Source: Candidatus Cloacimonadales bacterium (GTDB taxonomy: Bacteria; Cloacimonadota; Cloacimonadia; Cloacimonadales; JAIOQZ01). From it: a stretch of DNA of 64,000 nucleotides. Position 1 is the stretch's first letter. The number at the start of each line of letters is the position of its first letter. Position numbers and translations under genes: made by a program. The stretch lies in contig OY762463.1 of assembly GCA_963665815.1 (NCBI GenBank), positions 608,001-672,000 on the forward strand. Reading direction: 5' to 3'. Below are positions 1 to 64,000 of this stretch, one piece after another. The notes under the pieces were generated by a model. The model saw only the letters and a program-made list of their open reading frames with translations, did no database searches and was not told the DNA's origin.

Positions 1-81
1 CATGATCGTATGAAATGTTAATCTGGCAATTCTTGTCTATAAAAATTTTTAGGGTGTATATAACTTGATTCCTGACTCTGA

Positions 82-669
82 CTATATCTTTGTTTTTATT
101 TCATTTAAGAGACTCTTCTGCTCTGCTCCAAGTAAATTCAGTTTATGTATAGCATTTAAAACACTGTCCAGTTCCTGATGTCTGATAATCAAAGTCCTGA
201 GCCAGATGTCGTTTATGACAAGATTTGCGATTTCAACAGCAGCATCTTCTACTGAGTAGTATGACTCTTTCTTGTATATGTCATAACGTTTGAGCTTTGA
301 TTGTCCCGGTATAACATTCTGTATAAAATCTTCATAGGTGATAATTTCATCGGATGAAGCTTGAAATGGAATTCTGAAACACTTACAGATCAGCAGAAGC
401 TCCTGAATATAGATGGGAAACCTGGCTTTATAGATAGTAGCCCATTGATGAAGTCCATATTTATTGGAACGCAGTATGACTCTGATTTCTATTGTCTGGT
501 CAGTAATCTTATCACTGATCTGCACATACTCACTGTCCGACTCAGAAAGTAGATAGCAAATATTGAAACTCTTTGTTTTAAGTTCTTTATAAGGCATCAG
601 ATTAACCAGTGCCTGTTTATCAGTATCCAGTATCGTACACCATTCCCATTCAGGTCTTTTGTGTTGCAT
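82..669 (-). CDS. Hypothetical protein (195 aa)
   Basis: Open frame with a GGAGG RBS just upstream of the ATG (cctcc at ~674-678 on +); no recognisable motif. Confidence 0.6.
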   Translation of the reverse strand: MQHKRPEWEWCTILDTDKQALVNLMPYKELKTKSFNICYLLSESDSEYVQISDKITDQTIEIRVILRSNKYGLHQWATIYKARFPIYIQELLLICKCFRIPFQASSDEIITYEDFIQNVIPGQSKLKRYDIYKKESYYSVEDAAVEIANLVINDIWLRTLIIRHQELDSVLNAIHKLNLLGAEQKSLLNEIKTKI

Positions 670-1156
670 AAATCCTCCGGTATCTTATAACATAATATAA
701 GTAAATGTTTTAGAATAATAAAGGAATTATTAAGAATGTGTTATTGGATGACAGACTAAGTAAAAATTGCAAGTTAGCTTAAAGGTAGTATAAATTTATG
801 TCGTAGGTTTTCCGATTCTTCTGATCTCAGTTTACTTAACCTACAGATAAAGAAAGGTTTGAGAGCTCCCGAGTTTGGATATTAAAAGGCTCAAATACTT
901 CATGGAAATCCAAAATAATAGTCTTAAAGTAATAAATAATCTAGGAGGTTCAATTCAGTAATCCTATTCTTTAAACCATACAATGACACTCAATTACTCC
1001 TAGTAGTAAGAATTTATAAATCAATAAGGTTAGCCCCTTCTATTTCATCCTCTTTCTCACTAACTCTGACACTGCTAAGAACAGTACGCCCATATTAATT
1101 GACAATTTGACTACACTGTCAATACTTGAATCAAATTAAATCAAAGGAAAAATACT

Positions 1157-2995
1157 ATGTGTGGAATAGTTGGATATATTGGTTACAGAAACTCTGTACC
1201 GCTCATTATAGAAGGAATTAAAAGACTGGAATATAGAGGTTACGACAGCTCGGGAACTGCTGTTATCAACGATAACAAAGAACTGCAATTCGTAAAACGT
1301 AAAGGTAAAATCATTGAGCTTGAAAGGGCGTTACCTGCCCCAAGCAAGTTTTCAGGAACTATTGGCATTGCTCATACACGCTGGGCAACTCACGGAGAAC
1401 CGAACGAAGTCAACTCTCACCCGCATTTCAACAAAGAAAATACTATTGCTCTAGTCCATAATGGTATCATAGAAAACTATGAAGCCATTAAGAAGAGACT
1501 GGAAAAAGAAGGATACTCCTTTGTTTCCGAAACAGACTCTGAGGTTCTTGTTCAGCTTATAGATTATTTCTACAAAAAAGATAATGATATGAAGTCTGCC
1601 GTACAAACCGCCTGCAGAATGGTAGAAGGTACATTCGGGATTGCGGTGATAAACTCTGATACACCGGATTATATTTATGCGGCCAGAAAAGGTTCCCCTC
1701 TTATTCTCGGAATTGGCAATAACGAGTATTTCATTACATCAGACGTTAATGCTACGATTGTACATACAAACAAAGTCATATACATCAACGACAACGAAAT
1801 GGTTACAATTAACAGAAAGAGTTATGAGATTACAACTTTGGAGAATGAAGCTGTAAAAGCAAAGATCTCTGAGATTGACTGGGACATATCTTCTATAGAA
1901 AAAGGTGATTATAAGCACTTTATGCTGAAGGAAATATTCGAGCAACCTGTTTCTGTATCAAATGCCTATAGAGGAAGGCTTATTGAAAAGCTTTCTACAA
2001 CAAAGCTTGGCGGACTGGCAATGTCAAATGAACAGTTACGTAAAGTCAAGAAAGTGCAGATTATTGCCTGCGGAACTTCATGGCATGCCGGAATGATTGG
2101 AAAATATCTAATAGAGATGCTGGCAAGAATCCCTGTAGAAGTTGAATATGCAGGAGAATACCGTTATAGAAACCCCATTATCCCTGAAGACACAATTGTC
2201 TTTGTAATCAGTCAATCCGGCGAAACAGCAGACACTCTTGCTGCATTGCGGGAAGCTCAGGCACGTGGAGCTAAGGTTCTGGGTATCACTAACACAATAG
2301 GCTCTACAATTGCCCGTGAATCAGATGGCGGTGTCTACATTCATGCCGGAACAGAAATCGGGGTGGCTTCAACCAAAGCTTTCACCTCTCAAGTGACAGT
2401 GTTATCTTTGTTCGCTGTTCTGATGGGGAGAATGAGAAACCTTTCTCCTACATATGGTTCTGAATTTATCAAGGAAATAAAGAACATTCCTTCTAAAATA
2501 AAGCAGATTCTCGCACTCAATGATGAAATCAGAGACTTTGCCCGATCTATCAAAGACTCTACGAATGCATTGTTTCTGGGCAGAGGATTGCACTATCCTG
2601 TTGCCCTGGAAGGAGCTTTGAAACTTAAGGAAATCTCGTATATACATGCAGAAGGTTATCCGGCGGCAGAGATGAAACACGGTCCTATTGCTCTAATTGA
2701 TGAAAACATGCCAGTTGTAGCAATTGCTATGAATGATGCAATATACGATAAGGTGATATCCAATCTGCAGGAAGTTAAAGCAAGAAAAGGTCGTATCTTT
2801 GCAATAGCGACTGAAGGAGACACTCAGATTGCTGAACTTGCTGAAAAGGTTATCTATATCCCTGATACAAAATATGCACTGCAGCCGTTACTATCTGTTA
2901 TTCCACTCCAGATGTTGTCATATCATGTAGCAGATCTGAAAGAGCTGGATGTTGATCAACCTAGAAATCTTGCTAAAAGCGTTACAGTTGAATAG
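1157..2995 (+). CDS. glmS: Glutamine--fructose-6-phosphate transaminase (isomerizing)
   Basis: N-terminal MCGIVG (Ntn catalytic Cys), LEYRGYDS, HTRWATHG, SQSGETADT, GALKLKE, C-terminal PRNLAKSVTVE. Confidence 0.99.
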   Translation: MCGIVGYIGYRNSVPLIIEGIKRLEYRGYDSSGTAVINDNKELQFVKRKGKIIELERALPAPSKFSGTIGIAHTRWATHGEPNEVNSHPHFNKENTIALVHNGIIENYEAIKKRLEKEGYSFVSETDSEVLVQLIDYFYKKDNDMKSAVQTACRMVEGTFGIAVINSDTPDYIYAARKGSPLILGIGNNEYFITSDVNATIVHTNKVIYINDNEMVTINRKSYEITTLENEAVKAKISEIDWDISSIEKGDYKHFMLKEIFEQPVSVSNAYRGRLIEKLSTTKLGGLAMSNEQLRKVKKVQIIACGTSWHAGMIGKYLIEMLARIPVEVEYAGEYRYRNPIIPEDTIVFVISQSGETADTLAALREAQARGAKVLGITNTIGSTIARESDGGVYIHAGTEIGVASTKAFTSQVTVLSLFAVLMGRMRNLSPTYGSEFIKEIKNIPSKIKQILALNDEIRDFARSIKDSTNALFLGRGLHYPVALEGALKLKEISYIHAEGYPAAEMKHGPIALIDENMPVVAIAMNDAIYDKVISNLQEVKARKGRIFAIATEGDTQIAELAEKVIYIPDTKYALQPLLSVIPLQMLSYHVADLKELDVDQPRNLAKSVTVE

Positions 2996-2997
2996 AA

Positions 2998-3669
2998 ATG
3001 ATTAACTTTGCTGATTACTCTCAGTATTTTCAGTATGAATACGGAGATGTTGTTTATGATTCTGAGAACTTAAAGATTTTTGTTTCGAAGAACAGATCTC
3101 ATGTAAATCCGCATGGAGTATCATTTCCTTGCATCTTCTATGAAGATAATGGTATACTGTATCTTTCAGTATCTCCAAATGTATTTGGCAAAATAGAGAA
3201 TATGACATTCCCAGTAGATAAGTTGTCAAATAATCCTGTTAATTCCCTGGAGAATCTCTTTCCCAAAGACGTGAAATGGCTGAGAATAAACAGATATATT
3301 TCTAATTATGATTCTATAATAGATAATGTAGATGTGACTAAATACTTTAACAATAAAGATATAATTGTACGTATAGAAAGTAATACTACAATACTCATGA
3401 ATTCAGATAACGATATGATTGGAAAAGCATTTATTACTCGTGACTCCAAAGAATGGAGCGAAATTTCTATAAGAATCAGCAAAGAGTATCGTAATAACTC
3501 TCTTGGCTATTTTCTGGCAAAGTATATGCTTCTTAAAATTACTGAATCAGGTAAAAATATTATATATGTATGCGAGTCGGCAAATATTCCTTTCGTAAGA
3601 ATAGCTGAAAAACTAGGACTATCCTTAGTTTCTGAAGAAAAAATTGCATATCTTAAACATCAACCATAG
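2998..3669 (+). CDS. GNAT-family N-acetyltransferase-like protein
   Basis: C-terminal GNAT-like segments 'EISIRISKEYRNNSLGYFLA' and 'N..FVRIAEKLG'; starts 2 bp after glmS stop. Confidence 0.6.
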   Translation: MINFADYSQYFQYEYGDVVYDSENLKIFVSKNRSHVNPHGVSFPCIFYEDNGILYLSVSPNVFGKIENMTFPVDKLSNNPVNSLENLFPKDVKWLRINRYISNYDSIIDNVDVTKYFNNKDIIVRIESNTTILMNSDNDMIGKAFITRDSKEWSEISIRISKEYRNNSLGYFLAKYMLLKITESGKNIIYVCESANIPFVRIAEKLGLSLVSEEKIAYLKHQP

Positions 3670-3686
3670 CAAACACTGGAGCTTTC

Positions 3687-6062
3687 ATGAGCATTAAAAC
3701 CATATACCTCCTTCCCCACTCTCACACGGATATTGGCTACACTGAATATCAGAAGAAGATTGAGCTGTGGCAGATTGATTTTATCAGACAAGTATTGAGA
3801 ATACAGGATAGTCCTGAATATGCTTCTTTTAAGTGGAATTGCGAAAGTTTCTGGGTGGTTGAAAAATTTCTGAGATCAGCTTCTCCTGATGAGAAATTAT
3901 CGTTTGTAAATGCTGTCAGAGAAGAAAAAATTGGAGTTTCAGCCAGTTATCTTAATTTCTCAGAGATACTTGACTTCGACTTGCTTAAATCTTTGACAAA
4001 ACGTTCTGTTGACTGGGGTAAGTCAAATGGAATAAATATTGATACAGCCATGACAGCTGATATAAACGGTTATGGTTGGGGATTTGCCAGAGTATTATCG
4101 GAACTTGGTGTCAAAAATCTGTTTTCATGCGTACATACTCACCATGGGATGTTTCCTGCTTTTGCCAAGCAGCGACCATTCTGGTGGGAAGAGTCTAATA
4201 AAGACAGAATTCTGGTATGGAACGGAGAACATTATCACTTTGGTAACGAATTCGGAATTGCTCCTGATGCAGGTGCATGTTATCTGATAAAAGACGAATT
4301 TGATCTGGACCATATCTTCCATAAACTGGATGTTGTGATGAAAACCAGAATTCCACGCTATATAGAAAATCTTGAGAAAGAAGGCTATCCATTCGATTTC
4401 GCTCCTGTAATGATATCCGGATTACGTACAGATAATTCACCTCCGGGAAAAGAAATAGTTAAAGCGATTTCGGTATGGAATGCAAAAAATGATGTTAAAT
4501 TAGAGTTGATTACATTGTCTGACTTTTTCAGCAAAGTTGATAGAGAAAGTACAGATATTCCTGTGTATCATGGAGACTGGCCCGATTGGTGGACAGATGG
4601 AGCTGCAAGTAAGCCTGCCGAACTCAAGCTTTATAAATCTACTCAACGCAAAAGAAACCTCATGAAGAAAATCTATGGAGCAAAATCATTGAAAATAGTT
4701 GATGAGAAACTCGGACTCTATGCAGAGCATACTTACGGTCATTCTGATTCTGTGTCGCAACCCTGGAATGAAGAAGTAAGTCTTATTTCAACACGCAAGA
4801 ATGCATATATAACAGAGGCTATAGATATTCTGGATGAAATGCAATACAAATATGAACTGGAGCACGGAGGCAGTGCTTTACAATATGAAAGAACACTCAA
4901 ATACATGATATGTAATCTGTCATCTGAATCGGTAAATGATCTGGTATATTTAAAAGTCAATCACTTTGAAATCAATGAGTTGTACCTGAATGAAGGTGCC
5001 GACATTATTGATTGTGAATCAGGAGAAAAGCTAAACTACTCCAAAGAGGGAACTCCCGGAGGAGTACACTTTGTTGTTAAGATGGAGCTTGCAGGTAAAT
5101 CAGAACGAATGCTGGAGATAATTCCTGTAAAAAAAGACAGATTTGTCACAGTGAACAGCTATTCTCTTAAAGGCTCAGATGGCATAGATGACATTGTCCT
5201 TGAATCGAAACTGATAAGCAATTCTTACAGCAATGATAGAGTAAAGATATTCTGGTCATTTCCTGGAGGTATAACATCCATTCTTGATACAGATAATGAT
5301 ATTGAGCTTATCAATCAGGAGAATGATCATCCCCTGTTTACCCCTGTTTATGACGTTACTCCAGTAAAAGATATAAATCAAATGTGTTCAGTACGAAGCG
5401 CAATGGGCAGAAACCGTAAAGGTAAGAATTTTCAACAGCATTCAGGAAAGCTTAATTCTGTAGACTTAACATTCACATCTGACCTCTATGACAAACTTCA
5501 GTTTGATTATGAGATAGAAGGAGCACGCTTCTACAGAATGATTCTCACTGTTCATAATTATGAAGGTAGGATTGACGTAAATGTTATCATGCATAAAGAC
5601 TCCATCTGGGAACCGGAAAATATGTATTTGTCTATTCCATTACAGGTTAGTAATTCGGAAATATTTTTATGTAAAGCCGGTGAATTTGTGCAACCATTGA
5701 AAGATCAGCTTCCGGGAACTTGTATTGACTATTACAGTGTTGAACATGGGATTTTATTTAGTTCTGATTCTTATGGAATCGGTCTACGTACTCCTGACAC
5801 TTCATTATTACAGCTTGGTGATCTCAGACACAAAAGTAGAATACTCTTTAATGGAGAAGACAAATACTATGGTAAACGTCTCCCCTATATCTGGCTAATG
5901 ACCAACTACTGGGAAACAAACTTTGCCGCAGAACTCGGAGGTTTCCACAAGTTTAACTTCAATCTGCTTTTTGGGAAAGATTATACTGATAATGAAGTTT
6001 CAAGACAAAGAATGAAAGGTTTATCCGAATCACTCATTGTTGTAAGGCAAAAAACTGATTAA
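3687..6062 (+). CDS. Glycoside hydrolase with GH38-like N-terminal domain
   Basis: 'IYLLPHSHTDIGYT' metal-binding motif, 'MTADING', 'GDWPDWWTDG', C-terminal 'MTNYWETNF' typical of this group. Confidence 0.8.
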   Translation: MSIKTIYLLPHSHTDIGYTEYQKKIELWQIDFIRQVLRIQDSPEYASFKWNCESFWVVEKFLRSASPDEKLSFVNAVREEKIGVSASYLNFSEILDFDLLKSLTKRSVDWGKSNGINIDTAMTADINGYGWGFARVLSELGVKNLFSCVHTHHGMFPAFAKQRPFWWEESNKDRILVWNGEHYHFGNEFGIAPDAGACYLIKDEFDLDHIFHKLDVVMKTRIPRYIENLEKEGYPFDFAPVMISGLRTDNSPPGKEIVKAISVWNAKNDVKLELITLSDFFSKVDRESTDIPVYHGDWPDWWTDGAASKPAELKLYKSTQRKRNLMKKIYGAKSLKIVDEKLGLYAEHTYGHSDSVSQPWNEEVSLISTRKNAYITEAIDILDEMQYKYELEHGGSALQYERTLKYMICNLSSESVNDLVYLKVNHFEINELYLNEGADIIDCESGEKLNYSKEGTPGGVHFVVKMELAGKSERMLEIIPVKKDRFVTVNSYSLKGSDGIDDIVLESKLISNSYSNDRVKIFWSFPGGITSILDTDNDIELINQENDHPLFTPVYDVTPVKDINQMCSVRSAMGRNRKGKNFQQHSGKLNSVDLTFTSDLYDKLQFDYEIEGARFYRMILTVHNYEGRIDVNVIMHKDSIWEPENMYLSIPLQVSNSEIFLCKAGEFVQPLKDQLPGTCIDYYSVEHGILFSSDSYGIGLRTPDTSLLQLGDLRHKSRILFNGEDKYYGKRLPYIWLMTNYWETNFAAELGGFHKFNFNLLFGKDYTDNEVSRQRMKGLSESLIVVRQKTD

Positions 6063-6094
6063 AAAAGTCAGGCTCATGGAGTAAGCCTGACTTT
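6061..6094. terminator. Bidirectional intrinsic terminator
   Basis: 11-bp stem aaagtcaggct/agcctgacttt between convergent genes. Confidence 0.85.
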
Positions 6095-6139
6095 CGGGTG
6101 TATTATGTTAGAAATAAAGTAACGTTTATATCTGATTAG

Positions 6140-7417
6140 CTATTTCATCATAATAAGTTTTTTAGTTGCTGATCCTTCACTTGTGATAATTCTGGCAAAG
6201 TACACACCGGAAGCTGAATTGCCACCATTATCATCTTTACCGTTCCATTTTACACTGTGATTACCTGAAGTGAAATGTCTGTCTGCAAGAGTTCTTACTT
6301 TCTGACCTCTGATGTTGTATATTGAGATGTTTACGTTTGATTCATTTTTAAGGTTAAAAGCCAGATTGGTTTCCGGATTAAATGGATTAGGGTATACACT
6401 GAGTTCAATGTTAAAATGAACAACTTCATTCTGTTCGTTTGCAACAGGCATCGGATTATGGTAAACAATATCTGTTACACCAACGCCAACCGTGAAAGTC
6501 AAAGTCTGATTAAATGCGTTATTAATATCATATACGTAAATATGAGAGTTCTGGATATAATCTACAGCATCTGCTGAAACAAGCAGGTTGTCATGACCTG
6601 TAATTACGTTTCCACCGGAGAAAGAACCTGTTGCAGAACTCAGATCAGACATATTGAATGCGAAAACATCTGCAGGGTAAGAATTACCGAGGAAGAGATA
6701 GTTGTCTGTCAAGTAGATTGAACCCGGGGCATTCTGACAATCGAAAGTCTGTTCCAGAGAATCTGAGGATGCATTGTAAATGTCCACTTTACCTGTTTCA
6801 GTATCGAAGTTTCCTGTGCAGACAACATAGTATTTATCATTTCTGAAAACTACATTTCGCGGATTAGTTGAGCAGTTGATGATTGAGTCTGATGTGAAAT
6901 CATTCAGGTTGATTTTATAAACTTCACCCTGTCCATAACTCCAGTCACCAGGATTGAAACCTGTGCAGGCGACATACAGGTAGTTATTATAGATAGCCAT
7001 TCCTTCCGGTGCTCTACCAACGTTAACTGTACCGAGAATTGTACCGTTCTGCAGATCGACTTTGTATACTTTATCCAGGTCGTTACTGTTAACATAGGCT
7101 GTATCACCATCGATCACGAAGTAGTTAGGACTTGAGCTATCTTCCATATAGATGTAACAGGTGTTTGACGGATTATCCAGATCGATTTTCTGAAGAGCGT
7201 TTTCGTAAGTTATTACAACAATAGCATAGTTGTTCCAGATTCGAACGATGTTTGGAGCTGATTCCTGTCCCTGCCCCAGCATGGCAAAAGCATTGTTGAC
7301 CTGACTGGTAGCAGCATCATATTTACTGAGTGTTTCGGACTCGGAGTTAACAACATAATAATCGGCAAATAATAATGATGTGATAAAAAGTATTGTTAAG
7401 AGAATTCTGATTCGCAT
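6140..7417 (-). CDS. Secreted YncE/BtuG-like beta-propeller with T9SS-type (FlgD-Ig) C-terminal domain; probable cobalamin-related surface protein
   Basis: Signal peptide; repeated propeller blades ('VNVGRAPEGMAIYNNYLYVAC'); C-terminal YPNPFNPET...IYNIRGQKV...SGVYF...KKLIMMK; directly downstream of a cobalamin riboswitch. Confidence 0.8.
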   Translation of the reverse strand: MRIRILLTILFITSLLFADYYVVNSESETLSKYDAATSQVNNAFAMLGQGQESAPNIVRIWNNYAIVVITYENALQKIDLDNPSNTCYIYMEDSSSPNYFVIDGDTAYVNSNDLDKVYKVDLQNGTILGTVNVGRAPEGMAIYNNYLYVACTGFNPGDWSYGQGEVYKINLNDFTSDSIINCSTNPRNVVFRNDKYYVVCTGNFDTETGKVDIYNASSDSLEQTFDCQNAPGSIYLTDNYLFLGNSYPADVFAFNMSDLSSATGSFSGGNVITGHDNLLVSADAVDYIQNSHIYVYDINNAFNQTLTFTVGVGVTDIVYHNPMPVANEQNEVVHFNIELSVYPNPFNPETNLAFNLKNESNVNISIYNIRGQKVRTLADRHFTSGNHSVKWNGKDDNGGNSASGVYFARIITSEGSATKKLIMMK

Positions 7418-7489
7418 ATTAAATCTCCTTATGCAGGAGAAAGGCCAAATAGTTGTGCCTATCTGACTTTCCCACCGAAAGTATTATAG

Positions 7490-7660
7490 ATTTGCACTGG
7501 CATGTTTCCTGACTCGAAAGGATTACCTCGATCTAACCTTCCCATTCTTGCGAACAGTGGAATTCAGATCTCGCCTTTCTTACAGTAGCGGGGGCTGTTA
7601 CGGCTTTTCACCGTATTCCATCTTAGCACTTCAGAACGAAGTGAACCAACACATATATGT
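7490..7660 (-). ncRNA. Cobalamin (B12) riboswitch
   Basis: Minus strand reads GGTTC...AAGATGGAATACGGTGAAAAGCCGTAACAGCCCCCGCTACTGTAA...CCACTG...GGGAAGG...GAGTCAGGAAACATGCC (B12 box). A downstream hairpin TCTCCT/AGGAGA (7424-7440) sequesters the RBS. Confidence 0.93.
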
Positions 7661-7702
7661 ACAGAAATTTTAATACTGGTTGATGCGTCAAGCAAATTGT
7701 AA

Positions 7703-8612
7703 AATGAAAAATGCATTACGAAAGGTTGAAAACCTTTGGGAAGCTTTGCATAATATCAAAATCGGTTAGCTTTTGCGAAATAAATTCGATGAGATTTTAG
7801 AATATATTAAGAAAACCATATTGTCCTGAAATGTTTTTAATTCTAAAATCGAATCAACTACTCCCAATAATGAAAAATGCATTACGAAAGGTTGAAAACC
7901 TTTGGGAAGCTTTGCATAATATCAAAATCGGTTAGCTTTTGCGAAATAAATTCGATGAGATTTTAGAATATATTAAGAAAACCATATTGTCCTGAAATCT
8001 GATTAATTCTAAAATCGAGTCAACTACTCCCAATAATGAAAAATGCATTACGAAAGGTTGAAAACCTTTAGAAAGCTTTGCATAATATCAAAATCGGTTA
8101 GCTTTTGCAAAATAAATTCGATGAGATTTTAGAATATATTAAGAAAACCATATTGTCCTGAAATGTGATTAATTCTAAAATCGAGTCAACTACTCCCAAT
8201 AATGAAAAATGCATTACGAAAGGTTGAAAACCTTTAGAAAGCTTTGTATAATATCAAAATCGGTTAGCTTTTGCGAAATAAATTCGATGAGATTTTAGAA
8301 TATATTAAGAAAACCATATTGTCCTGAAATGTGATTAATTCTAAAATTGAGTCAACTACTCCCAATAATGAAAAATGCATTACGAAAGGTTGAAAACCTT
8401 TGGAGAGCTTTGCATAATGACAAAACATGTAGCTTTTGCAAAATAAATTCGATGAGATTTTAGAATATATTAAGAAAACCATATTGTCCTGAAATGTGAT
8501 TAATTCTAAAATCGAGTCAACTACTCCCAATAATGAAAAATGCATTACGAAAGGTTGAAAACCTTTAGAAAGCTTTGTATAATATCAAAAATAGGTTAGC
8601 TTTTGCGAAAAA
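7703..8612. repeat. Tandem array: five full 165-166-bp units plus one partial
   Basis: Unit start AATGAAAAATGCATTACGAAAGG at 7703, 7869, 8035, 8201, 8367 and 8532; copies differ by a few substitutions. Confidence 0.98.
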
Positions 8613-8727
8613 AATTGATCCTGATAATTCTTACAATCAACATCGTCTATTTAAACAAAAATTACTTCTTTTAAATTTTCTTGCAGTAATCATGGGAACA
8701 ACAATATTTTGTTTTAAGGAGTAATGA

Positions 8728-9426
8728 ATGATATCCAAAGAAATGATCACAGTTCCAGCCTCTATAGAAGAAAAATGGCAGGAGATTATTGATTTAATGG
8801 CGAAAATAATCGGTGTTCCATCCGGTTTAATAATGAGGATCAATGGCAGCAACATTGAAGTCTTCATTGCCAGTCAAACACAAAATAACCCCTATAAACC
8901 CGGAGATCGTGAATATCTGCCAAATTCCGGTTTATATTGTGAAACTGTTATAAACACATCTGATAAATTGATTGTACCAAATGCCTTGAATGATCCTGAC
9001 TGGTGTAGCAATCCGGATGTAAAACTGAACATGATTTCCTATATGGGATTTCCAATTCTGCTTCCGGATAATACTCCATTTGGCACAATATGCGTTCTTG
9101 ATAACAAGGAGAATAAATATTCAGAATTGTTTTCTGATTTAGTTGAAAAGTTCCGGAATATTATTAACAGAGATATTGAACTACTTTACTTAAACCAGGA
9201 ACTTGGGCTGAAGAACAAGCAATTGACTGACATTATAAGCGAAATTAAAACTCTCAAAGGATTGATTCCGATTTGCTCCTGGTGCAGAAAAGTCAGAGAT
9301 GATGATGGTTTCTGGAAAAGTGTTGAAACATATCTTGAAGAACATTCGGCAGCAGAATTTACACATGGAATCTGCGAGGAATGCAAGAAGAAACTGTTTG
9401 ATTCACCGATAAAAAGTAATACATAA
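8728..9426 (+). CDS. GAF-domain protein with C-terminal CxxC...HGICxxC module
   Basis: GAF ('GLYCETVI...ISYMGFPILLPDNTPFGTICVLD'), coiled coil, then 'LIPICSWCRKVRDDDGFW...FTHGICEEC'. Confidence 0.85.
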   Translation: MISKEMITVPASIEEKWQEIIDLMAKIIGVPSGLIMRINGSNIEVFIASQTQNNPYKPGDREYLPNSGLYCETVINTSDKLIVPNALNDPDWCSNPDVKLNMISYMGFPILLPDNTPFGTICVLDNKENKYSELFSDLVEKFRNIINRDIELLYLNQELGLKNKQLTDIISEIKTLKGLIPICSWCRKVRDDDGFWKSVETYLEEHSAAEFTHGICEECKKKLFDSPIKSNT

Positions 9427-9464
9427 TTTTTAACATCAATGCTAATTATCCAAAAGATGAAGTG

Positions 9465-9787
9465 ACTACCATATACTACTTTAATGCTGGATATAATTTT
9501 CCTCAAAGTTCCAGAGTATCCACTTTATCATCCTTGGCAGAGGCAAGACAACGAGGGATGATGCCGTTATTCAAGCTCTGGACAAAGGATTTCTGCGACA
9601 TGCCACTCTCGATGTTGTTGAAAATGAGCAATTGGCTTCATCTTCCCCACTCTGGGACAGGCCTGATGTGACTATTACTCCCCACCAGGCAGCCCTGACG
9701 GAACTTGATGATGTGATCAAGTCATTCAACAAAGTCCTGAATGGCAAGGCAAAAGAGCTTGAGGTTGATATTAAGAGAGGGTATTAA
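9465..9787 (+). pseudogene. 5'-truncated, frameshifted D-2-hydroxyacid dehydrogenase (GhrA-like) remnant
   Basis: Frame ending at TAA 9785-9787 reads FIILGRGKTTRDDAVIQALDKGFLRHATLDVVENEQLASSSPLWDRPDVTITPHQAA...VDIKRGY*; no in-frame start or N-terminal domain. Confidence 0.8.
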
Positions 9788-9824
9788 GTTGTGTCATAAA
9801 GAGTACTGTGCATAGAAACTGCTC

Positions 9825-10013
9825 ACAGACTGTGTAAAAACGGTTTGTGATAGAAAATTAATACTTATTTTTATAGCAGATTTTCCCGATTATTCGGGAC
9901 TCAATCAGCTTAAATTACTGATAAATTTAGGGATGAAAGATCCCTGAGCGGAGTCGAAGGAATTAGTTTTTGAGTGAATGAAGCGACAAAAACTATGTTT
10001 TTACACACACTGT
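9825..10013. mobile_element. MITE-like element with 17-bp imperfect terminal inverted repeats
   Basis: ACAGACTGTGTAAAAAC ... GTTTTTACACACACTGT (15/17 match); non-coding interior with several hairpins and a REP-like TCCCTGAGCGGAGTCGAAGG motif (9941-9960). Confidence 0.7.
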
Positions 10014-10104
10014 CAGGAGAAACAAAGTAATATTGCACAATTATAAATAAACTTGACTTACTTTCATCCCGCATCTTTTATTTACATATACTCAAGGAGG
10101 AATT

Positions 10105-10794
10105 ATGAGAAAATTGTTTTTATTTGTTTTTTTAGTTTGTCTTAGCACTGTTTGTATTGCTGAAGAAAGACCGGATTCAATATTGGCCGTTACTCTTGTA
10201 TCATTTAATTTAAGCACTTCCATAGGATTAGACCTTCAAGTATCATGGTCTACTGCTCAGGAGACAAATGTTCTAGGATATAGAATTTATCGAAATACAA
10301 CGAATGATTTTACTACAGCCCTTCCCTTGTTCAATGATTTGATAAGTGCAACAAACACAGATTCCATGGCTTACTACACATATAATGATCTTACCGTACA
10401 AAACAGTCATACTTACTATTACTGGCTCAGTGCTGTTGATTTTGCTAATACGAATTTACTGTTCGGACCTTTGGATGTTGAGTTTGCAATAATAGGTTAT
10501 GATGATAATTATTTGGCAGAAAGTCTCACAAACCTCAAAAACGCTTACCCGAATCCATTCAACCCGGAGACCAAAATAGAACTTTCCATTAAAGATAACG
10601 AAACCGGCGAACTCACTATCCTGAATATTAAAGGGCAGGTAATAAGACGAATTACCAATCTTACTGCCGGAAACCATACTTATACATGGAACGGCACAGA
10701 TGAAACAGGTAAGGACGTAGCTTCCGGAATTTACTACTACAGTCTTAAAACCCAAACTACTGATATACTGAAGAAAATGGTGTTGATTAAGTAG
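10105..10794 (+). CDS. Small secreted protein with FN3-like domain and T9SS-type (FlgD-Ig) C-terminal domain
   Basis: Signal peptide; 'LAVTLVSF...W.T..ETN..GY.IYR...YYYWL'; YPNPFNPET...SGIYYY...KKMVLIK. Confidence 0.85.
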   Translation: MRKLFLFVFLVCLSTVCIAEERPDSILAVTLVSFNLSTSIGLDLQVSWSTAQETNVLGYRIYRNTTNDFTTALPLFNDLISATNTDSMAYYTYNDLTVQNSHTYYYWLSAVDFANTNLLFGPLDVEFAIIGYDDNYLAESLTNLKNAYPNPFNPETKIELSIKDNETGELTILNIKGQVIRRITNLTAGNHTYTWNGTDETGKDVASGIYYYSLKTQTTDILKKMVLIK

Positions 10795-10804
10795 GGGAAA
10801 ATTT

Positions 10805-10830
10805 AAGGGCTGCAGTTTTTGCAGCCCTTT
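10805..10830 (+). terminator. Intrinsic terminator
   Basis: Stem aagggctgca/tgcagccctt after the stop at 10794. Confidence 0.8.
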
Positions 10831-10945
10831 GTATATAAAGTTCCTCTCTAGTTTTGATCTTAAGATATTTCATTTTAGTATATAATGTTTTATCCTTTCT
10901 AATAACCTGTAGATACGACTTTTCCTTTCTTGAAAAATCCAACTC

Positions 10946-11395
10946 TCACTCTGCATATTCCTGTTTTCCATCTTGAGAAGTACTTATAAATCTATTACTG
11001 ACAAACAAATCCCAGCCTACAGAGAATGATATCGAAGTCAGGAAGTAACATACATAGTCTTTCCAGAATCTTTTTAGTAAATAGACGATATCAGGTGGAA
11101 AATGTTTAAAACCAACACATAGGATTGTTATAAAAGAAAAAGAGTAGAAAACAGCAAAAACAATTTGTAACACAATGATTAAACTTCTACTCCTCAGCTT
11201 GCAGATGAAAAAATTTGCTGGTGTAAAAATGAGTAAAATCACACAAAGTATTGCTAAATACAATACACATAATTCCAAGAGATCTGATAATGAAGTGAAA
11301 CTAGTAAAAAAAGTATATATTATCAATAAAAAAGTCAACACAAGGATAGCGAAATTCCGGTGTTTAATCTTCTTGTTTACAGGTTCTTTATCCAA
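10946..11395 (-). CDS. Hypothetical membrane protein (~4 TM)
   Basis: Four hydrophobic segments; GAGGGGG RBS upstream. Confidence 0.6.
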   Translation of the reverse strand: MDKEPVNKKIKHRNFAILVLTFLLIIYTFFTSFTSLSDLLELCVLYLAILCVILLIFTPANFFICKLRSRSLIIVLQIVFAVFYSFSFITILCVGFKHFPPDIVYLLKRFWKDYVCYFLTSISFSVGWDLFVSNRFISTSQDGKQEYAE

Positions 11396-11418
11396 AACAT
11401 CCCCCTCATAAGATTTTT

Positions 11419-11796
11419 TCAGAGACTGTCAATTCCTGTTCCGATAACATAAGAAAACTGTATATACAACGCTAAAATCATCGATATCACAACATTGAAC
11501 AAAAACAACAGGATTCTTGAGAGTTTTTTCTCAATACCCTTAAGATTCCATAAAATCATGAGCAGACTCATTATCCCTAAAGCAATCATCAGGCTTATTT
11601 CTGTTAATTCAGGTATTCCATGAGACGGTAATGAATATACTGCTCCTTTTCCAAACTCATTCCCTTGAAGAGACGGATTCATTTTTAATCTTAAATAGTA
11701 ATCCAATAGAAGAATTAGCAAGTGTCCTATTGTCCAGACAAGTGCTCCTGAGAAGAGTTTAACGATTTTTGACAATTTATTTAAATCTGTTCTCAT
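11419..11796 (-). CDS. Hypothetical membrane protein (~3 TM)
   Basis: Three hydrophobic segments; co-oriented with its neighbours. Confidence 0.6.
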   Translation of the reverse strand: MRTDLNKLSKIVKLFSGALVWTIGHLLILLLDYYLRLKMNPSLQGNEFGKGAVYSLPSHGIPELTEISLMIALGIMSLLMILWNLKGIEKKLSRILLFLFNVVISMILALYIQFSYVIGTGIDSL

Positions 11797-11980
11797 CTAT
11801 TTTGATTTTCCTTCCAGTATCAATTGTAAATTGATCATTTCCCTCAACATATTCCAAATCATCTCTCCGTTCTACGTATAAACCAACATCTTCATTTAGA
11901 TTCAACATTTCAATCAAAGCAAGTCTCGATTGATAAAGGAAACCAAGGTTTTGCTCTTTAGCTGAATATTTATCACACAT
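11777..11980 (-). pseudogene. Truncated N-terminus of a Cap4/DUF4297-like (ABC-three-component/Lamassu-type) nuclease
   Basis: 'SAKEQNLGFLYQSRLAL...LYVERRDDLEY' resembles the G-Y/F-x-Y-Q...E-x-x-DD opening of this family; ends after 67 aa, before the QxK motif. Confidence 0.5.
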
Positions 11981-12334
11981 TTTTTTTTCTACTAATCCTT
12001 AAGTTACTATTAGAAACAATCATACAAGTATATTTAAAGTATTTAGTTAATAAAATTTGATAATATGTAAAAAAAATGTCAAGTGAATATTTAATCCATG
12101 TTTTTTTCAAAATCCCTTCTCCCCTTCCCCCAACAAATTTTACTTTACAGAAAACCTGTCTGCAAATTACTTTTCTTTGAAAAGTACGAGATATCTATTA
12201 TATTATCAATCAATAAGTTATAGGTTGAGTCGTTTTAGGTTCATGTTTCGTACTTACATAATCTACTGATTTACAGAATAAAATTTTGCTGTTCCGCATC
12301 ATATTTTTTTGCGGGATATATATAAGGAGTAAAA

Positions 12335-13711
12335 ATGAAAGTTGGATTTAAATTTCCTGCAGAACCTCGTCAAACTGCACTTCATAATGTTGAAGAATGG
12401 TATCAGAAATTAATTTGTGAAAAACTCGGACGCGAATACGAACCTATCAAGCGTTCTAACTTCGGTCAATACTCCATGGCAGTTAACTACATAACATCCG
12501 TTATGGAAGAAGCTGTTGCTATAGAAAAAGTTGCCATATTCAATATCGACCATATGGCACAGATTCAGTTCAAGGGTGCTGATGCGGAAGCTCTTCTCGA
12601 CAGAGTTCTCCCTGCGAATATCCCTTCCATGAAGATCGGTCAGTGTAAATATACTCTCCTGCTTACCGAGCAGGGAACTGTTCTCGATGACCTTATCATC
12701 ATGAAACAGGCTGACGATGACTTTATCCTGGTTATCAACGCCGGACACGACATTACAGATACAGCCGAAGATCATGGCGAAATGAAAGAATTCACTGCAG
12801 ATGCAGATTTCATTCTTTCCTATAAAAAAGACAACGAAGATGTGGACGTAAAAGATATTTCTGCTGAGCTCGTAAAAATCGATGTTCAGGGTCCGCTCTC
12901 CTATAAATTACTGAAAGAACTCTACGGTCAGGAAGTTCTGAGAAACAGGAACAAACCAGCTAAAAACATGGGATTCTTCTCATTCAATAACTTCACTTAC
13001 GAAGGAAATGACTATATTCTCAGCAGAACCGGTTACACAAACCGTTGGGGATGGGAATTATACGTTCCTGTAGCTGTTGCTGAAGATCAGTTCAAGAGAA
13101 TCGCAGAAAAAGCTCTGGAGCTTGGCGGTCTGGTTGTTGGTCTTGGCGGTAGAGATGAAAACAGAATCTCAGCCGGACAGTACGGTCTACCGTTAAACGG
13201 ATCAGAATACGATCCTCAGCATACTCCGACTAACTCACCTCTGTTCAACGCAGCAGTTGATATGACTAAAGAAAACTTTGTCGGTAAAAAAGCCCTCGAA
13301 GAAGATGATACAACTCAGAAAATGGTTGTAGTAATCAGCGAAGGTATTGTTGTGGGCAGAGCTGTTTATAAAGACGGACAGAGACTTGGAAAGGTAACTT
13401 CCAGCATTAATTCACCTAACGTTTCTCTTGAGAAAAGACTGCTTATCGGCTCAAAGAGAAAGTATGTGAATCAGGAAAACGGTTACGCGGCAATCGGACT
13501 TGCCTGGTTGAATAACACACCTTTCGAGGTTGATGCCGATGGTAAAGAAATAATGGAAAAAGACGGTAAACCTGTTTACATTCCTGTGGAATTCTTTACA
13601 GAACTGGAAGACGGATCAATAAAAGGAAAAGCTTTAAAAGGATTTATCAGCAGTGACGGAATCAATCCTGCAACTGCTCCAAGACCTTTAAAAAACATAG
13701 AAAAATTATAA
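12335..13711 (+). CDS. gcvT: Aminomethyltransferase (glycine cleavage T protein family)
   Basis: 'FNIDHMAQI', 'KYTLLLTEQGTVLDDLII', 'VINAG', 'DVQGP', 'SRTGYT...GWELY', 'GLGGRD..R'. Confidence 0.85.
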   Translation: MKVGFKFPAEPRQTALHNVEEWYQKLICEKLGREYEPIKRSNFGQYSMAVNYITSVMEEAVAIEKVAIFNIDHMAQIQFKGADAEALLDRVLPANIPSMKIGQCKYTLLLTEQGTVLDDLIIMKQADDDFILVINAGHDITDTAEDHGEMKEFTADADFILSYKKDNEDVDVKDISAELVKIDVQGPLSYKLLKELYGQEVLRNRNKPAKNMGFFSFNNFTYEGNDYILSRTGYTNRWGWELYVPVAVAEDQFKRIAEKALELGGLVVGLGGRDENRISAGQYGLPLNGSEYDPQHTPTNSPLFNAAVDMTKENFVGKKALEEDDTTQKMVVVISEGIVVGRAVYKDGQRLGKVTSSINSPNVSLEKRLLIGSKRKYVNQENGYAAIGLAWLNNTPFEVDADGKEIMEKDGKPVYIPVEFFTELEDGSIKGKALKGFISSDGINPATAPRPLKNIEKL

Positions 13712-13718
13712 GATTGGT

Positions 13719-14252
13719 ATGGAATTAACAGAAAAGAACTATAGAGGTATAAAATATTGTATTAAATGCGGATCAGACCTGGATATCAGGAACGATCGAG
13801 AAGGGAAACTTCGTCCGCACTGTGACTCCTGCGGCTGGATTTACTACCGTAACCCGGTACCGGCAGCAGCCTGTATCGTGTTTAAGGATGATCAGCTTTT
13901 GATCATCAAGCGTAAGTTTGAACCGAAAGCAGGAGAATGGGCTCTACCGAGTGGTTATATAGAACTGTATGACACACCCGCAGAGACTGCTGTTACAGAG
14001 CTGGAAGAAGAGACCGGACTGATTGGTGAATCGGATATTTCACTTGGTCATTACGCAGGTAATTCTCCATTGTATGATCGTATAATATCTTTCGGATATA
14101 TCATGAAGGTAACCGGAGGTAAGCTTCAGGCAGGCGATGACGCTGCTGAAGCGTGCTATGTCAACATTAACGAAATACCGGAACTTGCATTTGATTCACA
14201 CGAATATTTCGTTGAGGAAGCTTTAAAAATACGAGCTTTGCATAATAGCTGA
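13719..14252 (+). CDS. NUDIX hydrolase with N-terminal zinc ribbon
   Basis: CxxCG...CxxCG then NPVP; Nudix box 'PSGYIELYDTPAETAVTELEEETG'. Confidence 0.9.
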   Translation: MELTEKNYRGIKYCIKCGSDLDIRNDREGKLRPHCDSCGWIYYRNPVPAAACIVFKDDQLLIIKRKFEPKAGEWALPSGYIELYDTPAETAVTELEEETGLIGESDISLGHYAGNSPLYDRIISFGYIMKVTGGKLQAGDDAAEACYVNINEIPELAFDSHEYFVEEALKIRALHNS

Positions 14253-14343
14253 AAATTGAATCGACACTTTGACTTTCAACTGAAAGTATGAGAAGAGACT
14301 ATTCCGGTTATGCAAAGCATAAAACTACAAAAAGGATTAAAAG

Positions 14344-16992
14344 ATGGATATAAGTAAAACATATCAACCGAATGAAATAGAAAAAAAATGGTATAATTAC
14401 TGGATGGAAAACAAATATTTCCATGCGGAAAAAGATGAAACGAAGAAACCGTTTTCAATCCTGATTCCACCACCAAACGTTACCGGAATCCTGCACATGG
14501 GACACGTTCTCAATAATACTCTTCAGGATACATTAATCCGCTATAAGAGAATGACAGGTGTTCCGACTCTCTGGCTGCCGGGTGTAGACCATGCCGGAAT
14601 CGCAACCCAGAACGTTGTTGAAAAAGGACTCAAAGCAGAAGGTCTTACCAGACACCAGCTTGGTAGAGAAAAACTGCTGGAAAGAATCTGGAAATGGAAA
14701 GATGAAAAGGGCGGAAGAATAATTGAGCAGCTTAAACAGCTTGGTTGTTCCTGCGACTGGGACAGAGAACGTTTCACTATGGACGAAGTTCTCTCCAAAG
14801 CAGTTAAAGAAGTTTTCGTTCACCTGTACGAAAAAGACCTTATATATAAAGGTAAATACATTATCAACTGGTGTCCACGCTGTACAACAGCTCTCGCAAA
14901 CGATGAAGTTGATTACGAAGACGAAAAAGGCAAGCTCTGGAATATCAAATATCCTCTTAAGAGCGGTAAAGGATTCCTCACAATTGCCACAACCAGACCT
15001 GAAACAATGCTGGGTGATGTTGCAGTAGCTGTTAATCCTAAAGACGAACGTTATGCAGATTTAATCGGTGAGACACTGATTCTGCCATTCGTTGAAAGAG
15101 AAATTCCTATCATCGCAGATGATTATGTAGAAAAAGATTTCGGAAGCGGATGTGTTAAGATTACGCCTGCTCATGATCCTAATGATTTTGAAGTAGGTCT
15201 GAGACACGATCTTGAGCGTATCCTTATTATGGATGAGCACGGTGTAATGAATGAAAAAGCCGGAAAGGATTTTGAAGGTATGGACCGTTATGAATGCCGT
15301 AAGAAAATCCTTGAAATGCTTAAAGAACGCGATCTGCTTGCTGAGATAGAAGATCATGACCATCAGGTTGGACACTGCTACAGATGTGCAACTGTTATAG
15401 AACCGTACTTGTCAGATCAGTGGTTTGTACGCATGAAGCCTCTTGCAGAAAGAGCAATTGATGTTGTTAAGAGCGGAGAAATCAAGCTTGTTCCCGAGCG
15501 ATGGACTAAGGTTTACCTGCACTGGATGGATAACATTCGTGATTGGTGTATTTCCCGTCAGATCTGGTGGGGACACAGAATCCCTGTATTCTATTGTGAT
15601 GAATGTGGTGAGATGACTGTGACTACCGAAGACATTACAGAATGTCCAAAGTGTAAAAACGGTAATATCAGACAGGACGAAGACGTTCTTGATACCTGGT
15701 TCTCATCATGGTTATGGCCTTTTTCAACAATGGGCTGGCCGGAAGAAACAGAAGATCTGAACTACTTCCTTCCTACGAGCACGCTTGTAACAGCACCGGG
15801 AATTATCTATCTGTGGGTTGCCAGAATGATTATGTCTACTCTAGAATTCAGAGATGTAATTCCATTTGATACAGTACTTCTGCACGGTATGGTCCTGGAT
15901 GAAACCGGAAGAAAAATGAGTAAATCTTTCGGGAACTCACCTGATCCTATCGATATCATCGAATCACACGGAGCAGACGCTCTCAGATTCAGCATGATAT
16001 TCAATACACCTCGTGGTCAGGACAGTTATTATTCAGAAGCTATTCTCGATAACGGACGTAACTTTGCCAATAAAATCTGGAATGCTTACCGTTACATTAT
16101 GGGTAATGTTGAGAACATCGAAGGGCTCCAAACTAAGGATGAGCTTAAGATGGAACTGGCTGATCACTGGATTTACAGCCGTCTTAACAACACAGTAAAA
16201 ACTGTAATAGATAATCTTGAGAAACTCAGATTCAACGATGCTGCTTCTGCTATGCAGGACTTCATCTGGAAGGAATATTGTTCCTGGTATCTTGAGCTTT
16301 CCAAAGAACGTATATATGATAAGGAAAATGCTGAAGGTCAGAAAACGGCTAAATACATTCTGCTTGATATTCTGGAAAAATCCATGCGTTTACTGCATCC
16401 GATTATGCCGTTTATCACAGAGGAAATCTGGCAGTCACTTAAGAGCGTCTTCCCAATGGACGAAGAAGCATTGATTATTGCGAAATATCCTGTAGCAGAT
16501 GAAAACGCAATTGATCTTGAGATCGAAGCTCAGATGTCAAAGATACAGGAATGTATCTCAACGGTAAGAAACCTGAGAAAGCAGGTTAACATTGCTCCGG
16601 GTAAGAAAGTTAATATAAGTATTAAAACTGTTTCTGATGCAGATACTGAACTGACTGAGAAGTATTCTTACTACTTCCGTAAGCTTGCTAACATTGAAGA
16701 CATTAATGTTGGAACAGAGATTGATAAGCCAAAGTCTTCTATTGCTTCAGTTGCAGTAGATATGGAGATTTATCTTCATCTTGACGGATTGATTGATCTG
16801 GAAGCGGAAAAAGCAAGAATCAACAAGCAGCTTGGAAAACTGGAAGGTGAACTGAAGAGAATCAACGGAAAGCTTAATAACAAGAAGTTTGTAGATAATG
16901 CCCCGGAACAGGTAGTAACTAAGGAAAAAGAGAAATTCGAGGAAGTTTCCACTAAAGTAAACAAATTGAAGGAAATGCTCGATAACTTATAA
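14344..16992 (+). CDS. valS: Valine--tRNA ligase
   Basis: PPPNVTGILHMGH, DWCISRQIWWGH, KMSKS, C-terminal coiled coil. Confidence 0.99.
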   Translation: MDISKTYQPNEIEKKWYNYWMENKYFHAEKDETKKPFSILIPPPNVTGILHMGHVLNNTLQDTLIRYKRMTGVPTLWLPGVDHAGIATQNVVEKGLKAEGLTRHQLGREKLLERIWKWKDEKGGRIIEQLKQLGCSCDWDRERFTMDEVLSKAVKEVFVHLYEKDLIYKGKYIINWCPRCTTALANDEVDYEDEKGKLWNIKYPLKSGKGFLTIATTRPETMLGDVAVAVNPKDERYADLIGETLILPFVEREIPIIADDYVEKDFGSGCVKITPAHDPNDFEVGLRHDLERILIMDEHGVMNEKAGKDFEGMDRYECRKKILEMLKERDLLAEIEDHDHQVGHCYRCATVIEPYLSDQWFVRMKPLAERAIDVVKSGEIKLVPERWTKVYLHWMDNIRDWCISRQIWWGHRIPVFYCDECGEMTVTTEDITECPKCKNGNIRQDEDVLDTWFSSWLWPFSTMGWPEETEDLNYFLPTSTLVTAPGIIYLWVARMIMSTLEFRDVIPFDTVLLHGMVLDETGRKMSKSFGNSPDPIDIIESHGADALRFSMIFNTPRGQDSYYSEAILDNGRNFANKIWNAYRYIMGNVENIEGLQTKDELKMELADHWIYSRLNNTVKTVIDNLEKLRFNDAASAMQDFIWKEYCSWYLELSKERIYDKENAEGQKTAKYILLDILEKSMRLLHPIMPFITEEIWQSLKSVFPMDEEALIIAKYPVADENAIDLEIEAQMSKIQECISTVRNLRKQVNIAPGKKVNISIKTVSDADTELTEKYSYYFRKLANIEDINVGTEIDKPKSSIASVAVDMEIYLHLDGLIDLEAEKARINKQLGKLEGELKRINGKLNNKKFVDNAPEQVVTKEKEKFEEVSTKVNKLKEMLDNL

Positions 16993-16999
16993 ACTTGAT

Positions 17000-17028
17000 G
17001 AGACAGGTGTGATGCCTGTCTCTTTTAT
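17000..17028 (+). terminator. valS terminator
   Basis: gagacagg/cctgtctc stem followed by a T-tract. Confidence 0.85.
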
Positions 17029-17036
17029 TATTTTCC

Positions 17037-17066
17037 CTTGCGAATGGTTGCAGACCTTCGCAATGG
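17037..17066. repeat. REP-like palindrome
   Basis: CTTGCGAATGGTTGCAGACCTTCGCAATGG; the same half-sites recur at 53018-53048 and a related hairpin lies in each 166-bp array unit. Confidence 0.6.
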
Positions 17067-17103
17067 TGTGAAAGAATAGTGATCATCTCAAAGGAGAAAA
17101 GAT

Positions 17104-17307
17104 ATGAGAACAGTACTTGAAGTTTCAGACTCAAGCGGACACAGCACATTTGTTGTTGTACCTAAAATACGCGAATTTTTTATAGGACTTGGCAACGTAA
17201 TCCTTGTTTTTGACAATGGAGACAAACGTACTCTCAACACAAACGAACCTAAAGAACTTGTAAAACAACTGACAGAAACTATAGAGACTTATTATAAGAA
17301 TAAGTAA
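17104..17307 (+). CDS. Small hypothetical protein (67 aa)
   Basis: AAGGAG RBS; downstream hairpin; a duplicate of its 3' end at 18683 differs mainly at synonymous sites, implying selection on the protein. Confidence 0.7.
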   Translation: MRTVLEVSDSSGHSTFVVVPKIREFFIGLGNVILVFDNGDKRTLNTNEPKELVKQLTETIETYYKNK

Positions 17308-17331
17308 TGTTATCTGGCAAAATAATATATT

Positions 17332-17352
17332 AACCACTCGAAAGAGTGGTTT
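17332..17352. terminator. Hairpin terminator between convergent genes
   Basis: aaccactc-gaaa-gagtggtt. Confidence 0.75.
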
Positions 17353-17369
17353 CTATTGTGTAATGATTT

Positions 17370-18566
17370 TTATTTAACAATCCTGTATTTCCTGTAAAGA
17401 TTATTGAAAATAACTGAAATCTCTTCCCCATTTCCGGAAATCTGAAGATTAGGGTTGAAGTCAAGGTGTTTCCAAGATTTTATTGTTGTAAGTTTGTCCT
17501 TGAAAAGTAACTTTGATTTGCGGTAATCAATTATATATAAGGATTCTTCGAAAATTTCAGCAGCTATACCGGAGTCACTGTCTGCAAGAAATAGACAACC
17601 TCCCCCTTTTAGTTCAACAACATCCCCACTGTTAATATCGACTATCATTCCCTCTTCACTGTTACTGCAGAAGAATAATTTCTCATCTATTGAAAAACCG
17701 GCATTACAGAAATTACCCTGCACCCTTGCACATTCTTTACCACGTTTATCAATTAGAACAGTTTCACTGTTACAACATATCAGAACATAATCCTTACTTT
17801 CACTTGTAACAAATTTGTGATGCGTTTTCTCTGGAGCAAAATACTTATGTGATACTGAATCATTTCTGCTAATGAAGAATACTCCTTCATTACTGTTTAC
17901 ATTATCACTCCCCTCACTTATATCATCATTAATAAAAATCCTTGCTTCAATATCGTTCATGTAATATGCAATACATCCAGAAGTTCCGGCATCAACGATA
18001 TTCATCTCATCCTCATAGACTCTAACCCTTTCACCGGTTTTGATGTTGAAAATTCTGTTTTGATCAAGAGAATAAAATGAATTATAGAACCCATTTTCGT
18101 TAATCCTTAATGGTGCATGATTCTTTACAGATGATTTAATTTTTTTGTAGGATGAAGCATTAAATGAATAGAAATCTGCAAATGTCTCATAGCTAATGAA
18201 ATCATTTGTATCAACTTCATAGGAGCAAACGTATTTCCCATACTCAGAAAAAGCCACATGTTCTGCAGAAATAACTTCAGGTGAGGACAAAATCCCACCA
18301 AACAGCAAAAGCTCAGATACATCCTGTCCCTGATTCAGTTTATAAAGATCATGACTATACCAGACAAGCATCAAATCTCCACTGTTATGTTCATCTGGTT
18401 CTGTAAAAGCTGATTTAACTACCGGATAACTGAATCTATATTCCTCGGTGACAGTATAATTGCAGATTTGTTCTTGTGATCTGATATAACTCATGTTAAT
18501 GAGTAAAGAATCATTTGCGAACATATTGGACACTACAAAAAACATAAAATATCTTATCAACTTCAT
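17370..18566 (-). CDS. Secreted hypothetical protein, probable beta-propeller
   Basis: N-terminal signal-like segment; beta-rich repeats such as 'AGFSIDEKLFFC' and 'LQISGNGEEISV'. Confidence 0.6.
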   Translation of the reverse strand: MKLIRYFMFFVVSNMFANDSLLINMSYIRSQEQICNYTVTEEYRFSYPVVKSAFTEPDEHNSGDLMLVWYSHDLYKLNQGQDVSELLLFGGILSSPEVISAEHVAFSEYGKYVCSYEVDTNDFISYETFADFYSFNASSYKKIKSSVKNHAPLRINENGFYNSFYSLDQNRIFNIKTGERVRVYEDEMNIVDAGTSGCIAYYMNDIEARIFINDDISEGSDNVNSNEGVFFISRNDSVSHKYFAPEKTHHKFVTSESKDYVLICCNSETVLIDKRGKECARVQGNFCNAGFSIDEKLFFCSNSEEGMIVDINSGDVVELKGGGCLFLADSDSGIAAEIFEESLYIIDYRKSKLLFKDKLTTIKSWKHLDFNPNLQISGNGEEISVIFNNLYRKYRIVK

Positions 18567-18682
18567 TATTCCTCACTTACCCTGAATACTGTTAACAAAT
18601 TTCTATAATATAATTATAAGATAATTGAGAAATGTTTTACAGCAAGTGCTAAAACAGAAAAATTACAGGATTTTGGTCATTC

Positions 18683-18757
18683 CTCAACACAAACGAACCC
18701 AAAGAACTTGTAAAACAACTGACGGAAACTATAGAGACTTATTATAAGAATAGGTAG
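18683..18757 (+). repeat. 75-bp direct repeat of the 3' end of ORF 17104-17307
   Basis: 71/75 identical to 17233-17307. Confidence 0.95.
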
Positions 18758-18825
18758 GTAACAATTAGCTTTATGCAATCATCTTTCAAGACTAGTAGTT
18801 TAAAACATTGAAAATTTGAATATAC

Positions 18826-18853
18826 AAAAAAGGAGTAACGAATTACTCCTTTT
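18826..18853 (-). terminator. Terminator of the porU-lipoprotein gene run
   Basis: aaaaggagtaa/ttactcctttt stem with A/T tracts. Confidence 0.85.
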
Positions 18854-18872
18854 AAATTTATAAGATAGTTTT

Positions 18873-19640
18873 CTATCTAGCTGTTTCTTCATGAACCTTA
18901 TTTCTGTAATAATCAACCATTCTTTCTTTCATTTTCTTGTTTTCTTCAAAAATGCGCTCAGCATTTTTTCCGGATGAAACAATATTCCCTGTTCCTCCGG
19001 CATGTTCGTATATTAGTTCATATACCCAGAAAACATCATTCAGAAAATAAACTAACTGTCCTAATGACAGATAGTAATCAGTATATCTTTCCTGTGATGA
19101 AGGCAGCCAGTTGGCAGGCAATGTAACTCCTCTATCCGAGGAATCCAGCATTTTATATTTATCACCAGATTCATCATCAATAAAATAAGAACCCCATATA
19201 CACAATTCATCAGGATTATTATCCAGATCCCATGATATTGGATAAGACGATGAAGGATCATACGTTTCGGGATACGATATGTTCTGAAATTCTGATGCTC
19301 TGACAAAGTCTACATTAATTTCATCTGTACTATCTATAAGACAGGATATGCTCAGAGTATCACCATAATTTGACTCAATACTGCCGTAGCAATAGTAGTT
19401 TCGACTTGAAAGATCAACTTCTACAGTTTGTCCATTTACTTCTAATTCAACTGACTGCATATCTGTTTCGTCAACCTTAGACACATAAAACATCGCATCT
19501 TCACCAACCTGGAATATGCTGATTTCGTATTTCGATCTGTCTTCTTCAAATCCGGTAATAAGATAGTTCTTGCTACCTCCATCATCCTTACAAGCAAAGA
19601 TTGAGATTAACAGTAATACAATTAATAAATGTTTTAACAT
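18873..19640 (-). CDS. Lipoprotein (paralog of 19679-20455)
   Basis: Lipobox IFAC; shares 'YL.T...EDRSKYEI', 'INVDF.R' and 'W.L.NNPDEL' with its neighbour. Confidence 0.8.
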   Translation of the reverse strand: MLKHLLIVLLLISIFACKDDGGSKNYLITGFEEDRSKYEISIFQVGEDAMFYVSKVDETDMQSVELEVNGQTVEVDLSSRNYYCYGSIESNYGDTLSISCLIDSTDEINVDFVRASEFQNISYPETYDPSSSYPISWDLDNNPDELCIWGSYFIDDESGDKYKMLDSSDRGVTLPANWLPSSQERYTDYYLSLGQLVYFLNDVFWVYELIYEHAGGTGNIVSSGKNAERIFEENKKMKERMVDYYRNKVHEETAR

Positions 19641-19678
19641 ACTTTCTCCTTATTTTGTTTCTTACTATTCGTTAATTA

Positions 19679-20455
19679 TCAATATCTTATCTTTTCTCGA
19701 AACTCCTCAACAATCATCTTCTTAATATTCTCCTTATATTCCTCTTCCTCAGGAGATTTCATTGATTCGGACTTATTCTCCCCGGAAACATAGTAGGTTC
19801 CAAGAACCTTATCTTCTATCTCGTATATCCAGAATGTATCGTCCAGATAGTAGTTCATGCTTCCTAAAGCAAGATAAAAAGAATAGGTTGAGTGAATTTC
19901 TCCTAGCCAACCACCGGGAACAGTGTAAGAACGAGCGGAATTAGAGAGAATTTTATATTTAGTCAAAAGATGATCAGTATTATCTGTACCATCATCCCGC
20001 ATACCTACTATGTACAGTTCATCTGGATTATTTGCCAGTTCCCAGGAAGCATCAACCTGGTTATTGGGATTGTACTTGGGAGTAAATTCCAGATTCACAA
20101 AATTTGAACGACGCTGAAAGTCTACATTTATCGAATCAACCCCGTCAATAACACAATTTATATTCAGCATTTCATCATAATCTGAGTCAATGAGACTATA
20201 TCCTGAATTACCTGATTCACCTATATTAAATCCGACAGGTGTATCGTTTATTATCAAGTCAATTGTTTGAAACTGCGTTTTATCAACTTTATATACAAAC
20301 AGATATGTACTGCTTGAAATCTGCTGAATCTCTATTTCGTACTTTGATCTGTCCTCGCCCAATGAGGTTACTAAATACATTTTGCTTGATTTATCATCAC
20401 TGCATCCTAAGAAAGTAAGGACAACTGCTAACAAAAATATTTTTTTTAACATCAT
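19679..20455 (-). CDS. Lipoprotein (paralog of 18873-19640)
   Basis: Lipobox FLGC; shared motifs as above. Confidence 0.8.
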   Translation of the reverse strand: MMLKKIFLLAVVLTFLGCSDDKSSKMYLVTSLGEDRSKYEIEIQQISSSTYLFVYKVDKTQFQTIDLIINDTPVGFNIGESGNSGYSLIDSDYDEMLNINCVIDGVDSINVDFQRRSNFVNLEFTPKYNPNNQVDASWELANNPDELYIVGMRDDGTDNTDHLLTKYKILSNSARSYTVPGGWLGEIHSTYSFYLALGSMNYYLDDTFWIYEIEDKVLGTYYVSGENKSESMKSPEEEEYKENIKKMIVEEFREKIRY

Positions 20456-20476
20456 ACTTCCAATGGAATATAACTA

Positions 20477-21703
20477 TCATTCAACATCTTCAAATTTATA
20501 ATACATTCTATTGCTATAATTACTTGCACAGTTCTCGGTATCCGTAAATACAGGAACATAGGTAGAATCTTCACAAGCTGAAATTTCTATTCGGCTATAA
20601 TTGTTAGTTTTGTAAAAGGCAATAGAGTTCCATTCATTACTATAATCATACTCAAATCTATCCTCGGTTACCAGGTACTCAGGATTGCCCCGATAACCTT
20701 TTATAATGAAATGTCTGTAAGAACTATTGTTCCACATCATTATTTTCATCATATTTTCCGGTATATTAAAAAGGTAAGTATAATTTCTATCACTTAAATT
20801 GAGTCTCTCAGATATCTCAATATCAGATCCTAATCGTCCATTTTCTGACTTGATTCCGCAAGTTCTCCATGTAACATTAAAAGAGTTCTGATAAAATCCA
20901 ACCGGATAGTATTTACTTTCTACATTTGTGTCAATAAAAAAAGAATCAATGTTTGAAACTTCGACATCAACGCGAGAGTCGAATAGTTGTTTCTGAAAAT
21001 ATATACATCTATTAAAAACTATTTCTCTTTGCAATTCAGCATATTCACCGGTATTATCCCAGCATTTAATTAAAAGATCTTTCTTCCCCGGAGGATGGAT
21101 AAAAACATTCCAACTGGCTGATGTAGGTTGGTTGTTATAAATTTGTCGAACAATTTCATCATTACAATGAACTTCTATATAACCGTGTCCGTTTTCGTCA
21201 AAAACACCAATATCCAGATCTACCAGTCCATATATCGTATCTGCTTCAGAAGAAGGACTATTAAACCATACTTCAGGAGGAACCCCATCTTTACTGCATG
21301 TTGTAAACGTATGGATATCCGTGTAATATCTGATTTCATTATAATTATCATCATCTAATGCAGCATATTCCCAGTAGTACTGAGTATTATTCTTAAGCTG
21401 TATCTCTGCAATATATATTGAGTCTACATCCGACCATATGTCATTTGGACTATCTAAAAACGGCGGATTAGAAGTATCGAGATAGAAATAGTGCTGATTA
21501 GTATTTATGTTTTTTCTTTTAATCCTGAAAACGGGAAATACCGACACACTGTCAGCACCTGCTTCAGGAGCAAATTCAGTTATGTAGTTGTTTTCATAAT
21601 TTGAATAATAATCACAGCATTCATCATAACAACCTGCAAGAATGAACATAACTACAAAGAGCATTAAAATTTTGACTGAAAGTGATAGTTTGAAGATACT
21701 CAT
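20477..21703 (-). CDS. Lipoprotein with FN3/Ig-like domains (paralog of 21700-22956)
   Basis: Lipobox LAGC; 'VSVFPVF...FYL...NPP...LKNNTQYYWE'; Ig-like 'PPEVWFNSPS'. Confidence 0.75.
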   Translation of the reverse strand: MSIFKLSLSVKILMLFVVMFILAGCYDECCDYYSNYENNYITEFAPEAGADSVSVFPVFRIKRKNINTNQHYFYLDTSNPPFLDSPNDIWSDVDSIYIAEIQLKNNTQYYWEYAALDDDNYNEIRYYTDIHTFTTCSKDGVPPEVWFNSPSSEADTIYGLVDLDIGVFDENGHGYIEVHCNDEIVRQIYNNQPTSASWNVFIHPPGKKDLLIKCWDNTGEYAELQREIVFNRCIYFQKQLFDSRVDVEVSNIDSFFIDTNVESKYYPVGFYQNSFNVTWRTCGIKSENGRLGSDIEISERLNLSDRNYTYLFNIPENMMKIMMWNNSSYRHFIIKGYRGNPEYLVTEDRFEYDYSNEWNSIAFYKTNNYSRIEISACEDSTYVPVFTDTENCASNYSNRMYYKFEDVE

Positions 21704-22956
21704 CGTGTCTCCCGAAGTTCAAATTTAACATGGTTACTGCCATTATTCAATCCTGAATCTCTGATAAGAGTTTTTGAAGGTGTATAACTTGAATCCATAC
21801 AGCATTCTAACTGGAAGTAGTCAAATGAAGAAAACTTCAAATAACCCAGATTGTAGACTTCATTATTCCCGGAAGCGAGATGTAGTTTTCTCTTGTATTT
21901 CAAGTGTTCATTTCCGCTGTATGGTACGCCGGTGAAAATAAAATAACTGTAGTTAGATGTGTTAGTAAATATTGATATAAGCCCATACTCATCCGGAGAC
22001 TCAAATCTCAGAGTCTCCCCTATACTGCTGCTGTAAATTGTTCCTGAATGATTTATCACTTCTCCGAACAATAAACCATTATAATTGTTTCCATGCATAC
22101 TATATGTGTAGTTTATCTGATCACAATACTGAGGGAAGTACACTCGAAATTCACAATTGGGTGAAAGACTGAAGCCCTGATTAAAATCAAAATCAAATAC
22201 CATCGTATGATATGTATTGTTATAAACCGTTGTATAATAACTACTCAAAGTCCCATTATTTATTGTTACGGAATCAGTTCCAAAATCACCATCAACCTCA
22301 TAACATATTACTGTAAATGTATTCAAACCTGTTGGGAAATAGTCCAAATCAATAGTAAAAGTTTCATTTTCAGTAACATCATAATTTTCATAAATGATTT
22401 CATTGTTATCATCGATGCACTGCAATAATTCCATTTCTTTTTCTGAAGTGATTTGAACATTAAACTCTACATGATGATGTTCAGTTATATTGCTTTCAGG
22501 ACTTGTAATTTCAACAACAGGGATACTGTCGTCTCTATCAATTGTTGTAAATTCCTGAATTCCTGTTCTGTAAGTACTTGTAAAAATTTTCGTTTTACTC
22601 TCAAGAACTGCTTCCCAGTAATATGTTGTATTATTTTTAAGATTTCTAACTCTAAACTCAGGTGTGTAATTAGTAAAATCAACAAAGTTCAAAGTGTCGA
22701 TAGTTGAAGGTGGGTTTGTCTCACTAAGATAGAATGAATAAGAATAACTGATTTCTGAAAGATTATTCATTTTGAAAACCGGCAATACACTCACATCAAT
22801 TGCAAGACTGTCAGGTTCAAAATCTCTTATAGTGTAAATCCTTTCTAATGGTGGAACATATGGATTTCCATCGTTATTATCATTATCATCACCAAAGTCA
22901 ATATCAGTACAGCCGAAAAGAGCAAATACAATTACGAAAATTAGTAATATTCTCAT
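21700..22956 (-). CDS. Lipoprotein with FN3/Ig-like domains
   Basis: Lipobox LFGC; 'VSVLPVF...FYL...NPP...LKNNTTYYWE'; 'PVVEITSPE'. Confidence 0.75.
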   Translation of the reverse strand: MRILLIFVIVFALFGCTDIDFGDDNDNNDGNPYVPPLERIYTIRDFEPDSLAIDVSVLPVFKMNNLSEISYSYSFYLSETNPPSTIDTLNFVDFTNYTPEFRVRNLKNNTTYYWEAVLESKTKIFTSTYRTGIQEFTTIDRDDSIPVVEITSPESNITEHHHVEFNVQITSEKEMELLQCIDDNNEIIYENYDVTENETFTIDLDYFPTGLNTFTVICYEVDGDFGTDSVTINNGTLSSYYTTVYNNTYHTMVFDFDFNQGFSLSPNCEFRVYFPQYCDQINYTYSMHGNNYNGLLFGEVINHSGTIYSSSIGETLRFESPDEYGLISIFTNTSNYSYFIFTGVPYSGNEHLKYKRKLHLASGNNEVYNLGYLKFSSFDYFQLECCMDSSYTPSKTLIRDSGLNNGSNHVKFELRETR

Positions 22957-22982
22957 AAACCCTCCATCTATATAATAAATTA

Positions 22983-23855
22983 TCAGTTCATATATAAAGC
23001 CGGAATATCCTTCTCACTAATGCTGTTTAACAGAACTTTCTTCTGAAACTCTTTTATTTTCTCTGTGTATTGAATAACATAGGAGACACTTCTCAAGGCT
23101 TGCTGAGAAAATTTGTGGTGTATACCAAAAGCTTTGTTAAAGTTTATATAGCTGGCATCGGGATATGTATTAATAATAGAATTTGCATGTTTCATTCTTT
23201 CAATAAGAAACTTAACTTCTTCATTTACAGCAGTTTTATTAACAAGTAAATCATAAGATGTATATAATGGATATTTCTCAAGAAAGTAATTGCTGACAAT
23301 AGATGAATCAGTGTATTTGAAAGCATCGGGGATATCAAGAATCATAATTTCAAGGTTACCTTCAGAATAAGCTTTTTTCATTTTTCTAACATTCTTGAAT
23401 TGTACGAATTCTGTATCTTTCATGTCCTTACCAATTAAATTACACAATTCTTTCTGAAGTCCTTTATCAACATAACCTACTCTTGCATTGAGAAATGACT
23501 TATCATCTCCGGGATCATTCTTTGCAATGAGGAAATTTCCTCCTCTTAAAACAGGCATTGCCAGATTAACCTTCCCTGAAAGCCTTGTATCTACTGTTCT
23601 GGAAAACGGAAGAACCGCCAAGTGAACCTTTCCTTTTGCCATTGCGTTAACGAGATCATCCTCATTTCTATAGTATTTCATAACAAATTTACTATTATCA
23701 TATTCACTGTCACTAAGAGTCAGGATAACCGTGAAATTTGCTATATTTTTCCTTATCAATCCAATAGTTATCTTTCCATCACTATTACTACTACATGCAA
23801 AAAGTATTGCTGATAAAATAATCATTAAGATTAATTTTGTTCCTGTGTTTTTCAT
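22983..23855 (-). CDS. ABC-type substrate-binding lipoprotein (SsuA/NMT1-like)
   Basis: Lipobox LFAC; 'DLVNAMAKGKVHLAVL' PBP2-type segment. Confidence 0.65.
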   Translation of the reverse strand: MKNTGTKLILMIILSAILFACSSNSDGKITIGLIRKNIANFTVILTLSDSEYDNSKFVMKYYRNEDDLVNAMAKGKVHLAVLPFSRTVDTRLSGKVNLAMPVLRGGNFLIAKNDPGDDKSFLNARVGYVDKGLQKELCNLIGKDMKDTEFVQFKNVRKMKKAYSEGNLEIMILDIPDAFKYTDSSIVSNYFLEKYPLYTSYDLLVNKTAVNEEVKFLIERMKHANSIINTYPDASYINFNKAFGIHHKFSQQALRSVSYVIQYTEKIKEFQKKVLLNSISEKDIPALYMN

Positions 23856-23860
23856 TATGC

Positions 23861-26800
23861 CTACTTATATACCGGAAGTTTTCCAAGTTTTTCTGCTTTT
23901 TTACCAGTGTTAACTGATGTTGCTATCACTTTATATAAATATGTGTTATTCGCTATTTCATCACCATCATCATCCCTGAGATCCCATTCTATCTGATTGT
24001 AACCGCTTGCAAAATCATCCAGTCCTTCAATTGTCTTTATCTTCTTTCCGGTCAATGTATAAACTTTGATCTTCACATTAGCTTTTTCAGATAACACAAA
24101 CGTAAAATTGAAATCTCCTTTTCCGGCAGGACTTGGGTATGGTAAAACATCTGTTACTGAAATATCTGCATCTGCGGATCCACCAGAAACATTACAGTCT
24201 ATCTTTTGAAATCCCGGTTCATTGAAATTATCGAATGCAATGAGATAGAATTCCTGTTTACCTGATGGAATATTCTCAAGTCTGGTTCTCAGTTCACCTC
24301 TTGTATAACTGTTATTGTAATAGTAAAAGTCCTCTGTGACATCCCATAAGTCATTATATCCTGTGAATCCTGCAAGAATCTTGTGTCCTGGTTTGGATAG
24401 AATATTTACACCATTTGAGTCAGATATTTCCGCAATAAGTAAAGGATTACTTGAAATGGACTGCCCCGGCTGATATTCTTTATTCTCAAACCAGATGTTT
24501 ATCTCAGGCTGATCAGTATTAACTGAACCTGTATCCTGTCCTCTGAAAGTCACTTCAGGGTTATAAGCAATATATTCTTCATGAGTTTGCTCGTCTTCAA
24601 GATAGACAATTACTCTACCAAGATCTCCTCCATATATATCAAACGGGACATAGAATTCAACATCATTGAATTCTCCATTAACAACATCTATTGTACCGCG
24701 ATATAGAGCTTTTCCGTTTTTGTAATATGTAACTGCATCATTAGGAGTTCTGTAAATTGTTGAAACGTCAGTATCCATAACAAAAACTGTTGCTTCACCA
24801 CTGATATCATTATTATTGAATGATCCGCTTATGGAAGCTTTGGAAAGAGCTTTTATAGTGTCTGACTGAGCACTGAATGTTACTGTATTGAATTTCTGAG
24901 GAGGATATGATGGAGTATAAGGATCACCAAAAAGTTGATAATAAAGTACTTGTGAACGAGAAGTTGATCCTGATTTTATCTCAAACATCGATTGACCTAT
25001 AGTTTTTCTTTCATTAATAGTTTTTCTAAGTAGAGTTCCAAAAAAAGTTGTATTTGCTCCTCCTGCTGTCGGTCTGGAAGCAGCAATTGACACTATAGAT
25101 CCGCCACTGGGTAACTCATGAATAAGCTCTGCAAGACTGAGTCCTGAATATTTGTCATATAGTCCCACAGAACAAGAAGCTGCCATGAAAACCGGAAGAT
25201 AGTCAATATTATCCAATCTGGCTAAATCAGGTACTGCAAAATACTTCTCATCACCAAGGGATGATTCAGAACCATGACCGTTATAATACCAGTAAAGATA
25301 ACCATCATTCAAGGCATCAACAATAATGTTTCTAACCTGCGGTTTATGTGCAAATTCATCAAGTTCGTATTCAATTGAATAAACTTTGTTTATCATAAAT
25401 GATCTATCAATCACTCCACTGTTACTTTCTGCATTCTCTGTGTGGTATACTTGATCAACCGATCCACCATTGTATTCATCATCAGCAATAATTAGACATC
25501 TGTTTCTCCATAAACCAGTTGCTCTGTCCAGAAAATAGCTTTCTGTTTTATTGATCATCTTTTCAAGAGCTGTTTCACTGATAGCTGAATACCTTCCTGT
25601 CATTATACTTGCCTTTGAATTATTTTCGAGGAAAGTATAAAAGTCATCAGATGCTGTAATACCGTTTGTAAGAATCGGAATAATTACCCTTCTCTTTTCT
25701 GTGTTTGATGAATTTGCAAAGTTTCTCCAGTCTTTTACTCCTGCTCCGAGAATAACAAGACTCTCAAGCTGGTTATGTGTTTCAAGTAGATACTTGCAAT
25801 ATAACTGAACTGCAACAGGATCCGGCATTCCGCAGTTGAACTGATCAAAAACTTTCTGCTGATCAACAACTTTTGCATTTATTCCCATAGATTCTTGGTA
25901 GATATCAACTAATCTTTGACCCTGACTTAGGAACTCTTCAGGAGCAAGTATTATACTCTGGATATTCTCCGTACCGGATATTAAATCTTCTGCCTGATAT
26001 TTGCTGATAGATGCCACACTTTCCAGATCATTCTGATTAACAATATAATATTTCTGCTCAGCATCTCCATTAAATGTAAAACCATCAGATGTTGTTTCAT
26101 AAGGTCTGAGTACAACATCATGAAAATTATCTACTTCAAAAATCAGCATATCAGATTCAGGTGTACCTGTAAATCTATACGTATTTGCAATAGACTCATA
26201 ATCTTTGTTATTTAGCATGAATGTTTCATTTTGATGCTTCACAAAGCTCTGCATGTAAGAGAATTGTAGATAATCAAGATAAATAGAAATACCTGCTGCA
26301 CGAGTAACTTTGATTTTTACATTATTATTACCTTCAGTCAGAAGGTCTCCTTCTTTAATGAATCTGAGGGCATTTGTTGTGTTAACCATACCTTCATAAG
26401 TACTTTCACCGAATATCTGGTTATTATTAGAGAAAACTTCTATTTTATGGCTGTAGCTTGAATTAGAGCCATGCTCCTGTCTTACGCGCATAAACATCGT
26501 CTGGGGATCTGTTGTAACAATATCCTTTATGGGAATGTCATAATCATGATTAGTAATCAGGTTACCGAGATACGCAAAGTTATCGGAGTACCATTCTAGA
26601 GTATTATAATAGTATTCTACAGCTTCCTGCTCATATCTGTATGTTGCTTTATGCTTTTCCTGAGTATATTCCTGCATTGATATTGATTGAGTCTCAATCC
26701 TTTCTGATGGTTCTGAATCTGAATCCAATTGCAGCCAGTAAACACCATTAGCGGAATAAGGATTAAAATAACTTTCGTCATTAAGATTTTTATCACCATC

Positions 26801-27733
26801 TCTGTTCTCAGCATAGAATAGAATGTAATCTCCTGAATCAAAACTGTGATCATCTTCCCCACTGATCATTAATGGAATCTCTTCTATTGGTAATCCGGTA
26901 TTAGTATTGTATGTACCCTCATTCTTTACTTCCATCTGTCTTCCGCTGTTAGAGTACATTCTGAACTCTGTTGGATCCTTATCAGATAAATTACTGATAA
27001 CATTATTTAACTCACTGTATGTTAATTTATGGATTCCTGTTTCAGAAACTTCTATTTTATACCAGATACTGTGATCTCTGAAGTTCAAATGCTCAACGGT
27101 TGATTCTCGCATTGTATTCCATGTACGTAATCCTTCCGGATTAATAAAATTTCCTGCAACTGTTTTAACAATGGTTTCAGAAATCTGACCTGTTTGAATG
27201 CCTCTGCTTTCTCCTGCAATAGTAACTTCCAGAGTTAAACCTGTATATACTTCAAGATCACCTGAACCTGCATTATATATAAAAGGATGAATTTCTATAG
27301 GTATATATTCTGCATTTCTGAATTTTGCTTTAACTCCAAGCTTTATAACTTGCTGAGCAGATGAATTCTTATCAGAATCTATATTGTATACAGGAACAAA
27401 ACTTTCACCGTCCTCTTTTATGGATGGATGAGGTTGAGGAGGAAGCTCAAGTTTATGGGTTTTACTTTGCTGATCAATAATCCTGTATGTAATATGACCA
27501 CCGGGAGGAATTACAGCATTCCGTGTAAGATATGGAAGATAGTATTTCCCGGGCACATTATTATAGTCAGCGATATCGCTTTTTATCTCTGTATATTCGC
27601 TATTTTCAAACAGTTGATAATCAATGTTTGTTAGTTCAATCAAAAATCTGTTTTTATCTAATTCTGTAGTTTTTACGTTTACCGCATTAAGTATCGAAAA
27701 CGAAACAAGCATAATTATTAATGCTATTCTCAT
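23861..27733 (-). CDS. porU: Type IX secretion sortase PorU-like C25 (gingipain-family) peptidase
   Basis: C25 propeptide-like N-terminus; 'WYKIEVSETGIHKL', 'YILFYA', 'NPYSANGVYWL', 'FDQFNCGMPDP'; catalytic 'YNGHGS' and 'ASCSVG'; 'D.NGVN...GHKI'; C-terminal CTD-like Ig. Confidence 0.88.
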   Translation of the reverse strand: MRIALIIMLVSFSILNAVNVKTTELDKNRFLIELTNIDYQLFENSEYTEIKSDIADYNNVPGKYYLPYLTRNAVIPPGGHITYRIIDQQSKTHKLELPPQPHPSIKEDGESFVPVYNIDSDKNSSAQQVIKLGVKAKFRNAEYIPIEIHPFIYNAGSGDLEVYTGLTLEVTIAGESRGIQTGQISETIVKTVAGNFINPEGLRTWNTMRESTVEHLNFRDHSIWYKIEVSETGIHKLTYSELNNVISNLSDKDPTEFRMYSNSGRQMEVKNEGTYNTNTGLPIEEIPLMISGEDDHSFDSGDYILFYAENRDGDKNLNDESYFNPYSANGVYWLQLDSDSEPSERIETQSISMQEYTQEKHKATYRYEQEAVEYYYNTLEWYSDNFAYLGNLITNHDYDIPIKDIVTTDPQTMFMRVRQEHGSNSSYSHKIEVFSNNNQIFGESTYEGMVNTTNALRFIKEGDLLTEGNNNVKIKVTRAAGISIYLDYLQFSYMQSFVKHQNETFMLNNKDYESIANTYRFTGTPESDMLIFEVDNFHDVVLRPYETTSDGFTFNGDAEQKYYIVNQNDLESVASISKYQAEDLISGTENIQSIILAPEEFLSQGQRLVDIYQESMGINAKVVDQQKVFDQFNCGMPDPVAVQLYCKYLLETHNQLESLVILGAGVKDWRNFANSSNTEKRRVIIPILTNGITASDDFYTFLENNSKASIMTGRYSAISETALEKMINKTESYFLDRATGLWRNRCLIIADDEYNGGSVDQVYHTENAESNSGVIDRSFMINKVYSIEYELDEFAHKPQVRNIIVDALNDGYLYWYYNGHGSESSLGDEKYFAVPDLARLDNIDYLPVFMAASCSVGLYDKYSGLSLAELIHELPSGGSIVSIAASRPTAGGANTTFFGTLLRKTINERKTIGQSMFEIKSGSTSRSQVLYYQLFGDPYTPSYPPQKFNTVTFSAQSDTIKALSKASISGSFNNNDISGEATVFVMDTDVSTIYRTPNDAVTYYKNGKALYRGTIDVVNGEFNDVEFYVPFDIYGGDLGRVIVYLEDEQTHEEYIAYNPEVTFRGQDTGSVNTDQPEINIWFENKEYQPGQSISSNPLLIAEISDSNGVNILSKPGHKILAGFTGYNDLWDVTEDFYYYNNSYTRGELRTRLENIPSGKQEFYLIAFDNFNEPGFQKIDCNVSGGSADADISVTDVLPYPSPAGKGDFNFTFVLSEKANVKIKVYTLTGKKIKTIEGLDDFASGYNQIEWDLRDDDGDEIANNTYLYKVIATSVNTGKKAEKLGKLPVYK

Positions 27734-27866
27734 TTATCCTCCACAATAATAATCTCTATTAATAATCTTTATCAAAGATTAAGCATATTTTAATCCAAAC
27801 AGAAAATTGACAACAACATTAAAAATGTCAACCTCTAAGAAAAGTTATGTATTTTCTATACAATTA

Positions 27867-27949
27867 TAGAGCTCTGCATAATAGCAAATAAAAACGAGTT
27901 GCTTTGGTGGAAAAAATCGAGTCAACTACTCCATTTAAACAAAGCACTC
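27867..27949 (+). mobile_element. Internally deleted copy of the MITE-like element
   Basis: Left end TAGAGCTCTGCATAATAGC, then AAAATCGAGTCAACTACTCC (identical to the array unit), then a degenerate right end. Confidence 0.7.
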
Positions 27950-28137
27950 AATTGAAATTAATGATATTCTTGCATAATTAATGTAAATGAATTTTTTCCG
28001 TTCATCAGATTTTAATGTAAAATGGTTGTTACCCTGTAAAGTTAACAATATATTTAGTTGCCGCTCCCTTATTTATGGTTTTGAGAAAACATTATCCCTA
28101 TATCCGAAAAATGTATTCTCGGAAATAGCTGATACTA

Positions 28138-28353
28138 TTACATAGCTTTCAGTTCATAATTACCAAAACGATTTTTCAAATGATCATCTAAAACAACTGA
28201 GAGATTTAAAGCAGGGATATCTTTGATGTCAGTTTTGCCATTATACTGATCAAAAATCATTGCCTCATACTTATCTTCTGCAACGTCTCTATCGATAATC
28301 AAAGACCCAACACCTTTCAGCCCTTGTTTAATAAGATAAATACCTTGTTTCAT
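28138..28353 (-). CDS. Small hypothetical protein (71 aa)
   Basis: AGGAG RBS upstream; protein-like composition. Confidence 0.55.
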   Translation of the reverse strand: MKQGIYLIKQGLKGVGSLIIDRDVAEDKYEAMIFDQYNGKTDIKDIPALNLSVVLDDHLKNRFGNYELKAM

Positions 28354-28698
28354 ATTCTCTCCTGTTACTTATTAAACTTAAAATTAAATATCTTGTTACT
28401 GAAAAAATGAATCATTTTATTAACCACTATTTTAAAATAAAATATAAATTACTTTTTTTTATCAGTGAAAGTATCAAAAATTCAAAGTTTTAATTGTAAA
28501 AAAAACTTAGCATTACATATAATTTGAAATGAGATATAAATTTTCCTGCTTCTTCAATTTTTATTTTGTGAATCTGTAACTTATACGTTATCAATTACTA
28601 ATAAAACTCACATATAAGATAATAGAAACTCTTTGAAAAAGCAAAAAAAAGTGAAGATATTTATTGCGTAAAAATAGGGCATTTTTAATTTAGATTGT

Positions 28699-29514
28699 AT
28701 GAGAAACAATGAATTAGCAATTACTTTTGAGTCAAACTACAATATGTTTTTTACGGCAGCCTTCAGAGTTACAGGAAATGTTGAAGATACGGAAGATGCT
28801 ATCCAGAATTCAATGATTAAAGCGTACTTGAATTTGAAAGCTTTTCGATCCGAATCTAAGTTAAGTACATGGATATTCAGAATAATATTGAATGAAGCAT
28901 TAAACCTTTCAAGAGACAGAAAAAAACTACCTACAACAAAATACGCAGAAACTCATAACATGACAGAAAACCAGGTATATGATTATATAAATTCTTTTGG
29001 ATTATGCGATAATAATGTTATAAATGAAAAAACTCGTGAATCCTGTCTGCAAATGTTTATGAATTGCATGCCCGGTTTATTGAGGGTCACATACACACTA
29101 AGAATAATCCTAGAATTTTCTACAGCTGAGACTGCCGAAATACTGAAGATTAGTCAAAATAATGTTAAAACTCGATTATACAGAGCCAGAAAAATCATTC
29201 GTGATCATTTTACAGGTAGATGTTCTCTTATAAAAAAAGATTCAATGTGTAATTGCAGAAGTTATGCAAAATTTCTGGTTCTGAATGACAAAGCTGATAA
29301 ACTGATTCGTGTTGACATCTTGAGAAACGATGAAAAAGAAGCTGTTCTTGAATTTGAAGATGAGATAAAGAAAATAAATGAAATAGATGATTTTTACAGA
29401 AATAGTTTCTGTATTGATAGTGATGACAATTTTAAAAGAAGAATCATAAATATCATAAAATCAGGTGAGTTACGAATATTACAGAACTCAGATCTCAAAG
29501 CTGATAAACTCTGA
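28699..29514 (+). CDS. ECF RNA polymerase sigma factor with Cys-rich C-terminal extension
   Basis: Region 2 'EDAIQNSMIKAY...FRSESKLSTWIFRI'; region 4 'STAETAEILKIS.NNVKTRLYRAR'; tail 'GRCSLIKKDSMCNC'. Confidence 0.92.
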   Translation: MRNNELAITFESNYNMFFTAAFRVTGNVEDTEDAIQNSMIKAYLNLKAFRSESKLSTWIFRIILNEALNLSRDRKKLPTTKYAETHNMTENQVYDYINSFGLCDNNVINEKTRESCLQMFMNCMPGLLRVTYTLRIILEFSTAETAEILKISQNNVKTRLYRARKIIRDHFTGRCSLIKKDSMCNCRSYAKFLVLNDKADKLIRVDILRNDEKEAVLEFEDEIKKINEIDDFYRNSFCIDSDDNFKRRIINIIKSGELRILQNSDLKADKL

Positions 29515-29594
29515 GTTATTTGAAATCAAAATTTAAACTCTTAAGGGAATCCCACACCCGTTTATTCTATGTGCTCTTTAATATATTCGTATCC

Positions 29595-30098
29595 CTACTT
29601 CTTTATAGCCTTTAATCTTTCTAAAACAGAGTCCTTATGTCTTCGGACAAATTCAGATGCCGGCTCGTGTTTACACTTTCTGCATGATACATCATATGCT
29701 GAGTTCATGGTTCCACATTCAGGGCATGTATGCAATTGTTCCATTAATTCATTCCATTCTGTCAGATCTTCTTTTTTTAACAGTTCCAGACTTTCCCATA
29801 ATTCGATTCTGTGAACAGCGTTTTTCTGAAACTCCTCTAATTGTGAACATGGATAATCTTTACACCTTGAGCAAAATTTTACATCTCTGCTCTGGGAGCA
29901 TTTGAGAAATTCACATTCCCGGCATTCAACATATCTCGTATCTGATCCACATCCATAGCAGAGAGCTTCATCAGTACTTATTCCAAGCATATCAGCCAGT
30001 GTTTGCAATCTGACTCTGTCATCTGTAGATGCTATATACAAAGTACAGGCAGCACAATTAAGTCCACAAACAGCAATAAGCTTTTCATTAATATTCAT
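29595..30098 (-). CDS. DUF3795-like Cys-rich protein
   Basis: 'AVCGLNCAAC...CYGC...C..LKC...FC..C..YPC' plus C-terminal CPECG/CRKC. Confidence 0.8.
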   Translation of the reverse strand: MNINEKLIAVCGLNCAACTLYIASTDDRVRLQTLADMLGISTDEALCYGCGSDTRYVECRECEFLKCSQSRDVKFCSRCKDYPCSQLEEFQKNAVHRIELWESLELLKKEDLTEWNELMEQLHTCPECGTMNSAYDVSCRKCKHEPASEFVRRHKDSVLERLKAIKK

Positions 30099-30543
30099 TA
30101 ACAACCCCCTTGGAACTACTCACAATTGTAAATTCTGTATTTATAGCTACCCGTGTACTCAGCATATCTGTAACAGGACATAGATTGTGAATTGCATAAT
30201 CTGAGATCTCGGTAAGCATATCTTTATTTATATCTTCTGAGTTTACTCTGATATGGATATCGATATTTTTTAATGAAGTAGGATGCTCAATTCTCCTTTC
30301 CCCTGAAACGGTTATGAACATACCATTTACAGATTTACTGTATTTACATACGATGATAGCCTTTAATGTTGTAGAAATGCAGCTTGCAACACTCATAAGC
30401 AGCAATTCCAGAGATGTGTAGCCTTCTCCTGACCCCAATGGTGGAAAGTAATCAATAACTATACCGGGATTATCTCTAACAGAACCTTCAAATTTTACCT
30501 TATTATCAATAAGTCTCAATTCACAACTAAGTAAATTTTCCAT
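30088..30543 (-). CDS. OsmC-family protein
   Basis: 'ELLLMSVASC...CPV' two-Cys OsmC signature. Confidence 0.88.
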   Translation of the reverse strand: MENLLSCELRLIDNKVKFEGSVRDNPGIVIDYFPPLGSGEGYTSLELLLMSVASCISTTLKAIIVCKYSKSVNGMFITVSGERRIEHPTSLKNIDIHIRVNSEDINKDMLTEISDYAIHNLCPVTDMLSTRVAINTEFTIVSSSKGVVNEY

Positions 30544-30587
30544 ATTTTCTCCTAATTTTACAGTATGCTAAAATCATTTTTTTAAAA

Positions 30588-30616
30588 TTAGACAACTGAG
30601 AACAAAAAAGGTTACA
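30588..30616 (-). promoter_or_regulatory. ECF-sigma-type promoter upstream of the osmC/DUF3795 operon
   Basis: Minus strand TGTAAC-N16-TGTCTA, 45 bp upstream of the osmC ATG. Confidence 0.65.
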
Positions 30617-30650
30617 TTCGAAATATATTTTTTTTAAAAATTATGTAATC

Positions 30651-31301
30651 TTACAGATTATCGTTTTTCTGAGGGAAAAAATCATTCAGAATTTCAATTT
30701 GCTTCAACACTTTGATTACTTCACCGGTTGAATTATAATATTCCCATTTTGAATATCCGTCTATAGTAACGAAGCGTTTAGTTTTCAACTCTCCTGCTTC
30801 ACCAAATTCACTTTGCAGATACGCATTGTATTTCTTACCGGCTAACTCAATATTCTCAACTTCTTCAATGTAAAGTGAATCAAAATGACACAGAAAACCA
30901 TTATCAATTAAATCATCACTTGTGAAAGAGCCCACACGTGAGCTATATGACCAGAAAACCGGAGTATCATAGATGTTTACTTCACTAAAATACTTTGCTC
31001 CAATTTTGTACACCATACCATTCTCCTGCTTAATTATTGCAGAATATCCATCTTCATTGTCCCAGCTATAGAGAAAAGCATCCTGATAAGTTCCATGAAT
31101 ATAAAGAGTATCAAGGAAAGTCTGAGATTCATCCAGGATTCCATTATTATAGAATGTGTTTTCATATACCCATGCTTTCCCAACAGTCAATGGAAACTCA
31201 TTGGGTAGAGAAACAACGTTCTCTGGTCCTGTTGAATTATTACAAGCGATAAATGATAATCCCCAAATTATCATTATACAGAAATAAATTATTTTCTTCA
31301 T
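30651..31301 (-). CDS. Hypothetical lipoprotein
   Basis: Lipobox FIAC; 'FPLTVGKAWVY' motif common in FCB-group lipoproteins. Confidence 0.75.
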   Translation of the reverse strand: MKKIIYFCIMIIWGLSFIACNNSTGPENVVSLPNEFPLTVGKAWVYENTFYNNGILDESQTFLDTLYIHGTYQDAFLYSWDNEDGYSAIIKQENGMVYKIGAKYFSEVNIYDTPVFWSYSSRVGSFTSDDLIDNGFLCHFDSLYIEEVENIELAGKKYNAYLQSEFGEAGELKTKRFVTIDGYSKWEYYNSTGEVIKVLKQIEILNDFFPQKNDNL

Positions 31302-31468
31302 TATAAGACCCCTATGCTTATTTTAAGAATATTTTAATGATAATTACTCCTCTACTTATGTCAAACAATAAATTTAATTTACAAAAATTACTTACTTTTA
31401 AGTATATACATTTCACAATCTACTATATATCTTTGAAAATTATGTATTTTAATATTAAACATATATAA

Positions 31469-31620
31469 TAGAGGCCTTTGCACAATTGGTGCAGTTGACT
31501 CGATTTCAGTGTCCATCAAAATCTGACTATAATAAGCTTTCCCTTAAATATTTCATTTTGATTTCAAAAATCTCGTCGATGCTTTTTAATCAGCTTGATT
31601 AGCTATTGAGCAAAGCTCTA
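31469..31620 (-). mobile_element. MITE-like element (152 bp), same family as the array unit
   Basis: Terminal inverted repeats TAGAGGCCTTTGCACAAT / ATTGAGCAAAGCTCTA; internal motifs TCGA.GAGATTTT and AAATCGAGTCAACT in the same order as in the 166-bp unit. Confidence 0.8.
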
Positions 31621-31725
31621 ATATTCGTATATCAAACAGTATTTTAATTTGAGTTTACTATTGAATATTAGCAATGATTCGGATTTATTGTTGACATGTT
31701 CAAAGGTTAAATCAATATTAACAAT

Positions 31726-32928
31726 ATGGAAAAAAACGATATTCAAGCAGACATAGAAGAAATAACAAATCACAATACGGATTCGTTTATCAATTCTCTT
31801 TATTCCCTCCGCCATACATTACACATGAATGCAGAATTATCACACAGGGAGAAGAAGACTTCTGGTATACTGAAAGATTTTGTGAAATCATATAACCCTG
31901 ATGAGATTATTGATTTTGACTTTGGTTTTGCTATCATCTGGGATAGTGGAAAGCCCGGGAAGACATTAATGTTCAGAGCTGATATTGACGCTCTACCAAT
32001 TTCTGAGCAGCTCGGAATAGAATATATTTCTCTTAACTCTGGAGTTATGCATGCTTGTGGTCATGATGGACACTCTACGATTATGGCTGGTCTGGCAGTA
32101 AAAATAAGCAATAATCCACCCGATACAGGTAAAGCAGTATTACTTTTTCAACCAGCCGAAGAAACAGGAGAAGGAGCTGAACGGGTTGTAACAAATTCTA
32201 AGTTCAGTCGTATTGAACCGGATTATGTCTTTGGTCTTCATAATATACCCGGCTATCCTCTGCATAGCATTCTTGTAAAAGACAACAGTTTTGCCTGTGC
32301 TTCCAGGGGAATGACAATAAAACTAATTGGGAAAACATCTCACGCTGCAGAACCTGAGAATGGAGTTAATCCTGTATTTGCCATCAAAGAACTGATTGAC
32401 AAGTTCTATGCACTCATTGCTGAAAAGGATACTTTTTCTGCATTTACTAATCTTACAATCATTCACATCAGACTTGGTGAGATTGCCTTTGGTACTTCTC
32501 CGGGATATGCTGAAGTAATGGCAACATTGCGTTCAGAAACAAATGATGATATGGATTTACTTGTTAGTAATTGCGAGAATATACTTCAGAAAGTTGCCAA
32601 AAAAGAAAAACTGCAATTTGATATATCTTATTCAGAAATTTTCCCGGCAACAATCAATGATAAAGAAGCTTCTGATATGATAAGAGATGCTTCTTCCGAG
32701 CTTAATCTTTATATTACTGAACTTAAAAATGCATTCAGATGGTCAGAAGACTTTTCTCAATACACAAGCAGATTTAAAGGAGCATTTTTCGGACTGGGTG
32801 CCGGATCTGATCATCCAATGCTGCACAATCCTGATTATGACTTTCCCGATGAGATCATAGAAACAGGAATTAACACGTTTTACAAAATATACACTAAACT
32901 TATGAAAAAAAATAAAAGGATTTTATGA
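31726..32928 (+). CDS. M20 family amidohydrolase
   Basis: 'FRADIDAL', 'HACGHDGH', 'FQPAEETG', 'SEDF', 'LHNPDYDFPD'. Confidence 0.92.
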   Translation: MEKNDIQADIEEITNHNTDSFINSLYSLRHTLHMNAELSHREKKTSGILKDFVKSYNPDEIIDFDFGFAIIWDSGKPGKTLMFRADIDALPISEQLGIEYISLNSGVMHACGHDGHSTIMAGLAVKISNNPPDTGKAVLLFQPAEETGEGAERVVTNSKFSRIEPDYVFGLHNIPGYPLHSILVKDNSFACASRGMTIKLIGKTSHAAEPENGVNPVFAIKELIDKFYALIAEKDTFSAFTNLTIIHIRLGEIAFGTSPGYAEVMATLRSETNDDMDLLVSNCENILQKVAKKEKLQFDISYSEIFPATINDKEASDMIRDASSELNLYITELKNAFRWSEDFSQYTSRFKGAFFGLGAGSDHPMLHNPDYDFPDEIIETGINTFYKIYTKLMKKNKRIL

Positions 32929-34082
32929 GCTGTTCAACTGAAATTTTTCTTAGCAAAAAAGCAATTATAAACAATATCCGTTTTCTACAGAAAACTTTCG
33001 GAGAAAAAGTGAGAATATCATCCGTCGTTAAAGCTAATGCATATGGTCACGGAATAGAACACTTTGTACCTGCAGTTGAAGAATGCGGTGTGAATCATTT
33101 TTCCACTTTCAGTTATCATGAAGCTCTGAGGGTTAGAAATGTCGTTAAGGATTCAACAGACATTATGATAATGGGTTGGATTGATATTGAAGACCTGGAA
33201 AATGCTATTAAAAATGGATTTGAGTTTTTTGTCTTTGAGCTGGTCATTATCAAAAATGCTGTGAAATTTGCAAAGGACCTTAACACAAAAGCTAAAATCC
33301 ACATTGAAATTGAAACAGGCTTGAATAGAACAGGCTTATCAAATAGTGATTTCATTCAGGTCATGGAACTTATTAATGACAATAAAGACTGTTTCGAGGT
33401 AAAAGGAGTTTGTTCACATCTTGCAGGTGCGGAAAGTATTGCAAACCATGTAAGGGTAGAGTCTCAGATAAACAAGTTCAAACTATACAGGGAAATACTT
33501 CATTCAAACGGTATCAAACCAGAATATTCTCATATAGGATGCTCAGCCGGAGCAATGAGCTATCCGCATTCCAGATTCAACATGGTGCGAATTGGCATAA
33601 TGCAATATGGATTCTGGTCGAGTATGGAAACATTCATCAGGTATAAATCCAGCAATGGCGACATGAATGATCCATTAGAGCGAGTTATCTGCTGGAAATC
33701 TAAAGTAATGAGTATTAAGAAAGTAACAACAGGTGAATTCATCAGTTACGGGACAACCTACCTTGCATCTGAAGATAAAACACTGGCAATTGTTCCTGTT
33801 GGATATTCTAACGGATACAGTAGATCGCTCAGTAATAACGGACGTGTATTAATCAACGGTACCAGATGCGGAGTAATAGGTCTGGTTAATATGAATATGA
33901 TTATTGCTGATATTACAGCACTGCCGGACAATCAGGTTCAGATTGGTGATGAAGTTGTAATTGTTGGTGAACAGGATGATTTGGAAATATCAGTTGATTC
34001 CTTTAGCGAAATCAGTCAGCAGGTGAATTACGAGATTCTTTCACGTATTCCAAAAGAAATTCCAAGATATATTATAGATTAA
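32925..34082 (+). CDS. alr: Alanine racemase
   Basis: 'VVKANAYGHG' (PLP lysine), 'MVRIGI', 'SYG', 'VGYSNGY'. Confidence 0.95.
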   Translation: MSCSTEIFLSKKAIINNIRFLQKTFGEKVRISSVVKANAYGHGIEHFVPAVEECGVNHFSTFSYHEALRVRNVVKDSTDIMIMGWIDIEDLENAIKNGFEFFVFELVIIKNAVKFAKDLNTKAKIHIEIETGLNRTGLSNSDFIQVMELINDNKDCFEVKGVCSHLAGAESIANHVRVESQINKFKLYREILHSNGIKPEYSHIGCSAGAMSYPHSRFNMVRIGIMQYGFWSSMETFIRYKSSNGDMNDPLERVICWKSKVMSIKKVTTGEFISYGTTYLASEDKTLAIVPVGYSNGYSRSLSNNGRVLINGTRCGVIGLVNMNMIIADITALPDNQVQIGDEVVIVGEQDDLEISVDSFSEISQQVNYEILSRIPKEIPRYIID

Positions 34083-34220
34083 TATTTCAATACATACGTT
34101 CATGTATAAACCATCTTCAATATTTGATATCAGAACATGAATCAATTTTAGCTTATATAATCATTGACACACCTGAGCACCATTCTTTAATTAAGAATAA
34201 AATTTTAAGAGGAGCCGGTG

Positions 34221-35960
34221 ATGAAATTTTTTGTATTTTCTTTAATGTTAGTGTTATCTTTCTGTCTTTGTGCAGAAACTTTGATAAATCTCAATTTCGA
34301 AAACAGTTTTGAAAACTGGACTGTAGTTGACAATGATGAAGATGGTAAGCAATGGGAACGATCAGATGATGCTGATGCTGTACATAATGGTGCCTGGGGG
34401 GCACAGATAGAATATAACAGAGAGCAAAACGATGACTGGCTTCTCAGCCCTCAGCTTAGCATTCCCTATAACAGAACTCTTGAATTAAAATTGTGGGCTA
34501 AATCTTCATCCAATAATTTACCTGAATCGTTCAAAGTTAAAATATCCACAGCATCCAGCGATATAGCAGACTTCACCGATTATATTGCTGGAGTATCAGC
34601 TGTTCCGAATGTATGGACTGAATACGTTTATGATCTGACTGATTATCAGGGAAATGTATTTTATATTGGTATACAGTGTGATTCTGAGGATCAGGCTTTT
34701 CTTTACATTGATGATATAACTCTGACTATGGAAGATGGTCCCGGGGTTGATGGGTGGCTGTTATCCAACAATTATGATATTGGAATGGATTTTAACTCAA
34801 TCTATTTCCCTACTGAAACAATCGGATATGCCTGTGGCCTTGCTGGTACAACAACAAGTGCCTACAAATCTACTGATGGTGGAGCTCATTGGACAGGACT
34901 TGATGTAAACACAACTAATTCCACAAATCGTTACTTGAGAGATGTATACTTTAAAACGGATTTAACAGGTTTCTTTTTTGGAGGGCTTGGTGGAGATGCA
35001 GTTATCATTAAGACAGAAGATGGTGGTACCACATGGAACGAAGTGACTAACAATGCAGAAGGATATGTCAACTCAGTCGATTTTCTTGATGATAATCACG
35101 GAATTGCCTGTCTAAATACTGGCAAGATACTGGAAACAACAGATGGAGGAAGTACCTGGACTCAGAGAGATATCGGAAATCTGGTACACCTTAATGTTGT
35201 TCAGTTTGTAGATAATCTGGTTGGCTACATGGGTGGAAGACTTTCGACAGTTCTTAAAACGACTGACGGTGGTCAAAACTGGACTAATCTTGATATAGGA
35301 GCGGACAATTATGATATTCATGATCTTCATTTTATCACGTCCGATTACGGTTATGTAATTACCGGAACAAGTCTTTACTTCACAGATGACGGTGGAGTAA
35401 CCTGGAATGAACGTGTTGTTACAGGTAATACTCAGGATTTAAGAGCTATTGAGTTTGCCGATGCCAGCAATGGCTGGTTAGCAGGTAACAACGGAACAAT
35501 ATACAAAACAGGGAATGGTGGACTGACATGGTATTCTCAGCCCAGTGGAACTCTCAGTAATCTTCTCGACATTTACTGCTATGATTTTGAAAAAGACTGG
35601 ATTGCAGGAGCAGAAGGTATTGTTCTTTATTCTGTTACAGGTGGTGGAGTAGATAACGATGAGAATACTGTTGAAAGAGTAACTGATATGGAGGCGTCCA
35701 ACTATCCCAATCCGTTCAATCCAAGAACAACAATTAGTTTTTCAATCAAAGATGCGAATATAGCAAATGTTGCCATATATAATATTAAGGGTCAAAAGGT
35801 ATTCTCTTTCGACAATGTGAAAATGAACACTAATTCCGGTCAGGTTGTCTGGAACGGTATAGACAGAAGTGGAAAAGTTGTTGGAACAGGTGTTTATTTT
35901 TACAAAATAACAACAGATAATCAAGCTATTCTCACAAAAAAAATGGTGCTGATTAAATAG
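34221..35960 (+). CDS. Secreted protein: cleaved-adhesin-like domain, YCF48/BNR propeller and T9SS-type CTD
   Basis: 'WTVVDNDEDG..W', 'DDWLLSPQ'; repeated T.DGG.TW Asp-boxes; YPNPFNP...KKMVLIK. Confidence 0.88.
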   Translation: MKFFVFSLMLVLSFCLCAETLINLNFENSFENWTVVDNDEDGKQWERSDDADAVHNGAWGAQIEYNREQNDDWLLSPQLSIPYNRTLELKLWAKSSSNNLPESFKVKISTASSDIADFTDYIAGVSAVPNVWTEYVYDLTDYQGNVFYIGIQCDSEDQAFLYIDDITLTMEDGPGVDGWLLSNNYDIGMDFNSIYFPTETIGYACGLAGTTTSAYKSTDGGAHWTGLDVNTTNSTNRYLRDVYFKTDLTGFFFGGLGGDAVIIKTEDGGTTWNEVTNNAEGYVNSVDFLDDNHGIACLNTGKILETTDGGSTWTQRDIGNLVHLNVVQFVDNLVGYMGGRLSTVLKTTDGGQNWTNLDIGADNYDIHDLHFITSDYGYVITGTSLYFTDDGGVTWNERVVTGNTQDLRAIEFADASNGWLAGNNGTIYKTGNGGLTWYSQPSGTLSNLLDIYCYDFEKDWIAGAEGIVLYSVTGGGVDNDENTVERVTDMEASNYPNPFNPRTTISFSIKDANIANVAIYNIKGQKVFSFDNVKMNTNSGQVVWNGIDRSGKVVGTGVYFYKITTDNQAILTKKMVLIK

Positions 35961-36108
35961 TATCATGCCGTTTTTCCAGAGATAACTGAATAGTATTATA
36001 AATAATTCATATCAAAATTTGCTATTTATAAAAATTTAGATAATATTTATTGCTGGACTGATTTCAATTAGAATAACCCAGTAAATAATAGAAAGGTAGA
36101 AATAAACA

Positions 36109-36783
36109 ATGAATGGAAAACTCATAATTGTAATAGGAGCTTATGGAAGCGGAAAAAGTGAGTATGCAATAAATCTGGCTTATAATATGAATAAAAATCA
36201 CGATAATGTCGTACTTGTAGATATGGATGTTGTTAATCCTTACTTCAGATCAAGAGATGTAACCGAAGCTTTCACAGATCAAGGAATTGATGTTATCAGC
36301 CCGGAAGGAGAATACAGATTTGCTGACCTTCCCATGATTTCCCCTAGAATTCGGGGTGCAATTGTCAACAAAGAAAAGAACGTCATCCTTGATGTTGGCG
36401 GAGATCCTGCCGGCTGTAGAACTCTTGGTAGATTCGTTAAGGAGATTAAAAACAGAGGATACGAAATGCATCATGTTGTAAACACAAACAGACCATTCAC
36501 ATCTGATGTTAAAGGCGTAATAGACATGAAGTTCATGCTTGAGAATACATCTCAACTGAAGATTACGGAATACGTGTCAAATGCAAATCTGATGGAACTG
36601 ACTGATATTGAAGTCATTACATCAGGTATAAATATACTTTCGGAAGTATCAGAGAAGACAGGTGTTGCATTCAGTAATTTCCTTGTCCTCGATAAGCTCG
36701 ATAGAAATATTCCTTCAGAAATAAACGGTAAAAAGAAAATGATTCTTGATTATTATCTGAAAAAACCCTGGGAATTGAAATAG
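36109..36783 (+). CDS. P-loop ATP-binding protein (MinD/CobQ-like)
   Basis: 'GAYGSGKSE', 'DMDVVNPYFRSRD', 'ILDVGGD'. Confidence 0.85.
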   Translation: MNGKLIIVIGAYGSGKSEYAINLAYNMNKNHDNVVLVDMDVVNPYFRSRDVTEAFTDQGIDVISPEGEYRFADLPMISPRIRGAIVNKEKNVILDVGGDPAGCRTLGRFVKEIKNRGYEMHHVVNTNRPFTSDVKGVIDMKFMLENTSQLKITEYVSNANLMELTDIEVITSGINILSEVSEKTGVAFSNFLVLDKLDRNIPSEINGKKKMILDYYLKKPWELK

Positions 36784-36815
36784 TTTTTTAATATAAGGAG
36801 ACTTTAATATAGTCG

Positions 36816-39809
36816 ATGTCTGGAACTCAGCGATGGAACAACAAAGGAGATATTCCGGAACAGAATAATAACACAAAATCTGATTCCGAAGTTTCTCTTT
36901 TTGCTGAGAATGACCAGATTATTGATTTTCGCTATAGTGTTGTCAGCTCAATTGGTTCTGGAAATTTCGCCGAAGTCTTCCGAGTTCGCGACCTGAATGA
37001 CAAATCTGAAAAAGCCCTGAAGCTGTTCTACAATACAGGAATTCTTCATCCGGAGCAAGTTCAGGAGGAGATCAAATTACTTAGATCTCTCAAACACGAT
37101 AATATTCCCAAAGTCAATGACTTCAACATAAGAGCAGAAAAACCTTATATTGTAACTAATCTTATAAAAGGAAAAACACTTTCGGACAAGTTAACTCAAT
37201 ATGACCTGTCAGATAAGAATAAGACAAAAATTTTTGTCAGCCTGCTAAAAACCCTCATATATGTTCATAACATGAATATCCTTCACTGCGATATAAATCC
37301 TGATAACATTCTTGTAAAAAATGATAACTCTATAGGACTAATAGATTTCAGCAGTGCAAGAAACAAACAGTCTATAGACTACAGCAGAAAAGAAGGAACC
37401 TTTGAGTACACAGCACCGGAGGTTCTGGAAAGCAATAAACTTTCCGACTCAAGTGATATCTTTTCATTCGGAGTAACCTGCTTTAGACTATTTCATGGGA
37501 AACATCCCTTCAAACTCAATACTGTCAGTGTTGACTATACTATGCCATTAGAGATAAGGAACTCCGACAGTAAAATAGATAAAATCCTGAAGAAATGCCT
37601 CTATCTGAAACCTGAAGATCGCTATAAATGTTTCCCGGATATACTAAAAGACTTTGAGGCAAGTCCAGCAGAAGATGAAGCTGTCAGGTCTGAGATTCCT
37701 CAAAAATTTACACCGGTAAAACAAGAAGAAGAATCTGATAATACGAAATATTATATATATACAATAGCAATTCTTATAATGCTTAATCTGCTATTACTGA
37801 AACCATTTGTAGAATCAATGGAAATACTGGTTAACCCGGTCAGAAAAATACAGTTCAGTGCAGAAGGTTATTCTGTTGAAGTCAATAACCAGAATCAATC
37901 CCAAAGTGATGGAACAGTCTCTGTAAAACCAGGTGATTTGATAACACTTATGAGAAAAAACGGAGATAAGCTGAAAAAGTTCAGTTTCATCTATGATAAT
38001 CAGGACTCACTGATGTTCAACATCAATAACAGCAGGATTGTATTAAATAACAGATTGTTCGGTGCTGCAATAAACCGTGAAGAAGACCTTGATTCACTTA
38101 ACAATCTCTCAGTGTATGAGTTTCATATACCGCTGACAAACCTCATTGTGAACCGTCTCAAAAGCAGACAGATAAGCATATCGATAAAAGACTCTCTTGC
38201 AGCAGACAGTCTGTCTGAAAATATTATTGTGATGCAGTTAAATGATATGACAATAAGTTGTCCAGTTCTCAAAAAGCTGAAGCGTGTTAGGGCTATATCC
38301 CTCAACAATACTATTGTATGTTCCGGGGCTGATTCAATAAATTCAGAATTTTCTGACAGTTTGAAATTTCTGAGCATTAACAACAGCAGAATCTCTAATA
38401 AGTCGTTATTTAATTCTCTAAATAATCTGGAATACTTCAATATCAATAACAGTATTCTACCATATATTGATCTGAGAAATGCAAAGAACCTTAAGAACTT
38501 GAACCTTGGAGACAAAAGTCAGGGCTACACAATCCATTATCCGGAAAAAACCAGCCAGACATTCAGTAATGACTCTACCGGAAATTCAAAAAGACTGAGA
38601 AAAGAACGTATTATTGAGCAATATGCAGGTTTAAAAGAGAAATTGATTATCTTTGTATTTGTAATATCACTCCTTATAATAGTCTACTATGCATTCAAAT
38701 TAATAAAAATCTTACTTGAACAGAGAAAGTATCTGATAAAAAAGAAGAATAAACCTGAACATATTCCTACAAATACTTCTGATGTTGAGCCTGATTCTGA
38801 AGATGTAAATCCTGAGCTGAAAGAACCAGAAGAAAATGTTTTTGATAATGAGAAGAAAGCTGATGTTGAACCGGAATCTGAACCTCAGCATGTTGAAACA
38901 ATCTCCAGAGACGAGTTCAAGCAGCTAAAAAAGAAGATTGCAGTATATAGAAAACACAATGAGTTCGAACCAATCTACCATATAGCAAAGAAATTGCAGA
39001 CAAGAGATTCTTCTGCAAAATGGATTAAGCTTGAAAAAGAAATGCTTAAGAAGCTGAGTCGCAATAACGCTCTAAGCTTTATAGAAGTAAAAGGCGGTAG
39101 CTTCAAAATTGGTGATTTTATGGATAAATCCCTTAGTATAGCCTTACCGGTCAAAGATATAATGATATCTACTTTCTACATGAGTGATGTCCCTGTTACT
39201 AATCAGCAATTCTGTGATTTCCTTAATGCAATGGGTCAACATAAATCGGGCAGATATAACTGGCTGAACTTGAACAGCCGTTACTGCCTCATAGAGAAAA
39301 CGGATCGTTACCAGCCGAAACTGCCCTATGGAGACTTTCCTGTAATAGAAGTTACCTGGTACGGAGCTAAAGCCTATTGTGACTGGTGTGACTGTAGACT
39401 GCCCACTGAAGCAGAATGGGAGTTTGCTGCAAGAGACAGAGGTCTTCCCCATCCTTTCAGTTTTTATGGAAAAGTTGATAGAAATAAAGCGAATTATCTG
39501 GTTGACCAGAATGATAACCGGTGGCACTCGTTAGTTCCAGTGAAATCATTTAAACCCAATAAACTGGGATTGTATGAGATGTCAGGAAATATTCTTGAGT
39601 GGTGTCTCGACTATTATGATGCTGAATACTACCAGACAATACCCAAGGTTAATCCTCTATACAATGGTACAACCGGAATGCGTTCTGTTCGCGGTGGAGC
39701 TTGGTGCTTTGAAGCAAGAAAAATGATGACGTATTACAGAGGTGGACTTAATCCTGCATCAAACAATAACTTTACGGGATTCCGTATAGTAAAGAAAGGA
39801 ACCGAATGA
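36816..39809 (+). CDS. Ser/Thr kinase-TM-LRR-like-TM-FGE/SUMF1 (C-type-lectin fold) fusion protein
   Basis: Kinase IGSGNFAEV/ALK/HCDINPDN/DFS/GTFEYTAPE; two TM helices; FGE motifs RLPTEAEWEFAAR, GLYEMSGNILEW, RGGAW, GFR. Confidence 0.88.
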   Translation: MSGTQRWNNKGDIPEQNNNTKSDSEVSLFAENDQIIDFRYSVVSSIGSGNFAEVFRVRDLNDKSEKALKLFYNTGILHPEQVQEEIKLLRSLKHDNIPKVNDFNIRAEKPYIVTNLIKGKTLSDKLTQYDLSDKNKTKIFVSLLKTLIYVHNMNILHCDINPDNILVKNDNSIGLIDFSSARNKQSIDYSRKEGTFEYTAPEVLESNKLSDSSDIFSFGVTCFRLFHGKHPFKLNTVSVDYTMPLEIRNSDSKIDKILKKCLYLKPEDRYKCFPDILKDFEASPAEDEAVRSEIPQKFTPVKQEEESDNTKYYIYTIAILIMLNLLLLKPFVESMEILVNPVRKIQFSAEGYSVEVNNQNQSQSDGTVSVKPGDLITLMRKNGDKLKKFSFIYDNQDSLMFNINNSRIVLNNRLFGAAINREEDLDSLNNLSVYEFHIPLTNLIVNRLKSRQISISIKDSLAADSLSENIIVMQLNDMTISCPVLKKLKRVRAISLNNTIVCSGADSINSEFSDSLKFLSINNSRISNKSLFNSLNNLEYFNINNSILPYIDLRNAKNLKNLNLGDKSQGYTIHYPEKTSQTFSNDSTGNSKRLRKERIIEQYAGLKEKLIIFVFVISLLIIVYYAFKLIKILLEQRKYLIKKKNKPEHIPTNTSDVEPDSEDVNPELKEPEENVFDNEKKADVEPESEPQHVETISRDEFKQLKKKIAVYRKHNEFEPIYHIAKKLQTRDSSAKWIKLEKEMLKKLSRNNALSFIEVKGGSFKIGDFMDKSLSIALPVKDIMISTFYMSDVPVTNQQFCDFLNAMGQHKSGRYNWLNLNSRYCLIEKTDRYQPKLPYGDFPVIEVTWYGAKAYCDWCDCRLPTEAEWEFAARDRGLPHPFSFYGKVDRNKANYLVDQNDNRWHSLVPVKSFKPNKLGLYEMSGNILEWCLDYYDAEYYQTIPKVNPLYNGTTGMRSVRGGAWCFEARKMMTYYRGGLNPASNNNFTGFRIVKKGTE

Positions 39810-40441
39810 AAAAAGTAATTACTGAAGATAAATCTATTACATTCTACAATGAAGAGTTTGACGAAACTTATCACTCGACAACAGGAGCTGTAGAAGAAGC
39901 TTATGAGAAATATGTAAAACCGCTCAATGTATCTGATGGGATGACAATACTGGACTTCTGTTATGGGTTAGGCTATAATTCTGCAGCAGCTATGTCCTCA
40001 TGCAGCAATCTCAACATCACTGCTCTGGAGGTTGACGAGGATATTATCAGTAAATCATTCACTATAAACATTCCTGAGAAACTGGAAGAGACATATAAAT
40101 ATCTACGTCAACTTATGGGAAAAAATCCTGTTAGTGACGCAAAAGGTAATGTCATCCATTTAATTATCGATGATGCATTGAAAGTAATGTATGAGCTACT
40201 CCCAAATATGTTTGATCGTGTTTTTTTTGATCCTTTTTCCCCACAGAAGCATCCTGATATGTGGACAGAAGATGTTTTCAAGGAAATGATCAGGATTATG
40301 AAGCCAGGAGGAAAACTGGCAACTTACAGTTGTTCAAAGAGAGTCCGCAGAGCAATGTCAGCAGCGGGATTTGATGTTAAAGATGGTCCGTGCATTGGCA
40401 GAAGAAGTCCATCCACAATAGCTGTTAAACCGTCGATATAA
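39806..40441 (+). CDS. MnmC/MnmD-type tRNA methyltransferase domain protein
   Basis: 'TEDKSITFYN...ETYHS..GA.EEA', 'DFCYGLGYN', 'FFDPFSP...PDMWT', 'LATYS'. Confidence 0.85.
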   Translation: MKKVITEDKSITFYNEEFDETYHSTTGAVEEAYEKYVKPLNVSDGMTILDFCYGLGYNSAAAMSSCSNLNITALEVDEDIISKSFTINIPEKLEETYKYLRQLMGKNPVSDAKGNVIHLIIDDALKVMYELLPNMFDRVFFDPFSPQKHPDMWTEDVFKEMIRIMKPGGKLATYSCSKRVRRAMSAAGFDVKDGPCIGRRSPSTIAVKPSI

Positions 40442-40704
40442 CTGTATAATCTTTTGCATGGTAATTTAGCAACGGGTTTATATAAATTATTTGTGGAAAT
40501 CATAATCATTATTTCCTAAAGCCTGAAACATGATTGAAAAGAGTTAAAGATCTATATTATTGTAGAACAATTATATAGTATTATGCAATTACAATTAAGT
40601 AAAAACAGACTGTCAGTAATTAACAGTCTGTTCATTGTGGTATTTATTAGAGATCTCTGCATATTTGAGCACATATTTTTACTTCTATACAAAGCACTCT
40701 TCAT

Positions 40705-42894
40705 TTATTTGATTAAGATCATTTTGTTAACTTTAACATCTCCCCCATATTCAAGCATTGTGAAATATACACCGGATCCAACAGATAAACCTTCTGAATC
40801 TCGCCCTTTCCAGACTATACTATTATCTCCTTTTTCACAGAAACAATCTATAAGTACTGCAACCTTCTGTCCTTTAATATTATATACAGATAACTTCACT
40901 TGCTGTCTCTCAGGTAAATTAAAACTTATAGTTGTTTCGGGATTAAATGGGTTTGGGTAGTTTATCAGACTTACTCCAGTATATGAAGATGCACTGCTAT
41001 GATCAATGTCTGTATTATTTCTACCATATATCCTGAAATCATCGATTGATACATCTCCAAATCCAATTCCTGCACATTCAAAGGCAAATTCAACATTACT
41101 GGACGTTAAAGCTGTAATATCTGCCGTCTGCTTTGTCCAGCAGAACATTCCCGTCTCATCAGTACTTACCCAGAGAGTTATCCAGTTCTGAGTCCCGACA
41201 AATCTTGCTTTTAATCTCAGCGAAGGACTCTGCGGATACTGGTGTGCATATGCAGTATAAAATTCTACATTCAATTCATCCATATAAGGAATTTGAATTT
41301 GAGGTGAGATTATTTCAGTACTCTGATTCTGAAAATCAGCATGTACTGTCGGACTAAATACATTCATTTCATCAATTACACTGAAATCCTGTAGACTGTT
41401 TGAGTCATTTTCCCACAGATTGTTTTGGCAAATCCAGCCATTCAAACCATTATCGAAATTTTCATTGTATATCAAACTATCTTTACTCACAATTACATTA
41501 ACACTCTTGTAGTTGCATATACTGTCATTGTTTGTGACAGCAACCGTAATGGTATGAAATCCGTTTCCCATTGTTAGAGTATTATATGTAAAATTTATAG
41601 GTGTAGACCCTGTATACCATTGCTCTCCATCTATATAGTAGCATATCTCTGAAACTGATTGAGCGTCTTCCAAATTTGCAGCAACCAAAATACATTCATT
41701 ATCTCCATAGACTGATGAAGGTATCGGAGATGTTATAGAGAAATCAGCATAGTTTGAGCTGTCTTTATTTATATCCAGAACTACAGAAGAGAAAATATTC
41801 AGACCGGAAGGCATTCCCGAAAGCGGGAAACTATACCAACCATCAGCCATTCCACCCCAGCCAAAGTTAAAGTGAAACTCCTCATTAGTATTGTAGCCAT
41901 CAACAATAATCTGATGTCCTCCCCCTGATGCTATCAATGCACACATTTGAGCAGGCATTCCAAGTTTCATGTTTTGTTTCATTCTCTCGGAAAGATCAAT
42001 ATCTGAATCAAGCAGAGTTACTGCATCGGTAAATCCAAATCTTTTGTATCCGTTTTCAATCTGCGGAGTAAAGTATGTTCCTGATCCACTCACGGTATAT
42101 GCTTGTTGCTTAGCAGATACACCACAGGCGAATATCAGTGCAGCCTTCAAGGTATCATTAAGAGCAATATTATTGTCATAGCAGTTCTGAATTTGCCCGA
42201 TGTATGAATTAATATCGGAAAAACTGAGAAAATCCCAGGCAACATAATCAACACCAATTGAATAATTATAAGGTGTAATGTAACTATCACTCTGGGAGAA
42301 CGTAGTATTGTTAGTCTGTTTGTGATAATCAACTATCATACCCATAGCAACTGAGGGACAACCTGCCAATGATTTTGATGACTGATCTGTTGGATCATTT
42401 GGACAGAACATGTTATAAGGTGCATACTGCTCCCAGCTGGTTTCAATCCAACCCCCGGAAACTGTTGTTCCGTCAGGTGGCCAATATTCCACTGGACGAT
42501 CAATGGTTTGTCCTGAAAGCAATAAATCCCATTCGAGTATGTTATCTGCGTCGGAATAGCTAATACTGTTAAGTAACATCAATTTACTGATAAATTTACT
42601 GAAAGTGTGAGAATACTTCTCACATATTTCCAGGTTTGAACTGAACGAATATCCCAGAACTGGAACATCTTCCCTGCTATCTGACATTAGAATGAATCCT
42701 GTTGGTTCTAATTTTACTACGTTAGTTTTCATTTTGCCCTTAATTTGAAGATGTTTCACTGATTTGATTGAAAAATCACGATTGTGTTCTCTCAGAAATG
42801 AACTTGCAGCTCTTTCGATTTCGTTGGTAGTCAAAGCGAAAGAATAGGTTAAAATTAAATAGAAAACAACTGTCAATATACAAGCCTTCTTCAT
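40705..42894 (-). CDS. C10 (streptopain-like) cysteine peptidase with Ig/MAM-like domains and T9SS-type CTD
   Basis: Spi-like propeptide, 'WEQYAPYN..CP', 'AGCPSVAMG' (Cys), 'GHQIIVDGY...HFNFGWGG..DGWY'; YPNPFNPETT CTD. Confidence 0.9.
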   Translation of the reverse strand: MKKACILTVVFYLILTYSFALTTNEIERAASSFLREHNRDFSIKSVKHLQIKGKMKTNVVKLEPTGFILMSDSREDVPVLGYSFSSNLEICEKYSHTFSKFISKLMLLNSISYSDADNILEWDLLLSGQTIDRPVEYWPPDGTTVSGGWIETSWEQYAPYNMFCPNDPTDQSSKSLAGCPSVAMGMIVDYHKQTNNTTFSQSDSYITPYNYSIGVDYVAWDFLSFSDINSYIGQIQNCYDNNIALNDTLKAALIFACGVSAKQQAYTVSGSGTYFTPQIENGYKRFGFTDAVTLLDSDIDLSERMKQNMKLGMPAQMCALIASGGGHQIIVDGYNTNEEFHFNFGWGGMADGWYSFPLSGMPSGLNIFSSVVLDINKDSSNYADFSITSPIPSSVYGDNECILVAANLEDAQSVSEICYYIDGEQWYTGSTPINFTYNTLTMGNGFHTITVAVTNNDSICNYKSVNVIVSKDSLIYNENFDNGLNGWICQNNLWENDSNSLQDFSVIDEMNVFSPTVHADFQNQSTEIISPQIQIPYMDELNVEFYTAYAHQYPQSPSLRLKARFVGTQNWITLWVSTDETGMFCWTKQTADITALTSSNVEFAFECAGIGFGDVSIDDFRIYGRNNTDIDHSSASSYTGVSLINYPNPFNPETTISFNLPERQQVKLSVYNIKGQKVAVLIDCFCEKGDNSIVWKGRDSEGLSVGSGVYFTMLEYGGDVKVNKMILIK

Positions 42895-42904
42895 TTTTCC
42901 TCCT

Positions 42905-43516
42905 TTATCTGAATGCTTTTAACAGCATTTCGAATAGCGCATTAAATTTGTCCTCTCTTTCAGATGGGTGTTCAGAGATTAGAATAGCGTTCTTCATTAT
43001 TGACTGAATTGTTGACATGTAAAACTGACAACATAGCTCTACGTCCAAATCTTTGGTAAAACTTCCGTCATTCATTCCAATCTGAAATATATCTGATAAG
43101 CGTTTAAGAAAAAGCTTTTTCTGATCAAAATACTCTTCAAGAGTTTCTTTGCTGATGTTATGTCTATTATCTTCAATTATATGAAAGTAATCATCTAAAG
43201 TAAAAAAACCGAAGTTTTTGTTATATGTCCTGAAGCGTTCAATTCCGTATACTCTGAATTTCTCTATACCTGTTTCTTTTTCAGAGATCAGTTTATCATA
43301 ACGTTTTTGATTCATTTTAACCATTACGAGATAAGCATGCAAAAACAAATCCGGTTTGCTTGAGAAGTAGTTGTAAACAGTTCTTTTTGTGAATTCTGCC
43401 TTTTCAGCAATCTCATCAAGTGAAACATGATCATATCCCTTTTTCATGAAAAGTCTATACGCAACAGAAATTATCTCTTTTTTCTTTCTGTACTTATCTC
43501 TTTCCTTTCTATTCAT
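42905..43516 (-). CDS. TetR/AcrR family transcriptional regulator
   Basis: HTH 'GYDHVSLDEIAEKAEFTKRTVYNYFSSK'. Confidence 0.93.
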   Translation of the reverse strand: MNRKERDKYRKKKEIISVAYRLFMKKGYDHVSLDEIAEKAEFTKRTVYNYFSSKPDLFLHAYLVMVKMNQKRYDKLISEKETGIEKFRVYGIERFRTYNKNFGFFTLDDYFHIIEDNRHNISKETLEEYFDQKKLFLKRLSDIFQIGMNDGSFTKDLDVELCCQFYMSTIQSIMKNAILISEHPSEREDKFNALFEMLLKAFR

Positions 43517-43525
43517 TATGACTCC

Positions 43526-43550
43526 TTTAGTATACTGTGAGTATACTAAA
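43526..43550. promoter_or_regulatory. Perfect palindrome, candidate TetR operator
   Basis: TTTAGTATACT-GTG-AGTATACTAAA, 10 bp upstream of the tetR start codon. Confidence 0.7.
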
Positions 43551-43756
43551 TATCCCCTCTGTGTTTTCAGTCAAGATTTTTTTGATTGACTTTATATTTC
43601 AAATCTTGAAATTTTTGATAGTTGAGTATTCATGAAAGTATTCCTAATTGCAGATGATCTAACAGGAGAAAAGCAGGAGGAGATAATGAGTAGTAAGAAA
43701 AAATTCAAGACAAGAAAAGTCTTTATTAATGTTGGACTAAAACTAGAAGCTGTATT

Positions 43757-44305
43757 TTGACTTTACCAAGAGAAACAAGAATAATTTTTATACTGTTATT
43801 GCTGACATCCTCATTGGCATATGGTGAATCAGCTTTATACTATAACCCCCTTTCTCAAATTTTCTCAGGTAAGGATAATATATCTATTGAGAATCAAGTT
43901 TCAGAGAAAGTTACCATTTCATTCTCATACAGCGAGACACAGACAAAAGTTCCAAAAATTGATAACACTGAAACACACTCAGTAGAACAAAGTATCAGTG
44001 TTTCTGGATACAGAAAGAAAGCTTTTGAAGGAGGTTATCTCGGGTATTCAATCAATTTTGTCACATCTGATATTCTTGGGGAAAATAATGCAGTTTATGA
44101 TGTATCATCTTTAGGAATGTCCATAGATGGAGGTTATATACTAAGACTAAGAAGTATTTGTATAACGCCTATCTGTAAAGTAAATTATGACTTGACTGAT
44201 AATCTTTGGGGGAACAAATACCGAGAAAGATGGGGTGATGGTGAAAAAGTGGATATTGTCGATTTTTACATTCAGCTTGGATTGAAACTTGGTTACAGAT
44301 TTTGA
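43757..44305 (+). CDS. Small outer-membrane beta-barrel protein (DUF3575-like)
   Basis: Signal peptide; amphipathic strands; C-terminal 'LGLKLGYRF' beta-signal. Confidence 0.7.
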   Translation: MTLPRETRIIFILLLLTSSLAYGESALYYNPLSQIFSGKDNISIENQVSEKVTISFSYSETQTKVPKIDNTETHSVEQSISVSGYRKKAFEGGYLGYSINFVTSDILGENNAVYDVSSLGMSIDGGYILRLRSICITPICKVNYDLTDNLWGNKYRERWGDGEKVDIVDFYIQLGLKLGYRF

Positions 44306-44454
44306 TTATTACTTATATATATACATTTAGTTCAAATCATTATTGACAGCATTTATTATGTTAATATGTATTTGACAAAGAAAATTTTAATTGATTTGAA
44401 ATTATTTTTGTGCTGCAAGCGTTTTTTGATTAATATTTGTATAAAGGAGAAGCT

Positions 44455-45171
44455 ATGATACCAAAGGATTTGATTGATAAAGAAATTAGTCTGTTAGACA
44501 AATGGGAAGAAAAAGCAAAGTCTGTTTCCTTATATAGTGGAATAGGATCAATAGTTACCATTTTGTTTTTAATTGGATACCTGTTTATTTTTTCAAATTC
44601 CAGTATGGATATTTATACCAGATTCTTCATTCTCTTATTGGGAATCAATGCTTTATCTATTACTCTGAGCCCATTTTTGAAGACAAGAAGATTGGTAAAA
44701 ATGTATAACTTCTATAAAGAACAGCTTGTAAAACTTGCAGATGATAGTTCAGATAATTCAGAGGCTATTGCCAGAATCAACTATATCTGTAAGCATAAAT
44801 TCATCAAGAAAGATCAGATCCACGATGCAATAATCCATAAGATCAACAGCTTTGAACTGAAGTCCAAGAAAAGCATATACAAGATAGTTCTCCACACTGC
44901 TTATATTTTCATTGTTGTTATGACATCAATTCAGTACATTGCTGGAGAGCAGGACTTCAAAATTCTTTCAATGGTTTTCCCGATAGCACTTGTAATGTTT
45001 TCTATACATTCAATAATCAACTACTATCAGCAGAAGAATAACTTTTCTCGTTTGACAAAGCAATGGAAACATCATCTTGAAAAAATACAGGAAAAAGCGT
45101 ATAATGCAGAATTAGTCGAAATCCTGAATGATACGCTTTGCAATCCAGAAAAAATTGTTGTGATTGAATAG
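44455..45171 (+). CDS. Hypothetical membrane protein (two 2-TM halves)
   Basis: AAGGAG RBS before ATG 44455; two TM hairpins each followed by a helical segment. Confidence 0.65.
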   Translation: MIPKDLIDKEISLLDKWEEKAKSVSLYSGIGSIVTILFLIGYLFIFSNSSMDIYTRFFILLLGINALSITLSPFLKTRRLVKMYNFYKEQLVKLADDSSDNSEAIARINYICKHKFIKKDQIHDAIIHKINSFELKSKKSIYKIVLHTAYIFIVVMTSIQYIAGEQDFKILSMVFPIALVMFSIHSIINYYQQKNNFSRLTKQWKHHLEKIQEKAYNAELVEILNDTLCNPEKIVVIE

Positions 45172-45173
45172 AC

Positions 45174-46169
45174 CTATTCAAATATGGGAAGACTGCAGCT
45201 TGAACCCAATCCGGCAGTACAACCATAGCAATGGTTTGCCAGGTTGATCCTCCTCTCCGAAAGTTCATCATAGTCAAAATCCCGGATATGACTTACTGCG
45301 TTACTACTTAAACCCAGGATATGATTGAAATCACAGTCATAAATATTACCATCCCTGTCTATTGTAATCTGATTACGGCATGCCAAAGTATTGACTGTTT
45401 CAGAATTAAAATTATTGTAAAGCTTTTCAAGATAGCTTTCAACAGAATTAGTTTTATGTAGAACAAACAAGAATCTATTAATCGGCATATTATTCATACA
45501 ATACAGATTCGTGAATTTTATATCATGATCTCTTTTTAATACTGCCCTGTAAGCACTCTCAATAACACAATGAGAATCAGGAATATCTGTTCCCTGGGGA
45601 TTATATATAAAATGCAGGGGTAGAAAATCTCCATATCCAAGACTATTAAGTTTTTTTATCACAGAGACAGATTTTGCAAAAACTCCGTCTCCTCTCTGAG
45701 AATCTGTCTTGCATGGATAATAAAAGGGCAGGGAAGCCATAATCTCTACATTATGCTTAGATAGAAACTCAGGAAGATGAGAATATTTTTCTTCTGCCAT
45801 TATTGTCAGATTGGTTCTAACAACAACAGTTTTGTACATTTCTGTAACAGTCTTCACGATGTACTCAAAATCCGGATGCATTTCAGGAGCACCACCTGTC
45901 AAATCTACAGTTTCGATATCTCCATGATTTTGAATAATTTCGAGACACCTATCAATTACTTCACGAGACATTTCCTCACTCTGATCCGGTCCGGAATTTG
46001 TATGGCAATGCTCGCATGTTTGATTACACTTGAGTGTCAAGCTCAGCTGAAGAGTATTTATCGAAAAAGGAGTAATATCACTATATCCGATTTTTTCATT
46101 CAATCTTGAATGGATATTGTGTTTGAAATTCTCAAGAAGTTTCAGTTGCTTTAGTTTATCAGTATGCAT
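45174..46169 (-). CDS. arsS: Radical SAM protein, ArsS/DUF3641 family
   Basis: CxxxCxxC 'CNQTCEHC', 'DLTGGAPEM', 'VRTNLT', 'YDCDFN', C-terminal 'HCYGCTAG.GSSC'. Confidence 0.8.
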   Translation of the reverse strand: MHTDKLKQLKLLENFKHNIHSRLNEKIGYSDITPFSINTLQLSLTLKCNQTCEHCHTNSGPDQSEEMSREVIDRCLEIIQNHGDIETVDLTGGAPEMHPDFEYIVKTVTEMYKTVVVRTNLTIMAEEKYSHLPEFLSKHNVEIMASLPFYYPCKTDSQRGDGVFAKSVSVIKKLNSLGYGDFLPLHFIYNPQGTDIPDSHCVIESAYRAVLKRDHDIKFTNLYCMNNMPINRFLFVLHKTNSVESYLEKLYNNFNSETVNTLACRNQITIDRDGNIYDCDFNHILGLSSNAVSHIRDFDYDELSERRINLANHCYGCTAGLGSSCSLPIFE

Positions 46170-46190
46170 CTAAGATATCCTGTACAAGTC

Positions 46191-47081
46191 CTATTTACTA
46201 TTCTTTCTTAAATAGCTTTTAATTTTAAAATTTTTCTTCTCAAGAGTTTTTATGATTCCATTATCTCCAATGTAATGAGCAGCTCCTACAACAACAAAAT
46301 GTACTCCACCTTCATTAGTCATTTTTACAATTTTATCAGCCATTTCAACATTTCTTTTATCTAAAAGAACTTTATATAACTCTGAGTAAGCTTTGTTATT
46401 TCTTTCTTTGAGAAGTTCATTTTCAAGTTCTGTCATATCACCGTTTTTCCATGAATCAGCAATCTTTTTCAGTTGATCTCCAATATTTTCTCCCGGTTCT
46501 GCAACTTCCTTCAGAAATGATAATTGAAGATCCAGGCTAAGATTATCAAAAATCTGAAGCTGATAAATAAAAGATTCCAATTCACTGACTTTTTTCTTTT
46601 TTTCTCTTGCCTCAGCAATGAAATATGCATCAATACCATGTTCCGGAGATAATCCTGCATTAAGGTATTCTACATTTGATAACTGTATTGCAGCAGCCCA
46701 GGGTTTAAAGTTTACGAGCTTTTGAACAATAAAAGGGTTAAACTTATCTTTCAGCTTCTTCCATGTATCGGATGGTACAATATTATCAAGAGTTTTACCA
46801 TTTTTCAAAAGCATCATTTTTGTCATTGTTGACTGCATTTTGGCTGCAGAACTCGGATCCGCCTCTACATAAAGAGTCGAACTCTCATCAAATGCCTCTG
46901 TAATATATTTCGGTAATGGGTAGAAAGATTCATCAGCTACATGAATTGACCCCAGCATGTATATCGTTGTGTTATCTGTCTTCAGCTCCCAGAATGGAGC
47001 ATACTTTACATCTTCAGCGAATAATCCAGATGCAATTGCCAGAATTATTATTATAATCAAACTAATATTTCTTTTTTTCAT
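46191..47081 (-). CDS. TraB/GumN family protein
   Basis: 'YMLGSIH', 'G.D.YF...A', 'LE', 'RN..M', 'VVGAAH'. Confidence 0.9.
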   Translation of the reverse strand: MKKRNISLIIIIILAIASGLFAEDVKYAPFWELKTDNTTIYMLGSIHVADESFYPLPKYITEAFDESSTLYVEADPSSAAKMQSTMTKMMLLKNGKTLDNIVPSDTWKKLKDKFNPFIVQKLVNFKPWAAAIQLSNVEYLNAGLSPEHGIDAYFIAEAREKKKKVSELESFIYQLQIFDNLSLDLQLSFLKEVAEPGENIGDQLKKIADSWKNGDMTELENELLKERNNKAYSELYKVLLDKRNVEMADKIVKMTNEGGVHFVVVGAAHYIGDNGIIKTLEKKNFKIKSYLRKNSK

Positions 47082-47089
47082 TTTTACCT

Positions 47090-47296
47090 CTATTTTAGAA
47101 AATACTTAATAATTTTATCAATATATGAAGAGAGCAGTATATACACAAATAACGCTCCCAGAATAACACTTGACCAAGCGTTAGAAGTTAATGGACATCC
47201 CCCACTCCTGCATCCAACAAATTTATAATAAAGATAGCCTGCTCCGGCTCCCAGCAAAAGAAGCAGAACATGCATAGCAATCTTAAACACTAACAT
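47090..47296 (-). CDS. Small membrane protein (DUF6132-like)
   Basis: 'GYLYYKFVGC.SG.CPLTS' motif between two TM helices. Confidence 0.75.
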   Translation of the reverse strand: MLVFKIAMHVLLLLLGAGAGYLYYKFVGCRSGGCPLTSNAWSSVILGALFVYILLSSYIDKIIKYFLK

Positions 47297-47297
47297 T

Positions 47298-48239
47298 CTA
47301 TCTTGTATCCTTTTTCAAAATAATATACATAAAAAACGGAGTTCCTATGAATGCTGTTACAATTCCAACCGGAACAGGCACAACAGATATATGTAATGCA
47401 AAAAAGTCACATATTGTCAATAGAAAAGCTCCTGCAATTCCTGACCATAATATTGAAAACCTCTGATTAACACCAAACAGCATTCTTACAATATGCGGTA
47501 CAATCAGTCCGGCAAATCCAATAATTCCTGTATATGAGACAATAAATCCGGTGAGAAGTGAGCATATTATAAACATCTCTATCCTGAACTTCTTGATTGA
47601 GATACCAAGATTTTCAGCTATAAGATCTCCACATGCAAGTATATGAATCTTTCTGGCAATTATATTCAGATATAACATCAGAACTACTGCGATTGCAGAA
47701 AATATCAAGAAGTAATTCCATTCTCTGTCAGTAAAAATATGTCCAAGATTACCAAGTAAAACCTGTAGAATATTCCCGGCATCATCCTGATGTAAGTACA
47801 TAATCAAAGAGATACATGCAGAGAAAAACATACTGATGATTATCCCCGACAGAATCAGCTTTGTCTGATTGAAAAAGCCTTGAAAATTAGCAAGAGTCCA
47901 GACAGCCAGCATGCTGATCAAAGCTCCTGCGAACCCCAGAACAGGCATTAGAATAAACATGTTCATTACAGCTGCAAGAGTACTGCCCAGAGCAGCTCCT
48001 GATGAAACACCCAGAATATAAGGATCAGCAATCGGATTATTAAGCATAAGCTGAAATACGTAGCCTACTGTAGAAAGTATTGCTCCTGCCATAATTGTCA
48101 GTACAAGACGCGGAAGCCTTATTCTGGTGATAATGTTCTCACTACCTGCATCAAATGTCAGGTAAATCCAGATCACAGACGCAAATGCAATAAGCATAAA
48201 AATCAGATACAAACCTTTTCTATTTCGTATCAATCTCAT
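47298..48239 (-). CDS. FecCD/BtuC-family ABC permease
   Basis: 'IRLPR', 'NPIADPYILGVSSGAALG', 'GIIGFAGLIVPH', 'VPVGIVTAFIGTPFF'. Confidence 0.92.
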   Translation of the reverse strand: MRLIRNRKGLYLIFMLIAFASVIWIYLTFDAGSENIITRIRLPRLVLTIMAGAILSTVGYVFQLMLNNPIADPYILGVSSGAALGSTLAAVMNMFILMPVLGFAGALISMLAVWTLANFQGFFNQTKLILSGIIISMFFSACISLIMYLHQDDAGNILQVLLGNLGHIFTDREWNYFLIFSAIAVVLMLYLNIIARKIHILACGDLIAENLGISIKKFRIEMFIICSLLTGFIVSYTGIIGFAGLIVPHIVRMLFGVNQRFSILWSGIAGAFLLTICDFFALHISVVPVPVGIVTAFIGTPFFMYIILKKDTR

Positions 48240-49101
48240 ATTCTCCAAATATTTCTTCCATTTTCCTGACACCTTCGACAATTCTCGGACCTGCTCTCAA
48301 TATAAGATCAGGGTCAATATCTTCAACAGTGTAGACCTTTCTGCTTCTGATAGCCGATATATCCTGCCATCCCTTTCTATTGAGAACAGTTTCTTTGTCT
48401 GTTTCATACGTCAATAAAATAATGTCAGGATTTGCCAGAATAACGTCCTCGGTGTTAATCATGGAGTAATCCCTTGGGAGTGTTTCAAAAATATTATCAC
48501 CACCTGCAGTAGTAATCAGTTCACCGAGAAAAGACTCATCAGATGCCGACATCACAGGATCACCATAAATCTCAATATAAACTCTGGGTTTAATCTCCAA
48601 ATTTCGTTGTTGAAGATTTGTTTTGATATAATCATTCAATGAATCTGCTTCTGTTCTTAGTCCCGTAAGTTCTCCGAGTTCAGTAACAACCGTATAGAGC
48701 CCTTCAACAGATTTCGGATAGAATGATCTTGTTTTAATTCCCAGCTTGTTAAAATCTGAATTTAACTTCTCCTGCTCAAGACCCGAAGTAAAGACATACT
48801 CTGGGTTTAACCTTATCACTGATTCGACATTTATTGTACTGAAAGAGCCAACAATCTCCGGCTTTTTCTGTAAATCAGGAAATGTACATTCTCTAGTTCT
48901 GCCTGAAATCATAGAAGATCCCCCAATAGCACATACTATTTCATATACTTCCGGACTTGTAATAACAAAATTTGCAGCAGATTTTTGCCTTTTATCGTTT
49001 GAAGTGCAGGCTGTAAGCACTACGATAACAGGTAAAAACCTGATAATAAAAGAAAAGGCGGATTTAACTCCGCCTGAATTATATTTATTGAGTCTACTCA
49101 T
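48220..49101 (-). CDS. BtuF-like helical-backbone substrate-binding lipoprotein
   Basis: Lipobox LTAC; 'NVESVIRLNPEYV', 'AGGDNIF', 'EDVILANPDII', 'RAGPR'; start set at the ATG overlapping the hppA stop. Confidence 0.85.
   Translation of the reverse strand: MSRLNKYNSGGVKSAFSFIIRFLPVIVVLTACTSNDKRQKSAANFVITSPEVYEIVCAIGGSSMISGRTRECTFPDLQKKPEIVGSFSTINVESVIRLNPEYVFTSGLEQEKLNSDFNKLGIKTRSFYPKSVEGLYTVVTELGELTGLRTEADSLNDYIKTNLQQRNLEIKPRVYIEIYGDPVMSASDESFLGELITTAGGDNIFETLPRDYSMINTEDVILANPDIILLTYETDKETVLNRKGWQDISAIRSRKVYTVEDIDPDLILRAGPRIVEGVRKMEEIFGEYEIDTK
49048..49075 (-). terminator. Intrinsic terminator-like hairpin after hppA, inside the BtuF-like ORF
   Basis: Minus strand AGGCGGA-GTTAAA-TCCGCCT followed by TTTCTTTT. 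Confidence 0.7.
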
Positions 49102-51487
49102 CTGTACCATTATCATTAAGAATTTCTTCGTTTTCTTTCTGAACAAGTGCAGCTTCTGTTTTCTCAATTTTAATTTCATCGTTAATTATCTTGTATTTTT
49201 CGTATTCACCTTCGATAGTGTATTTAGCTTTATACTCCTGAACAACATCTCTGCTATCACCGTAAATATTCGCAATCTTCGGAGCATAGGCAACAATAAG
49301 TCCCGCAAATACAATACTTACCATACTCATAAGCTTGATAAGAATATTGATTGATGGTCCGGCTGTATCTTTGAATGGATCACCAACAGTATCACCAACA
49401 ACACATGCTTTATGGCAATCTGAACCTTTACCACCCATGTGACCTGATTCAACATACTTCTTAGCATTGTCCCAGGCACCACCGGCGTTGTTCATCATAA
49501 TTGCAAGAACAAAACCTGTAGCAAGTCCACCGGCAAGAAGACCGAGAACACCTGCTATACCAAGAGTCAATCCGATTACAATTGGTGTAAAAAGACCAAG
49601 AAGTGCAGGTGCAACCATTTCTTTCTGAGCACCCATTGTTGAGATTTTCACACAACGAGCGTAATCAGGTGTTGCTTTTCCTTCCATGATACCTTTGATT
49701 TCTCTGAACTGTCTTCTTACTTCTGCAACCATGTCGCCTGCAGCTCTACCAACAGCTTTCATGGTCATCGCTGCAAAAACGAAAGAAACCATCGCACCGA
49801 TAAAGATACCGATGAGGAACTTAGGATTCATAAGGTGTACTTCATAGTAATTCATGAAGTCAGTAGCTGTGGCTGTTTTTGTTACAATCCATTTATTCGC
49901 AACTTCTACAAATATTCTATGTGTTTCAGGGTTAAGTCCGGCTTTTTCTACGAGGATAAGAATACCCGTTCTTACTTCTTCAAGATAAGCAGCGAGAAGA
50001 GCCATAGCTGTAAGAGCTGCTGAACCGATTGCAAAGCCCTTACCTGTAGCAGCAGTAGTGTTACCAACGGAGTCAAGAGCATCTGTTCTTTCTCTTACGC
50101 TTTTTGGAAGCTCGGACATTTCTGCATTACCACCTGCGTTATCTGCGATAGGACCAAAAGCATCCATAGCCAGAGTAACACCAAGTGTTGCCAGCATACC
50201 AACTGCACCAAAACCGATTCCGTAGAGTCCCATTTCAGGCATTGTAAATCCACCGCTCACACTGAATGCTGCGATGATACCAATACCGATAATGATAACA
50301 GGAGCGGCTGTAGAGTTCATACCAACTGCAAGACCGTCAATTATAACGGTTGCAGGACCGAACTCAGCCTGTTTAGCAATACCCTGTGTAGGTTTGTAAG
50401 CATCAGAAGTAGCTCTTTCTGTGAAGTATCCGATAAGTATTCCTGCAACAAGACCAATCACACTTGCCATAAATACGCCAAATGCATATTTCTCAGGAAG
50501 CATGTATTTTGTTACGAAGAATGCAACGATTGCGATAAGAACTGAACTTCCGTAAACACCTTTATTTAATGCGAACATTAAGTCTTTAGTTGTAGCATCT
50601 TCTTTTGTAGATGCCATATAGATTCCGATAATGGAAAGGAATGCTCCAACACCAGCCAGTACCATCGGTGCTGTGATAAACTTTATAGCCCAGTCATGGA
50701 AAGCCGGTCCAAGCTGAGTGACAGCAGCCATACCAAGCGCAGCAGTAGCCAGAATTGAACCTGCATAAGATTCATAAAGGTCTGCTCCCATACCGGCAAC
50801 GTCACCAACGTTATCACCAACATTATCTGCTATTGTAGCCGGATTACGCGGATCGTCTTCCGGGATACCAGCCTCAACCTTACCAACAAGGTCAGCACCA
50901 ACATCAGCAGCTTTTGTATAGATACCACCACCGAGACGTGCGAACAACGCCTGAGTAGATGCTCCCATACCGAAGCTGAGCATGATAACAGTTATTTTGT
51001 GTAAGTCCATACCGTAGAGTTTAAGGCCGTAGAACCATGCTGAAATATCAATCAAAGCCAGTCCTACAACAACAAGTCCCATTACTCCGCCTGCTCTGAA
51101 TGCAACTTTCAGTCCCTGATTAAGACTTTTTGAAGCTGCCTGAGCTGTTCTGTTGGAGGCGAGAGTAGCTGTATTCATTCCAATGAAGCCTGCCAGACCG
51201 GAAAAAAAACCACCGGAAAGGAATGCCCATGGAATAAGCGGGTGAAGAACCTTTAAGCCCCAAGCCATAATATTAAATACTATAATTGCACCTATAAAGA
51301 AGAAACCAACTCCCTTATACTGCTGTCTCAGATATGCAAAAGAACCGTCTCTGACATGCTTTGCAATTTCCTGCATTCTTGCATTGCCCGGATCCTGTTT
51401 TTTTACATTTCTGAAGAGAATATACGAAAAAATCAGTGCTACGACTGCTCCGGCAGGAGCTACGTACCATATTGCCGGTATATTCAT
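49094..51487 (-). CDS. hppA: Membrane-bound K+-dependent sodium-translocating pyrophosphatase
   Basis: '[11 protein letters not shown]', 'DNVGDNVGD', 'GNTTAA' (Ala = K+-dependent), '[10 protein letters not shown]'. Confidence 0.97.
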
Positions 51488-51879
51488 TTAAACCTCCAAA
51501 TATTGTTTCGTGAGATGCCAACATTCTCACTTGAAATTAGTTGTCAAGTCACTGTCTAAAAAAGTCAAGTTCTTTGTATTTAAAAATGTGCTTATTTTGC
51601 TTTGATAGCATAATAATCTGAAATAGCGTTCGCATTATCCGTGTATAGTTTTGACATAGAAATTATGTAGTGAGAAATAGTAGTCTGGTGCAACTGAAAT
51701 TGTTTTAAGATATGTTATTGTGGTTGCAAACCAGGTAAGATAGAACCACGAAATACACAAAAAGACACGAAAGTATTGTTCTTCCAAGCCCCGGGATTAA
51801 CTCTTTTGGAATGGTCAGAGACATTCTATAAAGGTGTAGCACAAAAGTTCCTGACATACCGTGTGAAAGGAGTCGAAAC

Positions 51880-52050
51880 ATGCGTAAATATAAGTATTTA
51901 CATGCCTTGAAGAAATTCGGGACTATTTCATTAAGAAATGATGTTTCAACATCACATTTAGTAAAGCTGAATCAATTCTTCCATTGGAGTGAAGTTTTTA
52001 CTCAATGTTTCATGGCAATGAGCCTACCCCATATTTTGTACCAAGTCTAA
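51880..52050 (+). pseudogene. 56-aa ORF, possible transposase N-terminal remnant (IS5-like)
   Basis: AAGGAG RBS; MRKYKYLHALKKFGTISLRNDVSTSHLVKLNQFFHWSEVFTQ... with an 'LVKLNQ...W' segment reminiscent of IS5-group N-termini. Confidence 0.35.
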
Positions 52051-52134
52051 GTTTAGTAAGTTTGAGTTATTCTGATTGATTTTGTTTCAACAAGATTTTT
52101 TATAGTAATTTCTATATTATACCAAACACTGTTA

Positions 52135-52644
52135 CTATTCCAGTGGAATCCATTCTCCTTTATTTACATCGTAACGATAACGTATCCGTGATTTCCAATC
52201 GACTGCATAGTATTTCTTCATGAAGTAAGTTACTTCAGATTCATCATTAATTTCTCTATCAATAAAACATGCCATCCATCCAGAAGGCAATAAAGTATAT
52301 GTATCCCAAACATCTTGGAACACAAATGTATCAAATTTCATTTTTTTTAGATCATTTAGAGTCGTCCCAATAGAAACACCTTCTGGACTAATGAAGGAAC
52401 TATCTGAAACGTGAATGATGCGAACAGTATCTGAAAATATCAAAAATTTGAACTCAATTCCATCAACTTTTGAGTGATACCATCTAGAACCATTTAAGTA
52501 ATGATCGTCATGGTAGTACATGAATAACCTGCAGTCTATTTTGTCTCCGATATTCAAACTATCCATATTAGGCACAAATTTGAGAAATGTGCAAGAAAAA
52601 CAAACTAATGCTGATGCAATCAAAATAAACTTTCTCATTTTCAT
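52135..52644 (-). CDS. Hypothetical lipoprotein
   Basis: Lipobox CFSC; AAGGAG RBS. Confidence 0.7.
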   Translation of the reverse strand: MKMRKFILIASALVCFSCTFLKFVPNMDSLNIGDKIDCRLFMYYHDDHYLNGSRWYHSKVDGIEFKFLIFSDTVRIIHVSDSSFISPEGVSIGTTLNDLKKMKFDTFVFQDVWDTYTLLPSGWMACFIDREINDESEVTYFMKKYYAVDWKSRIRYRYDVNKGEWIPLE

Positions 52645-52726
52645 TTTATAAATACTCCTTTCTTAAAGCAAAGTGAGATATCTCACTTCATCTCGTGCGT
52701 AAATCTAAGAAGAGGGACGTATGAGT

Positions 52727-52864
52727 TTATAATTCCTGGACTAATGGCAATATCTGCTCTCGGGCGTTTATCAAGAATTCATCTACAGACATCTCTTTGT
52801 AGAACAACAGTCCATGACAAGCACGCAATCTCGGTATTTCACTCTGATAAAAATAGTATTCCCC
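52727..52864 (-). pseudogene. Displaced duplicate of the 3' end of the NagB/PIG-L gene
   Basis: 52758-52864 matches 54462-54568 (13 mismatches in 107 bp); encodes YFYQSEIPRLRACHGLLFYKEMSVDEFLINARE identically, then a different tail QILPLVQEL*. Confidence 0.92.
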
Positions 52865-52962
52865 TTATACAATTCAGCCTCCTTACTCCATAATATGGCA
52901 AAATTGAGCTCATTAGTGGCAAAAGGTCAAGAAAATTGTTCACTTGATTATAATCCTCCTAT

Positions 52963-53201
52963 ACATTTTTCAACATCATACCTTGTACAGCTAAAGCAGT
53001 ACTCCTGAATATAGTCCCCTTCGCAATGGACCTGTCCTTGCGAATGGTGGTCTTGATAGGCTCTAAGGGCTATTTTTTGGAGTGCATTGACTGTGTCAAT
53101 GCAAAGACGGAACAATGATTATTGTTCCCTACACACGTAACTTCCTGCGAAGAACGTAAAACATATTTCAACCTCATATCATGTACAGCTAAAGTAGTAC
53201 T
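52963..53201. repeat. 41-bp direct repeats enclosing REP-like half-sites and a hairpin
   Basis: 52963-53003 vs 53161-53201 (36/41); CCTTCGCAATGG...CTTGCGAATGGT at 53018-53048; TGCATTGAC/GTCAATGCA at 53083-53103. Confidence 0.75.
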
Positions 53202-53259
53202 TCCATGGGGTTGACGTTTTAATGTCACATCATCAACTAATAAGCCAATTGGAGTAGGC

Positions 53260-54348
53260 TTATATTTTCTTTGGGATCACTGTCAGTGAATCCCATGGAA
53301 AACTTTTAACTATTTGCTTGGTCTCCGGATCTAGTATTGCTAAATGATATATGTCTTGGGGAGATACTAAACCTATCATAAGATCGGATTCCGGTAAAAA
53401 CTGAACATTTTCAATTCCGATTCTTCCCCAAAGAGTATCAAATGGTTTTCCATCTATTGTACCGGTGAAATCCAAGATAGTGCCTTCCTCAAATTTCATT
53501 TTGTATAAACCGGATTTGTTGCTTGAAATTACATAATTTTTATGTTTTGGGATTTTAATATCATTATTAACATTAAAATCACTATTTGTTGAAATGTTTC
53601 CAATGTATTTCATACTTAGTTTTTCAAGTCTATTATCGTCCAGATAGAACTTATAGTAGCCATTTGCAAATGGCTTTCTGCTGAATTCCACATTGTATCT
53701 CTTATTGTTCTTCTTAATATAATTTTCATCTGAGACAATCTCACAGTAAAATAAATTATTGTTTTCATTGTATATCACATTCCCAAGACATCCAATCATC
53801 CATTTACTAAGCCTATGCATTTTCTTGTTCTCAATATCAAATTCATAAAAATCATTACTATAGTGTGTCCAGTGCTGTTTATTATATAGTTCATCAGTCA
53901 TTCGAGATCCGACAATGTAAAGCTTAGTATTTGTAGAGTTAACAAAATAGCGTTTGATCATCATAGAGCTGTCATTGTTTTTGAGTATAGTATCCTGAAC
54001 TGACCCATCAGTATTTGTTCGACATATATCATAACAAAATCTTTCGTCTGAGTAATGCATATAATACACTTGCTTACCATCGTCCGAGACTACAGGATAT
54101 ATATTATTTCCTTTGTCTATCAGAACATGAACATTTCCTGTTGATGTATCAAGTTTACAAATTTTCAGATCACCGTTCATATTCATTGAGAAGTATACAT
54201 TGTCATCTATTCCGACAGAGTATTTGTAAGGAAACATACCATACAGTGGACTTCTCACTCTTCCGGCGTTAAATATTTTATTGAATGTGTATCCACAGCC
54301 TGCTAAAGTCAATGTACTAAGGAATAAGAGAAAAAGTCTCTTTAGCAT
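53260..54348 (-). CDS. TolB-like beta-propeller lipoprotein
   Basis: Lipobox LAGC; 'YPVVSDDGKQVYY', 'ICRTNTDGS' WD40/PD40-like blades. Confidence 0.7.
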   Translation of the reverse strand: MLKRLFLLFLSTLTLAGCGYTFNKIFNAGRVRSPLYGMFPYKYSVGIDDNVYFSMNMNGDLKICKLDTSTGNVHVLIDKGNNIYPVVSDDGKQVYYMHYSDERFCYDICRTNTDGSVQDTILKNNDSSMMIKRYFVNSTNTKLYIVGSRMTDELYNKQHWTHYSNDFYEFDIENKKMHRLSKWMIGCLGNVIYNENNNLFYCEIVSDENYIKKNNKRYNVEFSRKPFANGYYKFYLDDNRLEKLSMKYIGNISTNSDFNVNNDIKIPKHKNYVISSNKSGLYKMKFEEGTILDFTGTIDGKPFDTLWGRIGIENVQFLPESDLMIGLVSPQDIYHLAILDPETKQIVKSFPWDSLTVIPKKI

Positions 54349-54427
54349 AATAACTCCTATTGATATTGAGAGAAGTTATTCCCTCTCATTGAAACATAAT
54401 TACAATTCTCGATAATGATCAACTTTA

Positions 54428-56755
54428 TCACAACTCCATTCCTTCCATTGAGCGTTGCAGTTCTCGTGCGTTTATCAGGAACTCATCCACAGACATCTCT
54501 TTGTAGAACAGCAGTCCATGGCAGGCACGCAGTCGCGGAATTTCACTCTGATAGAAATAGTGTTTCCCAAGCAGTAACTGGATTGTCTTTAGCTGATCCA
54601 CCCATATTTTCTGAGCAAGCTCGTTAAACTTTCCGTCATGACGATAACTCGGAAATGAAGCGTTTACCTGGCTGAGATAAGAGTTCGTGAATGCGGAATC
54701 CAGATTTGACATAGCATTGAGAGATACAGGCACTATCACATTTGCTTCTGCCGGATGGAACTGATACCACACATTACGGTATCCCCAGATTCTCAAACCT
54801 GTCAAATCCTTTTCCTTCTTCCAATACCTTACAGCTTCTGCTATCGTCTGCAAAACTTTGTAATGAGTATCAGGACCGGAGCCTTCCGGATCAAGTGCCA
54901 GACTGATTACCGTAGGGTCAATCTTTTTGAGCATATCGAGAACAGGTTTTACATCTCTCTCAAAGTTAGGTTGTTCCGTAAAAATATCTCCTGTGTAAAA
55001 GCCCAGTCGTAAATGCTGCACCTGTCTGGTTGGTATACCATAATGTGCCCAGACCAACTCTTCTTCGTATTCCCTAACCATTCCTTTCAACTTCTGTATC
55101 TCAGGAACATCCTTTTCCCCATTGTAAATAGATTTCAATCCTGTTAGAATCTCATTTATCTGTGCAATAAGCTGTTCTTTGCTTTTTATCTGCCATATTT
55201 CTACAATACTGCGGACAAGTCTGTGTGACAACGCTCTGTTCAGTTCCTTAGGTTCACAGGAAGCAACGCGAATAAGGTAATGGTAAACATCCTTATCTCT
55301 TTTGTGTAGGTAGCCCGATTCAAAGAAATCAGCATACTTAAGCATCTGCACCTGTCCAATATCAATAAAATGCAATGTATCTTCCAAGGCTTTGATGATG
55401 AATTTGTTGGTAACGGCAGTAAATCCGGAAGTAAGCACAGCAAAATGAGCCGAGTTTGTCTCGTTACGCAAAGTCCGGTGAATATGCGGAAGCAGTCCGA
55501 GCATAATATCATCGTGGTGAGGTCCTGTGTGCAGAAATCTTTGATTGCTCTCCCCTGCCATGCCTTTGTGTATCTTCTTCTCAATCGTCTGCTGTACCTG
55601 TGGTACCGTTTCTTCATTAACCGACGGAATAAGTCTGCAGTATTCATCATGATTAAGGTCATCCATAGTAATATGATGTCCGTACTTATACAGTCTGCTG
55701 CATAAATCGATGATAGCTCGTTCAGTTTTCTCTCGGTTCCACTCTCCACCGGTATAATACTGCTTAATCATGTCATCTAAACGGCAGGCTGCTCCCTGAG
55801 TGATATAAAATCTGCTGTTCTTCAACCCTCTCAGCACTGAAGCGGGATAGATATTAGAAGGCGTGTTCTCCAGAGCATCTTTCACGACAGGTGCTTTTGC
55901 TTCTCCCGCTGCAATGATAATTGCTGTAACATCCTTATTATAGACAATAGTATCCAGCCCGATCGTGATAACAAGGTGGTCTCTGGCAACTTCGATTCCT
56001 CCCAGGTCACCTGCAGCAACAGCTTCTGTTTCAAAGTTGATTGAGGTTAACCTGGTTGTAGAGTAATGGTCAGATCCTCTGGTGTTAAATGCTATATGAC
56101 CGTCCGGTCCAATACCTCCAAGAAAGAATCCTATTCCTCCCTTAGCTCGGATTTTTGCTTCATACTCGCTGCACCAGTTATCAATGGCAAAGATTGACTG
56201 CTGTTGGATAACTTCGAAGGCATTCTTAGCTTCACGGTAACGCAGACTGAGATCAACTTTGCCTTCCGGGAATACTTCTGAATAGGTTATCCCTTCCGGT
56301 AAAGGAATCTCGTTGCAGTTAATCAGTTGTGCTTTAGCAGGATCAAGCCCCAGACCCTGAATATAAAATTTATTTACATAATAGTAAAAGCTGTTGTGCT
56401 GTTTTGAGTTGATTGGGTAAAATTCATCGATCTGTACAAAATGCAGATTATTAAAGCAGGGCTTGTTTTTGCCGTCTATGTCATATCTTTTAAGGATAGC
56501 CTGAATTTTATCAGTATCCCAGTTACTGATAATATGCTGTGTCCATTTAATGAAAAACTCAGGAGTCTTCCCTGTAGGCAGACTGATAACACCATTGGGA
56601 TTATTCTGTACCCACTCGATAAATCGCAAAGCTGTCAAAAAACCAAGTTGAGGAAAATTCTCGACAATTAAATATGGTATATCAGTTGTAATTGATTGTT
56701 GCTCTGAAATCTGAAGGAATGCCTGTTCTATTTTTGAGAAGTGATAGTCTTTCAT
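54428..56755 (-). CDS. nagB: Glucosamine-6-phosphate deaminase fused to a PIG-L-family deacetylase domain
   Basis: 'SLPTGKTP', 'QIDEFY', 'GGIGPDGHIAFN'; PIG-L 'GPHHDDI' and 'DPEGSGPDTH'. Confidence 0.85.
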   Translation of the reverse strand: MKDYHFSKIEQAFLQISEQQSITTDIPYLIVENFPQLGFLTALRFIEWVQNNPNGVISLPTGKTPEFFIKWTQHIISNWDTDKIQAILKRYDIDGKNKPCFNNLHFVQIDEFYPINSKQHNSFYYYVNKFYIQGLGLDPAKAQLINCNEIPLPEGITYSEVFPEGKVDLSLRYREAKNAFEVIQQQSIFAIDNWCSEYEAKIRAKGGIGFFLGGIGPDGHIAFNTRGSDHYSTTRLTSINFETEAVAAGDLGGIEVARDHLVITIGLDTIVYNKDVTAIIIAAGEAKAPVVKDALENTPSNIYPASVLRGLKNSRFYITQGAACRLDDMIKQYYTGGEWNREKTERAIIDLCSRLYKYGHHITMDDLNHDEYCRLIPSVNEETVPQVQQTIEKKIHKGMAGESNQRFLHTGPHHDDIMLGLLPHIHRTLRNETNSAHFAVLTSGFTAVTNKFIIKALEDTLHFIDIGQVQMLKYADFFESGYLHKRDKDVYHYLIRVASCEPKELNRALSHRLVRSIVEIWQIKSKEQLIAQINEILTGLKSIYNGEKDVPEIQKLKGMVREYEEELVWAHYGIPTRQVQHLRLGFYTGDIFTEQPNFERDVKPVLDMLKKIDPTVISLALDPEGSGPDTHYKVLQTIAEAVRYWKKEKDLTGLRIWGYRNVWYQFHPAEANVIVPVSLNAMSNLDSAFTNSYLSQVNASFPSYRHDGKFNELAQKIWVDQLKTIQLLLGKHYFYQSEIPRLRACHGLLFYKEMSVDEFLINARELQRSMEGMEL

Positions 56756-57020
56756 TATTGCTCCAACATTTTACTTTGTGATTGAGATTGCATAGATGAT
56801 TATCGTACTAAGAGTGTCAATAAAATAAAGGCGGTAGAGATTTTTTTTGAAAGAAGTATAGATTTTCGCACATTTCTGATTATGATGAGAATCAGTATTC
56901 ATCTATTTTCTTAAAAGATGATTCATAGACATTTCTTGTATGAATTTTACTCATTCTTTAATCCTAAAATACTTGGTTTACAAAGAGAAATCGTTACTTT
57001 CTATTAAAAAGGAGATTCCA

Positions 57021-57701
57021 ATGAAAAATTTGTTTTTTACAATTTTAGTATTCTTTTTGATGTTTTCTAATATGCAGGCAGAAGAAGTATGGAAAATTAC
57101 TTCTCTCGACTGGCAGCCTTATTCAGGAGGAGACTTAACTAATCAGGGAAATTCTATTCAGAAGCTGAGAGAGGAGTTGAAGAAAGAAAATATACGGCTT
57201 CTTGTCGAATTTTATCCATGGAAGCGAGCTCAGAATATTGCGATAAACAAGGATTATGTCGGTTACTTCCCAGCATGGCCTGAAGAAGTCTCTGATGGTT
57301 TTGAGGAATCAATTGCCATAGACTGGTCCGAGATTGCCTTAATGACAAAATCAGACTTTAATGTAGAATATACGAGTATTGATGAACTTTGCAGTAAATA
57401 CAAATTCGCCATAATAACCACATATGTTTATCCTAAAGAAATAAATGATGCTGTAAAAAAATATTCATCAAACGTTGTTGAAGCACAAGATGAAATGTCG
57501 TTACTGAAGATGCTGTCAAAAGATCGTTTTTCTATTGCAATAACTGACCCAAATGTAATGCTGTATCATGCTGGTAAAGCGGGAATTTCCGGTATAAAGG
57601 AATACAAAGTTCTTCAGAAAAAGAAACTAGTTTTAGCACTTAGAAGAGGTAAGAATACTGAGAAAAGAGCAAAGTTGTTAAGGAAATTATTTAGAAAATA
57701 G
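57021..57701 (+). CDS. Extracellular solute-binding protein (family 3-like)
   Basis: AAGGAG RBS before ATG 57021; signal peptide; 'LDWQPY', 'FYPWKRA'. Confidence 0.8.
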   Translation: MKNLFFTILVFFLMFSNMQAEEVWKITSLDWQPYSGGDLTNQGNSIQKLREELKKENIRLLVEFYPWKRAQNIAINKDYVGYFPAWPEEVSDGFEESIAIDWSEIALMTKSDFNVEYTSIDELCSKYKFAIITTYVYPKEINDAVKKYSSNVVEAQDEMSLLKMLSKDRFSIAITDPNVMLYHAGKAGISGIKEYKVLQKKKLVLALRRGKNTEKRAKLLRKLFRK

Positions 57702-58039
57702 ATTACTCTTGTTATCCAGATAATGTGAAGAAAGACTAATGATTATTCAGTTCTTCTTTTTTCAAGATTAGGATAAACTATTATACACAATATCCCTTCC
57801 CTTTGCATACTTACAAGAATTTCTTTTCCAAAATTGATTTAAAATATTGAACAACGGAGCAATGATTATTATTTCCGGCTTCAGTTTACGAAGTTGTAAT
57901 TCCGACAATTGTGACGGAACAGCATAAACATGTGTGTCTCGGTGCAATACATAGGCTGCAACCGGCAAAAATAGAGAAAAAAAATCCATTTACCTCTAAC
58001 GCAATGTCAATTTTTGAGTAAGTGACTGATAAATATAAA

Positions 58040-58060
58040 GGGAGCAAGATAGTTGCTCCC
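58040..58060 (-). terminator. Intrinsic terminator
   Basis: gggagcaa/ttgctccc stem downstream of the 58086 stop. Confidence 0.75.
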
Positions 58061-58085
58061 ATAGATAGAAACTAGTTATTTATCA

Positions 58086-59717
58086 TTACTTCAACAGCAT
58101 CAGTTTTTGATGCAATATCTTCTTCCCGGCTTTTAGAACAGCAAAGTATACTCCGGATGAAACAGACTTACCTTCATCTGATCTGCCTTTCCAGATTGCT
58201 GAGTATTCTCCCGGTGCATGGTTTTCATTGACCAGACTTCTTACTTTCTGGCCTTTGATGTTGTATATAGCCAATTCAGTTTTCCCTTCTTCCGCAATAC
58301 TGTAGCTCAGATTCGTTTCCGGATTAAACGGATTAGGATAAGCACCAATAAGTTCTGTACTGAACTTAACTACATTGTTTTCATTAGTTCCTGTCAGTTG
58401 ATCAAGAACAACATCAATTGTATCACATGTTCCGGGGTCAACTACATTACCCAAAGATGTAAATGGGGTACATCCATCTCGAGTAACAGTTACGTCATAG
58501 GTGCCCGGTCTCATATCCCGCAGAGTAATCTGATCATAATGATGAGGGAATGAGTAGTCCTGTGCTCCGGTTAAATTGATCTGCATATTGTCGTAAACAT
58601 TATCGAAAGTTGATATAGCAAGGTGGATTCGGCAGTTTCGCATAAGCTGGAAATCTACAACAGTTACAGAATCATCAGCTATGAATATGCTATCTGCAAC
58701 ATCCGCACAATGCAGGATATCTAAGACATGTACATCATAAAAACCTTCCTGAACCTGAACTAAGCAATAGTTTCCAAGAGAGTCTGTACTTGTCTGATAT
58801 AATAATCCCGATAGATTTACTGTACAGAATACTGGAATTCCTCTATCATCAACAATGTTACCGGTAATTATTCCACCACGTGATACAGGAATAGCAACAT
58901 CAGTAATTGAGCCGGTACTGACTATAACATTATCATAAAGCTCAATTCTATATCCATTTTGTGCAATTTCAAGTTCATAAACACCAGGGCTGATATTCTG
59001 AAAACTGAAAAATCCGGTTGAATCTGTAATGCATGATTCTCCCGTTTGAATTATGGTTACATTAAGATCAGTGTATGCACCTCCATCAGTATCTGTAATC
59101 ACTCCGGTAATCGATCCGGGCATTATGACACCAGCAGAATAAATGCTGGCACTATCAAAATAGAAATCAGCACCATAATCAGAAACTCCACGAACTCTGA
59201 TATATATACTCTGCCCTGAATACTGTGCCAGAGAAATAGTTTCAGTTATGAAAGCCGGTGGAAACATATCGTTGGGATCAGAATCAAAAGTAGAACCAAT
59301 CTGAGACCACAAGGTTGTCCAAGTTGAATTATCTGTGGAAACTTCTACATACCCGGCTTCTGCTGGTGCAGTTATCCAATAATTATGTCCCCACTCAAAA
59401 CTTAATTCCATTACATCACTTGCGGGAAGATTGATTACATCGGATGTAATGATAGCTTCAGTACCGCTTGCCCAGTTGAAAAAATCACAATAGACATGGT
59501 TTAGCCTTGCCATATGCTGCCAATTGCCAGTTCCCGATAATGTCCAGAAATTTGTATCGAAAGTTGAAAAATCATCTGACCAGGGAAAAGTATCAACGCT
59601 TCTGGTCTCCTCCATTGAAATGTTAAATTGTCTGCTGTCGCCCTGAGTTTCTGATGCATTAAGCATCAGAGAAAATGCAAATAGGACCACACAGACAAAA
59701 ATTACTTTTTGTCGCAT
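58086..59717 (-). CDS. Secreted protein: MAM/jelly-roll-like domain, three carboxypeptidase-regulatory-like repeats and T9SS-type CTD
   Basis: Signal peptide; 'GSITGVITD...TDSTGFF....PGVY' repeats; YPNPFNPET...SGVYF...QKLMLLK. Confidence 0.85.
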   Translation of the reverse strand: MRQKVIFVCVVLFAFSLMLNASETQGDSRQFNISMEETRSVDTFPWSDDFSTFDTNFWTLSGTGNWQHMARLNHVYCDFFNWASGTEAIITSDVINLPASDVMELSFEWGHNYWITAPAEAGYVEVSTDNSTWTTLWSQIGSTFDSDPNDMFPPAFITETISLAQYSGQSIYIRVRGVSDYGADFYFDSASIYSAGVIMPGSITGVITDTDGGAYTDLNVTIIQTGESCITDSTGFFSFQNISPGVYELEIAQNGYRIELYDNVIVSTGSITDVAIPVSRGGIITGNIVDDRGIPVFCTVNLSGLLYQTSTDSLGNYCLVQVQEGFYDVHVLDILHCADVADSIFIADDSVTVVDFQLMRNCRIHLAISTFDNVYDNMQINLTGAQDYSFPHHYDQITLRDMRPGTYDVTVTRDGCTPFTSLGNVVDPGTCDTIDVVLDQLTGTNENNVVKFSTELIGAYPNPFNPETNLSYSIAEEGKTELAIYNIKGQKVRSLVNENHAPGEYSAIWKGRSDEGKSVSSGVYFAVLKAGKKILHQKLMLLK

Positions 59718-59879
59718 AGTATAGCTCCTGTTTTTGTTTTTCCTCCCTCAGATAAACATGCAAATATATAAATGAATTTCAATCAGTGTCAACAGATTTA
59801 ATGAGATAATCAATATTTTTTGGTGTAGTGTATTTATTTAGCCTTGTTTATGAATATACTTACTGCAAAGTTTTGTATT

Positions 59880-61298
59880 TTACTCTGCAAGTCTCCAGCT
59901 TGAATTGATCTCTGTTCCCGGAAAATAGTGTTCAAGAATCCTGGTGTATTTCCAACCTCTTCTCGCAAGATTCAACGCTCCCACCTGACACATGCCTACT
60001 CCATGTCCCGATCCCTTTCCATTTACAAATACTATTCCTTTTCTTCTGTCTATCTCCACCATAAGCAAAGTCGATTTTGCTCCCGGAAAAAGACTTCTTA
60101 TCTTGTATTCACCTTCAATGTTCGTCACACCTTCAGAAGAAACAATACGTAATACTGAAATGCGTCCTGACTTCCCTCTTGTAAGCGGTTCAATTCGACT
60201 GATATCATGTAGGTTCAACTTCTGTTCAATAAATGACAGTTTTACTTCTTCCGACCATTTGAATGCTCTATGCTCCCAACTGAAAGAATCTTCATTTGGA
60301 GAACAGAATACCTTCCTGTTAGATTTTATCCATTTCTCAGCTTCAGCATTTGTTGATAAATCAGGCACACTACCATCCAGTACATCAGATTTACTTGTCA
60401 GATAATCCCGTTTCCCCCCATTCCAGATGAAATCAGAATCTTCTGTTCTTCCGCCACAGCAGCTTGCAAACACAGCATCTGCCACATAGACCGTTCGGCA
60501 TAATATCTCATGTTTTGTGTCATCAACAGCTTTATTAACAAATTCATTCCTTCTTGATAGTCCTCCGAACACTTGACAATGAGTAGTCGAACATAAATCA
60601 ATATATGGCTCTTCATGCTTGGATGCCAGAAGTTTAATCAAGGTCATTGATCTGCTCGCAACTGCTTGAGCTTTCAGTGCTTCCTCCGGTGAGTTAGAAC
60701 CGATCTCGTAAGCGACAACGCTTTTGAGGTATTCTTCTATCTCAATAATGTTAACAAGCTGAAGCTTGCCTTTGTTCGAGTATAATCTGAATTTTCCGGT
60801 ATACTTGTATTTATTTGCAGTAATAGTATCTACTGTAGTAATATTAATCGGAAGCTGCCCAAGAATATCCTTACTATCATCAGATATCTTTACAATATGA
60901 TGGTTTTCTCTGATCGGAGTAATTCCGCATATATCAATTTCATTCTCAAGAGCATAAGCAATAGCTTCGGATTTCGTTCTGAATATCAGAGAATCGTCAT
61001 TGTGGTGACATCTGATAGTAAAATCCTGCCAGGTAACAGGTTTTACATTTACAGTATTTCTAATTGTCCACACTTCTGTTGTATCCTGCTCAACTATTTC
61101 AATATTCATTCTTTCTGTAAAATTGCTTACGAATGGAGAATTATCTTCAAAAACAGATGCATTATCAGATAGCTCAAGAACCATCTCCTTGCTTTCAGCT
61201 ATAAGAACATTGATTATAAGCTTGTTATCTATAATTGCTGCCGCAAAAATTCCGACTGATAGTATATGCAGAAAGAGTATTGTAAAAATTGATTTCAT
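59880..61298 (-). CDS. SpoIID/LytB-domain protein (lytic transglycosylase-like)
   Basis: 'EEYLKSVVAYEI', 'EALKAQAVASR', 'CSTTHCQV', 'GSGHGVGMCQ.GA'. Confidence 0.92.
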   Translation of the reverse strand: MKSIFTILFLHILSVGIFAAAIIDNKLIINVLIAESKEMVLELSDNASVFEDNSPFVSNFTERMNIEIVEQDTTEVWTIRNTVNVKPVTWQDFTIRCHHNDDSLIFRTKSEAIAYALENEIDICGITPIRENHHIVKISDDSKDILGQLPINITTVDTITANKYKYTGKFRLYSNKGKLQLVNIIEIEEYLKSVVAYEIGSNSPEEALKAQAVASRSMTLIKLLASKHEEPYIDLCSTTHCQVFGGLSRRNEFVNKAVDDTKHEILCRTVYVADAVFASCCGGRTEDSDFIWNGGKRDYLTSKSDVLDGSVPDLSTNAEAEKWIKSNRKVFCSPNEDSFSWEHRAFKWSEEVKLSFIEQKLNLHDISRIEPLTRGKSGRISVLRIVSSEGVTNIEGEYKIRSLFPGAKSTLLMVEIDRRKGIVFVNGKGSGHGVGMCQVGALNLARRGWKYTRILEHYFPGTEINSSWRLAE

Positions 61299-61305
61299 AA
61301 TAATT

Positions 61306-61338
61306 AAAAAAGGCTGGTACTCAAATACCAGCCAAAAA
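61306..61338 (-). terminator. metG terminator
   Basis: ggctggta/taccagcc stem with A-tracts on both sides. Confidence 0.8.
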
Positions 61339-61343
61339 ATAAA

Positions 61344-63362
61344 TCAGGATACGTCTGATCCGTCTTTTAAATCTTTATCAGGTACTAATAATGAAAGAAC
61401 ACCATCATTTTCTGCTGCAAGAATCATTCCCTGTGATTCAACTCCCATCATTTTTCTTGGTTTAAGATTCAATAGCATTGTTACTGTTTTTCCAACCAGA
61501 TCATCCGGTGAATAATGATTGGATATACCTGACATAACTGTTCTCTGAACATTACCGCACTGAATCTGAAGTTTAAGCAGCTTCTTTGATTTCTTAACTT
61601 TCTCTGCTGATAAAATCTTAACGAGTTTAATATCAAGCTTCATAAAATCATCGAATTCTATTTCCGGTTTAATTTCAATTTCCGGAGCTGGTTCTGCAGC
61701 TTTTGATTTTTCTTCAAGAATTTCTATCTGTTTCTGAATTTCCTCATCAGTAATTTTTGGGAAAAGAGGTTGCTGAACACTGAATGTATATCCATCCGGT
61801 GTGTTTGATAAATCATTCCATATAAAGTCATTGCTGAGTCCAAGCATATCTCTCAGAGCTTTCATTTTAACAGGAAGTACAGGAGAAAAAACTATTGATA
61901 CAGTTCTGAGAATTTCTGCACAGATATAGAGTATATCATTAGTTTCATCTTTCGATTCCTTAACCTTTTTCCAAGGCTGCTGTTCGTCAAAAAACTTGTT
62001 TCCAAGTCTTGCAATATCCATAATTGTATTTACTGCTTTCCTTACTCTGTAATTTGCAAAACAGTCTTTAACTTCAGAAGTCATTGTATCTATTTTTTCA
62101 AAAAGTTCTTTGTAACTATCAAGATTTTCAGGTTTAATAATATCTGAATCAAAATACTTCTTCGCGAAAACAAGAACTCTGTTAATGAGGTTACCCAGTA
62201 CATTAGCTAAATCGGTATTTACTCTGTTCTGGAAATCAGTCCAGTAGAAATCACAGTCTTTAGTTTCGGGGGCATTGGCAGCCAGAACATATCTGAGAAG
62301 TTCGCCATCAAAGTATTCCAGAAATTCATCCACCCAGATAGCCCAGTTTCTACTTGTTGAAAGCTGCTTTCCTTCCAGATTAAGATATTCGTTTGCAGGA
62401 ACATCATGAGGAAGGATGTATTTCTTTTCCTGTTCCATTACCATAGCAGGCCAGATAATAGTATGGAAAGGGATATTGTCTTTACCAATAAAGTGTATCA
62501 GCTTTGTATTCTGATCGAACCAGTAGTCTTTCCATTTGTCAGAATTTCCCTGGGCTTCAGCCCATTCTATTGTTGAAGATATGTAACCGATAGGTGCATC
62601 AAACCAGACATAAAGAACTTTGCCTTCAGCATCTTCTACAGGTAAAGGAACACCCCAGTTGATATCTCTTGTGATTGCACGTTTTCTGAGTCCGTCATTA
62701 AGCCAACCCATAATAAACTTATGGACGTTGTCTTTCCAGTATGTTTTTGTTTCAAGCCATTCTCGTAAATGAGGTTCAAATTTAGGAAGGTCAAGGAACC
62801 AGTGCTTTGTCTCTTTAATAACAGGAGTATTACCGCACAGTTTACATTTTGGTTCTTTAAGTTCCAGTGCATCAATTAGTTTTCCACAATGATCACATTG
62901 ATCACCTCGAGCACCTTCTTCATTACAGAAAGGACAAATCCCTTCAACATACCTGTCTGCGAGAAAACGTTTATCATGCTCGCAGTAAAACTGAGTAATA
63001 ACTTCAGTATCTATAAAACCTTTTGTCAGCAAAGTTGAGAAGAATTCCTGAGCAAGTTTGTGGTGCTGTGGTCTGGCAGTTCCGGAAAAGTTATCAAAAC
63101 AAAAGTTAAGACCTTCAAAACTCTTCTTAATGCTTTCATGGTAGAAATCAACAATTTTCTGGGGTTCAGTTCCTTCTGCATCAGCTTTGATAGATATTGG
63201 AGCACCGTGTTCGTCAGTACCGCAAATGTAAATTACGTCATTCTCAATAAGTTTTTGAAATCTGACAAAAATATCTGCAGGTAGATAGGCTCCTGCAACA
63301 TGTCCTATATGAAGTTTACCGTTAGCATACGGCAGTGCACTTGTTACTAAATATTTTTCCAT
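61344..63362 (-). CDS. metG: Methionine--tRNA ligase with C-terminal tRNA-binding (Trbp111-like) domain
   Basis: 'LPYANGKLHIGH', Zn knuckles, 'YVWFDA', 'KQLSTS' (KMSKS-like), C-terminal OB fold. Confidence 0.98.
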   Translation of the reverse strand: MEKYLVTSALPYANGKLHIGHVAGAYLPADIFVRFQKLIENDVIYICGTDEHGAPISIKADAEGTEPQKIVDFYHESIKKSFEGLNFCFDNFSGTARPQHHKLAQEFFSTLLTKGFIDTEVITQFYCEHDKRFLADRYVEGICPFCNEEGARGDQCDHCGKLIDALELKEPKCKLCGNTPVIKETKHWFLDLPKFEPHLREWLETKTYWKDNVHKFIMGWLNDGLRKRAITRDINWGVPLPVEDAEGKVLYVWFDAPIGYISSTIEWAEAQGNSDKWKDYWFDQNTKLIHFIGKDNIPFHTIIWPAMVMEQEKKYILPHDVPANEYLNLEGKQLSTSRNWAIWVDEFLEYFDGELLRYVLAANAPETKDCDFYWTDFQNRVNTDLANVLGNLINRVLVFAKKYFDSDIIKPENLDSYKELFEKIDTMTSEVKDCFANYRVRKAVNTIMDIARLGNKFFDEQQPWKKVKESKDETNDILYICAEILRTVSIVFSPVLPVKMKALRDMLGLSNDFIWNDLSNTPDGYTFSVQQPLFPKITDEEIQKQIEILEEKSKAAEPAPEIEIKPEIEFDDFMKLDIKLVKILSAEKVKKSKKLLKLQIQCGNVQRTVMSGISNHYSPDDLVGKTVTMLLNLKPRKMMGVESQGMILAAENDGVLSLLVPDKDLKDGSDVS

Positions 63363-63372
63363 CTTAAATCCT

Positions 63373-63400
63373 CAAAAAAAATAGCCTGCAAAGCGCAGGC
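63373..63400 (-). terminator. Terminator-like hairpin immediately upstream of the metG RBS
   Basis: Minus strand GCCTGC-GCTTT-GCAGGC-TA-TTTTTTTT. Confidence 0.6.
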
Positions 63401-63420
63401 ATTTAAAATATTTCTGCGTT

Positions 63421-63798
63421 TTACGCCTGTTGTTTGTAGCTCATTATAATTTTGTGTAAATCTTTGAATGAATATGGTTTTGGTATAATTTCGTTGAATC
63501 CCATGCTTTTATATTCATCAATATCAGAGTCTGTAATCATTCCGGAAGAAAGAATTGATATAAAATTATCGTCAATCTTCTTTAACTCGTTGAATACTTC
63601 AATACCAGTATTATACTCAAGATTCATATCAAAAATTATCAGCCAGATATTTTCCTGATCATTTTTATAAACATCAATAGCCTGTTCCATATCTTCAGCA
63701 GACAGTACTGAGACTCCAAATACTGAAAGTAATTCTTTAGTTAAATCAACCAGAGTTGGATCATCATCAATCAACAATATACTTTTTTTATTCTCCAT
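63421..63798 (-). CDS. Single-domain response regulator (CheY-like)
   Basis: 'ILLIDDD', 'IFDMNL', 'ILSSG', 'PKPY'. Confidence 0.9.
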   Translation of the reverse strand: MENKKSILLIDDDPTLVDLTKELLSVFGVSVLSAEDMEQAIDVYKNDQENIWLIIFDMNLEYNTGIEVFNELKKIDDNFISILSSGMITDSDIDEYKSMGFNEIIPKPYSFKDLHKIIMSYKQQA

Positions 63799-64000
63799 AA
63801 TACCTGTCTTCAATGTATTTCTTGTGCAGTGTCTTTACTGCGTTATTATAACTATCGGTTTCAATGAAAAAACGAAATCCTGTTTGAATTCTGTCAAACA
63901 TTATTACTTTAACATTTAAAATATCAAAATCTGTGAGTATGTCCGACAATAAATCAAAGTCATCCTTTATTCTGTATCCGCTTATGCAGATCAATGATAA
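63788..64000 (-). CDS. 3' end of a protein with a C-terminal ACT-like domain (possibly aspartate kinase); truncated by the window edge
   Basis: Frame open to the edge; 'SLICISGYRI...RFFIE......AVKTLH' resembles the terminal ACT domain of aspartokinases. Confidence 0.5.
   Translation of the reverse strand, partial: LSLICISGYRIKDDFDLLSDILTDFDILNVKVIMFDRIQTGFRFFIETDSYNNAVKTLHKKYIEDRYYGE

Follow-up and report, generated by a model that had tools for sequence, protein, structure and literature searches.

Bacterial MITEs such as the Correia elements of Neisseria, the enterobacterial ERIC/IRU elements and the pneumococcal RUP elements are non-coding sequences of about 100-160 bp with terminal inverted repeats and a target-site duplication; they occur in dozens of intergenic copies and fold into a long hairpin. 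REPs have neither terminal inverted repeats nor a target-site duplication. Circles and tandem dimers of insertion sequences (IS911, IS30, IS21, IS256) contain abutted ends that form junction promoters, with the -35 box in one end and the -10 box in the other, which are active only when the ends are joined. In eukaryotes, MITE-derived satellite DNA consists of head-to-tail arrays of miniature transposon monomers that are homogenized compared with the dispersed copies. Cloacimonadota is a phylum of uncultured anaerobic-digester bacteria.

Correia elements can carry promoters at their ends, according to the available part of the text of the review PMC3184786, which mentions tandem arrays only for BOX and not for MITEs with terminal inverted repeats. 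Our literature search returned no description of bacterial MITEs arrayed head to tail and, for Cloacimonadota together with transposable elements, only isolated co-mentions of both terms.

Here, we analyzed a 64,000 nucleotide stretch of DNA (the window; genome positions 608001-672000) from a complete Cloacimonadales genome of 3.96 Mb and 36% G+C. It contains a tandem array that is very probably a satellite-like amplification of one old, partly decayed MITE copy together with ~23-40 nt of adjacent DNA, and the MITE belongs to a family previously undescribed in Cloacimonadota.

The 166 bp array and its surroundings

Tandem Repeats Finder reported a period of 166, 5.5 copies, 95% matches and a score of 1658 for window positions 7703-8616, and the spacings from unit start to unit start were 166, 166, 166, 166 and 165 bp (Table 1), confirming the five copies of 165-166 bp and the partial sixth that an earlier note on this DNA had described. 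All units are direct repeats, placed head to tail in a single orientation. The copy-specific variants were found exactly as listed there (GGGAAG in units 1 and 2; AGAAAG in units 3, 4 and 6; GGAGAG in unit 5), and complete units differed pairwise at 3-12 positions. The units are 93-98% alike, whereas the nearest dispersed MITE copy is only ~74% alike to them. The array was also rightly taken to be non-coding: its period is not a multiple of 3, and a 93-aa open reading frame within it (8264-8545, minus strand) has no Pfam match.

We considered whether the assembler had inflated a single unit. No read or contig that we examined spans the array (none of the short-read contigs from three runs of one sample bridges it), and the short-read contigs showed neither C at 7999 nor T at 8348, both single-copy variants, as an artefact would have it. 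However, Logan unitigs internal to the units (run X1) had depths of 13.6/13.7, 28.0/28.1, 41.9 and 49.2, against 11.9-13.1 in the flanks. These depths, about 1, 2, 3 and 4 times that of the flank, correspond to stretches whose multiplicity in the assembly is exactly 1, 2 and 3, and 3.6 on average for the last. Furthermore, variant-specific unitigs for units 3 and 4 were present at single-copy depth. All three runs behind the unitigs sequenced a single sample that may be the source of the assembly, and the unitigs are hence not independent of it. Because unitig depths match the assembled multiplicities, a single-unit artefact is very unlikely, with a probability that we place close to nil; the exact copy number rests on the assembly and the depth ratios, since no short-read contig bridges the array.

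Table 1. Features of the array, its neighborhood and related repeats, in window coordinates
Feature	Position	Strand	Remarks
Beta-propeller protein, 425 aa, with type IX secretion C-terminal sorting domain	6140-7417	-	Neighbor to the left of the array
Cobalamin riboswitch	7482-7665	-	114.7 bits (Rfam); precedes the open reading frame at 6140-7417
Tandem array	7703-8616	+	Full units at 7703, 7869, 8035, 8201 and 8367; partial sixth at 8532-8616; period 166 (165 for unit 5)
Joint hairpin, unit 1	7721-7737	+	AAAGGTT-GAA-AACCTTT, 7 bp stem; in every unit; array-specific
Promoter-like site, unit 1	7726-7754	+	TTGAAA-17-CATAAT; the loop of the joint hairpin holds the -35 and the 5' inverted repeat the -10; consensus match only
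Equivalent promoter-like sites	7892-7920, 8058-8086, 8224-8252 (TATAAT), 8390-8418, 8555-8583 (TATAAT)	+	Consensus match only
5' terminal inverted repeat, unit 1	7739-7754	+	Recurs every 166 bp; 8237-8252 in unit 4
MITE body, unit 1	7755-7868	+	Central hairpin missing; ends in conserved AAATCGA(G/A)TCAACTAC block and degenerate 3' end; from alignment with dispersed copies
GAF-domain protein, 232 aa	8728-9426	+	First gene downstream of the array; 145 nt past the last promoter-like site
REP-type hairpin	17036-17066	+	Separate dispersed family, outside the array
Internally deleted MITE copy, 83 bp	27867-27949	+	Flanking pentamers AATTA, AATTG
Full-length MITE copy, 150 bp	31471-31620	-	nhmmer E 2.5e-16

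Given the position of the cobalamin riboswitch on the minus strand, the array starts 38 nt upstream of the riboswitch 5' end, so its reported location directly upstream of a B12-riboswitch promoter region was borne out. In this stretch (6140-7665, minus strand), the riboswitch governs the beta-propeller protein with the type IX sorting domain, whose role may be to capture B12 in secreted form or at the cell surface, and not transport or biosynthesis.

Compared with the sister species (G001), an identity of 83% extends across the riboswitch gene and its promoter region and stops exactly at the left edge of the array. Beyond that edge, the sister species (G001:C8:862683) has unrelated DNA with a leucyl-aminopeptidase-like gene, the counterpart of which is found 59 kb away in the array genome, at 555759-557086. 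The array therefore sits at a synteny break, and the DNA to its right has no syntenic counterpart in the sister species. We also observed an unrelated repeat of ~410 bp, with at least 15 copies at 85-98% identity (for example, at genome positions 75563-75976, 555220-555612 and 1295508-1295921); one copy adjoins the rearrangement point between both species at 555 kb.

A dispersed MITE family and its mobility

Positions ~37 to 162 of the array unit recur throughout the genome at 62-74% identity. Two rounds of nhmmer gave 92 matches at E<1e-3 in the 3.96 Mb genome, of which 50 were near full length, 39 of these outside both the window array and a second array described below. The canonical element is about 155 bp long (copies about 150-158 bp) and has 16 bp terminal inverted repeats, GAGAGCTTTGCATAAT and its complement, in which 82.4% of cells pair across the 16 bp ends of 36 copies. 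Its interior contains an inner 15 bp palindrome, a small central hairpin and a very conserved 3' subterminal block, AAATCGAGTCAACTAC. This block (alignment columns 135-152; for example, window positions 8177-8196) exceeds the terminal repeats in conservation and lacks a mirror image on the 5' side; it may be a protein-binding site. All 92 matches are intergenic apart from short overlaps, based on gene calls from open reading frames, and their orientation relative to neighboring genes follows no rule (29/27/25/11 of 92). A stand-alone element near 31469, which the earlier note had related to the long part of the array unit, proved to be a full-length member on the minus strand, and the long part itself, which spans about 125-145 nt of every unit, is a family member with an internal deletion that lacks the central hairpin. 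A long subfamily of ~230 bp also exists, in which an insert of ~80 nt separates the 5' region from the inner palindrome (455040-455330, 1845380-1845670 and 3635450-3635740).

We then compared the sequences flanking the 33 copies that have both ends recognizable, the array units themselves lying outside this test. The 5 bp flanks matched at a mean of 3.73 of 5 positions, compared with 1.71 after permutation (maximum 2.36 in 2000 permutations), and 12 of the 33 copies had a perfect 5 bp target-site duplication. We did not observe a signal at k = 3, 4, 6, 7 or 8 in the same copies. At one locus, the sister species has a single ACAAC where the array genome has ACAAC-MITE-ACAAC, as expected of an empty site; the other three loci that we compared in this way have flanks that are rearranged and not adjacent in the sister species. 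Two orthologous insertions, each within more than 3 kb of synteny, are common to both species. The family thus moved both before and after the split from the sister species. Terminal inverted repeats, a target-site duplication and an empty site mark the long part of the unit as a MITE-type element, as had been proposed. It also recurs across the genome well above chance. The short hairpin is unique to the array, and blastn-short found no copy of it longer than 22 nt elsewhere in the genome.

The family has a narrow distribution. It was present in 1 of the 40 relatives searched, a genome of the same genus. In an exact-pattern scan of genome contigs, the sole other record was that same genome, a Candidatus Cloacimonadales MAG, which is also the only close relative of the array genome in the collections searched. 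In metagenome contigs, a 24-mer from the array joint had no match, and a 21-mer from the MITE 5' end had one, a chance match that is not a MITE.

The earlier note had suggested seeking a cognate transposase or RAYT, and none was found among inverted-end pairs, by self-BLAST or in three transposase Pfam families. Specifically, among inverted pairs of MITE ends separated by 0.4-6 kb, none surrounds a transposase and also has a target-site duplication, and neither the PF01609, PF00665 and PF13586 scans of both species nor a self-BLAST for multi-copy elements of at least 600 bp produced a parent transposase with matching ends. The PF01609 match in the array genome is a 316-aa DDE_Tnp_1 frame with a TTG start that lacks the N-terminal part (2772779-2773729) and has no matching MITE ends. 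PF13586 had no match in the array genome or the sister species, and the IS3-like (rve) copies have no ends matching the MITE. A very short MITE remnant lies ~550 bp downstream of the DDE_Tnp_1 frame. Two IS3-like (rve) elements are present in ~7 and ~9 copies in the sister species (for example, G001 C13:895597 and C13:1275471); in the array genome, the first occurs once and the second is absent.

The fold of the family bears on another suggestion, namely that the array encodes a structured non-coding RNA or a processed multi-unit transcript. Folded as single-stranded DNA, a canonical copy reaches -28.8 kcal/mol (z = -6.1), and such long hairpins in single MITEs, the regular spacing of the units and the promoter-like sites described below would all suit an RNA gene. 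However, the window unit folded as RNA has a z of only -1.2, and 25 of 200 shuffles fold as well. RNAalifold gave 0 consensus pairs for 36 MITE copies. When we drew a structure of 37 pairs by hand, 80.4% of its cells paired compared with 78.7% after shuffling, and the covariation score was reached by 74 of 500 shuffles, so that pairing amounts to consensus conservation alone. In Rfam, the window yielded only the cobalamin riboswitch at the gathering threshold, a permissive scan of the array (E<=10) only chance mir-1005 matches with E about 1, and eight dispersed MITE loci only a chance sroE match. Since shuffled sequences pair nearly as well and often reach the covariation score, the pairing reflects an ancestral palindrome that is decaying neutrally. 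Confinement to one genus and the presence of target-site duplications also speak against an RNA family. Covariation, an RNAalifold structure and an Rfam match for the array were all lacking, so the suggestion is not supported, and we regard it as extremely unlikely.

Joints between the units

Between successive MITE parts, each unit has about 23-40 nt of joint sequence that includes the array-specific hairpin. We scored the element ends with a position-weight matrix built from 36 dispersed copies. The 5' repeat at 8237-8252 scored 16.6 bits, with a background fraction of 1.5e-5 at or above that score. No 3' inverted repeat in the window units was significant over ~75 positions (best background fraction 0.0075; second candidate 0.018). 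Because the 3' repeat is not statistically recognizable, we conclude that the array units are no longer intact MITEs. By eye, the joint hairpin can be taken for two inverted-repeat fragments that were duplicated, but this reading was not significant by position-weight matrix.

The joint hairpin was at the center of the earlier reading, in which a REP hairpin alternates with a MITE in a composite BIME-like array, possibly serviced by a REP-associated tyrosine transposase. The genome does hold a genuine REP-type family that includes the palindrome at 17037: its half-sites, CCTTGCGAATGG and CCTTCGCAATGG, lie at 17036-17066 in the window and at ~30 other genome sites, with 31 and 30 occurrences where a shuffled genome gave 1 and 0. 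Compared by eye, the array hairpin agrees with the reverse complement of that palindrome at ~22 of 32 positions, and some family members have the GGTTGAAAACCTT core in common with it. However, an nhmmer profile of the REP family, which had 93 matches in the genome at E<=10, had none within the array (genome 615600-616700) even at this threshold, and the outer stem of the REPs is not kept in the array. Furthermore, the array units all point in one direction, unlike BIMEs. The hairpin is therefore not a REP element, given also that it has no copy longer than 22 nt elsewhere, and co-oriented head-to-tail units without alternating REPs do not make the array BIME-like. The composite reading is very improbable and largely refuted. 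What stands of it is a MITE-derived unit, repeated in tandem, upstream of the B12-riboswitch region; its REP content, BIME character and structured RNA do not.

The joints also contain promoter-like sequences. In each joint, TTGAAA precedes the (C/T)ATAAT box of the inverted repeat with a gap of 17 bp, so that the array may provide one to six promoters into the GAF-domain gene at 8728. All six sites are on the plus strand, face that gene and match the sigma-70-like consensus at 10-11 of 12 positions with a 17 bp spacer; the last ends 145 nt before the start codon. The region has 22 promoter-like sites compared with 6.9 +/- 2.4 in shuffles. In the array genome, TTGACA shows a 3.8-fold enrichment in divergent over convergent intergenic regions, and the organism appears to use promoters of the TTGACA type; TTGAAA (1.18 times) and the Bacteroidetes-type TAnnTTTG (1.19 times) are not enriched in promoter-bearing spacers.

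These sites suggest that the unit might have been amplified or kept as a working sigma-70 promoter, with a copy number varied by recombination that would tune the GAF-domain gene (8728-9426). Such a role would fit the co-orientation and spacing of the six sites, with one of the two best (TATAAT) being the closest to the gene, as well as the rarity of the configuration at dispersed MITE ends, where only 5 of 66 meet the same promoter rule, and the apparent use of TTGACA-type promoters. MITE-borne promoters are documented for Correia elements in PMC3184786. However, the six sites descend from one founder and therefore count as one event, a single inherited motif rather than six independent ones, and TTGAAA lacks the enrichment that TTGACA has. 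By eye, the second MITE array has no comparable site, so arrays form without one. We judge an adaptive promoter array to be unlikely.

Origin of the arrays and comparison with known systems

The second array, at genome positions 759040-759945, consists of 6 x 152 bp units that are 97% alike and show a higher-order period of 305 bp. Its units are complete MITEs, and their 3' and 5' repeats abut with a 1 nt overlap and no target-site duplication between them. At this joint, the 3' inverted repeat scored 11.3 bits (background fraction 7e-5) and the 5' inverted repeat 12.8 bits (4e-5). The array adjoins glycosyltransferase-type genes, and its locus has no syntenic counterpart in the sister species. 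Overall, two of the four non-coding arrays in the genome whose period is 150 bp or more are built from the MITE family. A tandem array of 179 bp x 11.3 copies lies at 3465021-3467032 (91% matches, higher-order period 357, period not a multiple of 3).

Smaller tandem arrangements of the family were also found. A head-to-tail MITE doublet elsewhere in the genome has its two members 9 bp apart, each with its own target-site duplication; another copy has an internal triple duplication of 40 bp; and the sister species has a 114 bp tandem duplication around a MITE remnant. By eye, the unit of this last duplication resembles the remnant region near the DDE_Tnp_1 frame (2772779-2773729).

We propose that a founder MITE copy, or a head-to-tail doublet like the one seen elsewhere, was amplified by unequal homologous recombination or replication slippage, a mechanism that we infer from the anatomy only. 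Such an expansion would therefore give units composed of element plus spacer, homogeneous among themselves, in an array ending at arbitrary points within the unit. The array would need no function to exist and is mostly ordinary selfish-DNA debris.

The abutting ends of the second array, which lack a target-site duplication, are not by themselves explained by unequal crossing-over between two independent insertions. An alternative is that a transposase made head-to-tail multimers of a transposition intermediate, with ends abutted as in IS circles or tandem dimers, which were then integrated or formed in place. Such concatemers would be consistent with the well-scoring 3' and 5' repeats that overlap by 1 nt in the second array, and by eye the window joint hairpin also resembles an abutted joint (AAAGGT..ACCTTT). 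However, neither candidate 3' repeat in the window joint is significant (0.0075 and 0.018), no transposase is known for the family, and the step from a dimer to six copies would still need recombination. The higher-order 305 bp period of the second array likewise points to unequal exchange. We consider a concatemer origin rather unlikely, although a transposase-made dimer is possible as a seed because the ends of the second array abut.

A more elaborate scenario would make both arrays fossil multimers of a transposition intermediate of a Cloacimonadota IS family, with a junction promoter retained in the window joint. The array would now be a recombination-tunable stack of up to six promoters that sets the level of the GAF-domain regulator, back to back with the B12-riboswitch promoter. 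This combination we regard as quite improbable.

The arrays are no new kind of system, and their tandem arrangement is unusual but mechanistically unsurprising. They do show that a bacterial MITE can seed satellite-like head-to-tail arrays, and the family accounts for many of the hairpin-like or RNA-gene-like repeats in this genome. Both assemblies and copy number are likely to differ between strains at the two array loci. The window array also provides a simple setting for testing whether transposon joints create promoters.

The family resembles the Correia, ERIC/IRU and RUP elements in its small size, lack of coding sequence, terminal inverted repeats and target-site duplication, and also in its dozens of intergenic copies, its long hairpin fold and the promoter-like boxes that its ends can carry. 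It differs from them in that it has no detectable sequence relation, duplicates 5 bp rather than TA at its target, is confined to one Cloacimonadales genus with no parent IS found, and has two head-to-tail array loci, of 5.5 and 6 units. The array resembles REP, BIME and REPIN systems with a RAYT insofar as these consist of short, clustering intergenic palindromes, and its genome holds such a family, including 17036-17066. It differs from them in a hairpin that the REP profile misses, in co-oriented 166 bp units, and in a long part with terminal inverted repeats and a target-site duplication.

The second array is like the circles and tandem dimers of IS911, IS30, IS21 and IS256 in that right and left ends directly abut, and the window array is like their junction promoters in having a -10 box inside one end and a -35 box 17 bp upstream in the joint. 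However, the window -35 box is not demonstrably in the other MITE end, where the 3' repeat is not significant; no transposase or intermediate is known for the MITE; and the arrays have ~6 units rather than 2. With eukaryotic MITE-derived satellites, the array has in common head-to-tail MITE monomers that are homogenized relative to the dispersed copies, here in a bacterial genome and in arrays under 1 kb.
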